Assembly (NCBI RefSeq): GCF_054482525.1
Contig: NZ_CM137006.1
DNA length: 64,000 nucleotides
Strand: one strand, 5' to 3'
Part shown: positions 1 to 64,000 of the stretch, in pieces
Numbering within the stretch: the stretch's first letter is position 1
How the letters are laid out: every line of letters starts with the position of its first letter
Translations under genes and position numbers: made by a program
Notes under the pieces: model-generated
Database searches by the model: none
What the model was told of the DNA's origin: nothing
Seen by the model: only the letters and a program-made list of their open reading frames with translations

Positions 1-1533
1 TCCCCTCCTGACGATGTTGATTAAGCCAGTTTGCGAACTCATCACCGCTGACAAATCTCCCTTTCGCATCCGGATAATTAAGGCCGTATTTCAACTCACC
101 TGTCTGGCGATACATGATGATGTCATCGCGTTGCAGGCTCCATGCCAGACCTGCGGCAACACCGACGCTATCAGTAAGAATATAGCGGCTTGGCTGCAGT
201 GATTCTTGTGTCATCTCGACAAAAAATTGCGGATGTTTTCCTTCCATGACTCTGTCAGGAATTGAAAATCCTACCAGCAACGCCAGCCCCAGCGGGCAAA
301 GCGCGGCAAAAGACCAGGTCTTTTCGACGTTTGTTAAGGTGTACCAGCCGAAAAATGCCCATAGCGAAAAAATCGACCAGGCACAGAAGACTTTATAGCT
401 CTCGAAGGTTTGCCACACCGGCGTGTTCATTGGTCCCCAGGGGGAGACCACAAACGTAGCAATAATGCCAGTGACGCCAAAAGCGATGTTAATCCAGCCA
501 TTAATCCGCAACGCCAGAGGATTATTTTTTGCTGCCAGCAAAGCGTAATGCGCCATCAGCATTGCCAGAGGTGCAAAGCAGGAAAGAATATAGGTGGGCA
601 ATTTGCCTTTGGCGACGGAGAAAAACAGCAGCGGCATTACCGCCCAGCTCAACAAATAGACGGTTGCGGAATGCTTGCGGTTTTTCCAGCCTGCGTACAG
701 TGCTCCGGGGAGTAATCCCAGCCACGGCAGGCTACCGGCAATGATGACCGGCAAGTAGTACCAGAACGAAGCTCTATGCTGAGCATCATCCATTGCAAAG
801 CGTTGAATATGCTCAACCCAGAAAAAATAGTGCCAGAAGTCAGGCTCCCGCTGCGCTATCGCCAGTCCCCAGGGGAGAACCGTCAGTACGCAACTGATAA
901 CCGCCAGCCAGCCGTAAATAAAGAGATCTTTCCAGCGTTTTTGCGTTGCAACCCATGGAAGCACGCTTAATACCGGCACGGCAAGGGCGAGAAAACCTTT
1001 GGTCATCACCCCCATGCCGCAAGTGATTCCCAGCAGTAAAAATCCCGCGCTTTTGCCTTTCCACGTCTGTGCCTGCATTGCCAGCCAGAAGCTGCACATT
1101 CCCGCCACCAGCCAGAAGGCAATAAACGGATCGAGCACGGCATAAGTGCCGATGGCATAGACAATGAACAATGAGAGGTAAATCACTGCGGCGAGTAATG
1201 CCAGACGTTTATCGCGCCATAAGCGCAGAGTAAACCAGGTCACCAGCGCGGCAGTTAACAGGGTCGCAAAGATAACGCCTGCCCGCACACCAAAGTTATT
1301 CGCGCCAAATAACCATTGCCCAATGCTGTTAATCCAGTATCCGGCAATGGGTTTTTCAAAATAACGTAGCCCTAACAGATGGGGCACAATCCAGTCGCCG
1401 GATGCCAGCATTTCCCGACTGATTTCCGCATAACGCGTTTCATCGGGTTGCCAGAGCAGACGCGTGCTGATCGGTAACAGGTAATAGCAGGCAATAAACG
1501 CGAAGAGGCCGATAAGGTAACGTACCGATTTCA
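1..1533 (-). CDS. arnT: Undecaprenyl-phosphate L-Ara4N transferase ArnT (C-terminus cut by window edge)
   Basis: Minus-strand ATG at 1533..1531 translates [11 protein letters not shown]...; reading frame stays open to position 1; start abuts arnD stop. Confidence 0.85.
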
Positions 1534-2424
1534 TCAACGACTACCCACAATTTGTTGGCAACCCAGCCAGCCTTCACGTCCGGCAATATTTCCGCGAACA
1601 ACTTGCCCGAGCGGCAACGTCCCTGATAACAGTTCGCTTAAAGGGCAAAATGTCACGCCTTCCTGGGCTGCCCGTTTCAGGAGATCCACAAAATTATGCT
1701 GATAAGCGCAGCCTTCAACTTCTGCATGAATGGTATAAACCGGCGTGCCTTTATCTCGCAGGATGCGGTTGAGTAACCAACCGTTAAAATCTTCTGCTTT
1801 CACATCCCGACCAATCACTTCATCCCAGGTGGGTAAGGTCACCGGAATTTGCGCAGTACCGGGTTTTCCTGATTCGAGCAATGGACGAAACGGCATCGCT
1901 CCACGACAATCGCTGTTGTAGCGCAAATGGAACGCTTCTTTTGCTTCGATCACCTGCTGGTCGGCACGCCAGCCAGCGGCTGCGGAGCAAGTTACCGGTT
2001 GGCCGATAATTTCTTCCAGGGTGCGAAGGCCGCGTGCGATATCGTCGACCATTGTTTGCCGATCCCAGTTACCGCTATGGGCTTGCCAGGCATGGTGATC
2101 CCAGGCGTGCAGGCCGACTTCGTGGTGTTTAGCCGCTTCACGAATGATATCGGCATTGGCATGACCAATCTCTTTACCTGGCCAGGCCGTACCTGCCAGT
2201 AAAATATCCCAGCCATAAAGCGATGCCGCGTTTGAGCGCAGCATCTTCCACAAAAACTGTGGCTTCACCAGTCGCCAGAGATGGCGGCCCATATTGTCCG
2301 GGCCGACGCTGAAAAAAATGCTGGCCTGAATATTATGCTTACTCAAGATTTCCAGCAGACGCGGCACGCCTTCACGGGTGCCACGAAAGGTATCGACATC
2401 AATGCGTAAGCCTACTTTGGTCAT
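1534..2424 (-). CDS. arnD: 4-deoxy-4-formamido-L-arabinose-phosphoundecaprenol deformylase ArnD
   Basis: 296-aa ORF beginning [19 protein letters not shown]...; position in arn operon. Confidence 0.9.
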
Positions 2425-4402
2425 GATGGTTTATCCGTAAGATCAACGGTGCGCAGGAAGAAATCCAGCGTTTCGTCGATGGTTTCCTGCATATCAATTT
2501 TTGGTTCCCAGTCCAGGCAGCGGCGGGCATTGCGGATGCTCGGTTTACGATGCTCTACATCCTGATATCCTTTGCCGTAGTAGCTGCTACTTTCGACAAC
2601 ACGAAAGCCCGCAAACGGTGGGAAGTGATGGCGCAGCGGATGTTTTTCGAAGCTCGCCAGCAGCATCTCGCCCAGTTCCTCAATGCTCGCTTCGTTATCA
2701 GGATTGCCAATGTTGATAATTTCGCCGTCGCAGCGATTTCCCGCATTTTCGATAATGCGGTATAACGCCTCGATACCATCGCGAATATCAGTAAAGCAGC
2801 GTTTTTGTTTTCCGCCATCAATTAGCTTAATTGGTGAACCTTCTACCAGATTGAGAATGAGTTGCGTAATAGCGCGGGAGCTGCCGATTCGTGCTGCATT
2901 AAGGTTATCCAGTCGTGGTCCCATCCAGTTAAACGGCCGGAAGAGGGTGAACTGTAAACCCTCTTTTTCGCCATAGGCCCAGATCACCCGATCAAGTAAT
3001 TGTTTTGACACCGAATAAATCCAGCGTGGTTTATTCACCGGGCCGACGATTAAATTAGAATGGTCCTCATCGAAGTATTTATCGCTACACATCCCATAAA
3101 CTTCTGAAGTTGACGGGAAGATGATTCGCTTACGGTACTTCACGCAGTAGCGGATAATGCGCAGATTCTCTTCAAAATCGAGTTCAAATACGCGCAACGG
3201 GTTGCGGGTATATTCAATCGGCGTGGCTATCGCCACCAGCGGCAAGACGACATCACATTTTTTGACGTGATACTCAATCCATTCGGAATGAATACTGATA
3301 TCGCCTTCGACAAAGTGAAAATGCGGATGATTCAGAAAACGGCTTATCGCATCGCTGCCAATATCCAGACCGTAAACTTCATAATGATCTTCGCGCAGCA
3401 GGCGTTCTGTCAGATGGTTGCCAATAAAGCCATTCACCCCGAGGATGAGTACCCGGGTACGGCGTCGGGCGGTGCAGGCAGGCTGGCTATTCAAGCGTGA
3501 ACCTTGCACCAGGCCCAGCGTCTGCGCTAACTGCGAGCCCTGCATAGTAATGCCGTCGCCCGCCTGTCCGGTGACGATTTCCAGCGCGCCATCGCCACAG
3601 GCAATCAGCAGTGGTGCAACAGAAATCACGCTCCCCGGCTGTGCTTTGCTGGCATGAGGATGAACACGCGACGACCAGACGGTGAATTTCTGATTGCCAA
3701 CATAGCTGAAGGCACCCGGCCACGGATCGGCAACGGCACGCACCATGTTGTGCAGTACGGATGCCGGCTTATGCCATTCGAGGAAACTGTCTTCCGGTGT
3801 TCTGCGACCAAAACAGGTGGCTTCGTTTTCGCGCTGGGCGATTTCCAGAATATTACCGTGTTTAATGGCGGGTAATGTCTGCTCCAATAGCTGGCGCGCG
3901 GCATGGCACAATTTATGATGCAGCGTAATGGCGATATCGTCTGGCGCAATGGCAACGCGCAGTTGTGCCACAATGGCCCCGGCATCGGCACGTTTCACCA
4001 TTCGGTGCAATGTAACGCCAGTTTCCGTTTCACCGTTCACCAGCACCCAGTTCAGCGGCGCGCGACCACGATATTTTGGTAACAGCGAACCATGCAGATT
4101 AAATGCACCTCTCGGAGCGAGCTGCAAAATCTCATCGCAAATAAGATGGCGATAATAAAAAGAGAAAATCACCTCTGGTGATAGTTGGGCAATGCGTTCC
4201 ACCCACAGCGGATGATTAACGTTATCCGGCGCATAAACTGGAATGCCTCTTTCCGCTGCCAGTCGGGCAACCGAACCATAAAAGGCTTTTTCACCGGGGT
4301 TATCAGTATGGGTAAAAATGGCGCTAATTTCGTAACCGGCAGACAGCAGGGCTTCAATACCGAGGCATCCCATATCGTGGTAGGCAAAAACGACGGTTTT
4401 CA

Positions 4403-4403
<1 letters not shown>
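2421..4403 (-). CDS. arnA: Bifunctional UDP-glucuronate decarboxylase / UDP-Ara4N formyltransferase ArnA
   Basis: 660-aa ORF beginning [20 protein letters not shown]...; overlaps arnD by 4 nt and arnC by 1 nt. Confidence 0.92.
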
Positions 4404-5374
<971 letters not shown>

Positions 5375-6532
5375 TTATTGTCCTGCGAGTTGCTGAAGGG
5401 CTGTGATGACGCGGTCGGCATCGGCGGTGGTCATATCCGGGAACAGCGGCAACGAACAGATGCGTTCGCTATTCCATTCGGTATTCGGTAACGACAGCGT
5501 GGGAAAACGCTCGCGATAATATTTTTGTGTGTGAGCGGCGCGGAAATGTAACCCGGTACCAATGCCTCTTTCTTTTAACGCTTCCATCAACGCATCGCGA
5601 CTGATACCACAACGTTGTTCATCGACACGAATAATAAACAGATGCCAGGCGTGAACGTGCGGCCAGGCGGGAAGGCTTAATGGCTGAAAGGGGAGAGCTG
5701 CCAGTGCTTGCTGATATTGCTGGGCAATTTCGCGCCGACGGGTGTTGAGGTGCTCTAATTTGGCTAACTGGGTCAGGGCAATCGCGGCGTTAATATCGGT
5801 CAGATTATACTTATAGCCCGGCGTTAAGACTTCAGCTTGCGGTGCACGGCCCCAGGTTTGTCTGTCATAGGCATCGACACCCAGACCGTGAAATTTTAGC
5901 ATCCGTAGCTGGCGGGCAAGGTTTTCATTATCAGTAACAATCAGGCCACCTTCCGCACAGGTAATATTTTTGATGGCGTGAAACGAAAAAATAGCGGTAC
6001 CTTTTGCGCCAATATGTCGGCCTTTGTAATACGTACCGACGGCATGGGCAGCATCTTCGATAACTGCGATGCCGTAACGTTCGCCAATGGCGCGAATGGC
6101 GTCAATATCTGCTGGCGCACCGGCATAATGCACCGGAATGATGGCTTTAGTGCGTGGCGTAATGGCTGACTCGATCGCTTCAGGCGTGACCATCAGCGTA
6201 TCGCGGTCGACATCCACCATTACCGGCGTTGCACCCAACAAGGAGATCATATTGAGGGTTGAAACCCAGGTCAGGGAAGGCGTAATCACTTCATCGCCCT
6301 TGCCAATTTCCAACGCCATTAGCGTGATATGCATTCCGGCGGTGGCTGAACTGACCGCGATGGCATGCTGATTTCCCGTCAACTGGCAAAAGGCTTGTTC
6401 AAGCGCCTGATTCTTCGGACCGGTTGTGATCCAACCGGATTCGAGAACCTCTTTAACTGCAGCGAGTTCCTCCACGCCCATTGCTGGTCGCGAAAAAGGC
6501 AAAAATTCTGACATTGCTTTTCCTTCCGCCAT
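5375..6532 (-). CDS. arnB: UDP-4-amino-4-deoxy-L-arabinose aminotransferase ArnB
   Basis: ORF 5375..6547 contains [28 protein letters not shown]...; start chosen at MAEGK, upstream in-frame start at 6547 also possible. Confidence 0.85.
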
Positions 6533-6613
6533 TGAATACCTGTCCACTTATATTTGCTATAAAGAGTGTTGTGTATATTTTGCCATTTGGAGCAAAATTT
6601 TAAGGATAGAATA

Positions 6614-6629
6614 TTAACTTAACCTTAAG
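6614..6629 (-). promoter_or_regulatory. Putative PmrA/BasR box upstream of arnB (CTTAAG-N5-GTTAAT on minus strand)
   Basis: Direct-repeat hexamers with 5-nt spacer read on the arnB strand about 80-100 nt upstream of the arnB start; matches the known PmrA half-site pattern. Confidence 0.45.
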
Positions 6630-6821
6630 AAACTAATATTAGACGTAAATATTGAAATTTTTATATTTTTTCTTATTTAGGCTTTGCATTTGGCAAAATT
6701 TTGAGGCATTTTGCCGGCATCGCAGGATTTTTAATATTACACCAACTGCTAATTATCGCCAGAAATGTCGCTCAATTTCACGGTAATTGTCTGGTTGCGC
6801 TTGTCTATAGGTGGAGTTTAC

Positions 6822-7424
6822 GTGTTAGCTTTTTGCCGCTCTTCGTTGAAGTCAAAAAAATATTTCATCATTTTACTGGCGCTCGCTGCAATTGCCGGAC
6901 TGGGTACTCATGCCGCCTGGAGTAGTAATGGTTTGCCACGTATCGACAATAAAACACTGGCCAGACTGGCACAGCAGCACACGGTTGTCGTTTTGTTTCG
7001 CCATGCTGAACGTTGCGATCGTTCAACCAATCAATGCTTGTCAGATAAAACAGGTATTACGGTCAAAGGTACCCAGGATGCCCGTGAACTGGGCAACGCT
7101 TTTAGCGCTGATATCCCTGATTTCGATCTTTATTCCAGTAATACCGTCCGGACCATTCAGTCGGCGACCTGGTTTTCAGCGGGTAAAAAGCTGACGGTAG
7201 ATAAACGACTTCTTCAATGCGGTAATGAGATTTATAGTGCAATTAAGGACTTACAAAGCAAAGCACCTGATAAAAATATCGTTATTTTTACCCATAATCA
7301 TTGCCTGACATATATTGCTAAAGATAAGCGTGATGCGACATTTAAACCTGATTATCTGGATGGTTTAGTCATGCATGTGGAAAAAGGCAAAGTTTATCTG
7401 GATGGGGAATTCGTTAACCACTAA
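6822..7424 (+). CDS. ais: Lipopolysaccharide core heptose(II)-phosphate phosphatase Ais
   Basis: GTG at 6822 gives (M)[25 protein letters not shown]..., 200 codons; in frame with the longer track ORF 6765..7424. Confidence 0.85.
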
Positions 7425-7433
7425 ATTTTCAAT

Positions 7434-7453
7434 CTGACAGCCAGTAATGGCTG
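7434..7453. terminator. Hairpin between convergent ais and nudI (gacagcc-agtaat-ggctgtc)
   Basis: Perfect 7-bp inverted repeat with 6-nt loop in the 38-bp gap between two convergent genes. Confidence 0.4.
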
Positions 7454-7462
7454 TCATCATTG

Positions 7463-7888
7463 TTACAGAAGACCTTTCAAACGTAACGTTTTTCGGGTGG
7501 CGACATTCAAATCATAATGCACCAGATCTTCAGGTTTTACCCACGCGTAGTCCTGAAACTCTTCGTTTATTTTCACTTCTCGGTTGGCAGAAACGCAGTC
7601 AAAAATCAGGTAAATCATATAAATCTCTTCCTTGCGACCATCTGCATACGTCTTGGTGCGAATATCATCGCTGAAGGTCCACGGCGTGATTTCTGTCAAA
7701 AGCAGCTGTTCTCCCAGTTCTTCGCGAATTTCGCGGCGTAGTGCCTCTTCAATTCGTTCGCCAGGCTCCACGCCGCCACCCGAAAGCGCCCATTGACCGG
7801 GGAAAACGCCGCGATCGTCGGCCATTTTACACAGCAAATAAGCACCATCATTTTGAATCAAAGGGCATACAATAGTCCGTTGTCGCAC
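7463..7888 (-). CDS. nudI: Nucleoside triphosphatase NudI (Nudix hydrolase)
   Basis: ORF 7463..7984 contains (V/M)[59 protein letters not shown] (Nudix box); start placed at GTG 7888 to give 141 aa. Confidence 0.8.
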
Positions 7889-8166
7889 GGGGATATTCCT
7901 TATAAATAAAAAGAAACCATGAGAATACGGTAACTCAGAAATATGTGAAAGTGACAGTAATCTCTTTTGCGATGATAACTGCACTTATTATTATTTTTGT
8001 GTGTATCGATAAAGTGTGTTTATTTTTTCGGCGTTTAATTATTTAAGAAGTATTTAGTTACAATAAGTGACTAGATCCCTTTTTTCGCTCATTGAATCCT
8101 CTGTGCCAGGCAGTACAATCCCGCAGCTTTGGGAATTTTGATTTATTGCTTGTGGGAGAGGGGAAA

Positions 8167-8709
8167 ATGAAAAAAATTGCGCTAGCAGGTCTGGCCGGAA
8201 TGCTGTTGGTTTCTGCATCGGTCAATGCAATGAGCATCAGCGGCCAGGCGGGTAAAGAATACACCAATATTGGTGTCGGTTTTGGGACTGAATCAACGGG
8301 CCTGGCGTTAAGCGGTAACTGGACACATAACGACGACGACGGTGACGTCGCGGGCGTGGGGCTGGGGTTGAATCTACCTCTCGGGCCGTTAATGGCGACC
8401 GTTGGCGGAAAAGGCGTTTACACCAACCCGAATTACGGCGATGAAGGTTATGCCGCAGCGGTAGGAGGTGGTTTGCAGTGGAAAATTGGCAACAGCTTCC
8501 GTTTGTTTGGCGAGTATTACTACTCTCCGGATTCACTCTCCAGCGGTATTCAAAGTTATGAGGAAGCGAATGCTGGCGCGCGTTACACCATTATGCGTCC
8601 AGTCAGTATTGAGGCGGGTTATCGCTACCTGAATCTGTCGGGTAAAGACGGTAACCGCGACAACGCAGTGGCTGACGGCCCGTATGTTGGGGTTAACGCC
8701 AGTTTCTGA
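8167..8709 (+). CDS. yfaZ: Outer-membrane protein YfaZ
   Basis: ATG at 8167 gives MKKIALAGLAGMLLVSASVNA (signal peptide) and a beta-barrel-like body ending ...GVNASF. Confidence 0.85.
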   Translation: MKKIALAGLAGMLLVSASVNAMSISGQAGKEYTNIGVGFGTESTGLALSGNWTHNDDDGDVAGVGLGLNLPLGPLMATVGGKGVYTNPNYGDEGYAAAVGGGLQWKIGNSFRLFGEYYYSPDSLSSGIQSYEEANAGARYTIMRPVSIEAGYRYLNLSGKDGNRDNAVADGPYVGVNASF

Positions 8710-8808
8710 TCCCTTCCGGCGCGGCATTCTGTCGCGCCATTCAGTTTCTTACTACGCCTTATCTCCCTTTGCGTTATAGTGATTCGATAACAAAAGCAGG
8801 AGATAACC

Positions 8809-10017
8809 ATGTTAAAAGTGGAAATGTTATCCACCGGGGATGAAGTGTTACACGGGCAAATCGTTGACACTAACGCTGCCTGGCTGGCCGATTTTTTCTT
8901 TCATCAGGGGTTGCCTTTAACTCGCCGCAATACGGTGGGGGATAACCTTGATGACTTAGTCACCATTCTTCGCGAACGTAGTCAGCACGCCGATGTGCTG
9001 ATCGTTAACGGCGGGCTGGGGCCGACCAGTGATGATTTAAGCGCACTCGCCGCTGCGACAGCAAAAGGTGAAGGCCTGGTGTTGCATGAAGCCTGGCTCA
9101 AAGAGATGGAACGCTATTTCCACGAACGTGGACGAGTAATGGCACCGAGCAACCGTAAACAAGCGGAGCTACCTGCCAGTGCTGAATTTATCAATAACCC
9201 GGTAGGCACCGCCTGTGGTTTTGCCGTGCAGCTTAATCGTTGCCTGATGTTCTTTACCCCCGGCGTACCGTCAGAATTTAAGGTGATGGTCGAGCACGAA
9301 ATCCTGCCGCGTCTGCGCGAGCGTTTTTCTTTACCACAGCCGCCGGTTTGTCTGCGTTTAACTACCTTTGGTCGTTCGGAAAGCGATCTGGCACAAAGCC
9401 TGGACACTCTACAACTGCCGCCGGGCGTAACAATGGGCTATCGCTCCTCAATGCCTATCATCGAACTGAAACTCACCGGACCGGCAAGCGAGCAACAGGC
9501 GATGGAAAAACTGTGGCTGGACGTTAAACGTGTTGCCGGACAGAGCGTGATTTTCGAAGGCACCGAAGGACTGCCCGCGCAGATCAGTCGCGAATTGCAA
9601 AACCGCCAGTTCAGCCTGACGTTGAGCGAGCAATTCACCAGCGGTTTATTGGCTTTGCAACTTTCTCGCGCAGGTGCTCCATTGCTGGCGTGTGAAGTGG
9701 TTCCTTCACAGGAAGAAACCCTGGCGCAAACTGCGCACTGGATTACAGAACGGCGGGCCAACCATTTTGCCGGGCTGGCACTGGCTGTTTCGGGTTTCGA
9801 GAACGAGCATCTCAACTTTGCGCTAGCCACGCCAGATGGCACTTTCGCTCTGCGTGTACGTTTCAGCACTACACGCTACAGCCTGGCTATCCGTCAGGAA
9901 GTGTGCGCAATGATGGCACTGAATATGCTGCGCCGTTGGTTAAACGGCCAGGACATTGCCAGTGAGCATGGCTGGATTGAGGTTGTTGAGTCCATGACCT
10001 TATCCAGTGCGCCGTAA
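8809..10017 (+). CDS. yfaY: CinA-like competence/damage-inducible protein YfaY
   Basis: 402-aa ORF beginning MLKVEMLSTGDEVLHGQIVDTNAAWLADFF...; stop is 3 nt before the IS left-end hairpin, so the last codons may be IS-derived. Confidence 0.85.
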   Translation: MLKVEMLSTGDEVLHGQIVDTNAAWLADFFFHQGLPLTRRNTVGDNLDDLVTILRERSQHADVLIVNGGLGPTSDDLSALAAATAKGEGLVLHEAWLKEMERYFHERGRVMAPSNRKQAELPASAEFINNPVGTACGFAVQLNRCLMFFTPGVPSEFKVMVEHEILPRLRERFSLPQPPVCLRLTTFGRSESDLAQSLDTLQLPPGVTMGYRSSMPIIELKLTGPASEQQAMEKLWLDVKRVAGQSVIFEGTEGLPAQISRELQNRQFSLTLSEQFTSGLLALQLSRAGAPLLACEVVPSQEETLAQTAHWITERRANHFAGLALAVSGFENEHLNFALATPDGTFALRVRFSTTRYSLAIRQEVCAMMALNMLRRWLNGQDIASEHGWIEVVESMTLSSAP

Positions 10018-10492
10018 AACCCCGTCCTTCAGGGCGGGGATATAAGGCGCGGTTTTCCACCTGACCAGGTGTTTGCTGTTGTTCAATGTATTGGCGGATG
10101 ACGGATATTGGCGCACCTCCGCAGCTACTGGCAAAATAGCCAGGACTCCACAAAACGCCTTTGTAGTAATACCTGACAGCAATATCTGGTCGATCTCGTC
10201 GCAGAAACCTATTCGATATGCCTTTGAGGCTGTTTACCAGACTGAATATCGCCAGTTTTGGAGGATAGTTAATTAACAAATGGACGTGATCTGGTTCGCC
10301 ATCCATTTCAATCAGTTCAGCTTCAAAATCAGCACATACATTTGAAAAGTAAGTGCGTAGTTTTTCTGTCGCGTCATGGTCAAAAATCTGGCGTCGGTAT
10401 TTGGTGACAAAGACCCGGTGAACATGCATCAGGAAAACACAATGCCTTCCACGCCGGATATCGGTTTCTTTTTTCACAGACCAAAGTATCAT
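9887..10492 (-). CDS. tnpA: IS200/IS605 Y1 (HUH) transposase TnpA, ORF extended past the element end
   Basis: Translation has the HUH motif (DHVHLLINYPPK) and catalytic-Tyr helix (VIRQYIEQQ); the ORF continues about 50 codons further, through the left-end hairpin and antisense to the yfaY 3' end. Confidence 0.75.
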   Translation of the reverse strand: MILWSVKKETDIRRGRHCVFLMHVHRVFVTKYRRQIFDHDATEKLRTYFSNVCADFEAELIEMDGEPDHVHLLINYPPKLAIFSLVNSLKGISNRFLRRDRPDIAVRYYYKGVLWSPGYFASSCGGAPISVIRQYIEQQQTPGQVENRALYPRPEGRGFTAHWIRSWTQQPQSSHAHWQCPGRLTNGAAYSVPSLRTLPDG

Positions 10493-11751
10493 TTGGCCTG
10501 TGAAACGACTACAGGCATTTAAATTCCAGTTAAGACCCGGTGGTCAACAGGAGCGTGAAATGAGGCGCTTCGCAGGCGCATGTCGTTTCGTTTTCAATCG
10601 TGCTCTGGCACGTCAGAATGAGAATCATGAGGCCGGTAATAAATACATCCCTTACGGGAAAATGGCTTCCTGGCTGGTTGAGTGGAAAAACGCCACTGAA
10701 ACGCAATGGCTTAAAGATGCCCCCTCACAGCCATTGCAACAGTCACTGAAAGACCTTGAGCGGGCTTACAAAAACTTCTTCCAGAATCGGGCTGCTTTTC
10801 CCCGATTCAAAAAGCGGGGACAGAATGATGCATTCCGCTACCCGCAGGGCGTTAAGCTCGATCAGGAAAACAGCCGTATTTTTCTGCCGAAACTTGGCTG
10901 GATGCGCTACCGGAACAGCCGTCAGGTCACGGGTGTTGTAAAAAATGTCACTGTCAGCCAGTCCTGCGGTAAGTGGTACATCAGTATTCAGACAGAAAGT
11001 GAAGTATCAACTCCGGATCACCCTTCAGCATCAATGGTCGGGCTGGATGCTGGCGTGGCTAAACTCGCCACGCTGTCAGATGGCACAGTCTTTGAGCCTG
11101 TAAACAGTTTTCAGAAAAACCAGAAGACGCTGGCGAGACTTCAGCGACAGTTAAGCCGCAAGGTCAAATTCAGCAACAACTGGCAGAAGCAGAAACGCAA
11201 AATACAGCGACTGCATTCCTGTATCGCAAATATCCGCAGGGACTACCTTCACAAAGTCACAACGACCGTCAGCAAAAACCACGCAATGATAGTCATTGAG
11301 GATTTGAAGGTCAGCAACATGTCAAAGTCAGCAGCGGGTACGGTCAGCCAGCCGGGGCGCAATGTCCGGGCAAAATCAGGTTTAAACCGTTCGATACTGG
11401 ATCAGGGCTGGTATGAAATGCGCCGCCAGCTTGAGTACAAGCAGCTCTGGCGTGGCGGTCAGGTGCTTGCTGTTCCGCCAGCGTACACAAGCCAGCGTTG
11501 CACGTGCTGTGGTCATACAGCGAAAGAAAATCGCCTGTCACAAAGTCAATTCAGATGCCAGGTATGTGGATATACAGCGAACGCCGATGTAAATGGCGCT
11601 CGTAACATTTTAGCGGCGGGGCACGCCGTTCTTGCCTGTGGAGGGATGGTGCAGTCAGGCCGCTCGTTGAAGCAGGAACCCACCGAAATGATTCAGGCGA
11701 CAGCCTGAACGTAGCAGGGATCCACGTTCTTCAGGGCGTGGAGGATGTCAA
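10001..11751 (+). mobile_element. IS200/IS605-family insertion sequence (divergent tnpA + tnpB); boundaries approximate (about +/-20 bp)
   Basis: Y1 transposase and TnpB ORFs bracketed by two similar subterminal hairpins on the same strand: ccccgtccttcagggcgggg (10020..10039) and ccacgttcttcagggcgtgg (11722..11741); rhmT homology resumes about 10 nt after the second hairpin. Confidence 0.8.
10500..11708 (+). CDS. tnpB: TnpB (IS605 OrfB family; RNA-guided RuvC-like endonuclease)
   Basis: 402-aa ORF with GTG start; RuvC-I (VGLDAGV), RuvC-II (IVIEDLKV), zinc finger CTCCGH...CQVCGY and RuvC-III (DVNGARNI) motifs all present. Confidence 0.85.
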
Positions 11752-11767
11752 GTTGGCGCTGTATGTG
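11560..11767 (+). ncRNA. Predicted TnpB-associated omega/reRNA (tnpB 3' end + right-end hairpin + about 16-nt flank-derived guide)
   Basis: Placed by analogy with characterised IS200/IS605 TnpB systems; the right-end hairpin is seen in sequence, the RNA extent is inferred. Confidence 0.3.
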
Positions 11768-12907
11768 CTGGCGTTTCTCGACCGTTCGAATATCGGTTTT
11801 GCCAAACAGACCTACCAGATTGATACCGGGCTGAGTAATGAAGCTTATGCGCTGGGAGCAGGCATTTTCTTTGTGGTATATGCGTTTCTGGGTGTTCCGG
11901 CGAATCTTTTGATGCGCAAACTGGGGGCAAGAACCTGGATTGGTACGACAACACTGCTGTGGGGATTTCTTTCGGCAGCCATGGCATGGGCCGATACTGA
12001 AGCGAAATTTCTGATCGTTCGCACTCTGCTTGGTGCTGCGGAGGCCGGGTTCTTCCCTGGTATGATTTATCTCACCTCGCAATGGTTTCCGCAGCGTAAT
12101 CGCGCCAGCATTATGGGGCTGTTCTATATGGGTGCACCGCTGGCGTTAACACTGGGATCACCGCTTTCCGGCGCGCTGCTGGAGATGCATGGATTTATGG
12201 GGCATCCCGGCTGGTTCTGGATGTTTGTGATTGAAGGATTGCTGGCAGTCGGCGCTGGGGTATTCACATTCTTTTGGCTTGATGACACACCGGAGCAGGC
12301 ACGTTTTCTGAGTAAACAAGAAAAAACGTTGCTTATCAATCAACTGGCAAGTGAAGAACAACAGAAAGTGACTTCTCGATTGAGCGATGCGCTGCGTAAT
12401 GGCCGAGTCTGGCAACTGGCGATTATCTACCTGACCATTCAGGTGGCGGTTTACGGATTAATTTTCTTCCTGCCGACCCAGGTTGCTGCATTGCTGGGGA
12501 CAAAAGTGGGCTTTACGGCGTCGGTGGTCACCGCCATTCCGTGGGTTGCGGTCTTGTTTGGGACCTGGCTTATTCCGCGCTATTCCGATAAAACCGGCGA
12601 ACGGCGTAATGTCGCAGCGCTGTGTGTTGCAGCCATCGGGTTTATTGCCGTGCAGCCGGTGTTCTGGACGATGCCGACACAACTTCTTTCCGGTACGGCG
12701 CTGGCTGCGGGGATTGGTTTTATAAACCTGTTTGGTGCAGTGGGCGGGTTTATTGCCCCGATCCTGCGCGTGAAAGCAGAAACGTTATTTTCCAGCGATG
12801 CGGCGGGATTACTGACGCTGGCAGCGGTGGCGGTCATCGGTTCACTGATTATTTTCACTCTGCGTGTAAATCACACTGTTGCGCAGACCGACGTGGCACA
12901 TCATTAA
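11752..12907 (+). pseudogene. rhmT: 5'-truncated L-rhamnonate MFS transporter rhmT (yfaV), missing about 40 N-terminal codons
   Basis: Translation from ...LALYVLAFLDRSNIGFAKQTYQIDTGL... matches RhmT from about residue 45 onward; sequence upstream is IS. An in-frame GTG inside the IS end (11738) could drive a fusion product. Confidence 0.75.
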
Positions 12908-12923
12908 TAGGTTAAGGAACACC

Positions 12924-13727
12924 ATGAACGCATTATTAACCAATCCCTTTAAAGAACGTTTACGCAAGGGCGAAGTGCAAATTGGTCTGTGGTTAAGCTC
13001 AACGACTGCCTATATGGCAGAAATTGCCGCTACTTCCGGTTATGATTGGTTGCTGATTGACGGGGAGCATGCGCCAAACACCATTCAGGATCTTTATCAC
13101 CAGCTACAGGCGGTAGCGCCCTATGCCAGCCAACCCGTGATCCGTCCGGTGGAAGGCAGTAAGCCGCTGATTAAACAAGTCCTGGATATTGGCGCACAAA
13201 CTCTACTGATCCCGATGGTCGATACTGCCGATCAGGCACGTCAGGTGGTGTCTGCCACGCGCTATCCTCCCTACGGTGAGCGTGGTGTTGGGGCCAGTGT
13301 GGCACGGGCTGCGCGCTGGGGACGCATTGAGAATTACATGGCGCAAGTCAACGATTCGCTTTGTCTGTTGGTGCAGGTGGAAAGTAAAACGGCACTGGAT
13401 AACCTGGACGAAATCCTCGACGTCGAAGGGATTGATGGCGTGTTTATTGGACCTGCGGATCTTTCTGCGTCGTTGGGCTACCCGGATAACGCCGGGCACC
13501 CGGAAGTGCAGCGAATTATTGAAACCAGTATTCGGCGGATCCGTGCTGCGGGTAAAGCGGCTGGTTTTCTGGCTGTGGCTCCTGATATGGCGCAGCAATG
13601 CCTGGCGTGGGGAGCGAACTTTGTCGCTGTTGGCGTTGACACGATGCTCTACAGCGATGCCCTGGATCAACGACTGGCGATGTTTAAATCAGGCAAAAAT
13701 GGGCCACGCATAAAAGGTAGTTATTGA
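12924..13727 (+). CDS. rhmA: 2-keto-3-deoxy-L-rhamnonate aldolase RhmA (YfaU)
   Basis: ATG at 12924 gives [26 protein letters not shown]..., 267 aa. Confidence 0.88.
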
Positions 13728-13767
13728 TATCAAAGGCCCATGGGGATCGGCTGTGGGCCTGTGTTAA

Positions 13768-13941
13768 TTAGTGGTTATTCGCTGCCAGATCGGCTTCGCT
13801 TAGCTGGGTGGCCGCGAGCACCAGGTCACGATCAATGCCCTGTTCCAGCATGCGCAAAGCAATTTTAATGGCTTGTTCATGCATGCCTTCCTGCCAGCCA
13901 ATTTGGTGTCCTTCCTGCCGTAGCCGTTCAGCAATAGTCAT
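13768..13941 (-). CDS. ypaA: YpaA: free-standing copy of the Rpn C-terminal small domain (57 aa)
   Basis: Hand-translated [57 protein letters not shown]; its 5' region, including the SD, is a near-identical duplicate of the rpnB 3' region. Below the 60-aa track cutoff. Confidence 0.7.
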   Translation of the reverse strand: MTIAERLRQEGHQIGWQEGMHEQAIKIALRMLEQGIDRDLVLAATQLSEADLAANNH

Positions 13942-13953
13942 TAATCTCTCCTT

Positions 13954-14913
13954 TTAATAACAGTTCGGAATATCAGCATCAGTGAGTTGGGTTGTCGCCA
14001 GCACAATCTCACGTTCAAAGCCCTGTTCCAGCATGCGCAAGGCAATTTTAATGGCTTGTTCATGCATACCTTCTACTTTGCCTTTCTGCAAACCCTCCAA
14101 CTTCCCCTCCTGCCAACCTTCAATCTTACCCTCCTGCCAGCCAATTTGATGTCCTTCCTGCCGCAGCCGTTCAGCAATAGTCATTAATCTCTCCTTTTGT
14201 AGTGGTGAACGTTCGGCAATCTCCTCAATAAAACGGGTGAAACGGGAGGTATCGCCGCATTGCAGCAGATAATTAAACAGCGTTTGTAGCTGGCTGTCAT
14301 TAGTGAAGCCTCTAACCAAAAGCGTGGTGATCCTGTCGACCATACCGATTAAATCGCGGTCGCGAATATGCTTTTGAATCAGTTCCAGCAGAGCTATACG
14401 CCGATGTTGCATGATCTCATCGTCAGGTACGATGGTGATATCCACCAACGGAAAAGCTTCGGTGTACAACTGCCGGGCAAGTTGCGGATCGTCAAACTCA
14501 TCCAGCCAGTTGAGTGAGTACGGGTAAGGCGAGGTTTCGCCATGATAAAACAGCAACGGCACCACCAGCGGGACTCTGTCATAGCCTTTGTCCAGGTGAC
14601 GCTGCATGGCGGCAGTGGCATAGCGCATTAGCCGAAAAGCCATATTCTTTTCTGCAGAGCTTTGATGTTCAATCACGCAGTAGATATAACCGTCACCGTC
14701 GCTGGTTTCCACGGACCACAAAACATCCGAGTAGTAAGCGCGTAAACTTTTTTCAATAAAACTGGTGGGTTCCAGGCGTAAGGTTTGCAGGTTGCAAAGC
14801 TTGCGCAGCGGCTCTGGTAGATGTATTTCCAGAAAATCCCGTGCGGTTTCGGGTGTGAACATAAAGGTTTTAAACACCGCATCATGCGGGGAGGAGGTTG
14901 TTGATTCGGTCAT
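13954..14913 (-). CDS. rpnB: Recombination-promoting nuclease RpnB (YfaD; PD-(D/E)XK / YhgA-like)
   Basis: 319-aa ORF beginning [36 protein letters not shown]... with C-terminal [17 protein letters not shown] repeats. Confidence 0.85.
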
Positions 14914-15105
14914 GGTTGTCCGTCACCTGATATTTATGATGACGCGACATTACGGTTATCCCAGGCCTTTGACATCTGCCAGTTTCAGCCTTTGTGAGAC
15001 GTTTTCAGAGGAATTTTCACTGCGTTGCAACGCATACATTGGGCATGGAATCGTGTACGCAAAAATGCCCGGTAACCACATGCTTACCGGGCATCAGAAG
15101 GGAGT

Positions 15106-19170
<4,065 letters not shown>

Positions 19171-19442
19171 TGTTATCCCTCTGAAGTTCGTTTTTTACCA
19201 TTTAGCCATAGTAAAAACATGAATTGTTTGATTTCGCGCATATTCGCTCATAATTCGAAAGTGAAACGTGATTTCATGCGTCATTATGAACATTTAACCC
19301 ATCGTATTTAATAATGTGTGCGGTAATTCACATTTAATTTATGAATGTTTTCTTAACATCGCGGCAACTCAAGAAACGGCATGTTCTCCCACTGAATCAG
19401 GCTGTTAATCATAAATAAGACCACGGGCCACGGAGGCTATCA
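19171..19442. promoter_or_regulatory. Divergent glpABC / glpTQ control region
   Basis: 272-bp AT-rich gap between divergently transcribed glpA and glpT; GlpR/CRP/FNR operators expected from established knowledge, individual sites not mapped here. Confidence 0.5.
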
Positions 19443-20801
19443 ATGTTGAGTATTTTTAAACCAGCGCCACACAAAGCGCGCTTACCTGCCGCGGAGATCG
19501 ATCCGACTTATCGTCGATTGCGCTGGCAAATTTTCCTGGGGATATTCTTTGGTTATGCTGCTTACTATTTGGTTCGTAAGAACTTTGCCCTCGCTATGCC
19601 TTATCTGGTCGAGCAGGGATTCTCACGCGGTGATTTAGGTTTTGCCCTTTCGGGGATCTCGATTGCTTATGGATTTTCGAAATTCATCATGGGCTCGGTG
19701 TCGGATCGCTCGAATCCGCGCGTATTCCTGCCCGCAGGTTTGATTCTGGCGGCGGCGGTGATGCTTTTTATGGGCTTTGTGCCGTGGGCGACGTCGAGCA
19801 TTGCGGTGATGTTTGTGCTGCTGTTCCTCTGCGGTTGGTTCCAGGGGATGGGATGGCCGCCGTGCGGTCGTACTATGGTGCACTGGTGGTCGCAGAAAGA
19901 ACGTGGCGGCATTGTGTCAGTGTGGAACTGTGCGCATAACGTCGGTGGTGGTATTCCGCCGCTGCTGTTCCTGCTGGGGATGGCCTGGTTCAATGACTGG
20001 CACGCGGCGCTCTATATGCCCGCTTTCTGCGCCATTCTGGTGGCACTGTTCGCCTTTGCGATGATGCGCGATACCCCGCAATCCTGTGGCCTGCCGCCGA
20101 TCGAAGAGTACAAAAATGATTATCCGGACGACTATAACGAAAAAGCGGAACAGGAGCTGACGGCGAAGCAAATCTTCATGCAGTACGTGCTGCCGAACAA
20201 ACTGCTGTGGTACATCGCTATCGCCAACGTGTTCGTTTATCTGCTGCGTTACGGCATCCTCGACTGGTCACCGACTTATCTGAAAGAGGTGAAACACTTC
20301 GCGCTGGATAAATCCTCCTGGGCCTACTTCTTCTATGAGTATGCGGGCATTCCGGGCACCCTGCTGTGCGGCTGGATGTCGGATAAAGTCTTCCGTGGCA
20401 ACCGTGGGGCCACCGGCGTCTTCTTTATGACACTGGTGACCATCGCGACTATCGTTTACTGGATGAACCCGGCAGGTAACCCAACCGTAGATATGATTTG
20501 TATGATTGTTATCGGCTTCCTGATCTACGGCCCTGTGATGCTGATCGGTCTGCATGCGCTGGAACTGGCACCGAAAAAAGCGGCAGGTACGGCAGCGGGC
20601 TTTACCGGGCTGTTTGGTTACCTGGGCGGTTCGGTGGCGGCGAGCGCGATTGTTGGCTACACAGTGGACTTCTTCGGCTGGGATGGCGGCTTTATGGTAA
20701 TGATTGGCGGCAGCATTCTGGCGGTTATCTTGTTGATTGTTGTGATGATTGGCGAAAAACGTCGCCATCAGGAATTACTGCAAAAACGCAACGGAGGCTA
20801 A
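19443..20801 (+). CDS. glpT: sn-Glycerol-3-phosphate transporter (MFS)
   Basis: 452-aa ORF beginning [48 protein letters not shown]. Confidence 0.92.
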
Positions 20802-20805
20802 TGGC

Positions 20806-21882
20806 ATGAAATTGACGCTGAAAAACCTTAGCATGGCGATCATGATGAGTGGAATGATCATGGGAAGCAGTGCAATGGCGGCGGACAGCAACGAAAAAAT
20901 AGTCATCGCCCATCGCGGTGCCAGTGGATATTTGCCGGAGCATACGCTGCCAGCAAAAGCGATGGCGTATGCGCAGGGAGCGGATTATCTGGAACAAGAT
21001 TTGGTGATGACCAAAGACGACCATCTGGTTGTCCTGCATGACCATTATCTCGATCGTGTTACTGATGTTGCCGATCGTTTCCCGGATCGGGCGCGCAAAG
21101 ACGGTCGTTACTACGCGATAGATTTCACGCTCGATGAAATTAAGTCACTGAAATTTACCGAAGGTTTCGATATTGAAAATGGTAAGAAAGTACAGACTTA
21201 TCCGGGGCGTTTCCCGATGGGTAAATCTGACTTCCGGGTACACACTTTCGAGGAAGAGATTGAATTTGTTCAGGGGTTAAATCACTCTACCGGGAAAAAT
21301 ATCGGTATCTATCCAGAAATTAAAGCGCCGTGGTTCCATCATCAGGAAGGGAAGGATATTGCGGCTAAAACGCTGGAAGTGCTGAAGAAATATGGTTACA
21401 GCGGTAAGGACGACAAAGTTTATTTGCAATGTTTTGATGCCGATGAACTGAAGCGTATTAAGAATGAGCTGGAACCTAAAATGGGCATGGACCTCAATCT
21501 GGTACAGCTGATTGCCTATACCGACTGGAACGAAACTCAGCAGAAACAGCCGGACGGAAGCTGGGTTAATTACAACTACGACTGGATGTTTAAGCCGGGG
21601 GCCATGAAACAGGTGGCGGAATATGCTGATGGTATTGGTCCGGATTATCATATGTTGATTGAGGAGACATCGCAGCCAGGTAATATCAAACTCACTGGCA
21701 TGGTGCAAGATGCTCAGCAGAATAAACTGGTAGTGCATCCTTACACCGTGCGGTCAGATAAGCTGCCTGAATACACTACTGATGTGAATCAGTTATATGA
21801 TGCTCTGTATAACAAAGCGGGTGTAAATGGGCTGTTTACTGATTTCCCTGATAAGGCAGTAAAATTCCTTAATAAAGAGTAA
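20806..21882 (+). CDS. glpQ: Periplasmic glycerophosphodiester phosphodiesterase
   Basis: ORF 20749..21882 contains MKLTLKNLSMAIMMSGMIMGSSAMAADSNEKIVIAHRGASGYLPEHT; start set at MKLTLK (358 aa). Confidence 0.9.
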   Translation: MKLTLKNLSMAIMMSGMIMGSSAMAADSNEKIVIAHRGASGYLPEHTLPAKAMAYAQGADYLEQDLVMTKDDHLVVLHDHYLDRVTDVADRFPDRARKDGRYYAIDFTLDEIKSLKFTEGFDIENGKKVQTYPGRFPMGKSDFRVHTFEEEIEFVQGLNHSTGKNIGIYPEIKAPWFHHQEGKDIAAKTLEVLKKYGYSGKDDKVYLQCFDADELKRIKNELEPKMGMDLNLVQLIAYTDWNETQQKQPDGSWVNYNYDWMFKPGAMKQVAEYADGIGPDYHMLIEETSQPGNIKLTGMVQDAQQNKLVVHPYTVRSDKLPEYTTDVNQLYDALYNKAGVNGLFTDFPDKAVKFLNKE

Positions 21883-22102
21883 TGCTATTGCAGGATGGCG
21901 TTCATGCGCCATCCTCTGCTAAAACGAAATAATGCTACTACCGGTTATTCTTTTCATTAACCGGTGCATCCTGTTAAAAAAGATGCCAACATATTTGCGT
22001 AAAACTCATTCGTTAAGAAAGCTAACACTGGGCATTGTTATTCCTTAAACAGTATGAATTGGGTTCAATAATAAATTGTATTGCAGTTTATACTGTAAAG
22101 TA

Positions 22103-23173
22103 TTATTCGCATTTCGGAAAAGTAAAGAAAATATTAATGTATCTTATTAATTTATTATATTGTTCTTGAGTGAATGCTATTTGCACACCTTCAGGATAAT
22201 ATTCACCAGTAATAACCAGTTGTCCATTGCTGTGTTGTACCATTAAACCTTTTTTTTCCTTTGGATCTTCAAACTTAGAATTATCAAACGTGAAGATGTT
22301 ATTTTCCTGTTTTGAGTAAGCAAAGAAATCTCGTGTATAGCTGAAACTATCATTTATTAATGGTGCTAACTTTTTGTCGGCGATATCGATAAGCTCACCA
22401 CTTAATTTATTGATGTATTTCATTTGGTTCAATTTTTTCTGCGCTTGTACAATTTGCTTGTAGGTATTTTTAATTTCCTTAGAAGAATTCTTGAATTTAT
22501 CATAGCGTTCCACGGAGGATGCGTATTTGTACCATTCTGTATTTTTCTCAGAATGTAGTAGCAGGTCTGTATATTTTTTTTGATCGCTGTAAAGTTGACT
22601 TTTAATACTTTCCTCACTGCTGGTTTTATAAGGTTTATCAGAGCTGTTTATTTTTGAAATGTCTTTTTCTGTCGGTGACTGGACCGTGTTGTGGATATTT
22701 TCTTTTATAACATGTTCATTGATGATGTTAATTGCAGTTTCATATTCATTTAAGTTTATTGTTCTTTGTGAAATAAACCCTTCTTTGCTTTCGACACTCA
22801 AAATACCTTCGTTGTTTTCACCTCGGGTAAAGGTAAGGGTATAGGGTTCATAATCCGCTGCAAATTCATTTTTATACGTTATGACATGTTCGACAAAATG
22901 TCTTATTGGTACGAAACTATAACTGTGAACGTCAATTTTTTGGGTCTTGATACTATCAATTGCATCTGAGGCTTTCGTGAAAAAAGTCAATAAATTAGCT
23001 ATGCTGTCTGCTGAGGTTGATAACCCGTATCTACTTTGAGATATTTTTAGAAACTCATCGCAAAAAATCTCAAGTTTCGCGGTTTGTTGTGATTCTTTGT
23101 AAACTTCTGCTGGTTGCAATTTATTATTTTGTAAAATATTACCTCGAGATAAGTGAATAGATGTATTTGGCAT
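22103..23173 (-). CDS. Orphan hypothetical protein on AT-rich islet (about 356 aa, Lys/Asn/Glu/Tyr-rich, no signal peptide or TM segment evident)
   Basis: Long minus-strand ORF in a conspicuously AT-rich block between glpQ and yfaH; start placed at the ATG (MPNTSIHLSRG...) preceded by AAGGA; the track's longer ORF begins at a TTG 12 codons upstream. Confidence 0.6.
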   Translation of the reverse strand: MPNTSIHLSRGNILQNNKLQPAEVYKESQQTAKLEIFCDEFLKISQSRYGLSTSADSIANLLTFFTKASDAIDSIKTQKIDVHSYSFVPIRHFVEHVITYKNEFAADYEPYTLTFTRGENNEGILSVESKEGFISQRTINLNEYETAINIINEHVIKENIHNTVQSPTEKDISKINSSDKPYKTSSEESIKSQLYSDQKKYTDLLLHSEKNTEWYKYASSVERYDKFKNSSKEIKNTYKQIVQAQKKLNQMKYINKLSGELIDIADKKLAPLINDSFSYTRDFFAYSKQENNIFTFDNSKFEDPKEKKGLMVQHSNGQLVITGEYYPEGVQIAFTQEQYNKLIRYINIFFTFPKCE

Positions 23174-23638
23174 AAATGATTCCTTGTATTGTGAGTTAAC
23201 AAGATACAATTTAATCTTTGCAGAATATATTCACTATCAAATTTAGCTCATTTTATTACGAAGACCTTTACGCATGTTAGAAAGTATCATTATTGTTAAT
23301 AAATACGGTAATAAGTAACAAACAGATATTGATAACTTCCCTGACAAGTTATTAAGTATCCCACTTGAAGATTGAGAATGGCTCCAGAGTAAACTGTGTA
23401 CTGTTCGCCGGAGTGTCATTACTCTCAACAATCGGTTTTGACAGTGAGTCGGGCGCTTCATACCGGTTTCTACCTGGAGTCATTGTCACTTCTCCCAACT
23501 GGATAAATATATATCGCCAATTCACAAAGTGGGCCAAAATCAGGTGAAAACGAATTATTACGCCAGGTAAAGGCTATAGTACAACTAAGTGTGGCGAATC
23601 AGGCAGTCTTGCATTTGTCATCAATCTCATGTCTTACA

Positions 23639-23845
23639 TCAAATTTTTCCACTCACCACGAGTTGTTCCGTACACGTTTGTAGTAAAAACAGTGGACTGC
23701 CTTCTACCGGCTTTTCTTTAGCCAGCAACGAAATCTGTCGATAGAAGGTTGGTTCGAGAGGAACGGAACACAATTCACCTGCAATGGTTTTCAGCGTCAA
23801 CTCTGGTAATAAGGCGATGCCTAATCCCTGTCGAATAAAATTCAT
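23639..23845 (-). pseudogene. yfaH: yfaH: C-terminal remnant of a LysR-family regulator
   Basis: 68-aa ORF MNFIRQGLGIALLPELTLKTIAGELCSVPLEPTFYRQISLLAKEKP... resembles only the C-terminal end of a LysR substrate-binding domain. Confidence 0.55.
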
Positions 23846-24060
23846 CGCTGTATCCGCCTGATTAAATTCACATTTTATCTGCTGGGTGCACTATTAGTGG
23901 TAGTGGCTGGTGGAGTCTATGCGCTGCAAATGAAGGGTAAAAGCGGTGTCGCGCTAGTAGTGGCAAAAGAAATTCATTAATACGACACGTTTCATTAAGA
24001 TTTTTCGCAGGTAACCACCTATAGTCATTGTCGTAAATAAAAAATGACAGGCGATAGGGT

Positions 24061-24711
24061 ATGGCAGTTTCAGCAAAGCACGACGAATTTAATCACTGGT
24101 GGGCAACAGAGGGCGACTGGGTTGAAGAGCCTAACTATCGCCGTAATGGTATGAGCGGGGTGCAATGCGTCGAGCGCAACGGCAAAAAGCTATATGTAAA
24201 GCGCATGACGCATCATCTGTTTCATTCCGTACGTTATCCGTTCGGCCGACCAACGATTGTCCGTGAGGTTGCGGTAATTAAAGAACTGGAACGGGCTGGT
24301 GTCATCGTGCCGAAGATCGTTTTTGGTGAAGCGGTGAAAATTGAGGGGGAATGGCGCGCGTTGCTGGTGACTGAAGATATGGCGGGGTTCATCAGCATTG
24401 CTGACTGGTATGCCCAGCATGCAGTAACGCCCTATTCTGACGAAGTACGGCAAGCCATGTTGAAAGCAGTGGCGCTGGCGTTTAAGAAAATGCATAGCGT
24501 TAATCGTCAGCATGGCTGTTGCTATGTTCGCCATATCTATGTGAAAACAGAAGGTAAGGTAGAAGCTGGATTTCTTGATCTGGAGAAAAGTCGTCGCCGC
24601 TTGCGTCGCGATAAAGCGATTAATCATGACTTCCGCCAGCTGGAAAAATATCTGGAGCCGATCCCCAAAGCGGACTGGGAGCAGGTGAAAGCGTATTACT
24701 ACGCCATGTAA
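24061..24711 (+). CDS. inaA: Acid-inducible kinase-like protein InaA
   Basis: 216-aa ORF beginning MAVSAKHDEFNHWWATEGDWVEEPNYRRNGMSGVQCVERNGKKLYVKRM. Confidence 0.88.
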   Translation: MAVSAKHDEFNHWWATEGDWVEEPNYRRNGMSGVQCVERNGKKLYVKRMTHHLFHSVRYPFGRPTIVREVAVIKELERAGVIVPKIVFGEAVKIEGEWRALLVTEDMAGFISIADWYAQHAVTPYSDEVRQAMLKAVALAFKKMHSVNRQHGCCYVRHIYVKTEGKVEAGFLDLEKSRRRLRRDKAINHDFRQLEKYLEPIPKADWEQVKAYYYAM

Positions 24712-24764
24712 TCGTTGTAGGCCAGATAATACGCGTAAGCGTCGTATCTGGCACTACAACCAAT

Positions 24765-25019
24765 TCACATCTCGATTTCAATATCGCCTTTTGCCCGGCA
24801 ACAACAGGGCAAAATTTCCCCCGGCTGAATAAAGGCTAACGGTTCGGCAATCCAGTCCACCTGGCCTGCAACAAGGCGCGTGCGACAGGAACCGCAGTAA
24901 CCTTCGCGGCACTGGTACTCAACCGCCACATTGTGGGATTCCAGCGCCGCCAGAAGGGAAGGGTGTTCATCCTGGCACAGCAGTTGTGTGCCAGTGATGC
25001 GCAGGGTAATGCGAGCCAT
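24765..25019 (-). CDS. yfaE: 2Fe-2S ferredoxin YfaE (RNR diferric-tyrosyl cofactor maintenance)
   Basis: 84-aa [52 protein letters not shown]..., directly downstream of nrdB. Confidence 0.88.
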   Translation of the reverse strand: MARITLRITGTQLLCQDEHPSLLAALESHNVAVEYQCREGYCGSCRTRLVAGQVDWIAEPLAFIQPGEILPCCCRAKGDIEIEM

Positions 25020-26149
25020 CAGAGCTGGAAGTTACTCAAATCGTCGGTGTCCACTTCCGAGTCAATCTGCCCGACCAGATAAGAACTGACTTCCACTTCC
25101 TGCGGAGCAACCTGCACGTTATCAGACACCAGCCAGGTATTGATCCACGGGATCGGGTTGGAGCGAGTCTGGAACGGCAGATCCAAACCGACTGCCTGCA
25201 TGCGGATATTGGTGATATATTCAACGTACTGGCAGAGAATGTCTTTATTCAGACCAATCATCGAACCGTCACGGAACAGATAATCCGCCCAGTCTTTCTC
25301 TTGCTGTGCCGCCTGGACAAACAGGTCATAGCATTCCTGCTTACATTCTTCGGCAATTTCCGCCATCTCCGGATCATCCGCGCCGCTGCGCAGCAGATTC
25401 AGCATATGCTGAGTACCGGTCAGGTGCAGGGCTTCATCGCGGGCAATCAGGCGAATAATTTTGGCGTTACCTTCCATCAGTTCGCGTTCTGCAAAGGCAA
25501 AGGAACAAGCAAAGCTGACGTAGAAGCGGATCGCTTCCAGCGCGTTAACGCTCATCAGGCAGAGATACAGTTTTTTCTTCAGCTCGCGCAGGCTAACGGT
25601 TACGGTTTTACCGTTAACGGTGTGGGTACCTTCGCCCAGCAGATGCCAGTAGCTGGTCATTTCGATCAGCTCATCGTAATAACTGGAGATCCCTTCCGCA
25701 CGTTTCTGGATCTGCTCGTTGGTGACGATATCATCAAACACAACGGACGGATCGTTAACGATATTACGAATGATATGGGTATAAGAACGAGAGTGAATGG
25801 TTTCTGAGAACGCCCAGGTTTCGACCCAGGTTTCCAGTTCAGGGATCGAGATCAGCGGCAGCAGTGCCACGTTCGGGCTGCGACCCTGAATGGAGTCCAG
25901 CAACGTCTGATATTTCAGGTTGCTGATAAAGATGTGTTTTTCGTGTTCAGGCAGTGCCTGGTAATCGATACGGTCACGAGAAACGTCAACTTCTTCCGGA
26001 CGCCAGAAGAAAGAGAGCTGCTTTTCGATCAGCTTTTCGAAGATGTCATATTTTTGCTGATCGTAGCGAGCCACGTTGACCGGCTGACCAAAGAACATCG
26101 GTTCTTTCAGCTGATCATTTTTCGTCTGTGAAAAGGTGGTATATGCCAT
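25019..26149 (-). CDS. nrdB: Ribonucleoside-diphosphate reductase 1 beta subunit
   Basis: ORF contains [40 protein letters not shown]...; start set at MAYTTF (376 aa). Confidence 0.92.
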
Positions 26150-26164
26150 GAATGTGTCCTGTTG

Positions 26165-26293
26165 GGAGTTTAATGCCGGATAAGGCATTTTACGCCGCAT
26201 CCTGTGCCTGATGCGACGCTGGCGCGTCTTATCAGGCCTACAAACCGAGCCGTAGGCCGGATAAGGCGTTCACGCCGCATCCTGCATCTCAAT
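26165..26293. repeat. REP/BIME palindromic repeats in the nrdA-nrdB gap
   Basis: Two copies of the gccggataaggc...cgccgcatcc / gatgcgacgctggcgcgtcttatcaggcctac REP motif. Confidence 0.7.
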
Positions 26294-26294
26294 A

Positions 26295-28580
26295 TCAGAT
26301 CTTACATGCGCCGCTTTCGCAGCCATCGTCCTGGATTGACGGCACCAGATCGTCTTGTGCGTCTTCAGCACCGTCACGGGTGTTCTGATAATACAGCGTT
26401 TTGACCCCGAATTTGTAGGCGGTGAGCAGGTCTTTCAGCAGTTGCTGCATCGGCACTTTTCCTGACGGGAAGCGTGACGGATCGTAGTTGGTGTTAGCAG
26501 AGATCGACTGATCGATAAATTTCTGCATGATACCCACCAGTTGCAGATAGCCATCGTTACCCGGCATTTCCCACAGCAGTTCATAGGCGTCGTGCAGATG
26601 CTCGTAGTCCGGCACCACCTGGCGCAGAATACCGTCTTTCGACGCTTTGATGCTGACGTAACCACGCGGCGGTTCAATACCGTTAGTGGCGTTAGAGATC
26701 TGCGAAGAGGTCTCGGACGGCATCAGAGCAGAAAGCGTGGAGTTACGCAGGCCGTGCGTTTTGATTGACTCACGCAGTGCTTCCCAGTCGTAATGCAGCG
26801 GCTCATTAGCGATGGCATCCAGATCTTTCTTATAGGTATCGATCGGCAGGATCCCTTTCGCGTAAGTGGTTTCGTTAAACCACGGGCACGCGCCTTGCTC
26901 TTTCGCCAGCTCATTAGAGGCTTTCAGCAGGTAATACTGAATGGCTTCGAAGGTTTTATGCGTCAGGTTGTTGGCGCTGCCGTCGGAGTAGCGTTTACCG
27001 TGCTTCGCCAGGTAGTAAGCGAAGTTGATCACACCAATACCCAGCGTACGACGACCCATCGCTCCACGTTTGGCGGCCGGGATCGGGTAATCCTGATAAT
27101 CCAGCAGCGCGTCGAGTGCGCGTACTGCCAGAATCGCCAGCTCTTCCAGTTCATCCAGGCTATTAATTGCGCCCAGGTTAAAAGCAGACAACGTACACAG
27201 CGCGATTTCACCGTTCTCGTCGTTGACATCATTCAGCGGTTTGGTCGGCAGGGCGATTTCCAGGCACAGGTTAGACTGGCGCACTGGCGCGATGGCCGGA
27301 TCAAACGGGCTATGGGTATTACAGTGGTCAACGTTCTGAATATAGATACGACCGGTAGACGCACGTTCCTGCATCATCAGCGAGAACAGTTCAACGGCTT
27401 TCACACGCTGCTTGCGGATGCTGTCGTCTTTCTCATATTTGGTGTACAGGCGTTCAAACTCTTCCTGATCGGCGAAGAACGCGTCGTACAACCCCGGTAC
27501 GTCGGACGGGCTGAACAGGGTGATATCTTCACCTTTCAGCAGACGGGTATACATCAGTTTGTTGATTTGTACCCCGTAGTCCATATGACGCACGCGGTTG
27601 CCTTCCACCCCACGGTTGTTTTTCAACACCAGCAGGCTTTCAACTTCCAGATGCCACATCGGGTAGAACAGCGTAGCTGCACCGCCACGCACACCGCCCT
27701 GAGAGCAGGATTTCACCGCTGTCTGGAAATGCTTATAGAACGGAATACAACCGGTATGGAACGCTTCGCCACCGCGAATCGGGCTACCCAGCGCACGAAT
27801 ACGCCCGGCGTTGATGCCGATCCCGGCACGCTGGGAAACGTATTTAACAATCGCGCTGGAGGTGGCGTTAATGGAATCCAGGCTGTCGCCGCACTCGATC
27901 AGTACGCAGGAGCTGAACTGACGAGTCGGGGTACGCACGCCGGACATGATTGGCGTCGGCAGCGAAATTTTAAATGTGGAAACCGCGTCGTAAAAACGCT
28001 TCACGTATTGCAGGCGCGTTTCACGCGGGTAGTTCGAGAACAGGCACGCGGCAACCAGAATATAAAGGAACTGGGCGCTTTCGTAGATTTCGCCGGTCAC
28101 ACGGTTCTGCACCAGATATTTGCCTTCCAGCTGCTTAACCGCAGCATAAGAGAAGGTCATATCACGGTCGTGATCGATAAACGTGTCCATCTGCTTGAAC
28201 TCTTCTTCCGTGTAGTCTTCCAGCAGATGATTATCGTATTTGCCCATCTCGACCATTTTCACCACGTGGTCGTACAGCGCAGGCGGCTCAAACTGGCCGT
28301 AGGCTTTTTTACGCAGGTGGAAGATCGCCAGGCGCGCGGCGAGATACTGATAATCCGGCGCATCACGGGAGATCAGGTCTGCGGCAGCCTTGATAATGGT
28401 TTCGTGGATGTCAGAGGTCTTGATACCGTCATAAAACTGAATGTGGGAGCGCAGTTCGACCTGGGAAATCGAAACGTTATGCAGTCCTTCTGCCGCCCAA
28501 TCCAGAACGCGATGGATTTTGTCGAGATTGATGCGCTCTGTGCTACCGTCGCGCTTTGTCACCAGCAGATTCTGATTCAT
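26295..28580 (-). CDS. nrdA: Ribonucleoside-diphosphate reductase 1 alpha subunit
   Basis: 761-aa ORF beginning MNQNLLVTKRDGSTERINLDKIHRVLDWAAEGL (ATP-cone) and ending ...CESGACKI. Confidence 0.95.
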   Translation of the reverse strand: MNQNLLVTKRDGSTERINLDKIHRVLDWAAEGLHNVSISQVELRSHIQFYDGIKTSDIHETIIKAAADLISRDAPDYQYLAARLAIFHLRKKAYGQFEPPALYDHVVKMVEMGKYDNHLLEDYTEEEFKQMDTFIDHDRDMTFSYAAVKQLEGKYLVQNRVTGEIYESAQFLYILVAACLFSNYPRETRLQYVKRFYDAVSTFKISLPTPIMSGVRTPTRQFSSCVLIECGDSLDSINATSSAIVKYVSQRAGIGINAGRIRALGSPIRGGEAFHTGCIPFYKHFQTAVKSCSQGGVRGGAATLFYPMWHLEVESLLVLKNNRGVEGNRVRHMDYGVQINKLMYTRLLKGEDITLFSPSDVPGLYDAFFADQEEFERLYTKYEKDDSIRKQRVKAVELFSLMMQERASTGRIYIQNVDHCNTHSPFDPAIAPVRQSNLCLEIALPTKPLNDVNDENGEIALCTLSAFNLGAINSLDELEELAILAVRALDALLDYQDYPIPAAKRGAMGRRTLGIGVINFAYYLAKHGKRYSDGSANNLTHKTFEAIQYYLLKASNELAKEQGACPWFNETTYAKGILPIDTYKKDLDAIANEPLHYDWEALRESIKTHGLRNSTLSALMPSETSSQISNATNGIEPPRGYVSIKASKDGILRQVVPDYEHLHDAYELLWEMPGNDGYLQLVGIMQKFIDQSISANTNYDPSRFPSGKVPMQQLLKDLLTAYKFGVKTLYYQNTRDGAEDAQDDLVPSIQDDGCESGACKI

Positions 28581-28655
28581 GTATGTCGTACCTGTTTTTG
28601 GAATTCTTCCGCAATAGTTTCATGCAGACTACCTGTAGTGAGGGAAGCTGCTTAG

Positions 28656-28741
28656 AACACTATATATAGGGGGTATGTTTGGGATTCACTGCAAGATAGT
28701 GTGAAAATGGCCCTCTTGCAAGTGCATAACTTTGTGGATAA
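28656..28741 (-). promoter_or_regulatory. nrdAB promoter region: two NrdR boxes and a DnaA box
   Basis: aacactatatatagg (about 28656..28671) and cactgcaagatagtgtg (28687..28703), centres about 32 bp apart; TGTGGATAA (28733..28741) is the complement of TTATCCACA. All lie 75-160 bp upstream of nrdA. Confidence 0.6.
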
Positions 28742-29274
28742 CTCAGGAAGGAAAAAGTGGCTTTCGCGCACCTTAGGTCAGACAAGGTGTCCGGGAAAGT
28801 CAATGGGAGGAGAAAAATTTGTTAAAAATAACTGTTCGGCGATTTCTTGAACGGAAGAATAGGTTAGATAAATTGATGTAGATGGTTTATTAATCTTTTG
28901 GCTAATGATTGCAAAAATTGATCTAAGCACGAGTCATCACATAATCTGATGTATCAGTTATGGTCAATATATAAGCGAATGTAAGCGGTTGTTGATGTCG
29001 AAATGGTTGTTTTCTCTTCGGTTGTTGTTAAATGAGAAGCCATTTTGTTAATTTACCTTATATTATAAGAAAATTATTCATTACTTTAATTCAGTTTAAA
29101 CATAACTGATATCCCTTAAGGTGATTAACTTGAATTATGACGCACTGATATTATTCATGAAATAATAACAAAATAGCCATTGCACCGGGTTGAACAATTT
29201 ACAAAAGAAAAATAACCCATATCGTATAATGCGATTAAATATGCCGTCTTATAGAAAATGATGGTCAGATTAAT

Positions 29275-32200
29275 ATGCGGATTATTTTTCTACGCAAGGA
29301 GTATTTATCTTTACTCCCGTCAATGATTGCATCTCTTTTCTCTGCTAACGGTGTCGCGGCGGCCATTGATTCATGTCAGGGATATGATATCAAAGCGAGT
29401 TGTCACGCCAGCAGGCAAAGCCTTTCAGGCATTACGCAGGACTGGAGCATCGCCGATGGGCAATGGCTGGTTTTTTCGGATATGACCAATAACGCCAGCG
29501 GTGGGGCCGTATTTTTGCAACAAGGAGCGGAGTTTTCTCTATCGCCAGAAAATGAAACTGGAATGACTCTGTTTGCCAATAATACTGTCTCAGGAGAATA
29601 TAATAACGGCGGGGCAATATTTGCTAAAGAAAACTCAACGCTGAATCTTACTAATGTTATTTTTTCCGATAACGTTGCAGGTGGCTATGGTGGCGCAATC
29701 TATTCTTCTGGTACTAACGATACCGGTGTCGTCGATTTAAGTGTCACTAACGCCGTGTTTCGCAATAACATCGCTAATGACGGCAAAGGTGGTGCAATTT
29801 ATACCATCAACAATGACGTCTATTTAAGTGAAGTTATTTTTGACAATAACCAGGCATATACATCAACAAGTTACAGTGATGGCGATGGGGGCGCAATCGA
29901 TGTCACCGATAATAATAGCGATATCACGCATCCGTCAGGTTTCACAATAATAAATAACACCGCATTTACAAATAACACTGCCGAAGGTTATGGCGGGGCA
30001 ATTTATACCAATAGCGTGACGGCTCCCTATCTTATTGATATTTCGATTGATGACAGCTACAGCCAGAACGGCGGCGTGTTAATCGATGAGAACAATAGCG
30101 CGGCAGGTTATGGGGATGGTCCTTCCACTGCGGCGGGCGGCTTTATGTATCTCGGCTTAAGTGAAGTTACCTTTGATATTGCCGACGGAAAAACGCTGGT
30201 TATCGGCAATACAGAGAATGACGGAGTTGTTGACTCTATTGCTGGTACCGGGGTAATCACCAAAACAGGTTCCGGCGATCTGGTACTTAATGCAGATAAC
30301 AATGACTTTACTGGCGAGATGCAGATAGAAAACGGTGAGGTTACCCTGGGTCGCAGCAACTCCCTGATGAATGTCGGAGATACTCATTGCCAGGACGATC
30401 CGCAAGACTGCTACGGTCTGACGATAGGGAGTCTTGATCAGTATCAGAATCAGGCTGAGCTAAACGTTGTCTCGACCCAACAAACTTTTGTGCACGCATT
30501 GACGGGCTTTCAGAATGGCACTTTAAATATCGATGCTGGTGGCAACGTTACTGTTAATCAGGGCAGTTTTGCTGGCACCATCGAAGGTGCTGGTCAGCTC
30601 ACCATTGCGCAAAACGGCAGCTACGTGCTGGCAGGGGCACAGTCGATGGCGCTAACCGGCGATATAGTCGTTGATGATGGTGCGGTGCTTTCACTGGAAG
30701 GCGACGCGGTAGATCTTGCCGCTCTCCAGAACGATCCGCAGTCGATCGTGTTAAACGGCGGCGTGCTTGATCTCTCTGATTTCGCCACCTGGCAGAGCGG
30801 CACATCATACAACGATGGCCTTGCAGTCAGCGGCAGCGGCGGTACGGTTATCGGCAGTCAGGATGTGGTGGATCTCGCAGGGGGCGACAATTTGCATATC
30901 GGCGGCGACGGGAAAGATGGCGTCTACGTGGTGATCGATGCGGGCGACGGGCTGGTTAGCCTGGCAAACAATAATAGTTACCTGGGCACCACGCAAATCG
31001 CTTCCGGTACGCTGGTGGTGAGCGACAACTCGCAGCTTGGCAGTACTGACGAAAACCGTCAGGTGATCTTTACCGATAATCAACAAAGCAGTGCGATGGA
31101 AATTACCGCCGACGTTGACACCCGCTCAGAGACGACAGGTCATGGTCGGGATATTGAAATGCGTGCCGATGGTGAAGTAATGATCGATACAGGCATGGAT
31201 AGCGAGTGGGGCGCACTGATGTCTGACAGCAGCGGGCAACATCAGGATGAGGGTAGCACATTGACTAAAACGGGGGCGGGTACACTGGAGCTGACCGCCA
31301 GCGGTACAACACAGTCAGCGGTACGTGTCGAAGAAGGCACCCTGCAAGGCGATGTTGCGGATATCCTTCCTTATGCTTCGTCGCTGTGGGTCGGTGACGG
31401 GTCAACGTTCGTTACTGGCGCGGATCAGGATATTCAGTCAATTGATGCTACTTCCAGCGGCACTATCGACATCAGCGATGGTACGGTTTTGCGCCTGACC
31501 GGGCAGGATACTTCCGTCGCCCTTAATGCCTCACTGTTTAACGGCGATGGAACGCTGGTGAATGCCACCGATGGCGTGACGTTGACAGGCGAGCTTAATA
31601 CCAACCTTGAAACTGACAGCCTGACTTATCTTTCCGACGTAACAGTTAATGGCAATCTGACCAATACGTCCGGTGCGGTCAGCCTGCAAAATGGCGTCGC
31701 TGGCGACACGCTGACGGTAAACGGTGATTATACCGGCGGTGGTACGCTACTGCTCGATAGCGAATTAAACGGCGATGACTCGGCAAGTGACCAACTGGTG
31801 TTGAACGGTAATACTGCTGGCAACACGACCGTGGTAATTAATCCCATTACGGGTATTGGTGAGCCGACATCTACAGGCATTAAAGTGGTTGATTTCGCAG
31901 CCGATCCAACGCAATTTCAAAACAGTGCGCAGTTCAGTCTGGCGGGCAGCGGCTACGTCAATATGGGAGCGTATGACTACACGCTGGTGGAAGATAACAA
32001 CGACTGGTATCTGCGATCACAAGAAGTAACGCCGCCATCGCCACCTGATCCCGATCCGACTCCCGATCCTGATCCCACACCGGATCCCGATCCAACACCC
32101 GACCCGGAACCTACGCCTGCTTACCAGCCGGTGTTGAATGCCAAAGTTGGTGGATATTTTAATAACCTGCGGGCGGCAAATCAGGCGTTTGTGATGGAGC

Positions 32201-33027
32201 GACACGATCACTCTGGTGGCAATGGTCAGACGCTGAATTTACGTGTTATCGGCGGAGATTATCATTACACAGCAGCGGGACAACTGGCTCAGCATGAAGA
32301 CACTTCTACGGTGCAGCTTAGCGGCGACTTGTTTAGCGGGCGCTGGGGCACGGATGGTGAGTGGATGCTTGGGGCGGTTGGTGGCTACAGTGATAACCAG
32401 GGCGACAGCCGCTCGAATATGACCGGAACTCGCGCCGATAACCAGAACCACGGTTATGCCGTTGGTCTGACCTCAAGCTGGTTCCAGCACGGTAATCAGA
32501 AGCAGGGGGCCTGGCTGGATAGCTGGCTGCAATACGCGTGTTTTAACAATGATGTTTCCGAACATGAAGATGGCGCGGATCATTACCACTCATCGGGGAT
32601 TATCGCCTCGCTGGAAGCCGGGTATCAGTGGTTACCGGGGCGTGGTGTGGTGATTGAACCGCAGGCGCAGGTGATTTATCAGGGCGTGCAGCAGGATGAT
32701 TTTACCGCCGCTAACCGTGCGCGCGTGTCACAATCGCAGGGTGATGATATTCAGACGCGGCTGGGTTTACACAGCGAATGGCGTACCGCTGTTCATGTCA
32801 TACCAACATTAGATCTGAATTATTATCACGATCCCCATTCGACGAAAATTGAAGAAGATGGCAGCACTATCAGTGACGATGCGGTGAAGCAACGGGGTGA
32901 AATAAAAGTGGGAGTCACGGGCAATATCAGTCAGCGAGTGTCCCTGCGCGGCAGCGTGGCGTGGCAGAAAGGGAGTGATGATTTTGCCCAGACGGCAGGG
33001 TTTTTGTCGATGACGGTGAAATGGTAG
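29275..33027 (+). CDS. yfaL: AIDA-I-type autotransporter adhesin YfaL (EhaC)
   Basis: 1250-aa ORF; Gly/Asn/Thr-rich beta-helix passenger, (PDPT)n linker, C-terminal beta-barrel ending ...FLSMTVKW. Confidence 0.88.
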   Translation: MRIIFLRKEYLSLLPSMIASLFSANGVAAAIDSCQGYDIKASCHASRQSLSGITQDWSIADGQWLVFSDMTNNASGGAVFLQQGAEFSLSPENETGMTLFANNTVSGEYNNGGAIFAKENSTLNLTNVIFSDNVAGGYGGAIYSSGTNDTGVVDLSVTNAVFRNNIANDGKGGAIYTINNDVYLSEVIFDNNQAYTSTSYSDGDGGAIDVTDNNSDITHPSGFTIINNTAFTNNTAEGYGGAIYTNSVTAPYLIDISIDDSYSQNGGVLIDENNSAAGYGDGPSTAAGGFMYLGLSEVTFDIADGKTLVIGNTENDGVVDSIAGTGVITKTGSGDLVLNADNNDFTGEMQIENGEVTLGRSNSLMNVGDTHCQDDPQDCYGLTIGSLDQYQNQAELNVVSTQQTFVHALTGFQNGTLNIDAGGNVTVNQGSFAGTIEGAGQLTIAQNGSYVLAGAQSMALTGDIVVDDGAVLSLEGDAVDLAALQNDPQSIVLNGGVLDLSDFATWQSGTSYNDGLAVSGSGGTVIGSQDVVDLAGGDNLHIGGDGKDGVYVVIDAGDGLVSLANNNSYLGTTQIASGTLVVSDNSQLGSTDENRQVIFTDNQQSSAMEITADVDTRSETTGHGRDIEMRADGEVMIDTGMDSEWGALMSDSSGQHQDEGSTLTKTGAGTLELTASGTTQSAVRVEEGTLQGDVADILPYASSLWVGDGSTFVTGADQDIQSIDATSSGTIDISDGTVLRLTGQDTSVALNASLFNGDGTLVNATDGVTLTGELNTNLETDSLTYLSDVTVNGNLTNTSGAVSLQNGVAGDTLTVNGDYTGGGTLLLDSELNGDDSASDQLVLNGNTAGNTTVVINPITGIGEPTSTGIKVVDFAADPTQFQNSAQFSLAGSGYVNMGAYDYTLVEDNNDWYLRSQEVTPPSPPDPDPTPDPDPTPDPDPTPDPEPTPAYQPVLNAKVGGYFNNLRAANQAFVMERHDHSGGNGQTLNLRVIGGDYHYTAAGQLAQHEDTSTVQLSGDLFSGRWGTDGEWMLGAVGGYSDNQGDSRSNMTGTRADNQNHGYAVGLTSSWFQHGNQKQGAWLDSWLQYACFNNDVSEHEDGADHYHSSGIIASLEAGYQWLPGRGVVIEPQAQVIYQGVQQDDFTAANRARVSQSQGDDIQTRLGLHSEWRTAVHVIPTLDLNYYHDPHSTKIEEDGSTISDDAVKQRGEIKVGVTGNISQRVSLRGSVAWQKGSDDFAQTAGFLSMTVKW

Positions 33028-33087
33028 CTGCTTTGCGCCCGGCATTGTAGCCGGATGTGGTGCGAGCACCTTATCCGGCTAACAATT

Positions 33088-33810
33088 TTATTTATTCTGC
33101 GTGTGCAGCATATAGTTCACATCCACGCCGGGGCCGAGTTTAAAAGTATTAGTGATCGGGTTGTAATGCAGCCCAGTGATATGCCGCTCTTTAAGGCTTG
33201 TCTGATCTACCCAGCCAAGCAGCTCTGCCGGTTTAATAAACTTCTTCACATCATGTGTACCTTTAGGCACCATGCGCAAAATATATTCAGCACCAACCAC
33301 CGCCATCAGCCATGACTTGCCGTTGCGGTTGAGCGTCGAGAAAAAGACATCGCCGCCCGGTTTCACCAGTTGCGCACAGGCTCTGACCACTGACTGAGGA
33401 TCGGGGACGTGCTCCAGCATCTCCATGCAGGTCACCACATCATACTGCCCGGCATGTTTTGCCGCGTGCTCTTCCACGGTTTCCTGCACGTACTCTACCT
33501 GAATGCCACTTTCCAGCGCGTGCAACTTTGCCACCTGCAATGGCTCAAAGCCCATATCCAGACCGGTCACCGTCGCGCCTTCGCGCGCCATACTCTCGGC
33601 CAGAATGCCGCCGCCACAACCGACATCGAGCACCTTTTTGCCAAATAAACCGCCAGCACGCTCGGCAATATAGCCCAGACGCAGCGGGTTAATGCGGTGC
33701 AGCGGTTTGAACTCACCTTCAAGATCCCACCAGCGGGAGGCGACAGCTTCAAATTTAGCGATCTCTTCGTGGTCTACGTTATGGTTTACCGGCGATTTTT
33801 CGGCATTCAT
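33088..33810 (-). CDS. ubiG: Ubiquinone biosynthesis O-methyltransferase
   Basis: ORF contains [38 protein letters not shown]... with SAM motif [12 protein letters not shown]; start set at MNAEKS (240 aa). Confidence 0.92.
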
Positions 33811-33956
33811 TGGCACTTCTACTCCGTAATTGGCAAGACAAACGAGTATATCAGGCATTGGATGTGAATAAAGCGTATAGGTTTACCTCAAACTGCGCGG
33901 CTGTGTTATAATTTGCGACCTTTGAATCCGGGATACAGTAGAGGGATAGCGGTTAG

Positions 33957-36584
33957 ATGAGCGACCTTGCGAGAGAAATTACACCGGTCAACATTGAGGA
34001 AGAGCTGAAGAGCTCCTATCTGGATTATGCGATGTCGGTCATTGTTGGCCGTGCGCTGCCAGATGTCCGAGATGGCCTGAAGCCGGTACACCGTCGCGTA
34101 CTTTACGCCATGAACGTACTAGGCAATGACTGGAACAAAGCCTATAAAAAATCTGCCCGTGTCGTTGGTGACGTAATCGGTAAATACCATCCCCATGGTG
34201 ACTTGGCGGTTTATGACACGATCGTCCGTATGGCGCAGCCATTCTCGCTGCGTTACATGCTGGTAGACGGTCAGGGTAACTTCGGTTCCATCGACGGCGA
34301 CTCTGCGGCGGCAATGCGTTATACGGAAATCCGTCTGGCGAAAATTGCCCATGAACTGATGGCCGATCTCGAAAAAGAGACGGTCGATTTCGTTGATAAC
34401 TATGACGGCACGGAAAAAATTCCCGACGTCATGCCAACCAAAATTCCTAACCTGCTGGTGAACGGTTCTTCCGGTATCGCCGTAGGTATGGCAACCAACA
34501 TCCCGCCGCACAACCTGACGGAAGTCATCAACGGTTGTCTGGCGTATATCGATGATGAAGACATCAGCATTGAAGGGCTGATGGAACACATCCCGGGGCC
34601 GGACTTCCCGACGGCGGCAATCATTAATGGTCGTCGCGGTATTGAAGAAGCTTACCGTACCGGTCGCGGCAAGGTATATATCCGCGCCCGTGCTGAAGTG
34701 GAAGTTGACGCCAAAACCGGACGTGAAACCATTATCGTCCATGAAATTCCGTATCAGGTGAACAAAGCGCGCCTGATCGAGAAGATTGCGGAACTGGTAA
34801 AAGAAAAACGCGTGGAAGGCATCAGCGCGCTGCGTGACGAGTCTGACAAAGACGGTATGCGCATCGTGATTGAAGTGAAACGCGATGCGGTTGGTGAAGT
34901 TGTGCTTAACAACCTCTACTCCCAGACCCAGTTGCAGGTTTCTTTCGGTATCAACATGGTGGCATTGCACCATGGTCAGCCGAAGATCATGAACCTGAAA
35001 GACATCATCGCGGCGTTTGTTCGTCACCGCCGTGAAGTGGTGACCCGTCGTACTATTTTCGAACTGCGTAAAGCTCGCGATCGTGCTCATATCCTTGAAG
35101 CATTAGCCGTGGCGCTGGCGAACATCGACCCGATCATCGAACTGATCCGTCATGCGCCGACGCCTGCAGAAGCGAAAACTGCGCTGGTTGCTAATCCGTG
35201 GCAGCTGGGCAACGTTGCCGCCATGCTCGAACGTGCGGGCGATGATGCTGCGCGTCCGGAATGGCTGGAGCCAGAGTTCGGCGTGCGTGATGGTCTGTAC
35301 TACCTGACCGAACAGCAAGCTCAGGCGATTCTGGATCTGCGTTTGCAGAAACTGACCGGCCTTGAGCACGAAAAACTGCTCGACGAATACAAAGAGCTGC
35401 TGGATCAGATCGCAGAACTGCTGCGTATTCTTGGCAGTGCCGATCGTCTGATGGAAGTGATCCGCGAAGAGCTGGAGCTGGTTCGTGAACAGTTCGGCGA
35501 CAAACGTCGTACTGAAATCACTGCCAACAGCGCCGACATCAACCTGGAAGATCTGATCACCCAGGAAGATGTGGTCGTGACGCTCTCTCACCAGGGCTAC
35601 GTTAAATATCAGCCGCTTTCTGAATACGAAGCGCAGCGTCGTGGCGGGAAAGGTAAATCTGCCGCACGTATTAAAGAAGAAGACTTTATTGACCGACTGC
35701 TGGTGGCGAACACCCACGACCATATTCTGTGCTTCTCCAGCCGTGGTCGCGTCTATTCGATGAAAGTCTATCAGTTGCCGGAAGCCACTCGTGGCGCGCG
35801 TGGTCGTCCGATCGTCAACCTGCTGCCGCTGGAGCAGGACGAACGTATCACTGCGATCCTGCCGGTGACCGAGTTTGAAGAAGGCGTGAAAGTCTTCATG
35901 GCGACCGCTAACGGTACTGTGAAGAAAACCGTCCTCACCGAATTCAACCGTCTGCGTACCGCCGGTAAAGTGGCGATCAAACTGGTTGAAGGCGATGAGC
36001 TGATCGGCGTTGACCTGACCAGCGGCGAAGACGAAGTAATGCTGTTCTCCGCCGAAGGTAAAGTGGTGCGCTTTAAAGAGTCTTCTGTCCGTGCGATGGG
36101 CTGCAACACCACCGGTGTTCGCGGTATTCGTTTAGGCGAAGGCGATAAAGTCGTCTCTCTGATCGTGCCTCGTGGCGATGGCGCAATCCTCACCGCAACG
36201 CAGAACGGTTATGGTAAACGTACCGCAGTGGCGGAATACCCGACTAAGTCGCGTGCGACGAAAGGGGTTATCTCCATCAAGGTTACCGAACGTAACGGTT
36301 TAGTGGTTGGCGCGGTGCAGGTAGATGACTGCGATCAGATCATGATGATCACCGATGCCGGTACGCTGGTACGTACTCGCGTTTCGGAAATCAGCATCGT
36401 GGGCCGTAACACCCAGGGCGTGATCCTCATCCGTACTGCGGAAGATGAAAACGTAGTGGGTCTGCAACGTGTTGCTGAACCGGTTGACGAGGAAGATCTG
36501 GATACTATCGACGGCAGTGCCGCGGAAGGGGACGATGAAATCGCTCCGGAAGTGGACGTTGACGACGAGCCAGAAGAAGAATAA
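33957..36584 (+). CDS. gyrA: DNA gyrase subunit A, Ser83Leu variant
   Basis: 875-aa ORF beginning [47 protein letters not shown]; residues 81-87 read GDLAVYD (codon 83 = TTG at 34203..34205). Confidence 0.95.
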
Positions 36585-36603
36585 TTTTACTTCTTCATGC
36601 CAA

Positions 36604-36621
36604 AAGGGAGCTATCTCCCTT
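36604..36621 (+). terminator. Probable gyrA terminator hairpin (aagggag-ctat-ctccctt)
   Basis: Perfect 7-bp stem about 20 nt after the gyrA stop, followed by gtttg. Confidence 0.45.
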
Positions 36622-36732
36622 GTTTGAATTGAAAAGTCCAGGCTGCAAAGTCTGGGCTTTTGTCGTATTAGGGCGCGGTAAAGTTTTGCTGTGCTCGTAA
36701 AAAATGGCTGGCTATACACAAGGAATGTGGCA

Positions 36733-43580
<6,848 letters not shown>

Positions 43581-45230
43581 GTGAACTGGCGCAGAATCGT
43601 CTGGCTATTAGCGTTGGTTACTCTGCCAACGCTTGCGGAGGAGACGCCGTTACAACTGGTGCTGCGCGGTGCGCAGCACGATCAACTGTATCAGCTGTCG
43701 TCATCAGGCGTGACCAAAGTCTCAGCATTACCTGACACGCTCACCACGCCGTTAGGGAGTTTGTGGAAACTGTATGTTTACGCCTGGCTGGAGGATACCC
43801 ATCAACCGGAGCAGGCCTACCAGTGTCGTGGAAACTCCCCGGAAGAGGTTTATTGTTGTCAGGCTGGGGAGAGCATAACGCGCGATACCGCGCTGGTACG
43901 TTCCTGTGGGCTCTATTTTGCGCCGCAGCGGTTGCATATTAGCGCAGATGTGTGGGGGCAATACTGGCAACAGCGTCAGGCACCTGCGTGGTTAGCGTCT
44001 CTTACTACGCTGAAGCCAGAAACCTCGGTAACGGTTAAATCGCTGCTTGATTCATTAGCGACGTTACCTGCGCAAAACAAAGCTCAGGAAGTCTTACTGG
44101 ATGTGGTGCTGGACGAGGCGAAAATCGGTGTCGCATCCATGCTCGGTAGTCGGGTACGGGTGAAAACCTGGAGCTGGTTTGCCGATGATAAACAGGAAAT
44201 CCGTCAGGGTGGTTTTGCCGGCTGGTTAACCGACGGTACACCGCTGTGGGTTACTGGCAGTGGCACCAGCAAAACGGTACTGACCCGTTATGCGACGGTG
44301 CTTAATCGGGTTTTGCCAGTGCCGACGCAAGTTGCCAGTGGGCAATGTGTAGAGGTGGAGCTGTTTGCCCGCTATCCGCTGAAGAAAATCACAGCGGAAA
44401 AGAGTACGACGGCAGTAAAACCCGGCGTACTTAATGGGCGCTATCGTGTGACGTTTACTAATGGTAACCACATTACGTTTGTCAGCCACGGTGAGACGAC
44501 CTTACTGAGCGAAAAGGGCAAACTGAAATTGCAGTCGCATCTCGATCGTGAAGAGTACGTTGCCAGAGTTCTGGATCGCGAGGCGAAAAGTACGCCCCCT
44601 GAGGCAGCGAAAGCCATGACCGTGGCGATTCGCACTTTTTTACAGCAAAACGCCAATCGGGAAGGCGATTGCCTGACCATCCCCGACAGTAGCGCCACGC
44701 AGCGTGTTTCTGCTTCGCCAGCGACCACGGGGGCGCGAACGATGACCGCCTGGACGCAGGATCTTATCTATGCGGGCGATCCGGTTCATTATCATGGCAG
44801 TCGCGCTACCGAAGGGACGCTTTCCTGGCGGCAAGCCACGGCCCGGGCGGGGCAGGGAGAGCGTTACGATCAGATACTCGCGTTTGCTTATCCCGACAAT
44901 AGCCTTAGCCGCTGGGGAGCGCCGCGCTCAACCTGCCAGTTATTACCCAAAGCGAAAGCCTGGCTGGCGAAAAAAATGCCGCAGTGGCGGCGTATATTAC
45001 AAGGCGAGACGGGGTACAACGAACCAGACGTGTTTGCGGTCTGTCGTTTAGTCTCAGGTTTCCCCTATACCGATCGGCAGCAGAAACGGCTGTTTATTCG
45101 TAACTTCTTTACGCTTCAGGATCGGCTGGATTTAACCCATGAGTATCTGCACCTGGCCTTTGATGGTTATCCCACCGGGCTTGATGAGAACTATATCGAA
45201 ACGCTGACCCGACAATTATTAATGGACTAA
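43581..45230 (+). CDS. yfaQ: YfaQ (DUF2300-family protein)
   Basis: 549-aa ORF with GTG start, (M)NWRRIVWLLALVTLPTLAEE signal peptide; starts immediately after the yfaS stop. Confidence 0.8.
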   Translation: MNWRRIVWLLALVTLPTLAEETPLQLVLRGAQHDQLYQLSSSGVTKVSALPDTLTTPLGSLWKLYVYAWLEDTHQPEQAYQCRGNSPEEVYCCQAGESITRDTALVRSCGLYFAPQRLHISADVWGQYWQQRQAPAWLASLTTLKPETSVTVKSLLDSLATLPAQNKAQEVLLDVVLDEAKIGVASMLGSRVRVKTWSWFADDKQEIRQGGFAGWLTDGTPLWVTGSGTSKTVLTRYATVLNRVLPVPTQVASGQCVEVELFARYPLKKITAEKSTTAVKPGVLNGRYRVTFTNGNHITFVSHGETTLLSEKGKLKLQSHLDREEYVARVLDREAKSTPPEAAKAMTVAIRTFLQQNANREGDCLTIPDSSATQRVSASPATTGARTMTAWTQDLIYAGDPVHYHGSRATEGTLSWRQATARAGQGERYDQILAFAYPDNSLSRWGAPRSTCQLLPKAKAWLAKKMPQWRRILQGETGYNEPDVFAVCRLVSGFPYTDRQQKRLFIRNFFTLQDRLDLTHEYLHLAFDGYPTGLDENYIETLTRQLLMD

Positions 45231-45234
45231 TGCT

Positions 45235-46011
45235 ATGCGAAAGATTTTTCTTCCGTTGTTACTGGTGGCGCTTTCGCCTGTCGCTCACAGTGAAGGTGTG
45301 CAGGAAGTCGAGATTGATGCACCGCTCTCTGGCTGGCATCCGGCAGAGGGCGAAGATGCCAGTTTTTCACAATCGATCAATTACCCGGCGTCGTCCGTCA
45401 ACATGGCAGATGATCAAAATATCTCAGCGCAGATCCGCGGCAAAATAAAGAATTATGCTGCGGCGGGTAAAGTTCAGCAGGGCCGGCTGGTGGTCAACGG
45501 TGCCAGTATGCCGCAGAGAATTGAATCCGATGGTTCATTTGCACGCCCTTATATTTTCACTGAAGGCAGCAACAGCGTGCAGGTCATCAGCCCAGATGGG
45601 CAAAGCCGACAAAAAATGCAGTTTTACTCAACGCCGGGCGCTGGAGTGATCCGCGCGCGTTTACGGCTGGTTCTCTCCTGGGATACGGACAATACCGACC
45701 TCGATCTTCACGTTGTCACACCTGATGGCGAACACGCCTGGTACGTTAACACCGTGCTGAAAAACAGTGGTGCACTGGATATGGATGTCACGACGGGGTA
45801 CGGACCCGAGATTTTCGCCATGCCAGCGCCAGTTCACGGACGCTATCAGGTGTATATCAACTACTATGGCGGACGCAGCGAAACGGAATTGACGACCGCC
45901 CAACTGACGCTGATCACCGATGAAGGATCGGTCAATGAGAAACAGGAAACATTTATTGTACCGATGCGTAATGCTGGCGAGTTGACGCTGGTGAAAAGTT
46001 TTGACTGGTGA
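45235..46011 (+). CDS. yfaP: YfaP (DUF2135-family protein)
   Basis: 258-aa ORF MRKIFLPLLLVALSPVAHSEG... (signal peptide), last gene of the yfaA-T-S-Q-P cluster. Confidence 0.8.
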   Translation: MRKIFLPLLLVALSPVAHSEGVQEVEIDAPLSGWHPAEGEDASFSQSINYPASSVNMADDQNISAQIRGKIKNYAAAGKVQQGRLVVNGASMPQRIESDGSFARPYIFTEGSNSVQVISPDGQSRQKMQFYSTPGAGVIRARLRLVLSWDTDNTDLDLHVVTPDGEHAWYVNTVLKNSGALDMDVTTGYGPEIFAMPAPVHGRYQVYINYYGGRSETELTTAQLTLITDEGSVNEKQETFIVPMRNAGELTLVKSFDW

Positions 46012-46285
46012 TCCATCCTTTCACACAACCTGGCTCTCTCTTTTTTCAGATAAGACTGCTGGGCGATCTGCCGACGCCAGGATATAACCATTAACAAGCG
46101 TCGGCAGATTGGTCATTTCTTGTTGTTCGTACGGAAAACTGTCCATTTACTCCGGCTTTCCTGATTAAGGCAATGGTTTCTAAGCGATACGCATTATTGC
46201 AATGGTGACAGAACATTGCGGTAACACGCTTTTACCGCTACCTTAACCACACTCCATCGGTCACCTGAGGCGGAGCTTCGCCCCT

Positions 46286-49135
46286 TTGAAATACCTTGCT
46301 TCTTTTCGTACAACCCTGAAAGCCTCGCGCTACATGTTCAGAGCATTGGCGTTAGTGCTCTGGCTGTTGATTGCTTTTTCATCCGTTTTTTACATCGTGA
46401 ATGCGTTACATCAGCGAGAATCGGAAATTCGTCAGGAATTTAATCTGAGTTCCGATCAGGCTCAGCGCTTTATTCAACGTACCTCTGATGTGATGAAAGA
46501 GCTGAAGTACATCGCTGAAAATCGCTTATCGGCAGAAAACGGTGTGCTTTCCCCGCGTGGACGAGAAACGCAGGCGGATGTGCCTGCGTTTGAACCGCTG
46601 TTTGCCGACTCCGATTGTTCCGCAATGAGTAACACCTGGCGAGGCTCTCTGGAGTCATTGGCGTGGTTTATGCGCTACTGGCGCGATAATTTCTCTGCGG
46701 CTTACGATCTCAACCGGGTATTTTTAATCGGCAGCGATAACCTTTGCATGGCCAATTTCGGTCTGCGTGATATGCCAGTGGAACGCGATACCGCGTTGAA
46801 AGCTTTGCATGAACGCATCAATAAATATCGAAATGCACCACAAGATGATAGCGGCAGTAACCTCTACTGGATCAGCGAAGGTCCGCGCCCTGGCGTCGGG
46901 TATTTTTACGCGTTGACGCCAGTTTATCTGGCGAACCGGTTGCAGGCGCTTTTGGGTGTCGAGCAGACCATCCGGATGGAGAACTTTTTCTTACCAGGTA
47001 CGTTGCCGATGGGGGTTACCATTCTTGATGAAAATGGTCATACCCTCATTTCGCTTACCGGACCAGAAAGTAAAATTAAGGGCGATCCTCGCTGGATGCA
47101 GGAACGCTCCTGGTTTGGCTATACGGAAGGGTTCCGGGAGCTGGTGCTGAAGAAAAATCTGCCACCCTCATCGCTAAGCATCGTTTATTCGGTGCCGGTT
47201 GATAAGGTGCTGGAACGCATTCGCATGTTGATCCTTAACGCAATTTTGCTGAATGTGCTTACCGGAGCTGCATTGTTTACTCTCGCGCGGATGTACGAGC
47301 GACGTATTTTCATTCCGGCGGAAAGCGACGCCCTGCGACTGGAAGAACATGAGCAGTTTAATCGCAAGATTGTCGCCTCCGCGCCAGTGGGTATCTGCAT
47401 TTTGCGTACCGCTGATGGCGTCAATATTTTAAGTAACGAACTGGCGCATACCTATCTCAATATGCTTACGCATGAGGATCGCCAACGGCTGACACAAATT
47501 ATCTGTGGGCAGCAGGTCAATTTTGTTGATGTCCTGACCAGCAACAATACCAATCTGCAAATCAGCTTCGTCCATTCGCGCTATCGTAATGAAAACGTGG
47601 CCATTTGTGTGCTGGTGGATGTTTCTTCGCGCGTGAAGATGGAAGAGTCGTTGCAGGAGATGGCACAAGCAGCGGAACAGGCGAGCCAGTCAAAATCGAT
47701 GTTCCTTGCCACCGTCAGTCATGAGCTGCGAACGCCGCTGTATGGCATTATCGGTAACCTGGATCTGTTGCAAACCAAAGAGTTACCGAAAGGCGTCGAT
47801 CGTCTGGTGACGGCAATGAACAACTCTTCCAGCCTGTTGTTGAAAATTATCAGCGATATTCTCGATTTCTCGAAAATTGAATCAGAACAGTTGAAGATCG
47901 AACCGCGTGAGTTTTCACCGCGTGAAGTGATGAACCACATCACCGCCAACTATTTACCGCTGGTGGTACGCAAGCAGTTAGGCTTGTACTGCTTTATTGA
48001 ACCGGATGTGCCAGTGGCCTTAAATGGCGACCCGATGCGTTTACAGCAGGTCATCTCCAACCTGTTGAGTAACGCCATAAAATTCACCGATACCGGCTGT
48101 ATAGTTTTGCATGTTCGCGCTGATGGCGATTATCTCTCTATCCGTGTTCGCGATACCGGCGTGGGGATTCCGGCGAAAGAAGTCGTGCGCTTGTTTGATC
48201 CCTTCTTCCAGGTCGGAACGGGCGTACAGCGAAACTTCCAGGGGACCGGTCTGGGTCTGGCGATTTGTGAAAAACTGATCAGCATGATGGACGGCGATAT
48301 CTCGGTAGATTCAGAACCGGGAATGGGCAGCCAGTTTACCGTGCGTATTCCGTTGTACGGCGCTCAGTACCCGCAGAAAAAAGGCGTGGAAGGGTTGAGT
48401 GGTAAACGCTGCTGGCTGGCGGTCCGCAATGCGTCGCTCTGTCAGTTCCTGGAAACCAGTTTGCAGCGCAGCGGCATCGTCGTTACAACATACGAAGGGC
48501 AGGAACCGACTCCCGAAGATGTGTTAATCACTGACGAGGTAGTGAGCAAAAAATGGCAGGGTAGAGCGGTAGTGACCTTCTGTCGTCGCCATATTGGTAT
48601 TCCGCTGGAGAAAGCGCCAGGGGAGTGGGTACACAGTGTGGCTGCCCCGCATGAGCTACCGGCATTGTTGGCGCGTATTTATTTGATCGAGATGGAGAGC
48701 GATGATCCTGCTAACGCTCTGCCGTCGACGGACAAAGCGGTCAGCGATAACGACGATATGATGATTCTGGTTGTGGATGATCATCCGATTAACCGGCGTC
48801 TTCTGGCAGATCAGTTGGGATCGTTGGGCTATCAATGTAAAACCGCGAATGATGGCGTCGATGCGCTTAATGTACTTAGCAAGAATCATATTGATATCGT
48901 GCTTAGCGACGTCAACATGCCAAATATGGATGGTTACCGCTTGACGCAACGCATTCGTCAGTTGGGACTGACGTTGCCGGTAATCGGAGTAACTGCTAAT
49001 GCGTTGGCTGAAGAGAAGCAGCGGTGTCTGGAGTCTGGTATGGACAGCTGCCTGTCGAAGCCGGTAACGCTGGATGTGATAAAACAGACGCTAACGGTAT
49101 ATGCCGAGAGGGTCAGGAAATCGCGGGATTCGTAG
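46286..49135 (+). CDS. rcsC: Hybrid sensor histidine kinase RcsC
   Basis: 949-aa ORF with HisKA (SHELRTPL), HATPase and C-terminal receiver (VVDDHPINRRLLADQL...DVNMPNMDGY). Confidence 0.92.
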   Translation: MKYLASFRTTLKASRYMFRALALVLWLLIAFSSVFYIVNALHQRESEIRQEFNLSSDQAQRFIQRTSDVMKELKYIAENRLSAENGVLSPRGRETQADVPAFEPLFADSDCSAMSNTWRGSLESLAWFMRYWRDNFSAAYDLNRVFLIGSDNLCMANFGLRDMPVERDTALKALHERINKYRNAPQDDSGSNLYWISEGPRPGVGYFYALTPVYLANRLQALLGVEQTIRMENFFLPGTLPMGVTILDENGHTLISLTGPESKIKGDPRWMQERSWFGYTEGFRELVLKKNLPPSSLSIVYSVPVDKVLERIRMLILNAILLNVLTGAALFTLARMYERRIFIPAESDALRLEEHEQFNRKIVASAPVGICILRTADGVNILSNELAHTYLNMLTHEDRQRLTQIICGQQVNFVDVLTSNNTNLQISFVHSRYRNENVAICVLVDVSSRVKMEESLQEMAQAAEQASQSKSMFLATVSHELRTPLYGIIGNLDLLQTKELPKGVDRLVTAMNNSSSLLLKIISDILDFSKIESEQLKIEPREFSPREVMNHITANYLPLVVRKQLGLYCFIEPDVPVALNGDPMRLQQVISNLLSNAIKFTDTGCIVLHVRADGDYLSIRVRDTGVGIPAKEVVRLFDPFFQVGTGVQRNFQGTGLGLAICEKLISMMDGDISVDSEPGMGSQFTVRIPLYGAQYPQKKGVEGLSGKRCWLAVRNASLCQFLETSLQRSGIVVTTYEGQEPTPEDVLITDEVVSKKWQGRAVVTFCRRHIGIPLEKAPGEWVHSVAAPHELPALLARIYLIEMESDDPANALPSTDKAVSDNDDMMILVVDDHPINRRLLADQLGSLGYQCKTANDGVDALNVLSKNHIDIVLSDVNMPNMDGYRLTQRIRQLGLTLPVIGVTANALAEEKQRCLESGMDSCLSKPVTLDVIKQTLTVYAERVRKSRDS

Positions 49136-49137
49136 GA

Positions 49138-49222
49138 CGGATAAGGCGTTTACGCCGCATCTGGCATTCAGTGCAAATGCCAGATGCGACGCTGACGCGT
49201 CTTATCTGGCCTACAGATGATT
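49138..49222. repeat. REP element between convergent rcsC and rcsB
   Basis: ggacggataaggcgtttacgccgcatc ... gatgcgacgctgacgcgtcttatctggcctac palindromic unit. Confidence 0.65.
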
Positions 49223-49871
49223 AGTCTTTATCTGCCGGACTTAAGGTCACAGAAGAGAGATAATTCAGCAGAGCAATATCGTTCTCGACACCCAGCTTCA
49301 TCATCGCAGATTTCTTCTGGCTACTGATGGTTTTGATACTGCGGTTCAGCTTTTTAGCGATCTCGGTCACCAGGAAGCCTTCAGCAAACAGGCGCAGAAC
49401 TTCACTCTCTTTTGGCGAGAGACGCTTGTCACCGTAACCACCAGCACTGATTTTTTCCAACAGGCGAGAAACGCTTTCCGGGGTAAATTTCTTCCCTTTC
49501 TGCAGCGCGGCGAGAGCTTTCGGCAGATCGGTCGGTGCACCTTGTTTCAGCACGATCCCTTCGATATCCAGATCCAATACCGCACTAAGAATCGCCGGGT
49601 TGTTGTTCATAGTCAGAACAATGATCGACAGGCTTGGGAAATGGCGCTTGATGTACTTGATTAAGGTAATGCCATCGCCGTACTTATCGCCAGGCATGGA
49701 GAGATCGGTAATCAACACATGCGCATCCAGTTTCGGCAGGTTGTTGATCAGTGCTGTAGAGTCTTCAAATTCGCCGACAACATTCACCCACTCAATTTGC
49801 TCAAGTGATTTGCGAATACCGAACAAGACTATCGGATGGTCATCGGCAATAATTACGTTCATATTGTTCAT
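49221..49871 (-). CDS. rcsB: Response regulator RcsB
   Basis: ORF contains MNNMNVIIADDHPIVLFGIRKSLEQ... and a LuxR-type HTH C-terminus; start set at MNNMNV (216 aa). Confidence 0.92.
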   Translation of the reverse strand: MNNMNVIIADDHPIVLFGIRKSLEQIEWVNVVGEFEDSTALINNLPKLDAHVLITDLSMPGDKYGDGITLIKYIKRHFPSLSIIVLTMNNNPAILSAVLDLDIEGIVLKQGAPTDLPKALAALQKGKKFTPESVSRLLEKISAGGYGDKRLSPKESEVLRLFAEGFLVTEIAKKLNRSIKTISSQKKSAMMKLGVENDIALLNYLSSVTLSPADKD

Positions 49872-49887
49872 GTAATAGGCTACCTTG

Positions 49888-52560
49888 CTACAGCAAGCTC
49901 TTGACATAACTGTCAATGTCGCTGATGTATTTTTCTATTCCTGGAACATCCTTCTCACGAATCAGATGTTCCAGCGTTTCACATAACTGCTTGCCGGGTA
50001 CCAGATTTAGCATGGCAAATACGCCTTTAAGACGATGAGCCGTTTGGGCTAACGCAGCAAAGTCACTGGTTGCTGCTTCAGTATACAGCCTCTTAACATC
50101 ATCCGGTACTGTGTCTACAAAGAGCGCATAATAGCCGCTGGCATGGAGTTGCGCATTTTCATCTCCGCCCAGAGGCGATTCTGTCACCTCTTCCTGCGCC
50201 AGTTGCACTTCAATTAATTGTAAGACCGCTTCCTGCATAGCGTTGCTCATATTGAAGTTGACGCACAATTGACCAGGCCCAATTTCCCGTACGCCAGACT
50301 CATCATCGCTTAAAAGCAAGCCAGAGGCAGTAAGATTAGACGGATTATCCGTTAAAAAGATATCATAATCTTGACTAATTAATCTTTCATCGGGTGTGAT
50401 ACAGGTTGCACCCCAATTTTCTAACTGGCGAGTGACAATATTCCGAATTTCTGCCGAAGTAACATCCACCATTACGCAGACATCATCCAGTAATCGCTCT
50501 TCTTCCTCTTCAACTTCCGGGTCAGCTGCGAGCATTTTGATATGCACAGAGTAGCGTGTACCAAGCCCATCCCGCGTTTTGATGTTTAAATGACCGCCCA
50601 GTTTACGCGCCAGTTGATCGCTCAGCCAGAATGCCAGCGGGTCCGCCTTGCCATAGCGATCGTTTTGGGTCTGGTTGATAAACGGGAAGTGCAAATTATC
50701 CATTTCATGAATGCTTACGCCTTCTCCAGTGTCCAGAATGCGGAACGTCAGGCGGTCTTCGGAGGACTCATCCTGATCAACCTCAAGGGTGATTTTTCCC
50801 AATTGCGTTGAGGTCACGGCATATTGTATCAGTAACAGCAAAATACGTCGTAAGGCATCGCGATCGCCGCGGCGCATATCGTGTGCTTTCAGATGATTGT
50901 TAATCAGCAGTTGCAGACCTTTACGCTTGATGGCAGGCAACACTGAAGGCACAACTTCATCAATCAAATCCTGCACGTAGAACAGCACCGTCTCACTTTT
51001 CCAGCTATCGTCCGCAAGCATGTTCGCTAACTGTATTTCATCGACCAGCCGCACCAGCACATCAGCCTGATTCGCCAGTTGTTTGCTTTCCGGGGCGTTG
51101 AGTTTAGCCGCGCTCTCCGCCAGGGACTGTGCGGGTTCTTTCAGCGCATCGCCAATGTTTTTCATAAAGGTCATCCGCCCCTGCTGGTTTTTCTCATACA
51201 GACGCTGCGCCTGCTTGAGTTTCTTGTTTACCAGCACTTCGCGATCCTGATCGCGAATAATGAAAATTTGTGTGCGCGGCGCGACCTGGCTGCGGAACAT
51301 GCGGATCTCATACAGCTCGTTATTAATCGTCGCCTGAATAATCCCCTGATGCTGTTCCGCCATGGTGGTGATGTTTTGCAGATTCAAATGCGGCAGCAAA
51401 TGATCGGCAATTTTGTTACTTATGACAGTGCGGTTCGATTCCTGATCGTGAACCAGCAGGCCGAGCGGCAGCAGTGAGACTATCTCTTCATTGATTGCCC
51501 GTAAAATGCGCAATTCGTTATTGACCGCCGTGTTGGGTAGACTTTCTGTACTACGACTGGAGAAATGGCGAAATGTGGTATAGCCAAATAACGCCAGCGC
51601 CAGCAAACCGATGTTCAGCAGCAGTGGCAGCAGAATGTTTTGCAACGTATCCAGCAATAAGGTGCCATAAGGAACCTGCCAGACCAGTCGCATATCGGTA
51701 GAGTTGAGTGCCGAGGAGATTTCAATCTTCGTACTGTTAAAGTGGATACTGACGCTATCCGTCCCTTCTTTCTCATTATCATTGTCTCCCGTTGCCGTCG
51801 CGTCTGGCTCAAGGCGGAAACTGTCCAGCGGCATACCCGGTGGGATCAAATCATTAATCGGCAGATCAAAAGCCACGACCGTTGCCAGATGTCCCGGCTG
51901 GTTGAACGTGGTACGCAAGGTAAAGTAATGACCGTTCTGCCAGGCCAGGCGGCGCATGTTAGAAAAGCTTTCGCGTTCATCGAGGGCGTTGGCCTGTCGC
52001 AACATCTCTGCACGACGTGAATCAACAATGTCGCTGACGGTCGATTCTTTAAATCCGGAGGTGAGATCTTTGAGGGGCAGGGTTGAGATCAGCACCAGAC
52101 TGTTATCCTGACCATTCAGGTAATACATCGACCACGGTACATTTTCTGCGCCCCACAATGTGTCCAGATAGGTGGACATCCGTTGAGTCATCTCAAGCGT
52201 TGAGTTGTCGTGAGAGCCAAAGATTAACGCTTCCGTTTTGCGGCGCGGTTTTTCCAGATAGTAGACATCCTGTTTCAGGCGCGTCTCTTGTAAACCTTCG
52301 CCGGAGGAGGGGGAGGTCGTCGCGGCAATGTTGTCGTAGATCTGCCAGGTCACGTAACGCCAGGTATCGACACGCTTTTGGATAGCGTGGGTAATGTCGA
52401 CAATCTGGTAACTTTTATCTTTCAGCCAGGCGTTAACGGCGCTTTGTACCATTACACCCATCGTCACCAGTAACACAATGATCAACAGTAAAAAGAAGCG
52501 GGTAATGCTCCCCGGTAGGAGTGAAAAGCGGGTCGTGGCCGTTGTCTCTTTCTGACGCAT
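49888..52560 (-). CDS. rcsD: Phosphotransfer intermediate RcsD
   Basis: 890-aa ORF beginning MRQKETTATTRFSLLPGSITRFFLLLIIVLLV... with C-terminal HPt region. Confidence 0.9.
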   Translation of the reverse strand: MRQKETTATTRFSLLPGSITRFFLLLIIVLLVTMGVMVQSAVNAWLKDKSYQIVDITHAIQKRVDTWRYVTWQIYDNIAATTSPSSGEGLQETRLKQDVYYLEKPRRKTEALIFGSHDNSTLEMTQRMSTYLDTLWGAENVPWSMYYLNGQDNSLVLISTLPLKDLTSGFKESTVSDIVDSRRAEMLRQANALDERESFSNMRRLAWQNGHYFTLRTTFNQPGHLATVVAFDLPINDLIPPGMPLDSFRLEPDATATGDNDNEKEGTDSVSIHFNSTKIEISSALNSTDMRLVWQVPYGTLLLDTLQNILLPLLLNIGLLALALFGYTTFRHFSSRSTESLPNTAVNNELRILRAINEEIVSLLPLGLLVHDQESNRTVISNKIADHLLPHLNLQNITTMAEQHQGIIQATINNELYEIRMFRSQVAPRTQIFIIRDQDREVLVNKKLKQAQRLYEKNQQGRMTFMKNIGDALKEPAQSLAESAAKLNAPESKQLANQADVLVRLVDEIQLANMLADDSWKSETVLFYVQDLIDEVVPSVLPAIKRKGLQLLINNHLKAHDMRRGDRDALRRILLLLIQYAVTSTQLGKITLEVDQDESSEDRLTFRILDTGEGVSIHEMDNLHFPFINQTQNDRYGKADPLAFWLSDQLARKLGGHLNIKTRDGLGTRYSVHIKMLAADPEVEEEEERLLDDVCVMVDVTSAEIRNIVTRQLENWGATCITPDERLISQDYDIFLTDNPSNLTASGLLLSDDESGVREIGPGQLCVNFNMSNAMQEAVLQLIEVQLAQEEVTESPLGGDENAQLHASGYYALFVDTVPDDVKRLYTEAATSDFAALAQTAHRLKGVFAMLNLVPGKQLCETLEHLIREKDVPGIEKYISDIDSYVKSLL

Positions 52561-52871
52561 TCGTGTTTATGACCTGTTAAAACTTCGCGAAGTGATAGGG
52601 CAGTATAAAGGGTACAGTGTGAAATTCCAGACTCTTACCTGATTGATGATTTTCTATTCTCCCGTGATATTTATCATCCTGCATTGGGGGAAATAGATGT
52701 ACAAGCGCCATTTTGCTGTACAAATAACCTACAAAAAGCCCAACGAAATTAATTGCAAATAAACGAAGATTGCTGGAAATTATGTTGATGTTAATTATTT
52801 GTGAAATAGTTAACAAGCGTTATAGTTTTTCTGTGGTAGCACAGAATAATGAAAAGTGTGTAAAGAAGGGT

Positions 52872-52964
52872 AAAAAAAACCGGATGCGAGGCATCCGGTT
52901 GAAATAGGGGTAAACAGACATTCAGAAATGAATGACGGTAATAAATAAAGTTAATGATGATAGC
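52872..52964 (-). ncRNA. micF: MicF antisense sRNA (represses ompF translation)
   Basis: Minus strand reads GCTATCATCATTAACTTTATTTATTACCGTCATTCATTTCTGAATGTCTGTTTACCCCTATTTCAACCGGATGCCTCGCATCCGGTTTTTTTT, matching MicF including its terminator hairpin and U-run; divergent from ompC. Confidence 0.9.
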
Positions 52965-54392
<1,428 letters not shown>

Positions 54393-54411
54393 TCTCGATT
54401 GATATCGAACA

Positions 54412-54433
54412 AAGGGCCTGCGGGCCCTTTTTT
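54412..54433 (+). terminator. ompC rho-independent terminator
   Basis: gggcc-tgcg-ggccc hairpin followed by a run of six T, 20 nt after the ompC stop. Confidence 0.75.
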
Positions 54434-54503
54434 CATTGTTTTCAGCGTACAAACACAGTTTTTTGGTGTACTCTTGCGACCGTTCGCATGAGGATAATCA
54501 CGT

Positions 54504-55559
54504 ATGGAAATAAGCTTTACCCGCGTGGCACTGCTGGCTGCCGCGCTCTTCTTTGTTGGTTGCGATCAAAAACCACAACCCGCCAAAACCCACGCTACTG
54601 AAGTTACCGTCCTTGAAGGCAAAACTATGGGTACCTTCTGGCGTGCCAGCATTCCGGGCATTGACGCCAAACGCAGTGCCGAACTTAAAGAAAAGATTCA
54701 GACCCAGCTGGACGCCGACGATCAGCTGCTTTCGACCTATAAAAAAGATTCCGCGCTGATGCGCTTTAACGACTCGCAAAGTTTGTCGCCGTGGCCGGTA
54801 AGTGAAGCGATGGCCGATATCGTCACCACCTCGCTACGCATTGGCGCGAAGACCGATGGCGCGATGGATATAACCGTCGGGCCGCTGGTGAATCTGTGGG
54901 GTTTCGGTCCGGAACAACAGCCGGTTCAAATTCCGAGCCAGGAACAGATCGATGCGATGAAAGCCAAAACCGGCTTACAGCACCTGACGGTCATTAATCA
55001 GTCGCATCAGCAATATCTGCAAAAAGACCTGCCGGATTTATATGTCGATCTCTCCACCGTCGGCGAAGGCTATGCGGCGGATCATCTGGCACGCTTGATG
55101 GAGCAGGAAGGGATTTCCCGCTATCTGGTATCGGTGGGCGGCGCGCTGAACAGCCGTGGTATGAACGGTGAAGGCCAGCCGTGGCGGGTAGCGATTCAAA
55201 AACCAACCGATAAAGAAAACGCGGTTCAGGCCGTGGTGGATATCAACGGTCATGGCATTAGCACCTCTGGCAGCTACCGTAACTATTACGAACTGGACGG
55301 CAAACGTCTTTCCCATGTTATCGATCCGCAAACCGGGCGTCCCATCGAACACAATCTGGTATCCGTGACGGTGATTGCCCCGACGGCGCTGGAAGCCGAT
55401 GCCTGGGATACTGGCTTGATGGTACTGGGGCCGGAGAAAGCCAAAGAGGTTGTTCGCCGGGAAGGGCTGGCGGTCTACATGATCACCAAAGAAGGTGATA
55501 GCTTTAAAACCTGGATGTCGCCGCAGTTTAAAAGCTTCCTTATCAGCGAAAAAAATTAA
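54504..55559 (+). CDS. apbE: FAD:protein FMN transferase ApbE
   Basis: 351-aa ORF MEISFTRVALLAAALFFVGCDQKPQ... (lipoprotein signal). Confidence 0.9.
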   Translation: MEISFTRVALLAAALFFVGCDQKPQPAKTHATEVTVLEGKTMGTFWRASIPGIDAKRSAELKEKIQTQLDADDQLLSTYKKDSALMRFNDSQSLSPWPVSEAMADIVTTSLRIGAKTDGAMDITVGPLVNLWGFGPEQQPVQIPSQEQIDAMKAKTGLQHLTVINQSHQQYLQKDLPDLYVDLSTVGEGYAADHLARLMEQEGISRYLVSVGGALNSRGMNGEGQPWRVAIQKPTDKENAVQAVVDINGHGISTSGSYRNYYELDGKRLSHVIDPQTGRPIEHNLVSVTVIAPTALEADAWDTGLMVLGPEKAKEVVRREGLAVYMITKEGDSFKTWMSPQFKSFLISEKN

Positions 55560-55632
55560 AGCGCAAGATTGTTGGTTTTTGCGTGATGGTGACCGGGCAG
55601 ACTAAAGGCTATCCTTAACCAGGGAGCTGATT

Positions 55633-56697
55633 ATGAAAAACGCCACATGCTTAACTGACGATCAACGCTGGCAATCTGTCTTAGCCCGCGACCCGAACGC
55701 CGACGGCGAATTCGTTTTCGCCGTGCGCACCACGGGTATCTTTTGCCGTCCGTCTTGCCGAGCCAGACATGCCTTGCGGGAAAATGTCTCCTTCTACGCA
55801 AATGCCAGCGAGGCGCTTGCCGCTGGCTTTCGTCCCTGCAAACGTTGTCAGCCAGACAAAGCCAATCCCCTGCAACATCGCCTTGATAAAATTACCCACG
55901 CCTGCCGACTTCTGGAACAGGAAACGCCTGTAACGCTGGAAGCCTTAGCCGACCAGGTGGCGATGAGTCCATTTCATTTGCATCGGTTGTTTAAAGCGAC
56001 TACCGGAATGACGCCTAAAGCCTGGCAACAGGCCTGGCGCGCTCGCCGTTTGCGCGAATTGCTGGCGAAAGGGGAGAGCGTGACTACATCTATTCTTAAC
56101 GCCGGATTCCCCGACAGCAGCAGTTACTACCGCAAAGCCGACGAAACGCTGGGCATGACGGCTAAACAATTCCGTCACGGTGGCGAAAATCTGGCGGTGC
56201 GTTACGCGCTGGCTGATTGTGAGCTGGGCCGTTGCCTGGTGGCAGAAAGCGAGCGGGGGATTTGCGCGATATTACTGGGCGATGATGACGGGACATTAAT
56301 CAGCGAGTTGCAGCAGATGTTTCCCGCTGCCGACAACGCGCCTGCCGATTTGACGTTTCAACAACATGTGCGTGAAGTGATCGCCAGCCTCAATCAACGC
56401 GATACGCCGCTGACGTTACCGCTGGACATTCGCGGCACTGCTTTTCAGCAACAAGTCTGGCAGGCACTGCGCACGATACCTTGCGGTGAAACCGTCAGTT
56501 ATCAGCAACTGGCGAACGCCATCGGCAAACCGAAAGCGGTACGGGCCGTTGCCAGCGCCTGTGCCGCCAACAAGCTGGCTATCGTAATACCCTGTCATCG
56601 GGTGGTCCGTGGTGATGGCACACTTTCCGGTTACCGCTGGGGCGTGTTGCGTAAAGCACAACTGCTGCGCCGCGAAGCTGAGAATGAGGAGAGGTAA
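55633..56697 (+). CDS. ada: Ada: methylated-DNA-protein-cysteine methyltransferase / AraC-type regulator
   Basis: 354-aa ORF MKNATCLTDDQRWQSVLARDPNADGEFVFAVRTTGIFCRPSCRAR... with the PCHRV active site. Confidence 0.92.
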   Translation: MKNATCLTDDQRWQSVLARDPNADGEFVFAVRTTGIFCRPSCRARHALRENVSFYANASEALAAGFRPCKRCQPDKANPLQHRLDKITHACRLLEQETPVTLEALADQVAMSPFHLHRLFKATTGMTPKAWQQAWRARRLRELLAKGESVTTSILNAGFPDSSSYYRKADETLGMTAKQFRHGGENLAVRYALADCELGRCLVAESERGICAILLGDDDGTLISELQQMFPAADNAPADLTFQQHVREVIASLNQRDTPLTLPLDIRGTAFQQQVWQALRTIPCGETVSYQQLANAIGKPKAVRAVASACAANKLAIVIPCHRVVRGDGTLSGYRWGVLRKAQLLRREAENEER

Positions 56698-57347
56698 TGT
56701 TGGATCTGTTTGCCGATGCTGAACCGTGGCAAGAGCCACTGGCGGCTGGTGCGGTAATTTTACGGCGTTTTGCTTTTAACGCTGCGGAGCAACTGATCCG
56801 CGATATTAATGATGTTGCCAGCCAGTCGCCGTTTCGCCAGATGGTCACTCCAGGCGGATATACCATGTCGGTGGCGATGACCAATTGTGGGCATCTGGGC
56901 TGGACGACCCATCGGCAAGGTTATCTCTATTCGCCCATTGATCCGCAAACAAATAAACCGTGGCCCGCCATGCCACAAAGCTTTCATGATTTATGTCAAC
57001 GTGCGGCTACGGCGGCGGGCTATCCAGATTTCCAGCCAGATGCTTGTCTTATCAACCGCTACGCTCCTGGCGCGAAACTGTCGCTGCATCAGGATAAAGA
57101 CGAACCGGATCTGCGCGCGCCGATTGTTTCTGTTTCTCTGGGCTTACCCGAGATTTTTCAATTTGGCGGCCTGAAACGAAATGATCCGCTAAAAAGATTG
57201 TTGTTGGAACATGGCGATGTGGTGGTATGGGGCGGTGAATCGCGGCTGTTTTATCATGGCATTCAACCGTTGAAAGCGGGGTTTCATCCACTCACCACCG
57301 ACTGCCTCTACAACCTGACATTCCGTCAGGCAGGTAAAAAAGAATAA
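56697..57347 (+). CDS. alkB: AlkB Fe(II)/2-oxoglutarate-dependent DNA/RNA dealkylase
   Basis: 216-aa ORF MLDLFADAEPWQEPLAAGAVILRRFAF...; start overlaps the ada stop (TAATG). Confidence 0.92.
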   Translation: MLDLFADAEPWQEPLAAGAVILRRFAFNAAEQLIRDINDVASQSPFRQMVTPGGYTMSVAMTNCGHLGWTTHRQGYLYSPIDPQTNKPWPAMPQSFHDLCQRAATAAGYPDFQPDACLINRYAPGAKLSLHQDKDEPDLRAPIVSVSLGLPEIFQFGGLKRNDPLKRLLLEHGDVVVWGGESRLFYHGIQPLKAGFHPLTTDCLYNLTFRQAGKKE

Positions 57348-57422
57348 AAATAAGAATTATTATTGCTGTGCGCGCGAAGATGTTTAAACTGCGGGCTGTA
57401 ATTCATTGTCCGGGTTTTCTGC

Positions 57423-59066
57423 ATGGAACTTCTTGTACTTGTCTGGCGGCAGTATCGCTGGCCATTTATCAGTGTGATGGCGCTAAGCCTCGCCAGTGCG
57501 GCTTTAGGCATTGGCTTAATTGCTTTTATCAATCAGCGCCTTATCGAAACGGCGGATACCAGTCTGCTGGTATTGCCGGAGTTTCTGGGATTATTGTTGC
57601 TGTTGATGGTCGTCACTCTCGGATCGCAACTGGCGCTTACTACGCTGGGCCATCACTTCGTTTACCGACTGCGTAGCGAATTTATCAAGCGGATTCTGGA
57701 TACTCACGTCGAGCGCATTGAACAACTTGGTAGCGCTTCGTTGCTGGCGGGGTTAACCAGCGATGTGCGCAATATCACCATAGCTTTTGTGCGTCTGCCG
57801 GAACTGGTGCAGGGGATCATTCTCACTATCGGTTCAGCGGCGTATCTGTGGATGCTGTCGGGCAAAATGTTGCTGGTAACGGCTATCTGGATGGCGATCA
57901 CCATCTGGGGCGGTTTTGTGCTGGTGGCGCGGGTGTACAAACACATGGCGACCCTGCGTGAAACCGAAGACAAGCTGTACACGGATTTTCAAACCGTACT
58001 CGAAGGGCGCAAAGAGCTGACTCTGAACCGGGAACGCGCCGAGTATGTGTTTAACAACCTCTACATTCCTGATGCGCAAGAGTATCGCCATCATATTATC
58101 CGCGCAGACACCTTCCATCTTAGTGCCGTGAACTGGTCAAACATCATGATGCTGGGCGCAATCGGCCTGGTGTTCTGGATGGCGAACAGCCTCGGTTGGG
58201 CTGATACCAACGTTGCCGCGACCTATTCGTTGACGCTTTTATTCCTGCGTACGCCGCTGCTTTCGGCGGTTGGCGCATTACCGACGCTGCTGACGGCGCA
58301 GGTGGCGTTTAACAAGCTGAACAAATTCGCGCTCGCGCCTTTCAAAGCAGAGTTTCCGCGCCCGCAGGCGTTTCCCAACTGGCAAACGCTGGAGCTGCGT
58401 AACGTGACGTTTGCTTATCAGGATAACGCGTTTTCCGTTGGTCCGATTAATCTCACCATCAAACGTGGCGAACTGCTGTTTCTGATTGGTGGCAACGGTA
58501 GTGGAAAATCGACGCTGGCGATGTTGCTGACGGGCTTGTATCAGCCACAAAGCGGCGAAATCTTGCTGGATGGCAACCCTGTCAGCGGCGAACAACCGGA
58601 AGATTATCGCAAACTGTTTTCGGCAGTGTTTACCGATGTCTGGCTGTTTGATCAACTGCTGGGGCCGGAGGGGCAACCCGCTAACCCGCAACTGGTTGAG
58701 AAGTGGCTGGCGCAGCTGAAAATGGCTCATAAGCTTGAGTTAAGTAACGGGCGTATTGTTAACCTGAAGTTATCGAAAGGGCAGAAAAAACGCGTGGCGC
58801 TGTTGCTGGCGCTGGCAGAAGAACGCGATATTATCCTGCTGGATGAATGGGCGGCGGATCAGGATCCACACTTCCGTCGTGAGTTTTATCAGGTGTTGCT
58901 GCCGCTGATGCAGGAGATGGGTAAAACTATTTTCGCCATCAGTCATGATGATCATTACTTTATCCACGCCGACCGCCTGCTGGAAATGCGCAACGGGCAA
59001 CTTAGCGAGCTGACAGGCGAAGAGCGCGATGCTGCTTCGCGTGATGCCGTTGCCCGGACGGCATAA
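57423..59066 (+). CDS. yojI: ABC transporter YojI (microcin J25 efflux), fused TMD-NBD
   Basis: 547-aa ORF with N-terminal TM segments and Walker A (GGNGSGKST), signature and Walker B (ILLLDE) motifs. Confidence 0.88.
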
Positions 59067-59078
59067 TATTACGACGCT

Positions 59079-59105
59079 GACCTGGCGGACTGCTGCCGCC
59101 AGGTC
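59079..59105 (+). terminator. Hairpin after yojI (gacctggcgg-actgctg-ccgccaggtc)
   Basis: Perfect 10-bp inverted repeat 13 nt downstream of the yojI stop; no clear T-run. Confidence 0.4.
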
Positions 59106-59271
59106 AATATGCTAAAAATCCCTTCATTTCTAATAACCCTATAATTAATCAACGAAATTATAATGTTTCTAAAATTAGAATATAATTTATAAACATTATT
59201 TAAATGTTGTTACTTAAGTGTTACCGTTGATGCCGCGCAAATCTCACCTGCAATAAAGCGACTAAAAGTAA

Positions 59272-60930
<1,659 letters not shown>

Positions 60931-60934
60931 TGAT

Positions 60935-61078
60935 GTGCCACATCCGGCATGGTATGCCGGATGTGGCGTATGCAGATAAGACGCGTCAGCGTCGCATCAG
61001 TCAACCGGCTCGGGCGTTAGATGTCGGATGCGGCGTGACCGCCTAATCCGACCTACGGGGTGCCGCACTTCACAGCAG
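60935..61078. repeat. BIME: cluster of REP palindromes between mqo and eco
   Basis: Repeated gccggatgtggc / gatgcgacgctgacgcgtcttatc / gtcggatgcggcgtga units in alternating orientation. Confidence 0.7.
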
Positions 61079-61079
61079 T

Positions 61080-61568
61080 TTAGCGGACTACCGCGTTGTC
61101 AATTTTCTCTTCCGCCTTCCAGATGCGGTACTTCACATCCACATTGTCTGGCGTATACACCACGATCGGCAGCTTGCTGTTATAACGCAGCATTCCAGCA
61201 TCGCCCAGATACGCGGTGACAAATTTCTTCTCTTTTTTGCCATCCGGGCAGGCCATCATCGTCGAAACCGGGGAACTGACTTTATCAAAGACATAATAAT
61301 CATAGCCCCAGCCTTCCAGCGTTTTGCTTTCCAGCTTCCCGCCGAGACGATGCAAATTGCAATCGACTTCCAGCGTCTGACCGATTAACAGTTCTACTTT
61401 CAGGGTAGATTCATCTTCTTGCGGGGTTAACTGAATCACCTGACGCTTCATGCCTTTTTCAGCTTGCGGATAAGGCGCGATTTTTTCCAGTGGCTGGACG
61501 CTCTCTGCCGCCCAGGCGGAGGTGGTGGCGAAAGCGGCAAACAATACTGCAGGTAGAATGGTCTTCAT
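61080..61568 (-). CDS. eco: Ecotin (periplasmic serine-protease inhibitor)
   Basis: 162-aa [50 protein letters not shown]... Confidence 0.92.
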
Positions 61569-61973
61569 TTTTGCTTTCCTTCTTCATTTATAGGTTTTCA
61601 CCGATGATGTCGCTGAAGGTTAACATATTCATCAGATTTATTAATTTGCTTTATGAATAACTTAAAGAACAGTCAGATAATTTTACCTGCTCTTTTAGTG
61701 TTAAATTCTGATGAGAGAGCAAACCAACAGAAATATTTCTGGTGAATTAATCGCTATATAAATATGTTTATAACCATTTGAAATGTGAGCAAAAGCCCGT
61801 TTTTGCCACGCTTCCCGCCACTCTTTTGATCCTGCTACAGGTTTTACCCCGATCGGGGTATGCATCTTTGACACATCCTTTAATATCTTAGCGGCTATAA
61901 AAATGGCTTATTAATTATGCGGTTTATTTGGTCGCTCTCAATTTTCAGAGCGCGTTAATGATGGAAGGTCAAT

Positions 61974-62468
61974 GTGAAGATTGATGCATCCCGTCGGGGC
62001 ATACTCACTGGTCGCTGGCGCAAAGCCAGTAACGGTATCCGTCCGCCCTGGTCCGGTGATGAATCTCATTTTCTGACCCATTGCACCCGCTGCGACGCCT
62101 GTATTAATGCTTGTGAAAACAACATTATGCAACGCGGCGCGGGCGGCTATCCGAGCGTTAATTTCAAAAATAACGAGTGCAGCTTCTGTTACGCCTGCGC
62201 GCAGGCTTGCCCCGAATCGCTATTTTCTCCGCGCCACACCAGGGCCTGGGATTTGCTGTTCACCATCGGGGAGGCGTGCCTGGCGTATCAAACAGTTGAA
62301 TGCCGCCGCTGTCAGGATAGCTGTGAGCCAATGGCAATTATCTTTCGCCCGACGCTCTCCGGGATCTACCAGCCGCAACTTAATAGCCAACTTTGCAACG
62401 GATGTGGAGCATGTGCAGCCAGCTGTCCGATATCAGCCATAACTGCGGAGTATCTCCATGCACACTAA
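61974..62468 (+). CDS. napF: Ferredoxin-type protein NapF
   Basis: 164-aa ORF with GTG start, (M)KIDASRRGILTGRW..., several CxxCxxCxxxCP iron-sulfur motifs. Confidence 0.9.
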   Translation: MKIDASRRGILTGRWRKASNGIRPPWSGDESHFLTHCTRCDACINACENNIMQRGAGGYPSVNFKNNECSFCYACAQACPESLFSPRHTRAWDLLFTIGEACLAYQTVECRRCQDSCEPMAIIFRPTLSGIYQPQLNSQLCNGCGACAASCPISAITAEYLHAH

Positions 62469-62721
62469 CTGGCAAGTTTGCAGCCTGGTCGTGCAGGCCA
62501 AAAGCGAACGAATTTCAGACATCAGCACCCAACTAAACGCCTTTCCCGGCTGTGAAGTTGCTGTCAGCGACGCGCCGAGCGGTCAGTTGATTGTGGTGGT
62601 GGAAGCAGAAGACAGCGAAACGCTGATCCAAACCATTGAGTCAGTACGCAACGTAGAGGGCGTGCTGGCGGTGTCGCTGGTTTATCACCAGCAGGAAGAG
62701 CAAGGTGAGGAAACACCATGA
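62458..62721 (+). CDS. napD: NapA chaperone NapD
   Basis: 87-aa [41 protein letters not shown]...; overlaps napF and napA. Confidence 0.9.
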
Positions 62722-64000
62722 AACTCAGTCGTCGTAGCTTTATGAAAGCTAACGCCGTTGCGGCCGCTGCGGCGGCTGCCGGTCTCAGCGTGCCGGGCGT
62801 TGCCCGCGCCGTTGTTGGTCAGCAGGAAGCCATTAAATGGGATAAAGCGCCGTGCCGTTTCTGCGGTACTGGTTGCGGCGTTCTGGTCGGAACGCAGCAG
62901 GGGCGTGTGGTGGCCTGTCAGGGCGACCCGGACGCACCGGTTAACCGTGGCCTGAACTGCATTAAGGGCTATTTCCTGCCCAAGATCATGTACGGTAAAG
63001 ACCGTTTGACGCAGCCGCTGCTGCGTATGAAAAACGGTAAATATGACAAAGAAGGCGAATTTACCCCAATCACCTGGGATCAGGCCTTCGATGTGATGGA
63101 AGAGAAATTCAAAACCGCCCTGAAAGAAAAAGGGCCGGAATCGATCGGTATGTTCGGTTCTGGTCAGTGGACTATCTGGGAAGGTTATGCCGCGTCCAAG
63201 CTGTTTAAAGCGGGCTTCCGTTCGAACAACATCGACCCGAACGCGCGTCACTGTATGGCGTCGGCGGTAGTTGGCTTTATGCGTACCTTTGGTATGGATG
63301 AGCCGATGGGCTGCTATGACGACATCGAGCAGGCTGACGCGTTTGTGCTGTGGGGCGCAAACATGGCGGAGATGCACCCGATCCTCTGGTCGCGCATCAC
63401 TAACCGTCGTCTCTCTAACCAGAACGTCACCGTGGCGGTGCTTTCTACCTACCAGCATCGTAGCTTCGAACTGGCGGATAACGGCATCATCTTTACGCCA
63501 CAGTCTGACCTGGTGATCCTGAACTACATCGCCAACTATATCATTCAAAACAATGCGATAAATCAGGACTTCTTCAGCAAGCACGTTAACCTGCGCAAAG
63601 GGGCGACGGACATCGGCTACGGTTTACGTCCGACCCATCCGCTGGAAAAAGCAGCGAAGAATCCGGGTTCTGACGCCTCCGAACCGATGAGCTTTGAAGA
63701 TTACAAAGCCTTCGTTGCTGAGTATACGCTGGAAAAAACTGCCGAAATGACCGGCGTGCCGAAAGACCAGTTAGAACAACTGGCGCAGCTGTATGCCGAT
63801 CCGAACAAGAAAGTCATCTCCTACTGGACGATGGGCTTCAACCAGCATACCCGTGGTGTGTGGGCCAACAACCTGGTCTACAACCTGCACCTGCTGACCG
63901 GCAAAATTTCCCAGCCGGGTTGCGGTCCGTTCTCCCTGACCGGGCAGCCTTCTGCGTGTGGTACTGCGCGTGAAGTAGGCACCTTTGCTCACCGTCTGCC
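62718..64000 (+). CDS. napA: Periplasmic nitrate reductase catalytic subunit NapA (N-terminal part; runs off window)
   Basis: ATG at 62718 gives [34 protein letters not shown] (Tat signal) then [10 protein letters not shown] 4Fe-4S motif; no stop before position 64000. Confidence 0.9.

Follow-up and report, generated by a model that had tools for sequence, protein, structure and literature searches.

An acidic, proline-rich repeat of variable length between the passenger and the translocator of the Escherichia coli autotransporter YfaL

Introduction

The yfaL gene of Escherichia coli carries a proline-rich tandem repeat at the junction between the passenger and the translocator of the autotransporter it encodes, and the length of this repeat differs between strains. 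We think it probable that the repeat specifies an acidic Pro-X spacer, an extended stalk whose length drifts by slippage and recombination and which does not act as a switch. Spacer repeats of this kind are already known in related proteins, namely TibA and pertactin R2, and no new mechanism is involved. A literature search found no prior description of yfaL linker polymorphism and none joining yfaL with the term ‘tandem repeat’; for the E. coli MLVA/VNTR CVN series, the published accounts that were compared give locus names without positions or primers.

Gene and domain layout

The window (the whole 64-kb stretch of DNA that was analysed) contains an open reading frame of 1250 codons plus stop at 29275–33027 on the plus strand, as given by the ORF list and its translation; the protein features described below all lie on this strand. 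Its assignment to yfaL/ehaC, encoding an AIDA-I-type classical (type Va) autotransporter adhesin, is supported, and the gene name given in the first-pass annotation stands. The NCBIfam equivalog NF007285 matches positions 1–1250 of 1250 with 2752.5 bits against a cut-off of 1459, and the neighbours of yfaL are nrdA on one side and ubiG–gyrA on the other, with ubiG and gyrA adjoining yfaL in all fetched loci. In the window, a 761-aa ORF lies upstream of yfaL on the minus strand. The gene is annotated at the matching place in 5,419 E. coli genomes.

A profile search of the 1250-aa ORF identifies the Pfam domains Chlam_PMP, PATR, AC_1 and Autotransporter, and together with the AF2 model (pTM 0.81) these give a domain order that fits type Va: a beta-helical passenger with repeats, an autochaperone (AC), a pore helix and a C-terminal beta-barrel. 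The literature figure for the signal peptide of K-12 YfaL is 28 aa. The autochaperone domain (Pfam AC_1, PF18883, E=2e-18) occupies aa 794–904 (31654–31986) and aligns with the corresponding parts of AIDA-I (4MEE) and IcsA (3ML3); in the AF2 model its beta strands are predicted to run on to the motif WYLRS (aa 911–915, 32005–32019; to model residue 135, pLDDT 83–91). An alpha-helical linker is predicted in the barrel pore at aa 956–970 (32140–32184; helix 177–191 of the modelled fragment, pLDDT 87–92), and this helix is homologous to the AIDA-I segment just before the barrel in 4MEE. The beta-barrel translocator spans aa 986–1250 (32230–33024), according to AF2 strands 207–470 and the alignment with 4MEE, with Pfam PF03797 (Autotransporter) at aa 989–1228 (E=3e-32).

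The repeat in the window allele

The whole linker lies between WYLRS and AYQP (aa 916–948, 32020–32118) and consists of QEVT followed by the proline-rich repeat. It is 33 aa long in this allele, is bounded by TGGTATCTGCG on one side and TACCAGCC on the other, and is the segment that varies between strains. Direct translation of the repeat gives the peptide PPSPPDPDPTPDPDPTPDPDPTPDPEPTP (aa 920–948, 32032–32118), in which 17 of 29 residues are proline. The 1250-aa ORF encodes, in its own frame, exactly the peptide quoted in the first-pass annotation; the span assigned to that peptide, 32036–32110, covers the right region but begins one base out of frame and cuts off a few codons at each end. 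Its placement between passenger and translocator is borne out, as the repeat follows AC_1 and WYLRS and precedes the helix at aa 956–970 and the barrel.

The unit had been described as PDPT and is instead the hexapeptide PDPDPT (18 nt), present three times and followed by PDPEPT (32044–32061, 32062–32079, 32080–32097 and 32098–32115), on a Pro-X dipeptide sub-period (6-nt GAYCCN). The repeat was also said to be perfect, which is true of the protein but not of the DNA, where pairwise identity between the 18-nt units is 12–15 of 18. TRF describes the linker as having a period of 18 with 3.7 copies and 79% matches, and exact direct repeats in the window allele reach 11 nt at most. The GAT-CCN codons generate a cluster of six GATC (Dam) sites at 32047–32092, spaced at 6 or 12 nt, which is also a 6-nt sub-repeat, GATCCN. 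The linker repeat is far beyond chance: GATCCNGATCC is present in three copies in the linker, against 0.1 expected in the window, and the linker scores highest of the only two tandem repeats in the window with a score of at least 50.

Across 21 distinct alleles proline is held at 248 of 251 register positions, with all four Pro codons in use, while the X residues vary and are most commonly Asp (133 of 230). An opposite-strand or RNA element was considered and rejected, since the minus strand across the repeat offers only short chance ORFs of 33–64 aa and RNA folding across it is ordinary (z = −1.36).

Length alleles across E. coli

When yfaL alleles are compared across E. coli, linkers of 21, 25, 27, 28, 29, 33, 35, 37 and 39 aa are found; the lengths differ, so the repeat number is clearly not identical in all strains, and the variation between strains that had been anticipated from the repeat is real. 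Three systematic, rank-spaced samples of 60 from 5,419 complete E. coli genomes, a collection skewed to clinical and laboratory strains, show that about 67% of linkers have 33 aa, 22% have 27 aa, 6% have 35 aa and 3% have 25 aa, the lengths of 21, 28, 29, 37 and 39 aa being rare. A 56-aa deletion also occurs once; loss of the whole linker is very rare, at one of the 5,419 complete genomes. For most genomes the linker length comes from the span of the alignment, with sequence for representatives only; counts by identity band were discarded as allele counts, the bands being blurred by SNP divergence of 5–8% and by truncated alignments.

In an alignment of 14 loci and the window, all indels fall within the GAYCCN run of the linker. 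The observed indels are without exception multiples of 3 nt, nearly all of them of 6 nt, and none breaks the reading frame in the sequenced alleles (about 30) or the sampled genomes (180). Slipped-strand variation, which the first-pass annotation had proposed, predicts what is seen between close relatives, namely exact gains or losses of 18 or 6 nt on flanks differing by 0–3 SNPs in about 1.4 kb. K-12 (33 aa) and CFS3246 (39 aa) are separated by +18 nt, with 0 and 2 SNPs in 685 and 700 nt of flanking sequence; K-12 and WP2-S18-ESBL-08 (35 aa) by +6 nt (GATCCT), again with 0 and 2 SNPs in the flanks; and O103:H2 (27 aa) and RM11911 (33 aa) by +18 nt, with 1 and 0. The 27-aa allele of O103 is also paired with a 21-aa allele on almost identical flanks. 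The presence of the 21-aa allele on two SNP backgrounds implies that 18 nt were lost independently. The longest exact repeat, of 17 nt at an offset of 18 nt, belongs to the O103-type family, which shows the series 21/27/33. The occurrence of several length alleles on almost identical flanks suggests recent slippage; the same traces would be expected of unequal recombination, or of gene conversion from one allele to another.

Variation in linker length is slow and largely lineage-associated. A set of 1,916 genomes, ranging from K-12 derivatives to O157:H7, reaches 99% identity or more to K-12 over 601 nt that include the linker, and targeted searches found about three slippage variants on this K-12-like background of at least 99% identity. 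Recombination also shifts linker alleles about: UTAK-18 (35 aa) and O103:H2 (27 aa) form a mosaic pair, 0.2% different upstream of the linker and 4.7% different downstream. K-12 and ETEC1749 differ by nine substitutions in about 100 nt of linker between otherwise identical flanks, which represents a conversion patch and not slippage. The possibility that length simply tracks the gene tree was rejected as the sole explanation, because the flank trees are mosaic and the length classes are scattered over them. Draft short-read assemblies often break at the linker; in Shigella sonnei, where an IS insertion is one candidate cause of the breaks, the contig ends consist of native yfaL sequence only and would stand about 15 nt apart.

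Structure of the linker and comparison with known systems

In the AF2 model YfaL aa 918–950 form a coil with no secondary structure (pLDDT about 50) between well-predicted domains, and the model thus shows a linker predicted to be unstructured, the low pLDDT being indirect evidence on its conformation. With proline at every second residue, no globular fold is possible.

The closest structural reference is the AIDA-I transport unit (PDB 4MEE), whose autochaperone and barrel are homologous to those of YfaL (E=4e-33) and follow the same order: an AC strand ending in WYLTS, a connector, the pore helix and the barrel. At the junction AIDA-I makes do with about 11 residues and lacks a Pro-X repeat, where YfaL has about 40, which identifies the repeat as an insert-like spacer. 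Alternating dipeptides of proline and acidic residues, as in YfaL, are also found in TonB, (Glu-Pro)n(Lys-Pro)n, and in trypanosome procyclin, (Asp-Pro)2(Glu-Pro)n, where such Pro-X spacers are extended, rod-like and protease-resistant; the likeness is one of composition or convergence only, as the proteins are unrelated and occupy different compartments. The precomputed matches of Pfam PF05887 (procyclin) to several YfaL-like homologues are due to their linkers.

Two autotransporters provide the nearest precedents. TibA, like YfaL of AIDA-I type, has a proline-rich domain (residues 627–677) that forms an extra segment, preceded by the junction/autochaperone region and followed by the C-terminal domain embedded in the membrane (PMC3835316). 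The TibA and YfaL segments, likened by description and not by sequence, share position and composition class, although that of TibA measures about 50 aa and that of YfaL is a regular PDPDPT/Pro-X repeat of 21–39 aa. YfaL aa 916–948 fit a TibA-type spacer, being proline-rich, predicted to be non-globular and situated between the end of the AC and the membrane-embedded domain. Pertactin of Bordetella resembles YfaL in having proline-rich in-frame repeats, R1 (GGxxP)n and R2 (PQP)n, in a beta-helical autotransporter passenger. The YfaL linker fits an R2-like class in that alleles differ in copy number and whole units change on otherwise identical backgrounds. The units differ (PQP and PDPDPT), R1 and R2 are described as passenger loops whereas the YfaL repeat connects the AC to the helix, and the variation in pertactin is tied to vaccine-era antigenic drift, with nothing comparable known for YfaL.

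Origin and role of the spacer

According to the explanation that we prefer, the repeat would encode an acidic (Pro-X)n spacer, with X mostly Asp or Thr, connecting the final beta strand of the autochaperone/passenger of YfaL with the alpha-helix predicted to plug the outer-membrane beta-barrel. The linker is most likely extended, polyproline-II-like and protease-resistant, and at about 0.31 nm per residue its 29 residues would make a stalk of roughly 9 nm, which may hold the beta-helical adhesin away from the barrel and the LPS core. If the requirement is for proline register and negative charge and not for an exact length, the length is free to drift. The codons supply short, imperfect direct repeats (exact matches of 11–17 nt offset by 18 nt, and copies of GATCC offset by 6 nt), at which replication slippage or unequal exchange would occasionally gain or lose 6, 12, 18 or 24 nt without breaking the frame. 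Linker alleles would then pass from lineage to lineage by homologous recombination, and E. coli as a whole would carry a polymorphism of linker length (21–39 aa) that is stable and heritable, with no on/off switching.

The linker could instead be purely a secretion connector, that is, a non-folding, slippery segment that, within the translocation hairpin, occupies the narrow pore of the barrel, delays autochaperone folding and later has no role, its length being neutral. This is possible, though we favour it clearly less than a stalk. Distant autotransporters with AC_1 and a barrel (28–37% identity, from Citrobacter, Bordetella and others) have an acidic Pro-X stretch at the same place, unrelated to that of YfaL in exact sequence, so that position and proline character are conserved and length is free (about 10–55 aa), just as it varies among natural YfaL alleles (21–39 aa). 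The wide protein search that supplied these homologues and extra alleles scored no more than 8,000 word-sharing candidates; its yield was therefore mainly fragments, and it was not used for frequencies. The short junction of AIDA-I is likewise functional, and a display anchor comprising YfaL 786–1250, linker included, exports heterologous passengers (PMC7138890). If a short connector were enough, however, there would be no need for the strict proline register and acidic X residues that nearly all genomes keep over 20–40 residues, and deletions of the whole linker would not be so rare.

It is unlikely that linker length and X residues are under diversifying selection that tunes exposure relative to O-antigen or capsule, or allows escape from antibodies. 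Selection of this type was proposed earlier for the proline-rich repeats of pertactin, the number of which varies among alleles (PMC8931430), and in yfaL the in-frame unit changes are recurrent and homoplastic, and substitutions between K-12 and ETEC1749 are locally enriched in the linker. Furthermore, yfaL is repeatedly among the positively selected genes of E. coli (PMC9110714), but the papers concerned do not place the signal in the linker. Against such tuning stand the single length common to two thirds of genomes and the 1,916 genomes that match K-12 at 99% identity or more. In laboratory K-12, moreover, the gene is reportedly expressed poorly (Roux et al. 2005), and a constitutive promoter was in use where its phenotype was seen. 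Slightly more doubtful still is a fuller proposal, in which 6- and 18-nt slippage, recombination and selection to match O-antigen or capsule thickness, or to escape antibodies, would make the linker a heritable ‘height dial’, or in a minor variant an acid-labile tether. If the proposal were true, projection of the YfaL passenger would be adjusted by up to about 5–6 nm; if the variant were true, the Asp-Pro-rich stalk would shed the passenger at gastric pH.

Asp-Pro is the most acid-labile peptide bond, and the linker has seven Asp/Glu-Pro bonds in 29 residues, with Asp dominant among X residues, exactly between the passenger and its anchor; nonetheless, it is very improbable that Asp-Pro bonds or the exposed coil are cleaved, by gastric pH or a surface protease, to release the passenger. 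Proline-rich segments are generally protease-resistant, hydrolysis of Asp-Pro is slow at 37 °C and pH 2, and Asp is freely exchanged for Thr, Ala, Asn or Gly in alleles and homologues. The literature consulted gives no sign of cleavage at the linker.

The least credible reading, that a hypermutable tract varies in the course of a single infection or switches the expression of YfaL, draws on the presence of a tandem repeat inside a surface adhesin gene and on draft assemblies that break at the linker, where mixed populations are possible in principle, but we reject an on/off phase-variation switch because the units are imperfect, exact repeats reach no more than 11–17 nt with no long perfect tract, the unit is a multiple of 3 nt within an ORF whose frame is never broken, and changes are rare between close relatives, with about three variants on the K-12-like background. 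The contingency loci of Neisseria and Haemophilus, like yfaL, have tandem repeats in surface-protein genes that change by slippage; the YfaL repeat differs from them on these same points, and is a length polymorphism.

Significance

YfaL/EhaC is a near-core and poorly understood E. coli adhesin that also serves, as residues 786–1250, as a surface-display anchor. Differences in yfaL length met in comparative genomics are an in-frame repeat and not errors. With its natural spacers of 21 to 39 aa, the allelic series already offers a test of the distance that the passenger must keep from the barrel, and it could guide the design of linkers in display vectors.

Identity and structure of the YfaL repeat

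The 1250-codon open reading frame (ORF) at 29275-33027 (plus strand) matches the NCBIfam equivalog for YfaL/EhaC over its full length (2752 bits, cut-off 1459), which bears out the gene assignment of the first-pass annotation. It is flanked by a 761-aa minus-strand ORF on one side and ubiG-gyrA on the other, as in all fetched E. coli loci, and strain PCN033 is 100% identical to the window allele over 361 nt. Pfam places the autochaperone domain AC_1 at aa 794-904 and the autotransporter barrel at aa 989-1228, and identifies passenger repeats of the Chlam_PMP and PATR types. The linker, defined here as the segment between WYLRS and AYQP (aa 916-948, 33 aa), contains PPSPPDPDPTPDPDPTPDPDPTPDPEPTP (aa 920-948), encoded in frame at 32032-32118 (plus strand). 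This is exactly the peptide quoted earlier; the coordinates then assigned to it, 32036-32110, lie inside the true stretch but are slightly short and begin one base off the reading frame.

The repeat had been described as perfect, with the unit PDPT. The unit is instead the hexapeptide PDPDPT, present in three copies that are flawless as protein (32044-32097, plus strand) and followed by PDPEPT as the last unit (32098-32115, plus strand). At the DNA level perfection is lost: the four 18-nt units are 12-15/18 identical, the longest exact direct repeat is 11 nt, and in Tandem Repeats Finder the array has a period of 18, 3.7 copies and 79% matches. A register of Pro-X dipeptides, with GAYCCN as its 6-nt motif, underlies the hexapeptide. 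The repeat is beyond chance, because it is the top of just two tandem repeats scoring ≥50 in the 64-kb window and because GATCCNGATCC occurs three times in the linker versus 0.1 expected. The other repeat (14086-14139) has a 24-nt period, 2.2 copies and 83% matches and falls within a minus-strand ORF of 319 aa (13954-14913). Minus-strand coding at the linker can be rejected, the overlapping ORFs being chance frames of 33-64 aa, and no unusual RNA fold is found there (z = -1.36). GAT-CCN codons give rise to six GATC sites (Dam methylation, SeqA or MutH) within 46 nt (32047-32092); in other yfaL alleles GAC is commoner and GATC sites number 2-5. The cluster probably arises as a side effect of encoding Asp-Pro.

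Position and constraint

Alignment of the last 471 aa of YfaL to the AIDA-I transport unit (4MEE) falls into two blocks, the autochaperone and the helix plus barrel. About 11 residues lead from WYLTS to the helix in AIDA-I, whereas YfaL has about 40. In an AlphaFold2 model of the C-terminal part (mean pLDDT 85.7, pTM 0.81), beta strands confidently reach WYLRS, aa 918-950 are without secondary structure (pLDDT ~50), and a helix (aa 956-970) precedes the barrel. By this alignment and the predicted coil, the repeat is a non-globular connector joining passenger and translocator, the location originally proposed for it.

In a set of 21 distinct linker peptides, 248 of 251 positions conform to the proline register. 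X is most often Asp (133) or Thr (67) and otherwise Glu, Ala, Ile, Val or Asn; the linker alleles use all four Pro codons. Distant AC_1 and barrel autotransporters with 28-37% identity (from Citrobacter farmeri, a Bordetella and metagenomes) all carry a Pro-X, mostly acidic stretch of ~10-55 aa in the same place, between NWYLxS and the [YL]RPE...AY helix start. On these comparisons, the linker is conserved in kind and position, and free in length and exact sequence.

Length variation among E. coli

A 361-nt query around the repeat matches 5,419 of 5,426 complete genomes, once per genome and always in yfaL. Length frequencies were taken from three queries with 60 rank-spaced genomes each, length being judged from alignment spans, and the three distributions are nearly alike. 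The 33-aa linker accounts for 40 of 60 genomes in every sample, followed by 27 aa (13, 12 and 13), 35 aa (4, 4 and 2) and 25 aa (2, 1 and 2); linkers of 21, 28, 29 and 37 aa are single rows, and the same genome with a 168-nt deletion recurs in each sample. Representatives of every length class were fetched and their linkers read directly. All their indels fall within the GAYCCN run and are multiples of 3 nt, nearly all of 6 (+6, -12, -18, +18, -24), with one of -3 in a CCG run. Strain 2014C-3011 carries an additional indel of 3 nt ~75 codons downstream, in the barrel region (GRWGDDDGEW versus GRWGDDGEW), which accompanies the 21-aa allele in that lineage and accounts for its span difference of -33 instead of -36 nt.

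Hypothetical alleles with one unit (18 nt, PDPDPT) added or removed were built as queries to find real counterparts. K-12 minus one unit is UTME-3 (27 aa); the O103 type, the 27-aa allele of O103:H2, occurs minus one unit (21 aa) in at least 17 genomes and plus one unit (33 aa, ending PIP) in at least eight. K-12 plus one unit is CFS3246 (39 aa), an exact 18-nt duplication with 0 and 2 SNPs in flanks of 685 and 700 nt. Over the same flanks, WP2-S18-ESBL-08 (35 aa) differs from K-12 by an exact GATCCT duplication and 0 and 2 SNPs, and RM11911 (33 aa) from O103:H2 by an 18-nt gain and 1 and 0 SNPs. Linked SNPs (PPSPP/CCG and PPLPP/CCT) place the 21-aa allele on two backgrounds, which implies that 18 nt were lost twice independently. 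Removing one unit from the 35-aa type gives MEI003 (29 aa). The exact repeat is longest in the O103-type allele (17 nt at 18-nt offset), which also has the fullest copy-number series. Such changes on near-identical flanks match what slippage between short direct repeats would leave behind. The comparison of yfaL alleles proposed at first pass thus yields a polymorphic copy number, and the sequences support the suggested proneness to slippage through whole-unit changes.

Recombination matters too. The gene is unusually polymorphic, its passenger diverging by as much as ~20% from strain to strain, and trees of the flanks are mosaic; among 14 loci (L001-L014) the passenger-side 1 kb (31000-32015) is up to ~20% different, versus about ≤6.7% on the barrel side (32125-33020). 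Certain pairs of strains hardly differ on one flank of the linker yet diverge by 4-5% on the other, as do UTAK-18 (35 aa) and O103:H2 (27 aa), 0.2% apart upstream and 4.7% downstream; breakpoints therefore lie at or near the linker. ETEC1749 has nine substitutions relative to K-12 in ~100 nt of linker (PPEPDPT...PDPAPVPVYQP), with flanks 0.0% and 0.2% different; this cluster looks like a short gene-conversion patch limited to the linker.

Variation is nevertheless slow: 1,916 genomes, K-12 derivatives and O157:H7 included, match K-12 at ≥99% identity across a 601-nt stretch that includes the linker, and only ~3 slippage variants were found on this background. Nor was any frameshift seen among the representatives read and the sampled spans. 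On this evidence an on/off switch is effectively ruled out, and a contingency locus is very unlikely.

Deletions, pseudogenes and contig breaks

Rare larger in-frame deletions remove the autochaperone end with most or all of the linker (VTB97022v; proteins P0009 and P0010). The 168-nt deletion of VTB97022v, in one of 5,419 complete genomes, has the junction AADPT/PDPDPT at DPT microhomology; metagenome-derived fragments have similar junctions (GAYDYT/PAYQP and FQN/PTPDPEPTP). Of two yfaL pseudogenes, in OkiPb01681 and E200086, one has an internal stop and the other a C-terminus cut by an IS3-family element just 3' of a 37-aa linker allele.

Many short-read drafts from NCBI, ENA and Logan, E. 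coli among them as well as hundreds of entries for Shigella sonnei, end contigs in or beside the linker (~32040-32125; ends of fetched loci L022 and L030, starts of L023, L025, L026 and L031-L033). Upstream fragments have variable ends (PPSPPNP, PPNPNPTP, TPDPDPTPDP, PPSPPDPDP), and downstream fragments begin at APTPAYQP or YQPV. Candidate causes are insertion of an IS, loss of coverage and a mixture of repeat lengths; the contig ends show no IS sequence, and those of S. sonnei would be just ~15 nt apart.

Known systems and proposed function

TibA has an extra proline-rich domain (residues 627-677) in the same place as the YfaL linker, where the junction region meets the membrane domain (PMC3835316). 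In pertactin, the copy number of the proline-rich repeats R1/R2 varies slowly from allele to allele; these repeats are not resolved in the crystal structure, and a polyproline-II (PPII) stalk role has been suggested for them (PMC8931430). YfaL, when expressed constitutively, is a biofilm-promoting adhesin (PMC3764049); its residues 786-1250, linker included, serve as a display anchor (PMC7138890, PMC13101318), and positive selection has been reported for yfaL (PMC9110714). We found no published account of yfaL linker length polymorphism in the literature.

The linker is likely an extended, polyproline-II-like acidic stalk, ~9 nm in the window allele, that would hold the folded passenger away from the barrel; from the shortest to the longest natural allele, stalk height would change by ~5-6 nm. 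It may also act as an unfoldable segment beside the pore helix in hairpin secretion. Alternative readings are adaptive tuning, a cleavage site or a neutral connector. The YfaL linker is a proline-rich variable spacer of a kind known in autotransporters, and a length polymorphism, not a switch, with a possible effect on function.

Follow-up and report, generated by a model that had tools for sequence, protein, structure and literature searches.

The gyrA S83L genotype, very probably a genuine single-base change, in an Escherichia coli clone assigned to phylogroup D

In the gyrase of E. coli, both Ser83 and Asp87 of GyrA anchor a water–Mg2+ bridge, which mainly positions the quinolone drug (PMC9917921). 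The substitution S83A confers no resistance; for the bulkier leucine, steric disruption of the bridge was proposed (PMC9917921). When introduced alone into isogenic derivatives of MG1655, S83L raised the ciprofloxacin MIC 24-fold, from 0.016 to 0.38 µg/ml, at no fitness cost (relative fitness of 1.01), and the MIC was 1 µg/ml for S83L combined with parC S80I and 32 µg/ml for the triple mutant (PMC2714960); these effect sizes were measured in K-12, a background other than that of the DNA analyzed here. Under drug, S83L outcompetes other first-step gyrA alleles, and in 98% of resistant clinical isolates it was inferred to have come first (PMC5400412). Where S83L was the sole mechanism detected, clinical isolates had NAL zones of 6–10 mm and CIP zones of 17–29 mm (PMC12211035).

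The stretch of DNA that was analyzed, 64,000 nucleotides in length and hereafter called the window, encodes a gyrA gene with the following features:

33957..36584, plus strand: gyrA coding sequence, DNA gyrase subunit A, 875 amino acids plus stop (ORF list and translation)
34155..34274, plus strand: QRDR, codons 67–106, as in K-12 except for residue 83
34203..34205, plus strand: codon 83, TTG (Leu), with the derived T at 34204 in place of ancestral C (codon count, comparison with K-12 and siblings)
34215..34217, plus strand: codon 87, wild-type GAC (Asp), with the second anchor of the bridge intact (sequence and sibling comparison)
34320..34322, plus strand: codon 122, Tyr, intact within its context of ten residues
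35634..35654, plus strand: GyrA box QRRGGKG, amino acids 560–566 (motif search)
35988..35990, plus strand: codon 678, GAA (Glu; GAC, Asp, in K-12; comparison with K-12)

The protein scored 1307.9 bits against the NCBIfam GyrA equivalog TIGR01063 (cutoff of 877) and 1256.5 against NF004043 (cutoff of 902), and its scores with the ParC models were under their cutoffs. Tyr122, the catalytic tyrosine of DNA cleavage, was present, as was the GyrA box, a motif of the C-terminal domain that tells gyrase from topoisomerase IV. On the TIGR01063 match, Tyr122, and the GyrA box, the product is assigned as intact GyrA. The gene order ubiG–gyrA–yfaA was that of K-12 (b2230–b2232), placing the gene at the orthologous chromosomal position, and gyrA was annotated at the same place in three near-identical genomes. 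Many solved structures of E. coli GyrA cover the region (e.g., 3nuh, 6rks, and 1ab4). An ORF of 323 amino acids on the minus strand (34119..35090), lying over the QRDR and codon 83, was rejected as mechanical: it was annotated in no relative, and the gene is highly conserved.

The gyrA genes of the window and of K-12 MG1655, both of 2628 nt, aligned without gaps and had 98.1% identity, with 50 nucleotide differences in 50 codons. Forty-eight of these codons were synonymous; S83L and D678E were the only amino acid changes. Glu678 was also found in all siblings with Ser83 as well as in MEW and CFIAFB20140388, and D678E is regarded as a lineage polymorphism and not as a resistance site.

The sequence-only reading of this DNA had reported a TTG codon at position 83, with TCG in wild-type E. 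coli and GAC at codon 87, and had quoted a QRDR peptide of 17 residues; each of these points was borne out. Counting 82 codons from the ATG at 33957 placed codon 83 at 34203, where TTG was read directly, and the sequence from codon 82, GAC TTG GCG GTT TAT GAC, is translated as D82 L83 A84 V85 Y86 D87. TCG was seen at this codon in the gyrA gene of K-12 MG1655, and the peptide was found in the GyrA translation. The boundaries of the QRDR are the established ones. The other QRDR positions checked were wild-type (A51, A67, G81, D82, A84, D87, Q106, and A196), so the genotype, which had been described as a single-step one, is such within gyrA. A second gyrA substitution at Asp87, characteristic of the multi-step high-level genotype, was not found, codon 87 being GAC. 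The description of S83L as the canonical first-step change, giving nalidixic acid resistance and lower fluoroquinolone susceptibility, agrees with the literature (PMC2714960, PMC5400412, PMC12211035). The window is classed as a member of the known gyrA S83L resistance-allele class, the phenotype of which comes from literature on other strains.

A 25-kb query around gyrA retrieved three complete genomes at a rounded identity of 100.0%, all others being at or below 98.3%. These three could not be taken as identical to the window: compared base by base, each of them differed from it inside gyrA. The window and the genomes of strains SCU-102 (CP051753; rectal swab of a healthy student, California), 19KM1776 (CP151009; dog, Switzerland), and PCN033 (CP006632; porcine ExPEC of serogroup O11 and phylogroup D, PMC4578781) aligned in perfect colinearity across 64 kb and varied at only 18 sites. 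The complete sibling genomes had 8–10 SNPs relative to the window in 64 kb: PCN033 had 8, and SCU-102, the nearest sibling with Ser83, differed at 10 of the 64,000 sites. The window is placed in this phylogroup D clone, not in K-12. A K-12 background was not found: as noted above, gyrA differed from that of MG1655 at 50 nucleotides, and the ato operon was missing from the window.

Phylogroup D is not known to occur in combination with ST131. The designation "D, ST131" given to PCN033 in a table of a 2026 paper was set aside for this reason and was not relied on.

Among the four colinear genomes, three SNPs were private to the window:

45235..46011, plus strand: yfaP, with G>T at 45746 leading to YfaP G171V, absent from the three complete-genome siblings
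56697..57347, plus strand: alkB, with G>T at 57307 leading to AlkB Arg204Leu (R204L)
61672: intergenic SNP

All three were included in the draft contig JATAOU010000009.1 (GCA_036915595.1), which was the same as the window over 35235–64000 and which stems from the source or a clone-mate. YfaP G171V was present in at least 24 public contigs, comprising NCBI drafts, Logan run assemblies, and an ENA metagenome assembly; it is taken to define a sub-lineage that contains the window.

Several further features of the window were recorded in the comparison with the siblings:

10067..11708: IS200/IS605 element (partial tnpA and full tnpB/InsQ) between yfaY and an MFS transporter gene
22103..23980: gene remnants between glpQ and inaA
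22103..23173: frameshifted hypothetical gene of this remnant cluster
23639..23887: LysR-family fragment of the same cluster, with a small partial ORF
38960..43580, plus strand: yfaS, the alpha-2-macroglobulin gene, which a frameshift divides into two ORFs (1011 and 533 amino acids)
46012..46285: interval after yfaP, which is directly followed by rcsC

Since yfaP is directly followed by rcsC, the ato (acetoacetate) locus is wholly absent; in other E. coli lineages atoB adjoins yfaP, and the next-closest genomes carry atoS in that interval. The yfaS gene was annotated as a frameshifted pseudogene in all three siblings and was intact, encoding about 1504 amino acids, in other lineages. The remnants between glpQ and inaA were likewise all annotated as pseudogenes in the three siblings. 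Within tnpB, SCU-102 had five clustered SNPs at 10895–11017, where the other genomes were identical; this pattern points to gene conversion among copies of the IS.

Of the 18 variable sites, two fell in gyrA, and both were canonical resistance nucleotides, in codons 83 and 87. At 34204, T was found in the window and PCN033, and C in SCU-102 and 19KM1776, the gyrA genes of which were one base from that of the window and had TCG at codon 83. At 34215, A was found in PCN033 (AAC, D87N), and G in the window, SCU-102, and 19KM1776; D87N was the sole gyrA difference of PCN033 from the window. Relatives retrieved via a YfaQ look-up, none of them with the YfaP G171V marker, included GCA_024766655.1 and GCA_003324445.1, both with TCG at codon 83, and GCA_045954045.1, which had TTG at codon 83 and GAC at codon 87 and carried 43462-A, common to the TCG strains SCU-102 and GCA_003324445.1. 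Ser83 was also the state in MEW and CFIAFB20140388, whose alleles, though of this group, are less closely related.

Because the near-isogenic siblings carry TCG, the C>T change at 34204 is derived on the clone's own allele, and Ser83 in the closest siblings as well as in MEW and CFIAFB20140388 indicates that Leu83 was derived recently. We are nearly certain that the S83L target-site mutation is genuine and consists of a single C>T at 34204 on this allele. The window and PCN033 share no other derived SNP and thus may not owe Leu83 to common descent; on the simplest reading of the siblings' sequences, Leu83 had at least two origins within the clone.

PCN033 carried GyrA S83L and D87N together with ParC S80I and E84G (parC at 15320..17578 of the extracted PCN033 segment L028). 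In SCU-102 and 19KM1776, ParC was wild-type; ParE was that of K-12 in all three strains. The amino acid differences in gyrA and parC among the members of the clone lay solely at QRDR resistance codons. From these sibling genotypes it follows that the clone shows 0, 1, and 4 target mutations, the 1-mutation stage being represented by the window as judged on gyrA, since the window does not extend to parC and parE, which are some 0.9 Mb distant. PCN033 is a widely used porcine ExPEC model strain, and it carries the full set of target mutations; its genome paper makes no mention of quinolones and gives neither a quinolone phenotype nor a sequence type.

The recurrence of the codon was assessed in 5426 complete RefSeq E. 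coli genomes with 30-mers built so that megablast seeded only on the exact codon 83. The TTG 30-mer was found in 2294 genomes (42%) and the TCG 30-mer in 2767; 364 genomes matched neither, having another state of codon 83 or a flanking polymorphism. Asp87 was kept in 483 (411 + 72) of the 2294 TTG genomes, and thus, of every five genomes with Leu83, roughly one is single-step in gyrA. One plasmid-classed record carried the TTG 30-mer of gyrA, and one of the 5426 genomes had no gyrA match at all. In the assembly collection, 8174 blocks were on record with the exact GyrA of 875 amino acids. At ten sampled places an identical GyrA was encoded by alleles with 31–49 synonymous differences from that of the window; these places belonged to other lineages, with atoB beside yfaP. 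As judged from these alleles, the recurrence of S83L is a textbook case of convergent evolution.

As to origin, the sequence-only reading had proposed either a NalR laboratory derivative or a clinical isolate exposed to quinolones. Only half of this held: the background was not that of a K-12 laboratory strain, and the nearest relatives were wild phylogroup D isolates; as S83L is fitness-neutral, quinolone exposure of the isolate or its host need not be implied. A wild isolate could still have yielded a spontaneous NalR derivative, selected in the laboratory as a marker for conjugation or colonization. S83L accounts for 25–28% of first-step mutants in nalidixic acid selection in vitro (PMC5400412), and a single step with Asp87 intact is the expected product of such selection. 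Against this, the background is that of no laboratory strain, and YfaP G171V and AlkB R204L are each present in at least 24 public contigs, including raw-run and metagenome assemblies, which argues for natural circulation of the sub-lineage; moreover, S83L as the only gyrA change is common in nature, as the 483 complete genomes demonstrate. We therefore consider laboratory selection unlikely.

Import of Leu83 by short-tract homologous recombination from another S83L lineage would also place TTG on this allele. The ten sampled S83L alleles were the same as the window for 362–566 bp around codon 83, so that any tract of lesser length could have been imported unseen. However, no flanking donor polymorphism was found, gyrA is one base from that of the Ser83 siblings, and a tract of less than 0.6 kb is a less parsimonious explanation than a single C>T mutation, for which a rate of about 1e-9 was measured (PMC5400412), under selection; such an import is very unlikely.

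The T at 34204 rests on a single sequence, and the nearest complete genomes have C at this position, as would be the case if the strain were truly Ser83 (TCG) and the T a sequencing or assembly error. Yet, given only 10 differences across 64 kb, a C>T falling exactly at 34204 has a probability of about 5e-5; in addition, PCN033 and GCA_045954045.1, two assemblies independent of each other, have TTG on this same allele background, and the site lies outside any homopolymer. An error is thus very unlikely. That Leu83 is neutral, a mere lineage polymorphism devoid of any quinolone effect in this background, as D678E in the same gene is a lineage polymorphism and as S83L, having no measurable fitness cost, could persist drug-free, is scarcely credible, given that Ser83 is found in the closest siblings and in distant alleles and Leu is recently derived, that purified S83L GyrA enzyme and isogenic strains were directly shown to be resistant (PMC2714960, PMC9917921), and that the same change recurs on many backgrounds.

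The preferred reading remains that of a genuine S83L target-site mutation. Genotype, derived state, and recurrence were read from the genomes compared here; for the biochemical mechanism and the phenotype we draw on the literature. In wild-type gyrase, the hydroxyl of Ser83 and the carboxylate of Asp87 hydrogen-bond the waters of a Mg2+ ion chelated by the quinolone's C3/C4 keto-acid, and the resulting water–metal-ion bridge places the drug in the DNA-cleavage complex. With the bulky side chain of Leu83, one anchor would be lost and the bridge sterically disrupted, so that the drug would stabilize cleaved DNA poorly; the Leu83 gyrase would be poorly trapped by quinolones yet catalytically fit. 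The expected outcome is nalidixic acid resistance and a ciprofloxacin susceptibility about 20-fold lower (MIC of about 0.25–0.5 µg/ml), an MIC that would lie around or below clinical breakpoints and would mark the first step on the usual multi-step route to high-level fluoroquinolone resistance.

The second private amino acid change, AlkB R204L, recurs in the assembly collection, with 44 blocks on record; each of the 24 contigs that were read carried it. Arg204 of AlkB forms a salt bridge with the C5-carboxylate of the co-substrate 2-oxoglutarate (PMC7467159), and in view of this contact AlkB R204L may be inactive. If so, 3-methylcytosine left unrepaired might make C>T changes such as TCG>TTG arise more often, and a DNA-repair defect would be tied to the way in which resistance emerges in a lineage that is in circulation. 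The combined reading, in which near-isogenic human, dog, and pig isolates keep the 0-, 1-, and 4-mutation stages and AlkB R204L may link a repair defect to resistance, is in our estimation a very unlikely one.

For the isolate, nalidixic acid resistance and low-level fluoroquinolone non-susceptibility are predicted. The strain would be one or two mutations (parC S80I, gyrA D87N) short of clinical resistance, a path that PCN033 has finished. Much is already firmly known about S83L, including how it acts, that it is fitness-neutral, and that it evolves convergently, and general biology gains nothing new from this case; its practical value is that of routine annotation of a resistance genotype. 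Of mild interest are only the series of natural alleles inside a single clone and the incidental AlkB finding.

Among known systems, the S80I change in ParC of topoisomerase IV affects the equivalent serine of the equivalent helix, which serves as an anchor of the same water–metal-ion bridge (PMC3632122, PMC9917921). It concerns, however, a different enzyme, the gene of which lies outside the window, and alone it causes no MIC rise in E. coli (PMC2714960). The S83L allele of E. coli gyrA (isogenic MG1655 derivative LM378; catalogue entry gyrA_S83L) has the same gene, codon, TCG>TTG change, and Asp87 as the window; in contrast to the MG1655-type allele, S83L of the window is on a phylogroup D allele with 48 synonymous differences and D678E. 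SCU-102 and 19KM1776 belong to the same clone and carry the same allele, but differ by the ancestral TCG and have wild-type ParC and ParE. The gyrA gene of PCN033, a member of the same clone, has TTG on the same allele, and this strain is further on by GyrA D87N and by ParC S80I and E84G.

Follow-up and report, generated by a model that had tools for sequence, protein, structure and literature searches.

The 274 bp that separate yfaP from rcsC in the analyzed window (i.e. the whole 64,000-nt stretch of DNA examined here) are very probably an empty-site haplotype. It would have been produced by an old deletion of about 7.1-7.2 kb that reached from approximately codon 50-70 of atoS to one base past the yfaP stop codon. 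A 12-bp inverted repeat in this gap lies wholly in what remains of atoS and does not represent a recombination site. We lean slightly towards a combined explanation, in which the gap is such a deletion remnant and its repeat additionally serves as a makeshift terminator or 3′-end hairpin.

Gene order and composition of the yfaP-rcsC gap

In K-12, atoS-atoC-atoDAEB sits between rcsC and yfaP. The window runs as the reverse complement of K-12, and here only the gap at 46012-46285 (274 bp) lies between yfaP and rcsC. The initial annotation had reported the missing ato genes, the 274-bp spacing and the K-12 position of ato, and all three were borne out. E. coli PCN033, which is 100% identical to the window in this region, is annotated as yfaQ-yfaP-rcsC-rcsB-rcsD with no ato genes. 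A tblastn search with the K-12 Ato proteins detected no ato genes in the whole 64-kb window, and the only matches were paralogue-level ones inside rcsC. YfaP of the window shares 98% identity with YfaP of E. whittamii, and its RcsC is 99.7% identical to K-12 RcsC over 949 amino acids. As a side observation, yfaS, the alpha-2-macroglobulin-family gene upstream of yfaQ (window ~38000-43580; PPECC33_RS11965), is annotated as frameshifted in PCN033.

The gap and its flanking genes comprise the following parts:

45235-46011, plus strand: yfaP coding sequence, terminal gene of the co-oriented yfa cluster, stop codon at 46009-46011 (ORF list, PCN033 annotation)
46012-46013, no strand: yfaP-side deletion junction, where K-12 homology stops one base past the yfaP stop codon (directly after TGAT)
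46013-46036, no strand: junction-adjacent 24 bp, barely alignable, possibly atoS codons ~50-69; the most variable part of the gap
46037-46116, minus strand: decayed atoS remnant, codons ~23-49, with both repeat arms inside (blastn, BLASTP)
46117-46206, minus strand: strongly diverged atoS start and atoS-proximal part of the atoS-rcsC intergenic region, with an 11-bp gap relative to K-12 (multiple alignment)
46207-46285, plus strand: rcsC-proximal upstream region, common to ato-positive and ato-negative genomes and across species
46286-49135, plus strand: rcsC, TTG start (ORF list, PCN033 annotation)

The rcsC-proximal region (46207-46285) showed 1/79 differences from K-12 and 3/79 from E. whittamii, and presumably contains the rcsC promoter and 5′UTR.

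A deletion that left part of atoS behind

Homology with ato-positive genomes stops at 46012 and returns to near-identity at 46207. Local alignment showed that K-12 continues past the junction with TAATGGGG and the yfaP/atoB terminator, which is missing in the window. This terminator, a hairpin plus T-tract (aaaacacccgataactttcgctatcgggtgttttt, L001 ~12302-12336), is part of the 73-bp K-12 yfaP-atoB spacer that is deleted here. The deletion would thus have taken the 3′ part of atoS, atoC, atoDAEB and the terminator common to yfaP and atoB. Left behind would be the rcsC upstream region at 46207-46285 and, at 46013-46206, decayed DNA from the atoS promoter and the 5′ part of its coding sequence.

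Several comparisons identified the origin of the remaining DNA. In a sensitive search, 46037-46104 matched atoS in 3717 ato-positive genomes with 77.9% identity. Using blastn, gap positions 25-94 (about 46037-46106) aligned to K-12 atoS (L001 5188-5120) with 54/70 identical positions (77%, E = 3e-10). This match is on the minus strand and is collinear with a weaker match of 46165-46285 to the atoS-rcsC intergenic region. The conceptual translation, which includes MTNLPTLVNGYILASADRPAVLSEKRE, was identical to AtoS residues 23-49 at 14/27 positions (BLASTP, E = 2e-6). Multiple alignment revealed that the atoS start codon (~46128-46130) is lost and that a 52-bp internal gap removes atoS codons ~4-21; besides the 11-bp gap in the intergenic part, a 29-bp gap occurs near the junction. 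The remnant is an atoS pseudogene whose coding integrity is lost, as the start codon is gone, an internal deletion has occurred, and other alleles carry stops.

A 41-codon ORF crosses the remnant on the minus strand (46021-46146; ORF list) and is annotated by PGAP as 'hypothetical protein' in some genomes, but it is not conserved: the majority ato-negative allele carries an in-frame stop, and in E. whittamii a TAG falls inside the left repeat arm. A search of its 41-aa conceptual translation against 5.8 billion proteins, relying on shared 5-mers, returned four copies of the same mini-ORF and no intact divergent atoS allele.

Differences from K-12 were distributed over the gap as follows:

46013-46036, next to the junction: 16/24
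46037-46065: 6/29 (21%)
46066-46077, left arm: 6/12 (50%)
46078-46097, loop: 5/20 (25%)
46098-46109, right arm: 4/12 (33%)
46110-46164: 27/55 (49%)
46165-46206: 17/42 (40%)

Because 46013-46036 is too diverged, the atoS-side breakpoint could only be estimated to lie within codons 50-70. In the same 24 bp, E. coli and E. whittamii differ at 12/24 positions. These include nine consecutive mismatches (AACCTGGCT versus TTTGCCCGG), as if several neighbouring nucleotides had been replaced at once and not by point substitutions. Since part of atoS is kept in the empty site, the haplotype arose by deletion from an occupied state and is not a virgin target.

An inverted repeat within the atoS remnant

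The initial annotation had drawn attention to a perfect 12-bp inverted repeat with a 20-nt loop in the gap, and a sequence check confirmed it:

46066-46077, plus strand: left arm, ATCTGCCGACGC; the minus strand reads GCG TCG GCA GAT, corresponding to AtoS codons ~36-39
46098-46109, plus strand: right arm, GCGTCGGCAGAT; the minus strand corresponds to AtoS codons ~25-29

The arms ATCTGCCGACGC and GCGTCGGCAGAT are complementary at 12/12 positions (eight G-C pairs) and are spaced by 20 nt. The repeat exceeds chance expectation: using dinucleotide-preserving shuffles, 0.2 seed hits were expected per 64 kb, equivalent to ~9e-4 in a gap of 274 bp. Three loci in the 64-kb window carry a perfect 12-bp inverted repeat with a loop of 3-50 nt, and the two other loci, 49156-49188 and 60937-60967, are REP-type elements. 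The former is a 13-bp perfect inverted repeat held by a REP/BIME-type element at 49138-49215, between the convergent stops of rcsC and rcsB; the latter is a REP-like 14-bp perfect inverted repeat (GCCACATCCGGCAT/ATGCCGGATGTGGC).

As a G+C-rich inverted repeat following a gene, the yfaP-rcsC repeat resembles REP/BIME elements, which can stabilize upstream mRNA. Unlike these, it is single-copy, lacks the REP consensus and is derived from coding sequence. Its occurrence at one place per genome in 1541 genomes, with no further arm copies in the window, ruled out an assignment to this class.

The repeat was detected only in the ato-negative haplotype. Aligning the gap to ato-positive genomes, as the initial annotation had proposed, did not show a repeat that flanks ato; the homologous bases are atoS codons ~25-39. 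The K-12 columns homologous to the arms (TCCTTCCGTTTC and GCGTTGGGACAA) are plain atoS coding sequence and are complementary at only 5/12 positions. Hence, no such repeat exists in intact atoS, and it therefore arose in the remnant lineage. An excess of change in the arms relative to K-12, as directed remodelling or template switching would have suggested, was not found (10/24 differences in the arms versus 55/146 in the remaining remnant, p = 0.8). With arms no more diverged than their surroundings, there is no sign of arm-specific remodelling.

A putative terminator upstream of rcsC

On the yfaP-sense strand, the repeat is the core of a longer RNA hairpin followed by a T-rich tract:

46060-46115, plus strand (yfaP-sense): extended RNA hairpin with 17 pairs including G-U, a 1×1 internal loop and a 20-nt apical region
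46116-46127, plus strand: T-rich tract straight after the extended stem, TTTCTTGTTGTT in the window; the majority allele of ato-negative genomes has TTTCTTATTTTT

The hairpin has a minimum free energy of -29.5 kcal/mol (z = -3.8 for the window allele and z = -4.7 for the majority allele), and RNA folding gave no stable pairing inside the 20-nt loop. The stem (12 perfect pairs, extendable to 17) is co-oriented with yfaP and begins 49-55 nt past its stop codon. The U-tract starts at the first base after the extended stem (UUUCUUGUUGUU in the window, UUUCUUAUUUUU in the majority allele) and occurs on the yfaP-sense strand only, with none on the opposite strand. According to the multiple alignment, the T-rich tract stems from the atoS start region, and it adjoins the stem because of the 52-bp internal deletion. 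TransTermHP-style tail scores were -4.6 and -4.8 (window and majority allele, respectively), compared with -5.2 for the native K-12 yfaP/atoB terminator.

The native terminator and the window hairpin are alike in that both consist of a hairpin and a T-tract shortly past the yfaP stop codon and have comparable tail scores, but they are unrelated in sequence. With A/T tracts on either side of a 9-bp stem that closes an 8-nt loop, the native terminator is bidirectional, whereas the window hairpin has a stem of 12-17 bp, a loop of 20 nt and a T-tract on one strand only. Loops of intrinsic terminators typically comprise 3-10 nt. Judged against the features of intrinsic terminators, the window hairpin has the G+C-rich stem after a stop codon and the adjoining U-tract, but not the short loop. 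It was not flagged by a terminator consensus scan, since that scan allows loops of 3-8 nt only, and owing to its 20-nt loop we do not class it as a canonical intrinsic terminator.

Of the functions considered for the repeat, we favor, tentatively and at somewhat less than even confidence, a putative makeshift intrinsic terminator or 3′-end hairpin upstream of rcsC, based on the strong hairpin, the U-tract and the location in the least variable block of the remnant (see below). The hairpin would form on read-through transcripts from the yfa cluster. There, it would stand in for the deleted native terminator and shield the co-oriented rcsC from yfa read-through. The initial suggestion of a terminator may thus hold: the strong stem, the U-tract and the yfa-sense strand agree with it, but the 20-nt loop, the lack of covariation and the tolerance of an IS2 insertion do not. 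Its simplest form, a terminator present unchanged in ato-positive strains, was not found, as the repeat is restricted to ato-negative genomes.

Conservation and natural variants of the hairpin

The 64-bp hairpin stretch was identical in 1449 of 1541 ato-negative genomes. The two main ato-negative alleles of E. coli differ at seven gap positions, none of which is within 46039-46121. Compared with E. whittamii, 4/73 differences were counted in 46037-46109 versus 16/96 in the remaining alignable remnant (Fisher p = 0.03). The segment 46039-46121 is hence the least variable part of the remnant. In the flanking genes, window and E. whittamii diverge at 30-41% of four-fold degenerate sites.

Support from compensatory changes was not obtained. 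In a covariation check of eight alleles and 17 pairs, a set with too little variation to be decisive, there were no double changes, two one-sided G-U changes and four unpaired cells. The two single-arm variants within E. coli are C-to-U changes, for which G-U pairing is retained on the plus-strand RNA. Of the four pair-breaking changes, one is in strain 88COLEC; E. whittamii has the other three, of which two fall in the 12-bp arms and one in the extended stem. The hairpin of E. whittamii is also weaker (-20.4 kcal/mol, z = -1.5). Between E. coli and E. whittamii, the stem has changed more than the loop (0/20 differences) and the 5′ flank. This pattern fits a constraint on primary sequence, or a recent exchange between the species, as well as it fits a hairpin.

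In strain SRY206 (L027 ~1672-2999), an IS2-type element of the IS3 family, the only mobile element seen at this site, is inserted in the hairpin loop at a position equivalent to window 46082-46086. With a 5-bp target duplication (ATAAC), the insertion places the arms ~1.3 kb apart. Altogether, the hairpin stretch was interrupted in at most 4 of 1541 ato-negative genomes. The IS2-type insertion and the interrupted stretches imply that the intact hairpin is dispensable.

Alternative explanations for the repeat

It is quite conceivable, although not what we expect, that the repeat is a neutral by-product, which arose by chance or mutation in a decaying pseudogene fragment and serves no function. 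Intrastrand template switching, for example, may perfect quasi-palindromes, and the uniformity of the stretch would reflect shared ancestry. The absence of covariation, the four pair-breaking changes and the tolerated IS2 insertion agree with a neutral origin, as do the non-canonical loop size and arms no more diverged from K-12 than the neighbouring sequence. The surrounding remnant is also decaying: it has lost its start codon and acquired indels, and stops interrupt the mini-ORF. What counts against neutrality is, first, the low expectation for a perfect 12-bp repeat in a gap of this size (~9e-4). Second, the hairpin block is the least variable part in two independent comparisons, far below the divergence of 30-41% at four-fold degenerate sites. 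Third, the U-rich tract adjoins the stem on the yfaP-sense strand only, exactly where the native terminator was lost.

A different sequence-specific element in the ~85-bp block 46037-46121, such as an sRNA derived from the yfa 3′UTR, a regulatory site of rcsC or a micro-protein, appears very unlikely. Modules at the 3′ end of Hfq-type sRNAs consist of a U-rich stretch, a hairpin and a U tail, and the block resembles them; the loop (0/20) and 5′ flank that are better conserved than the stem would also agree with such an element. Yet, an Rfam scan gave no match above the gathering score (the best was ctRNA_pGA1, with 13.3 bits versus a gathering score of 45 and E = 9.3), and a scan for sigma-70-like promoters found no sites on either strand. 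Against a micro-protein, stops interrupt the minus-strand ORF both in E. whittamii and in the majority allele. A protein-binding site, as suggested in the initial annotation, found no support either: a spacing of 20 bp between 12-bp arms would be unusual in a dimeric operator, and ato-positive strains, which have the same rcsC-proximal 79 bp, lack the site. Papers mentioning yfaP are silent on the intergenic region, and our literature searches found no published work on it.

The initial proposal of a recombination scar or attachment site, at which ato would be integrated or excised, carries next to no probability. It draws on the variable presence of ato among E. coli (PMC9602453), the carriage of ato genes by the mobile LAA island (PMC5539235) and the restriction of the repeat to the empty-site haplotype. 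Several observations contradict it: (i) both arms are inside the atoS remnant, on the rcsC side of the deletion and at least 54 bp from the yfaP-side junction at 46012/46013, and do not lie across it; (ii) at the occupied site of K-12, neither ato boundary has a copy of an arm, and the sole match with up to two mismatches, inside atoS, is at chance level; (iii) the homologous atoS bases are complementary at only 5/12 positions; (iv) the K-12 ato genes (only atoS, atoC and atoDAEB) include no annotated recombinase or transposase; (v) the G+C content of the ato segment, 50.9%, equals that of the window; (vi) part of atoS is retained at the empty site, as expected for a deletion from the occupied state; and (vii) Escherichia sp. 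MOD1-EC7003 lost ato with different breakpoints. As an inverted repeat at a gene-content polymorphism, the window repeat is reminiscent of the terminal inverted repeats or att sites of mobile elements. It differs from these in that it does not flank the variable segment, and there is no recombinase, target-site duplication or second copy.

ato-negative haplotypes in Escherichia

The yfaP-gap-rcsC arrangement was contiguous in 1537 of 5426 complete E. coli genomes (28%), including O157:H7, O121, O111 and PCN033. The remaining 3886 matching genomes had no single match across both flanks, and those sampled matched in two separate places. Presence or absence of ato by phylogroup is already known, with an atoA prevalence of 98% in phylogroup A, 11% in B1, 100% in B2, 100% in C, 67% in D and 0% in E (PMC9602453 Table 2); the share of contiguous genomes found here fits these values. 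A second atoSC-atoDAEB copy can ride on the LAA pathogenicity island of LEE-negative STEC (PMC5539235, PMC9729726). Genomes that are ato-negative at the native site are therefore not necessarily ato-negative overall, and absence refers here to the 64-kb window.

E. whittamii (L007 10778-11050) carries the deletion junction and the atoS remnant exactly as in the window. A different arrangement was detected in Escherichia sp. MOD1-EC7003 (L009 10784-11535), in which K-12-like atoS codons 1 to ~101 run directly into the final ~123 nt of atoB. This deletion corresponds to K-12 L001 5346-12171, with breakpoints unlike those of the window, and two REP-like elements are inserted right after yfaP. Loss of ato occurred at least twice in the genus, by different deletions. 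E. albertii has a yfaP 3′ flank of the K-12 type on a contig that stops 64 bp past yfaP, so that its ato state is inferred from this flank only. In the search for further ato-negative lineages, YfaP clusters at 90% merged all Escherichia. Two divergent YfaP homologues labeled as E. coli (P0007 and P0014) turned out to come from frameshift-ridden ato-positive assemblies and were ruled out as additional lineages.

The remnant diverges from atoS far more than the flanks diverge between haplotypes; for rcsC, window and K-12 differ by 1.3% overall and by 5% at four-fold degenerate sites. Together with the sharing between E. coli and E. whittamii, the high divergence of the remnant indicates that the haplotype is old or was moved between species. 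From the comparison with one E. whittamii genome, the deletion haplotype would be either very old or the result of inter-species transfer.

A more far-reaching scenario can be drawn from these observations. Leftover DNA from the 5′ coding part of atoS would have been turned into a new terminator or 3′UTR RNA element that keeps yfa read-through away from rcsC, with substitutions building the 12-17-bp stem and the 52-bp deletion placing the T-rich tract beside it. Both states of the locus, with and without ato, would moreover have been maintained over a long time as a polymorphism that crosses the boundary between E. coli and E. whittamii. Taken as a whole, we regard this scenario as unlikely.

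Significance for ato-negative E. coli

In the literature searched, we came across no account of how the empty site is built, namely the atoS remnant, the exact junction, the hairpin, the sharing with E. whittamii and the MOD1-EC7003 deletion. The site itself is an ordinary object, composed of a deletion junction, pseudogene debris and possibly a terminator-like hairpin, and belongs to ordinary gene-loss biology. The overall importance of the result is accordingly modest. It removes a tempting reading of ato as a mobile cassette with an inverted-repeat scar, and instead points to an origin of ato-negative E. coli by deletion from an ato-positive ancestor.

For the ato-negative lineages (O157:H7, most B1 STEC and PCN033), the consequence is a changed neighbourhood, as the envelope-stress sensor gene rcsC lies directly downstream of the co-oriented yfa (alpha-2-macroglobulin) cluster. 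With rcsC co-oriented downstream of a yfa cluster that lacks its native terminator, Rcs signalling could differ slightly between ato-negative and ato-positive strains. Should the hairpin prove to terminate transcription, it would illustrate, neatly and on a small scale, how pseudogene debris can supply a regulatory element.
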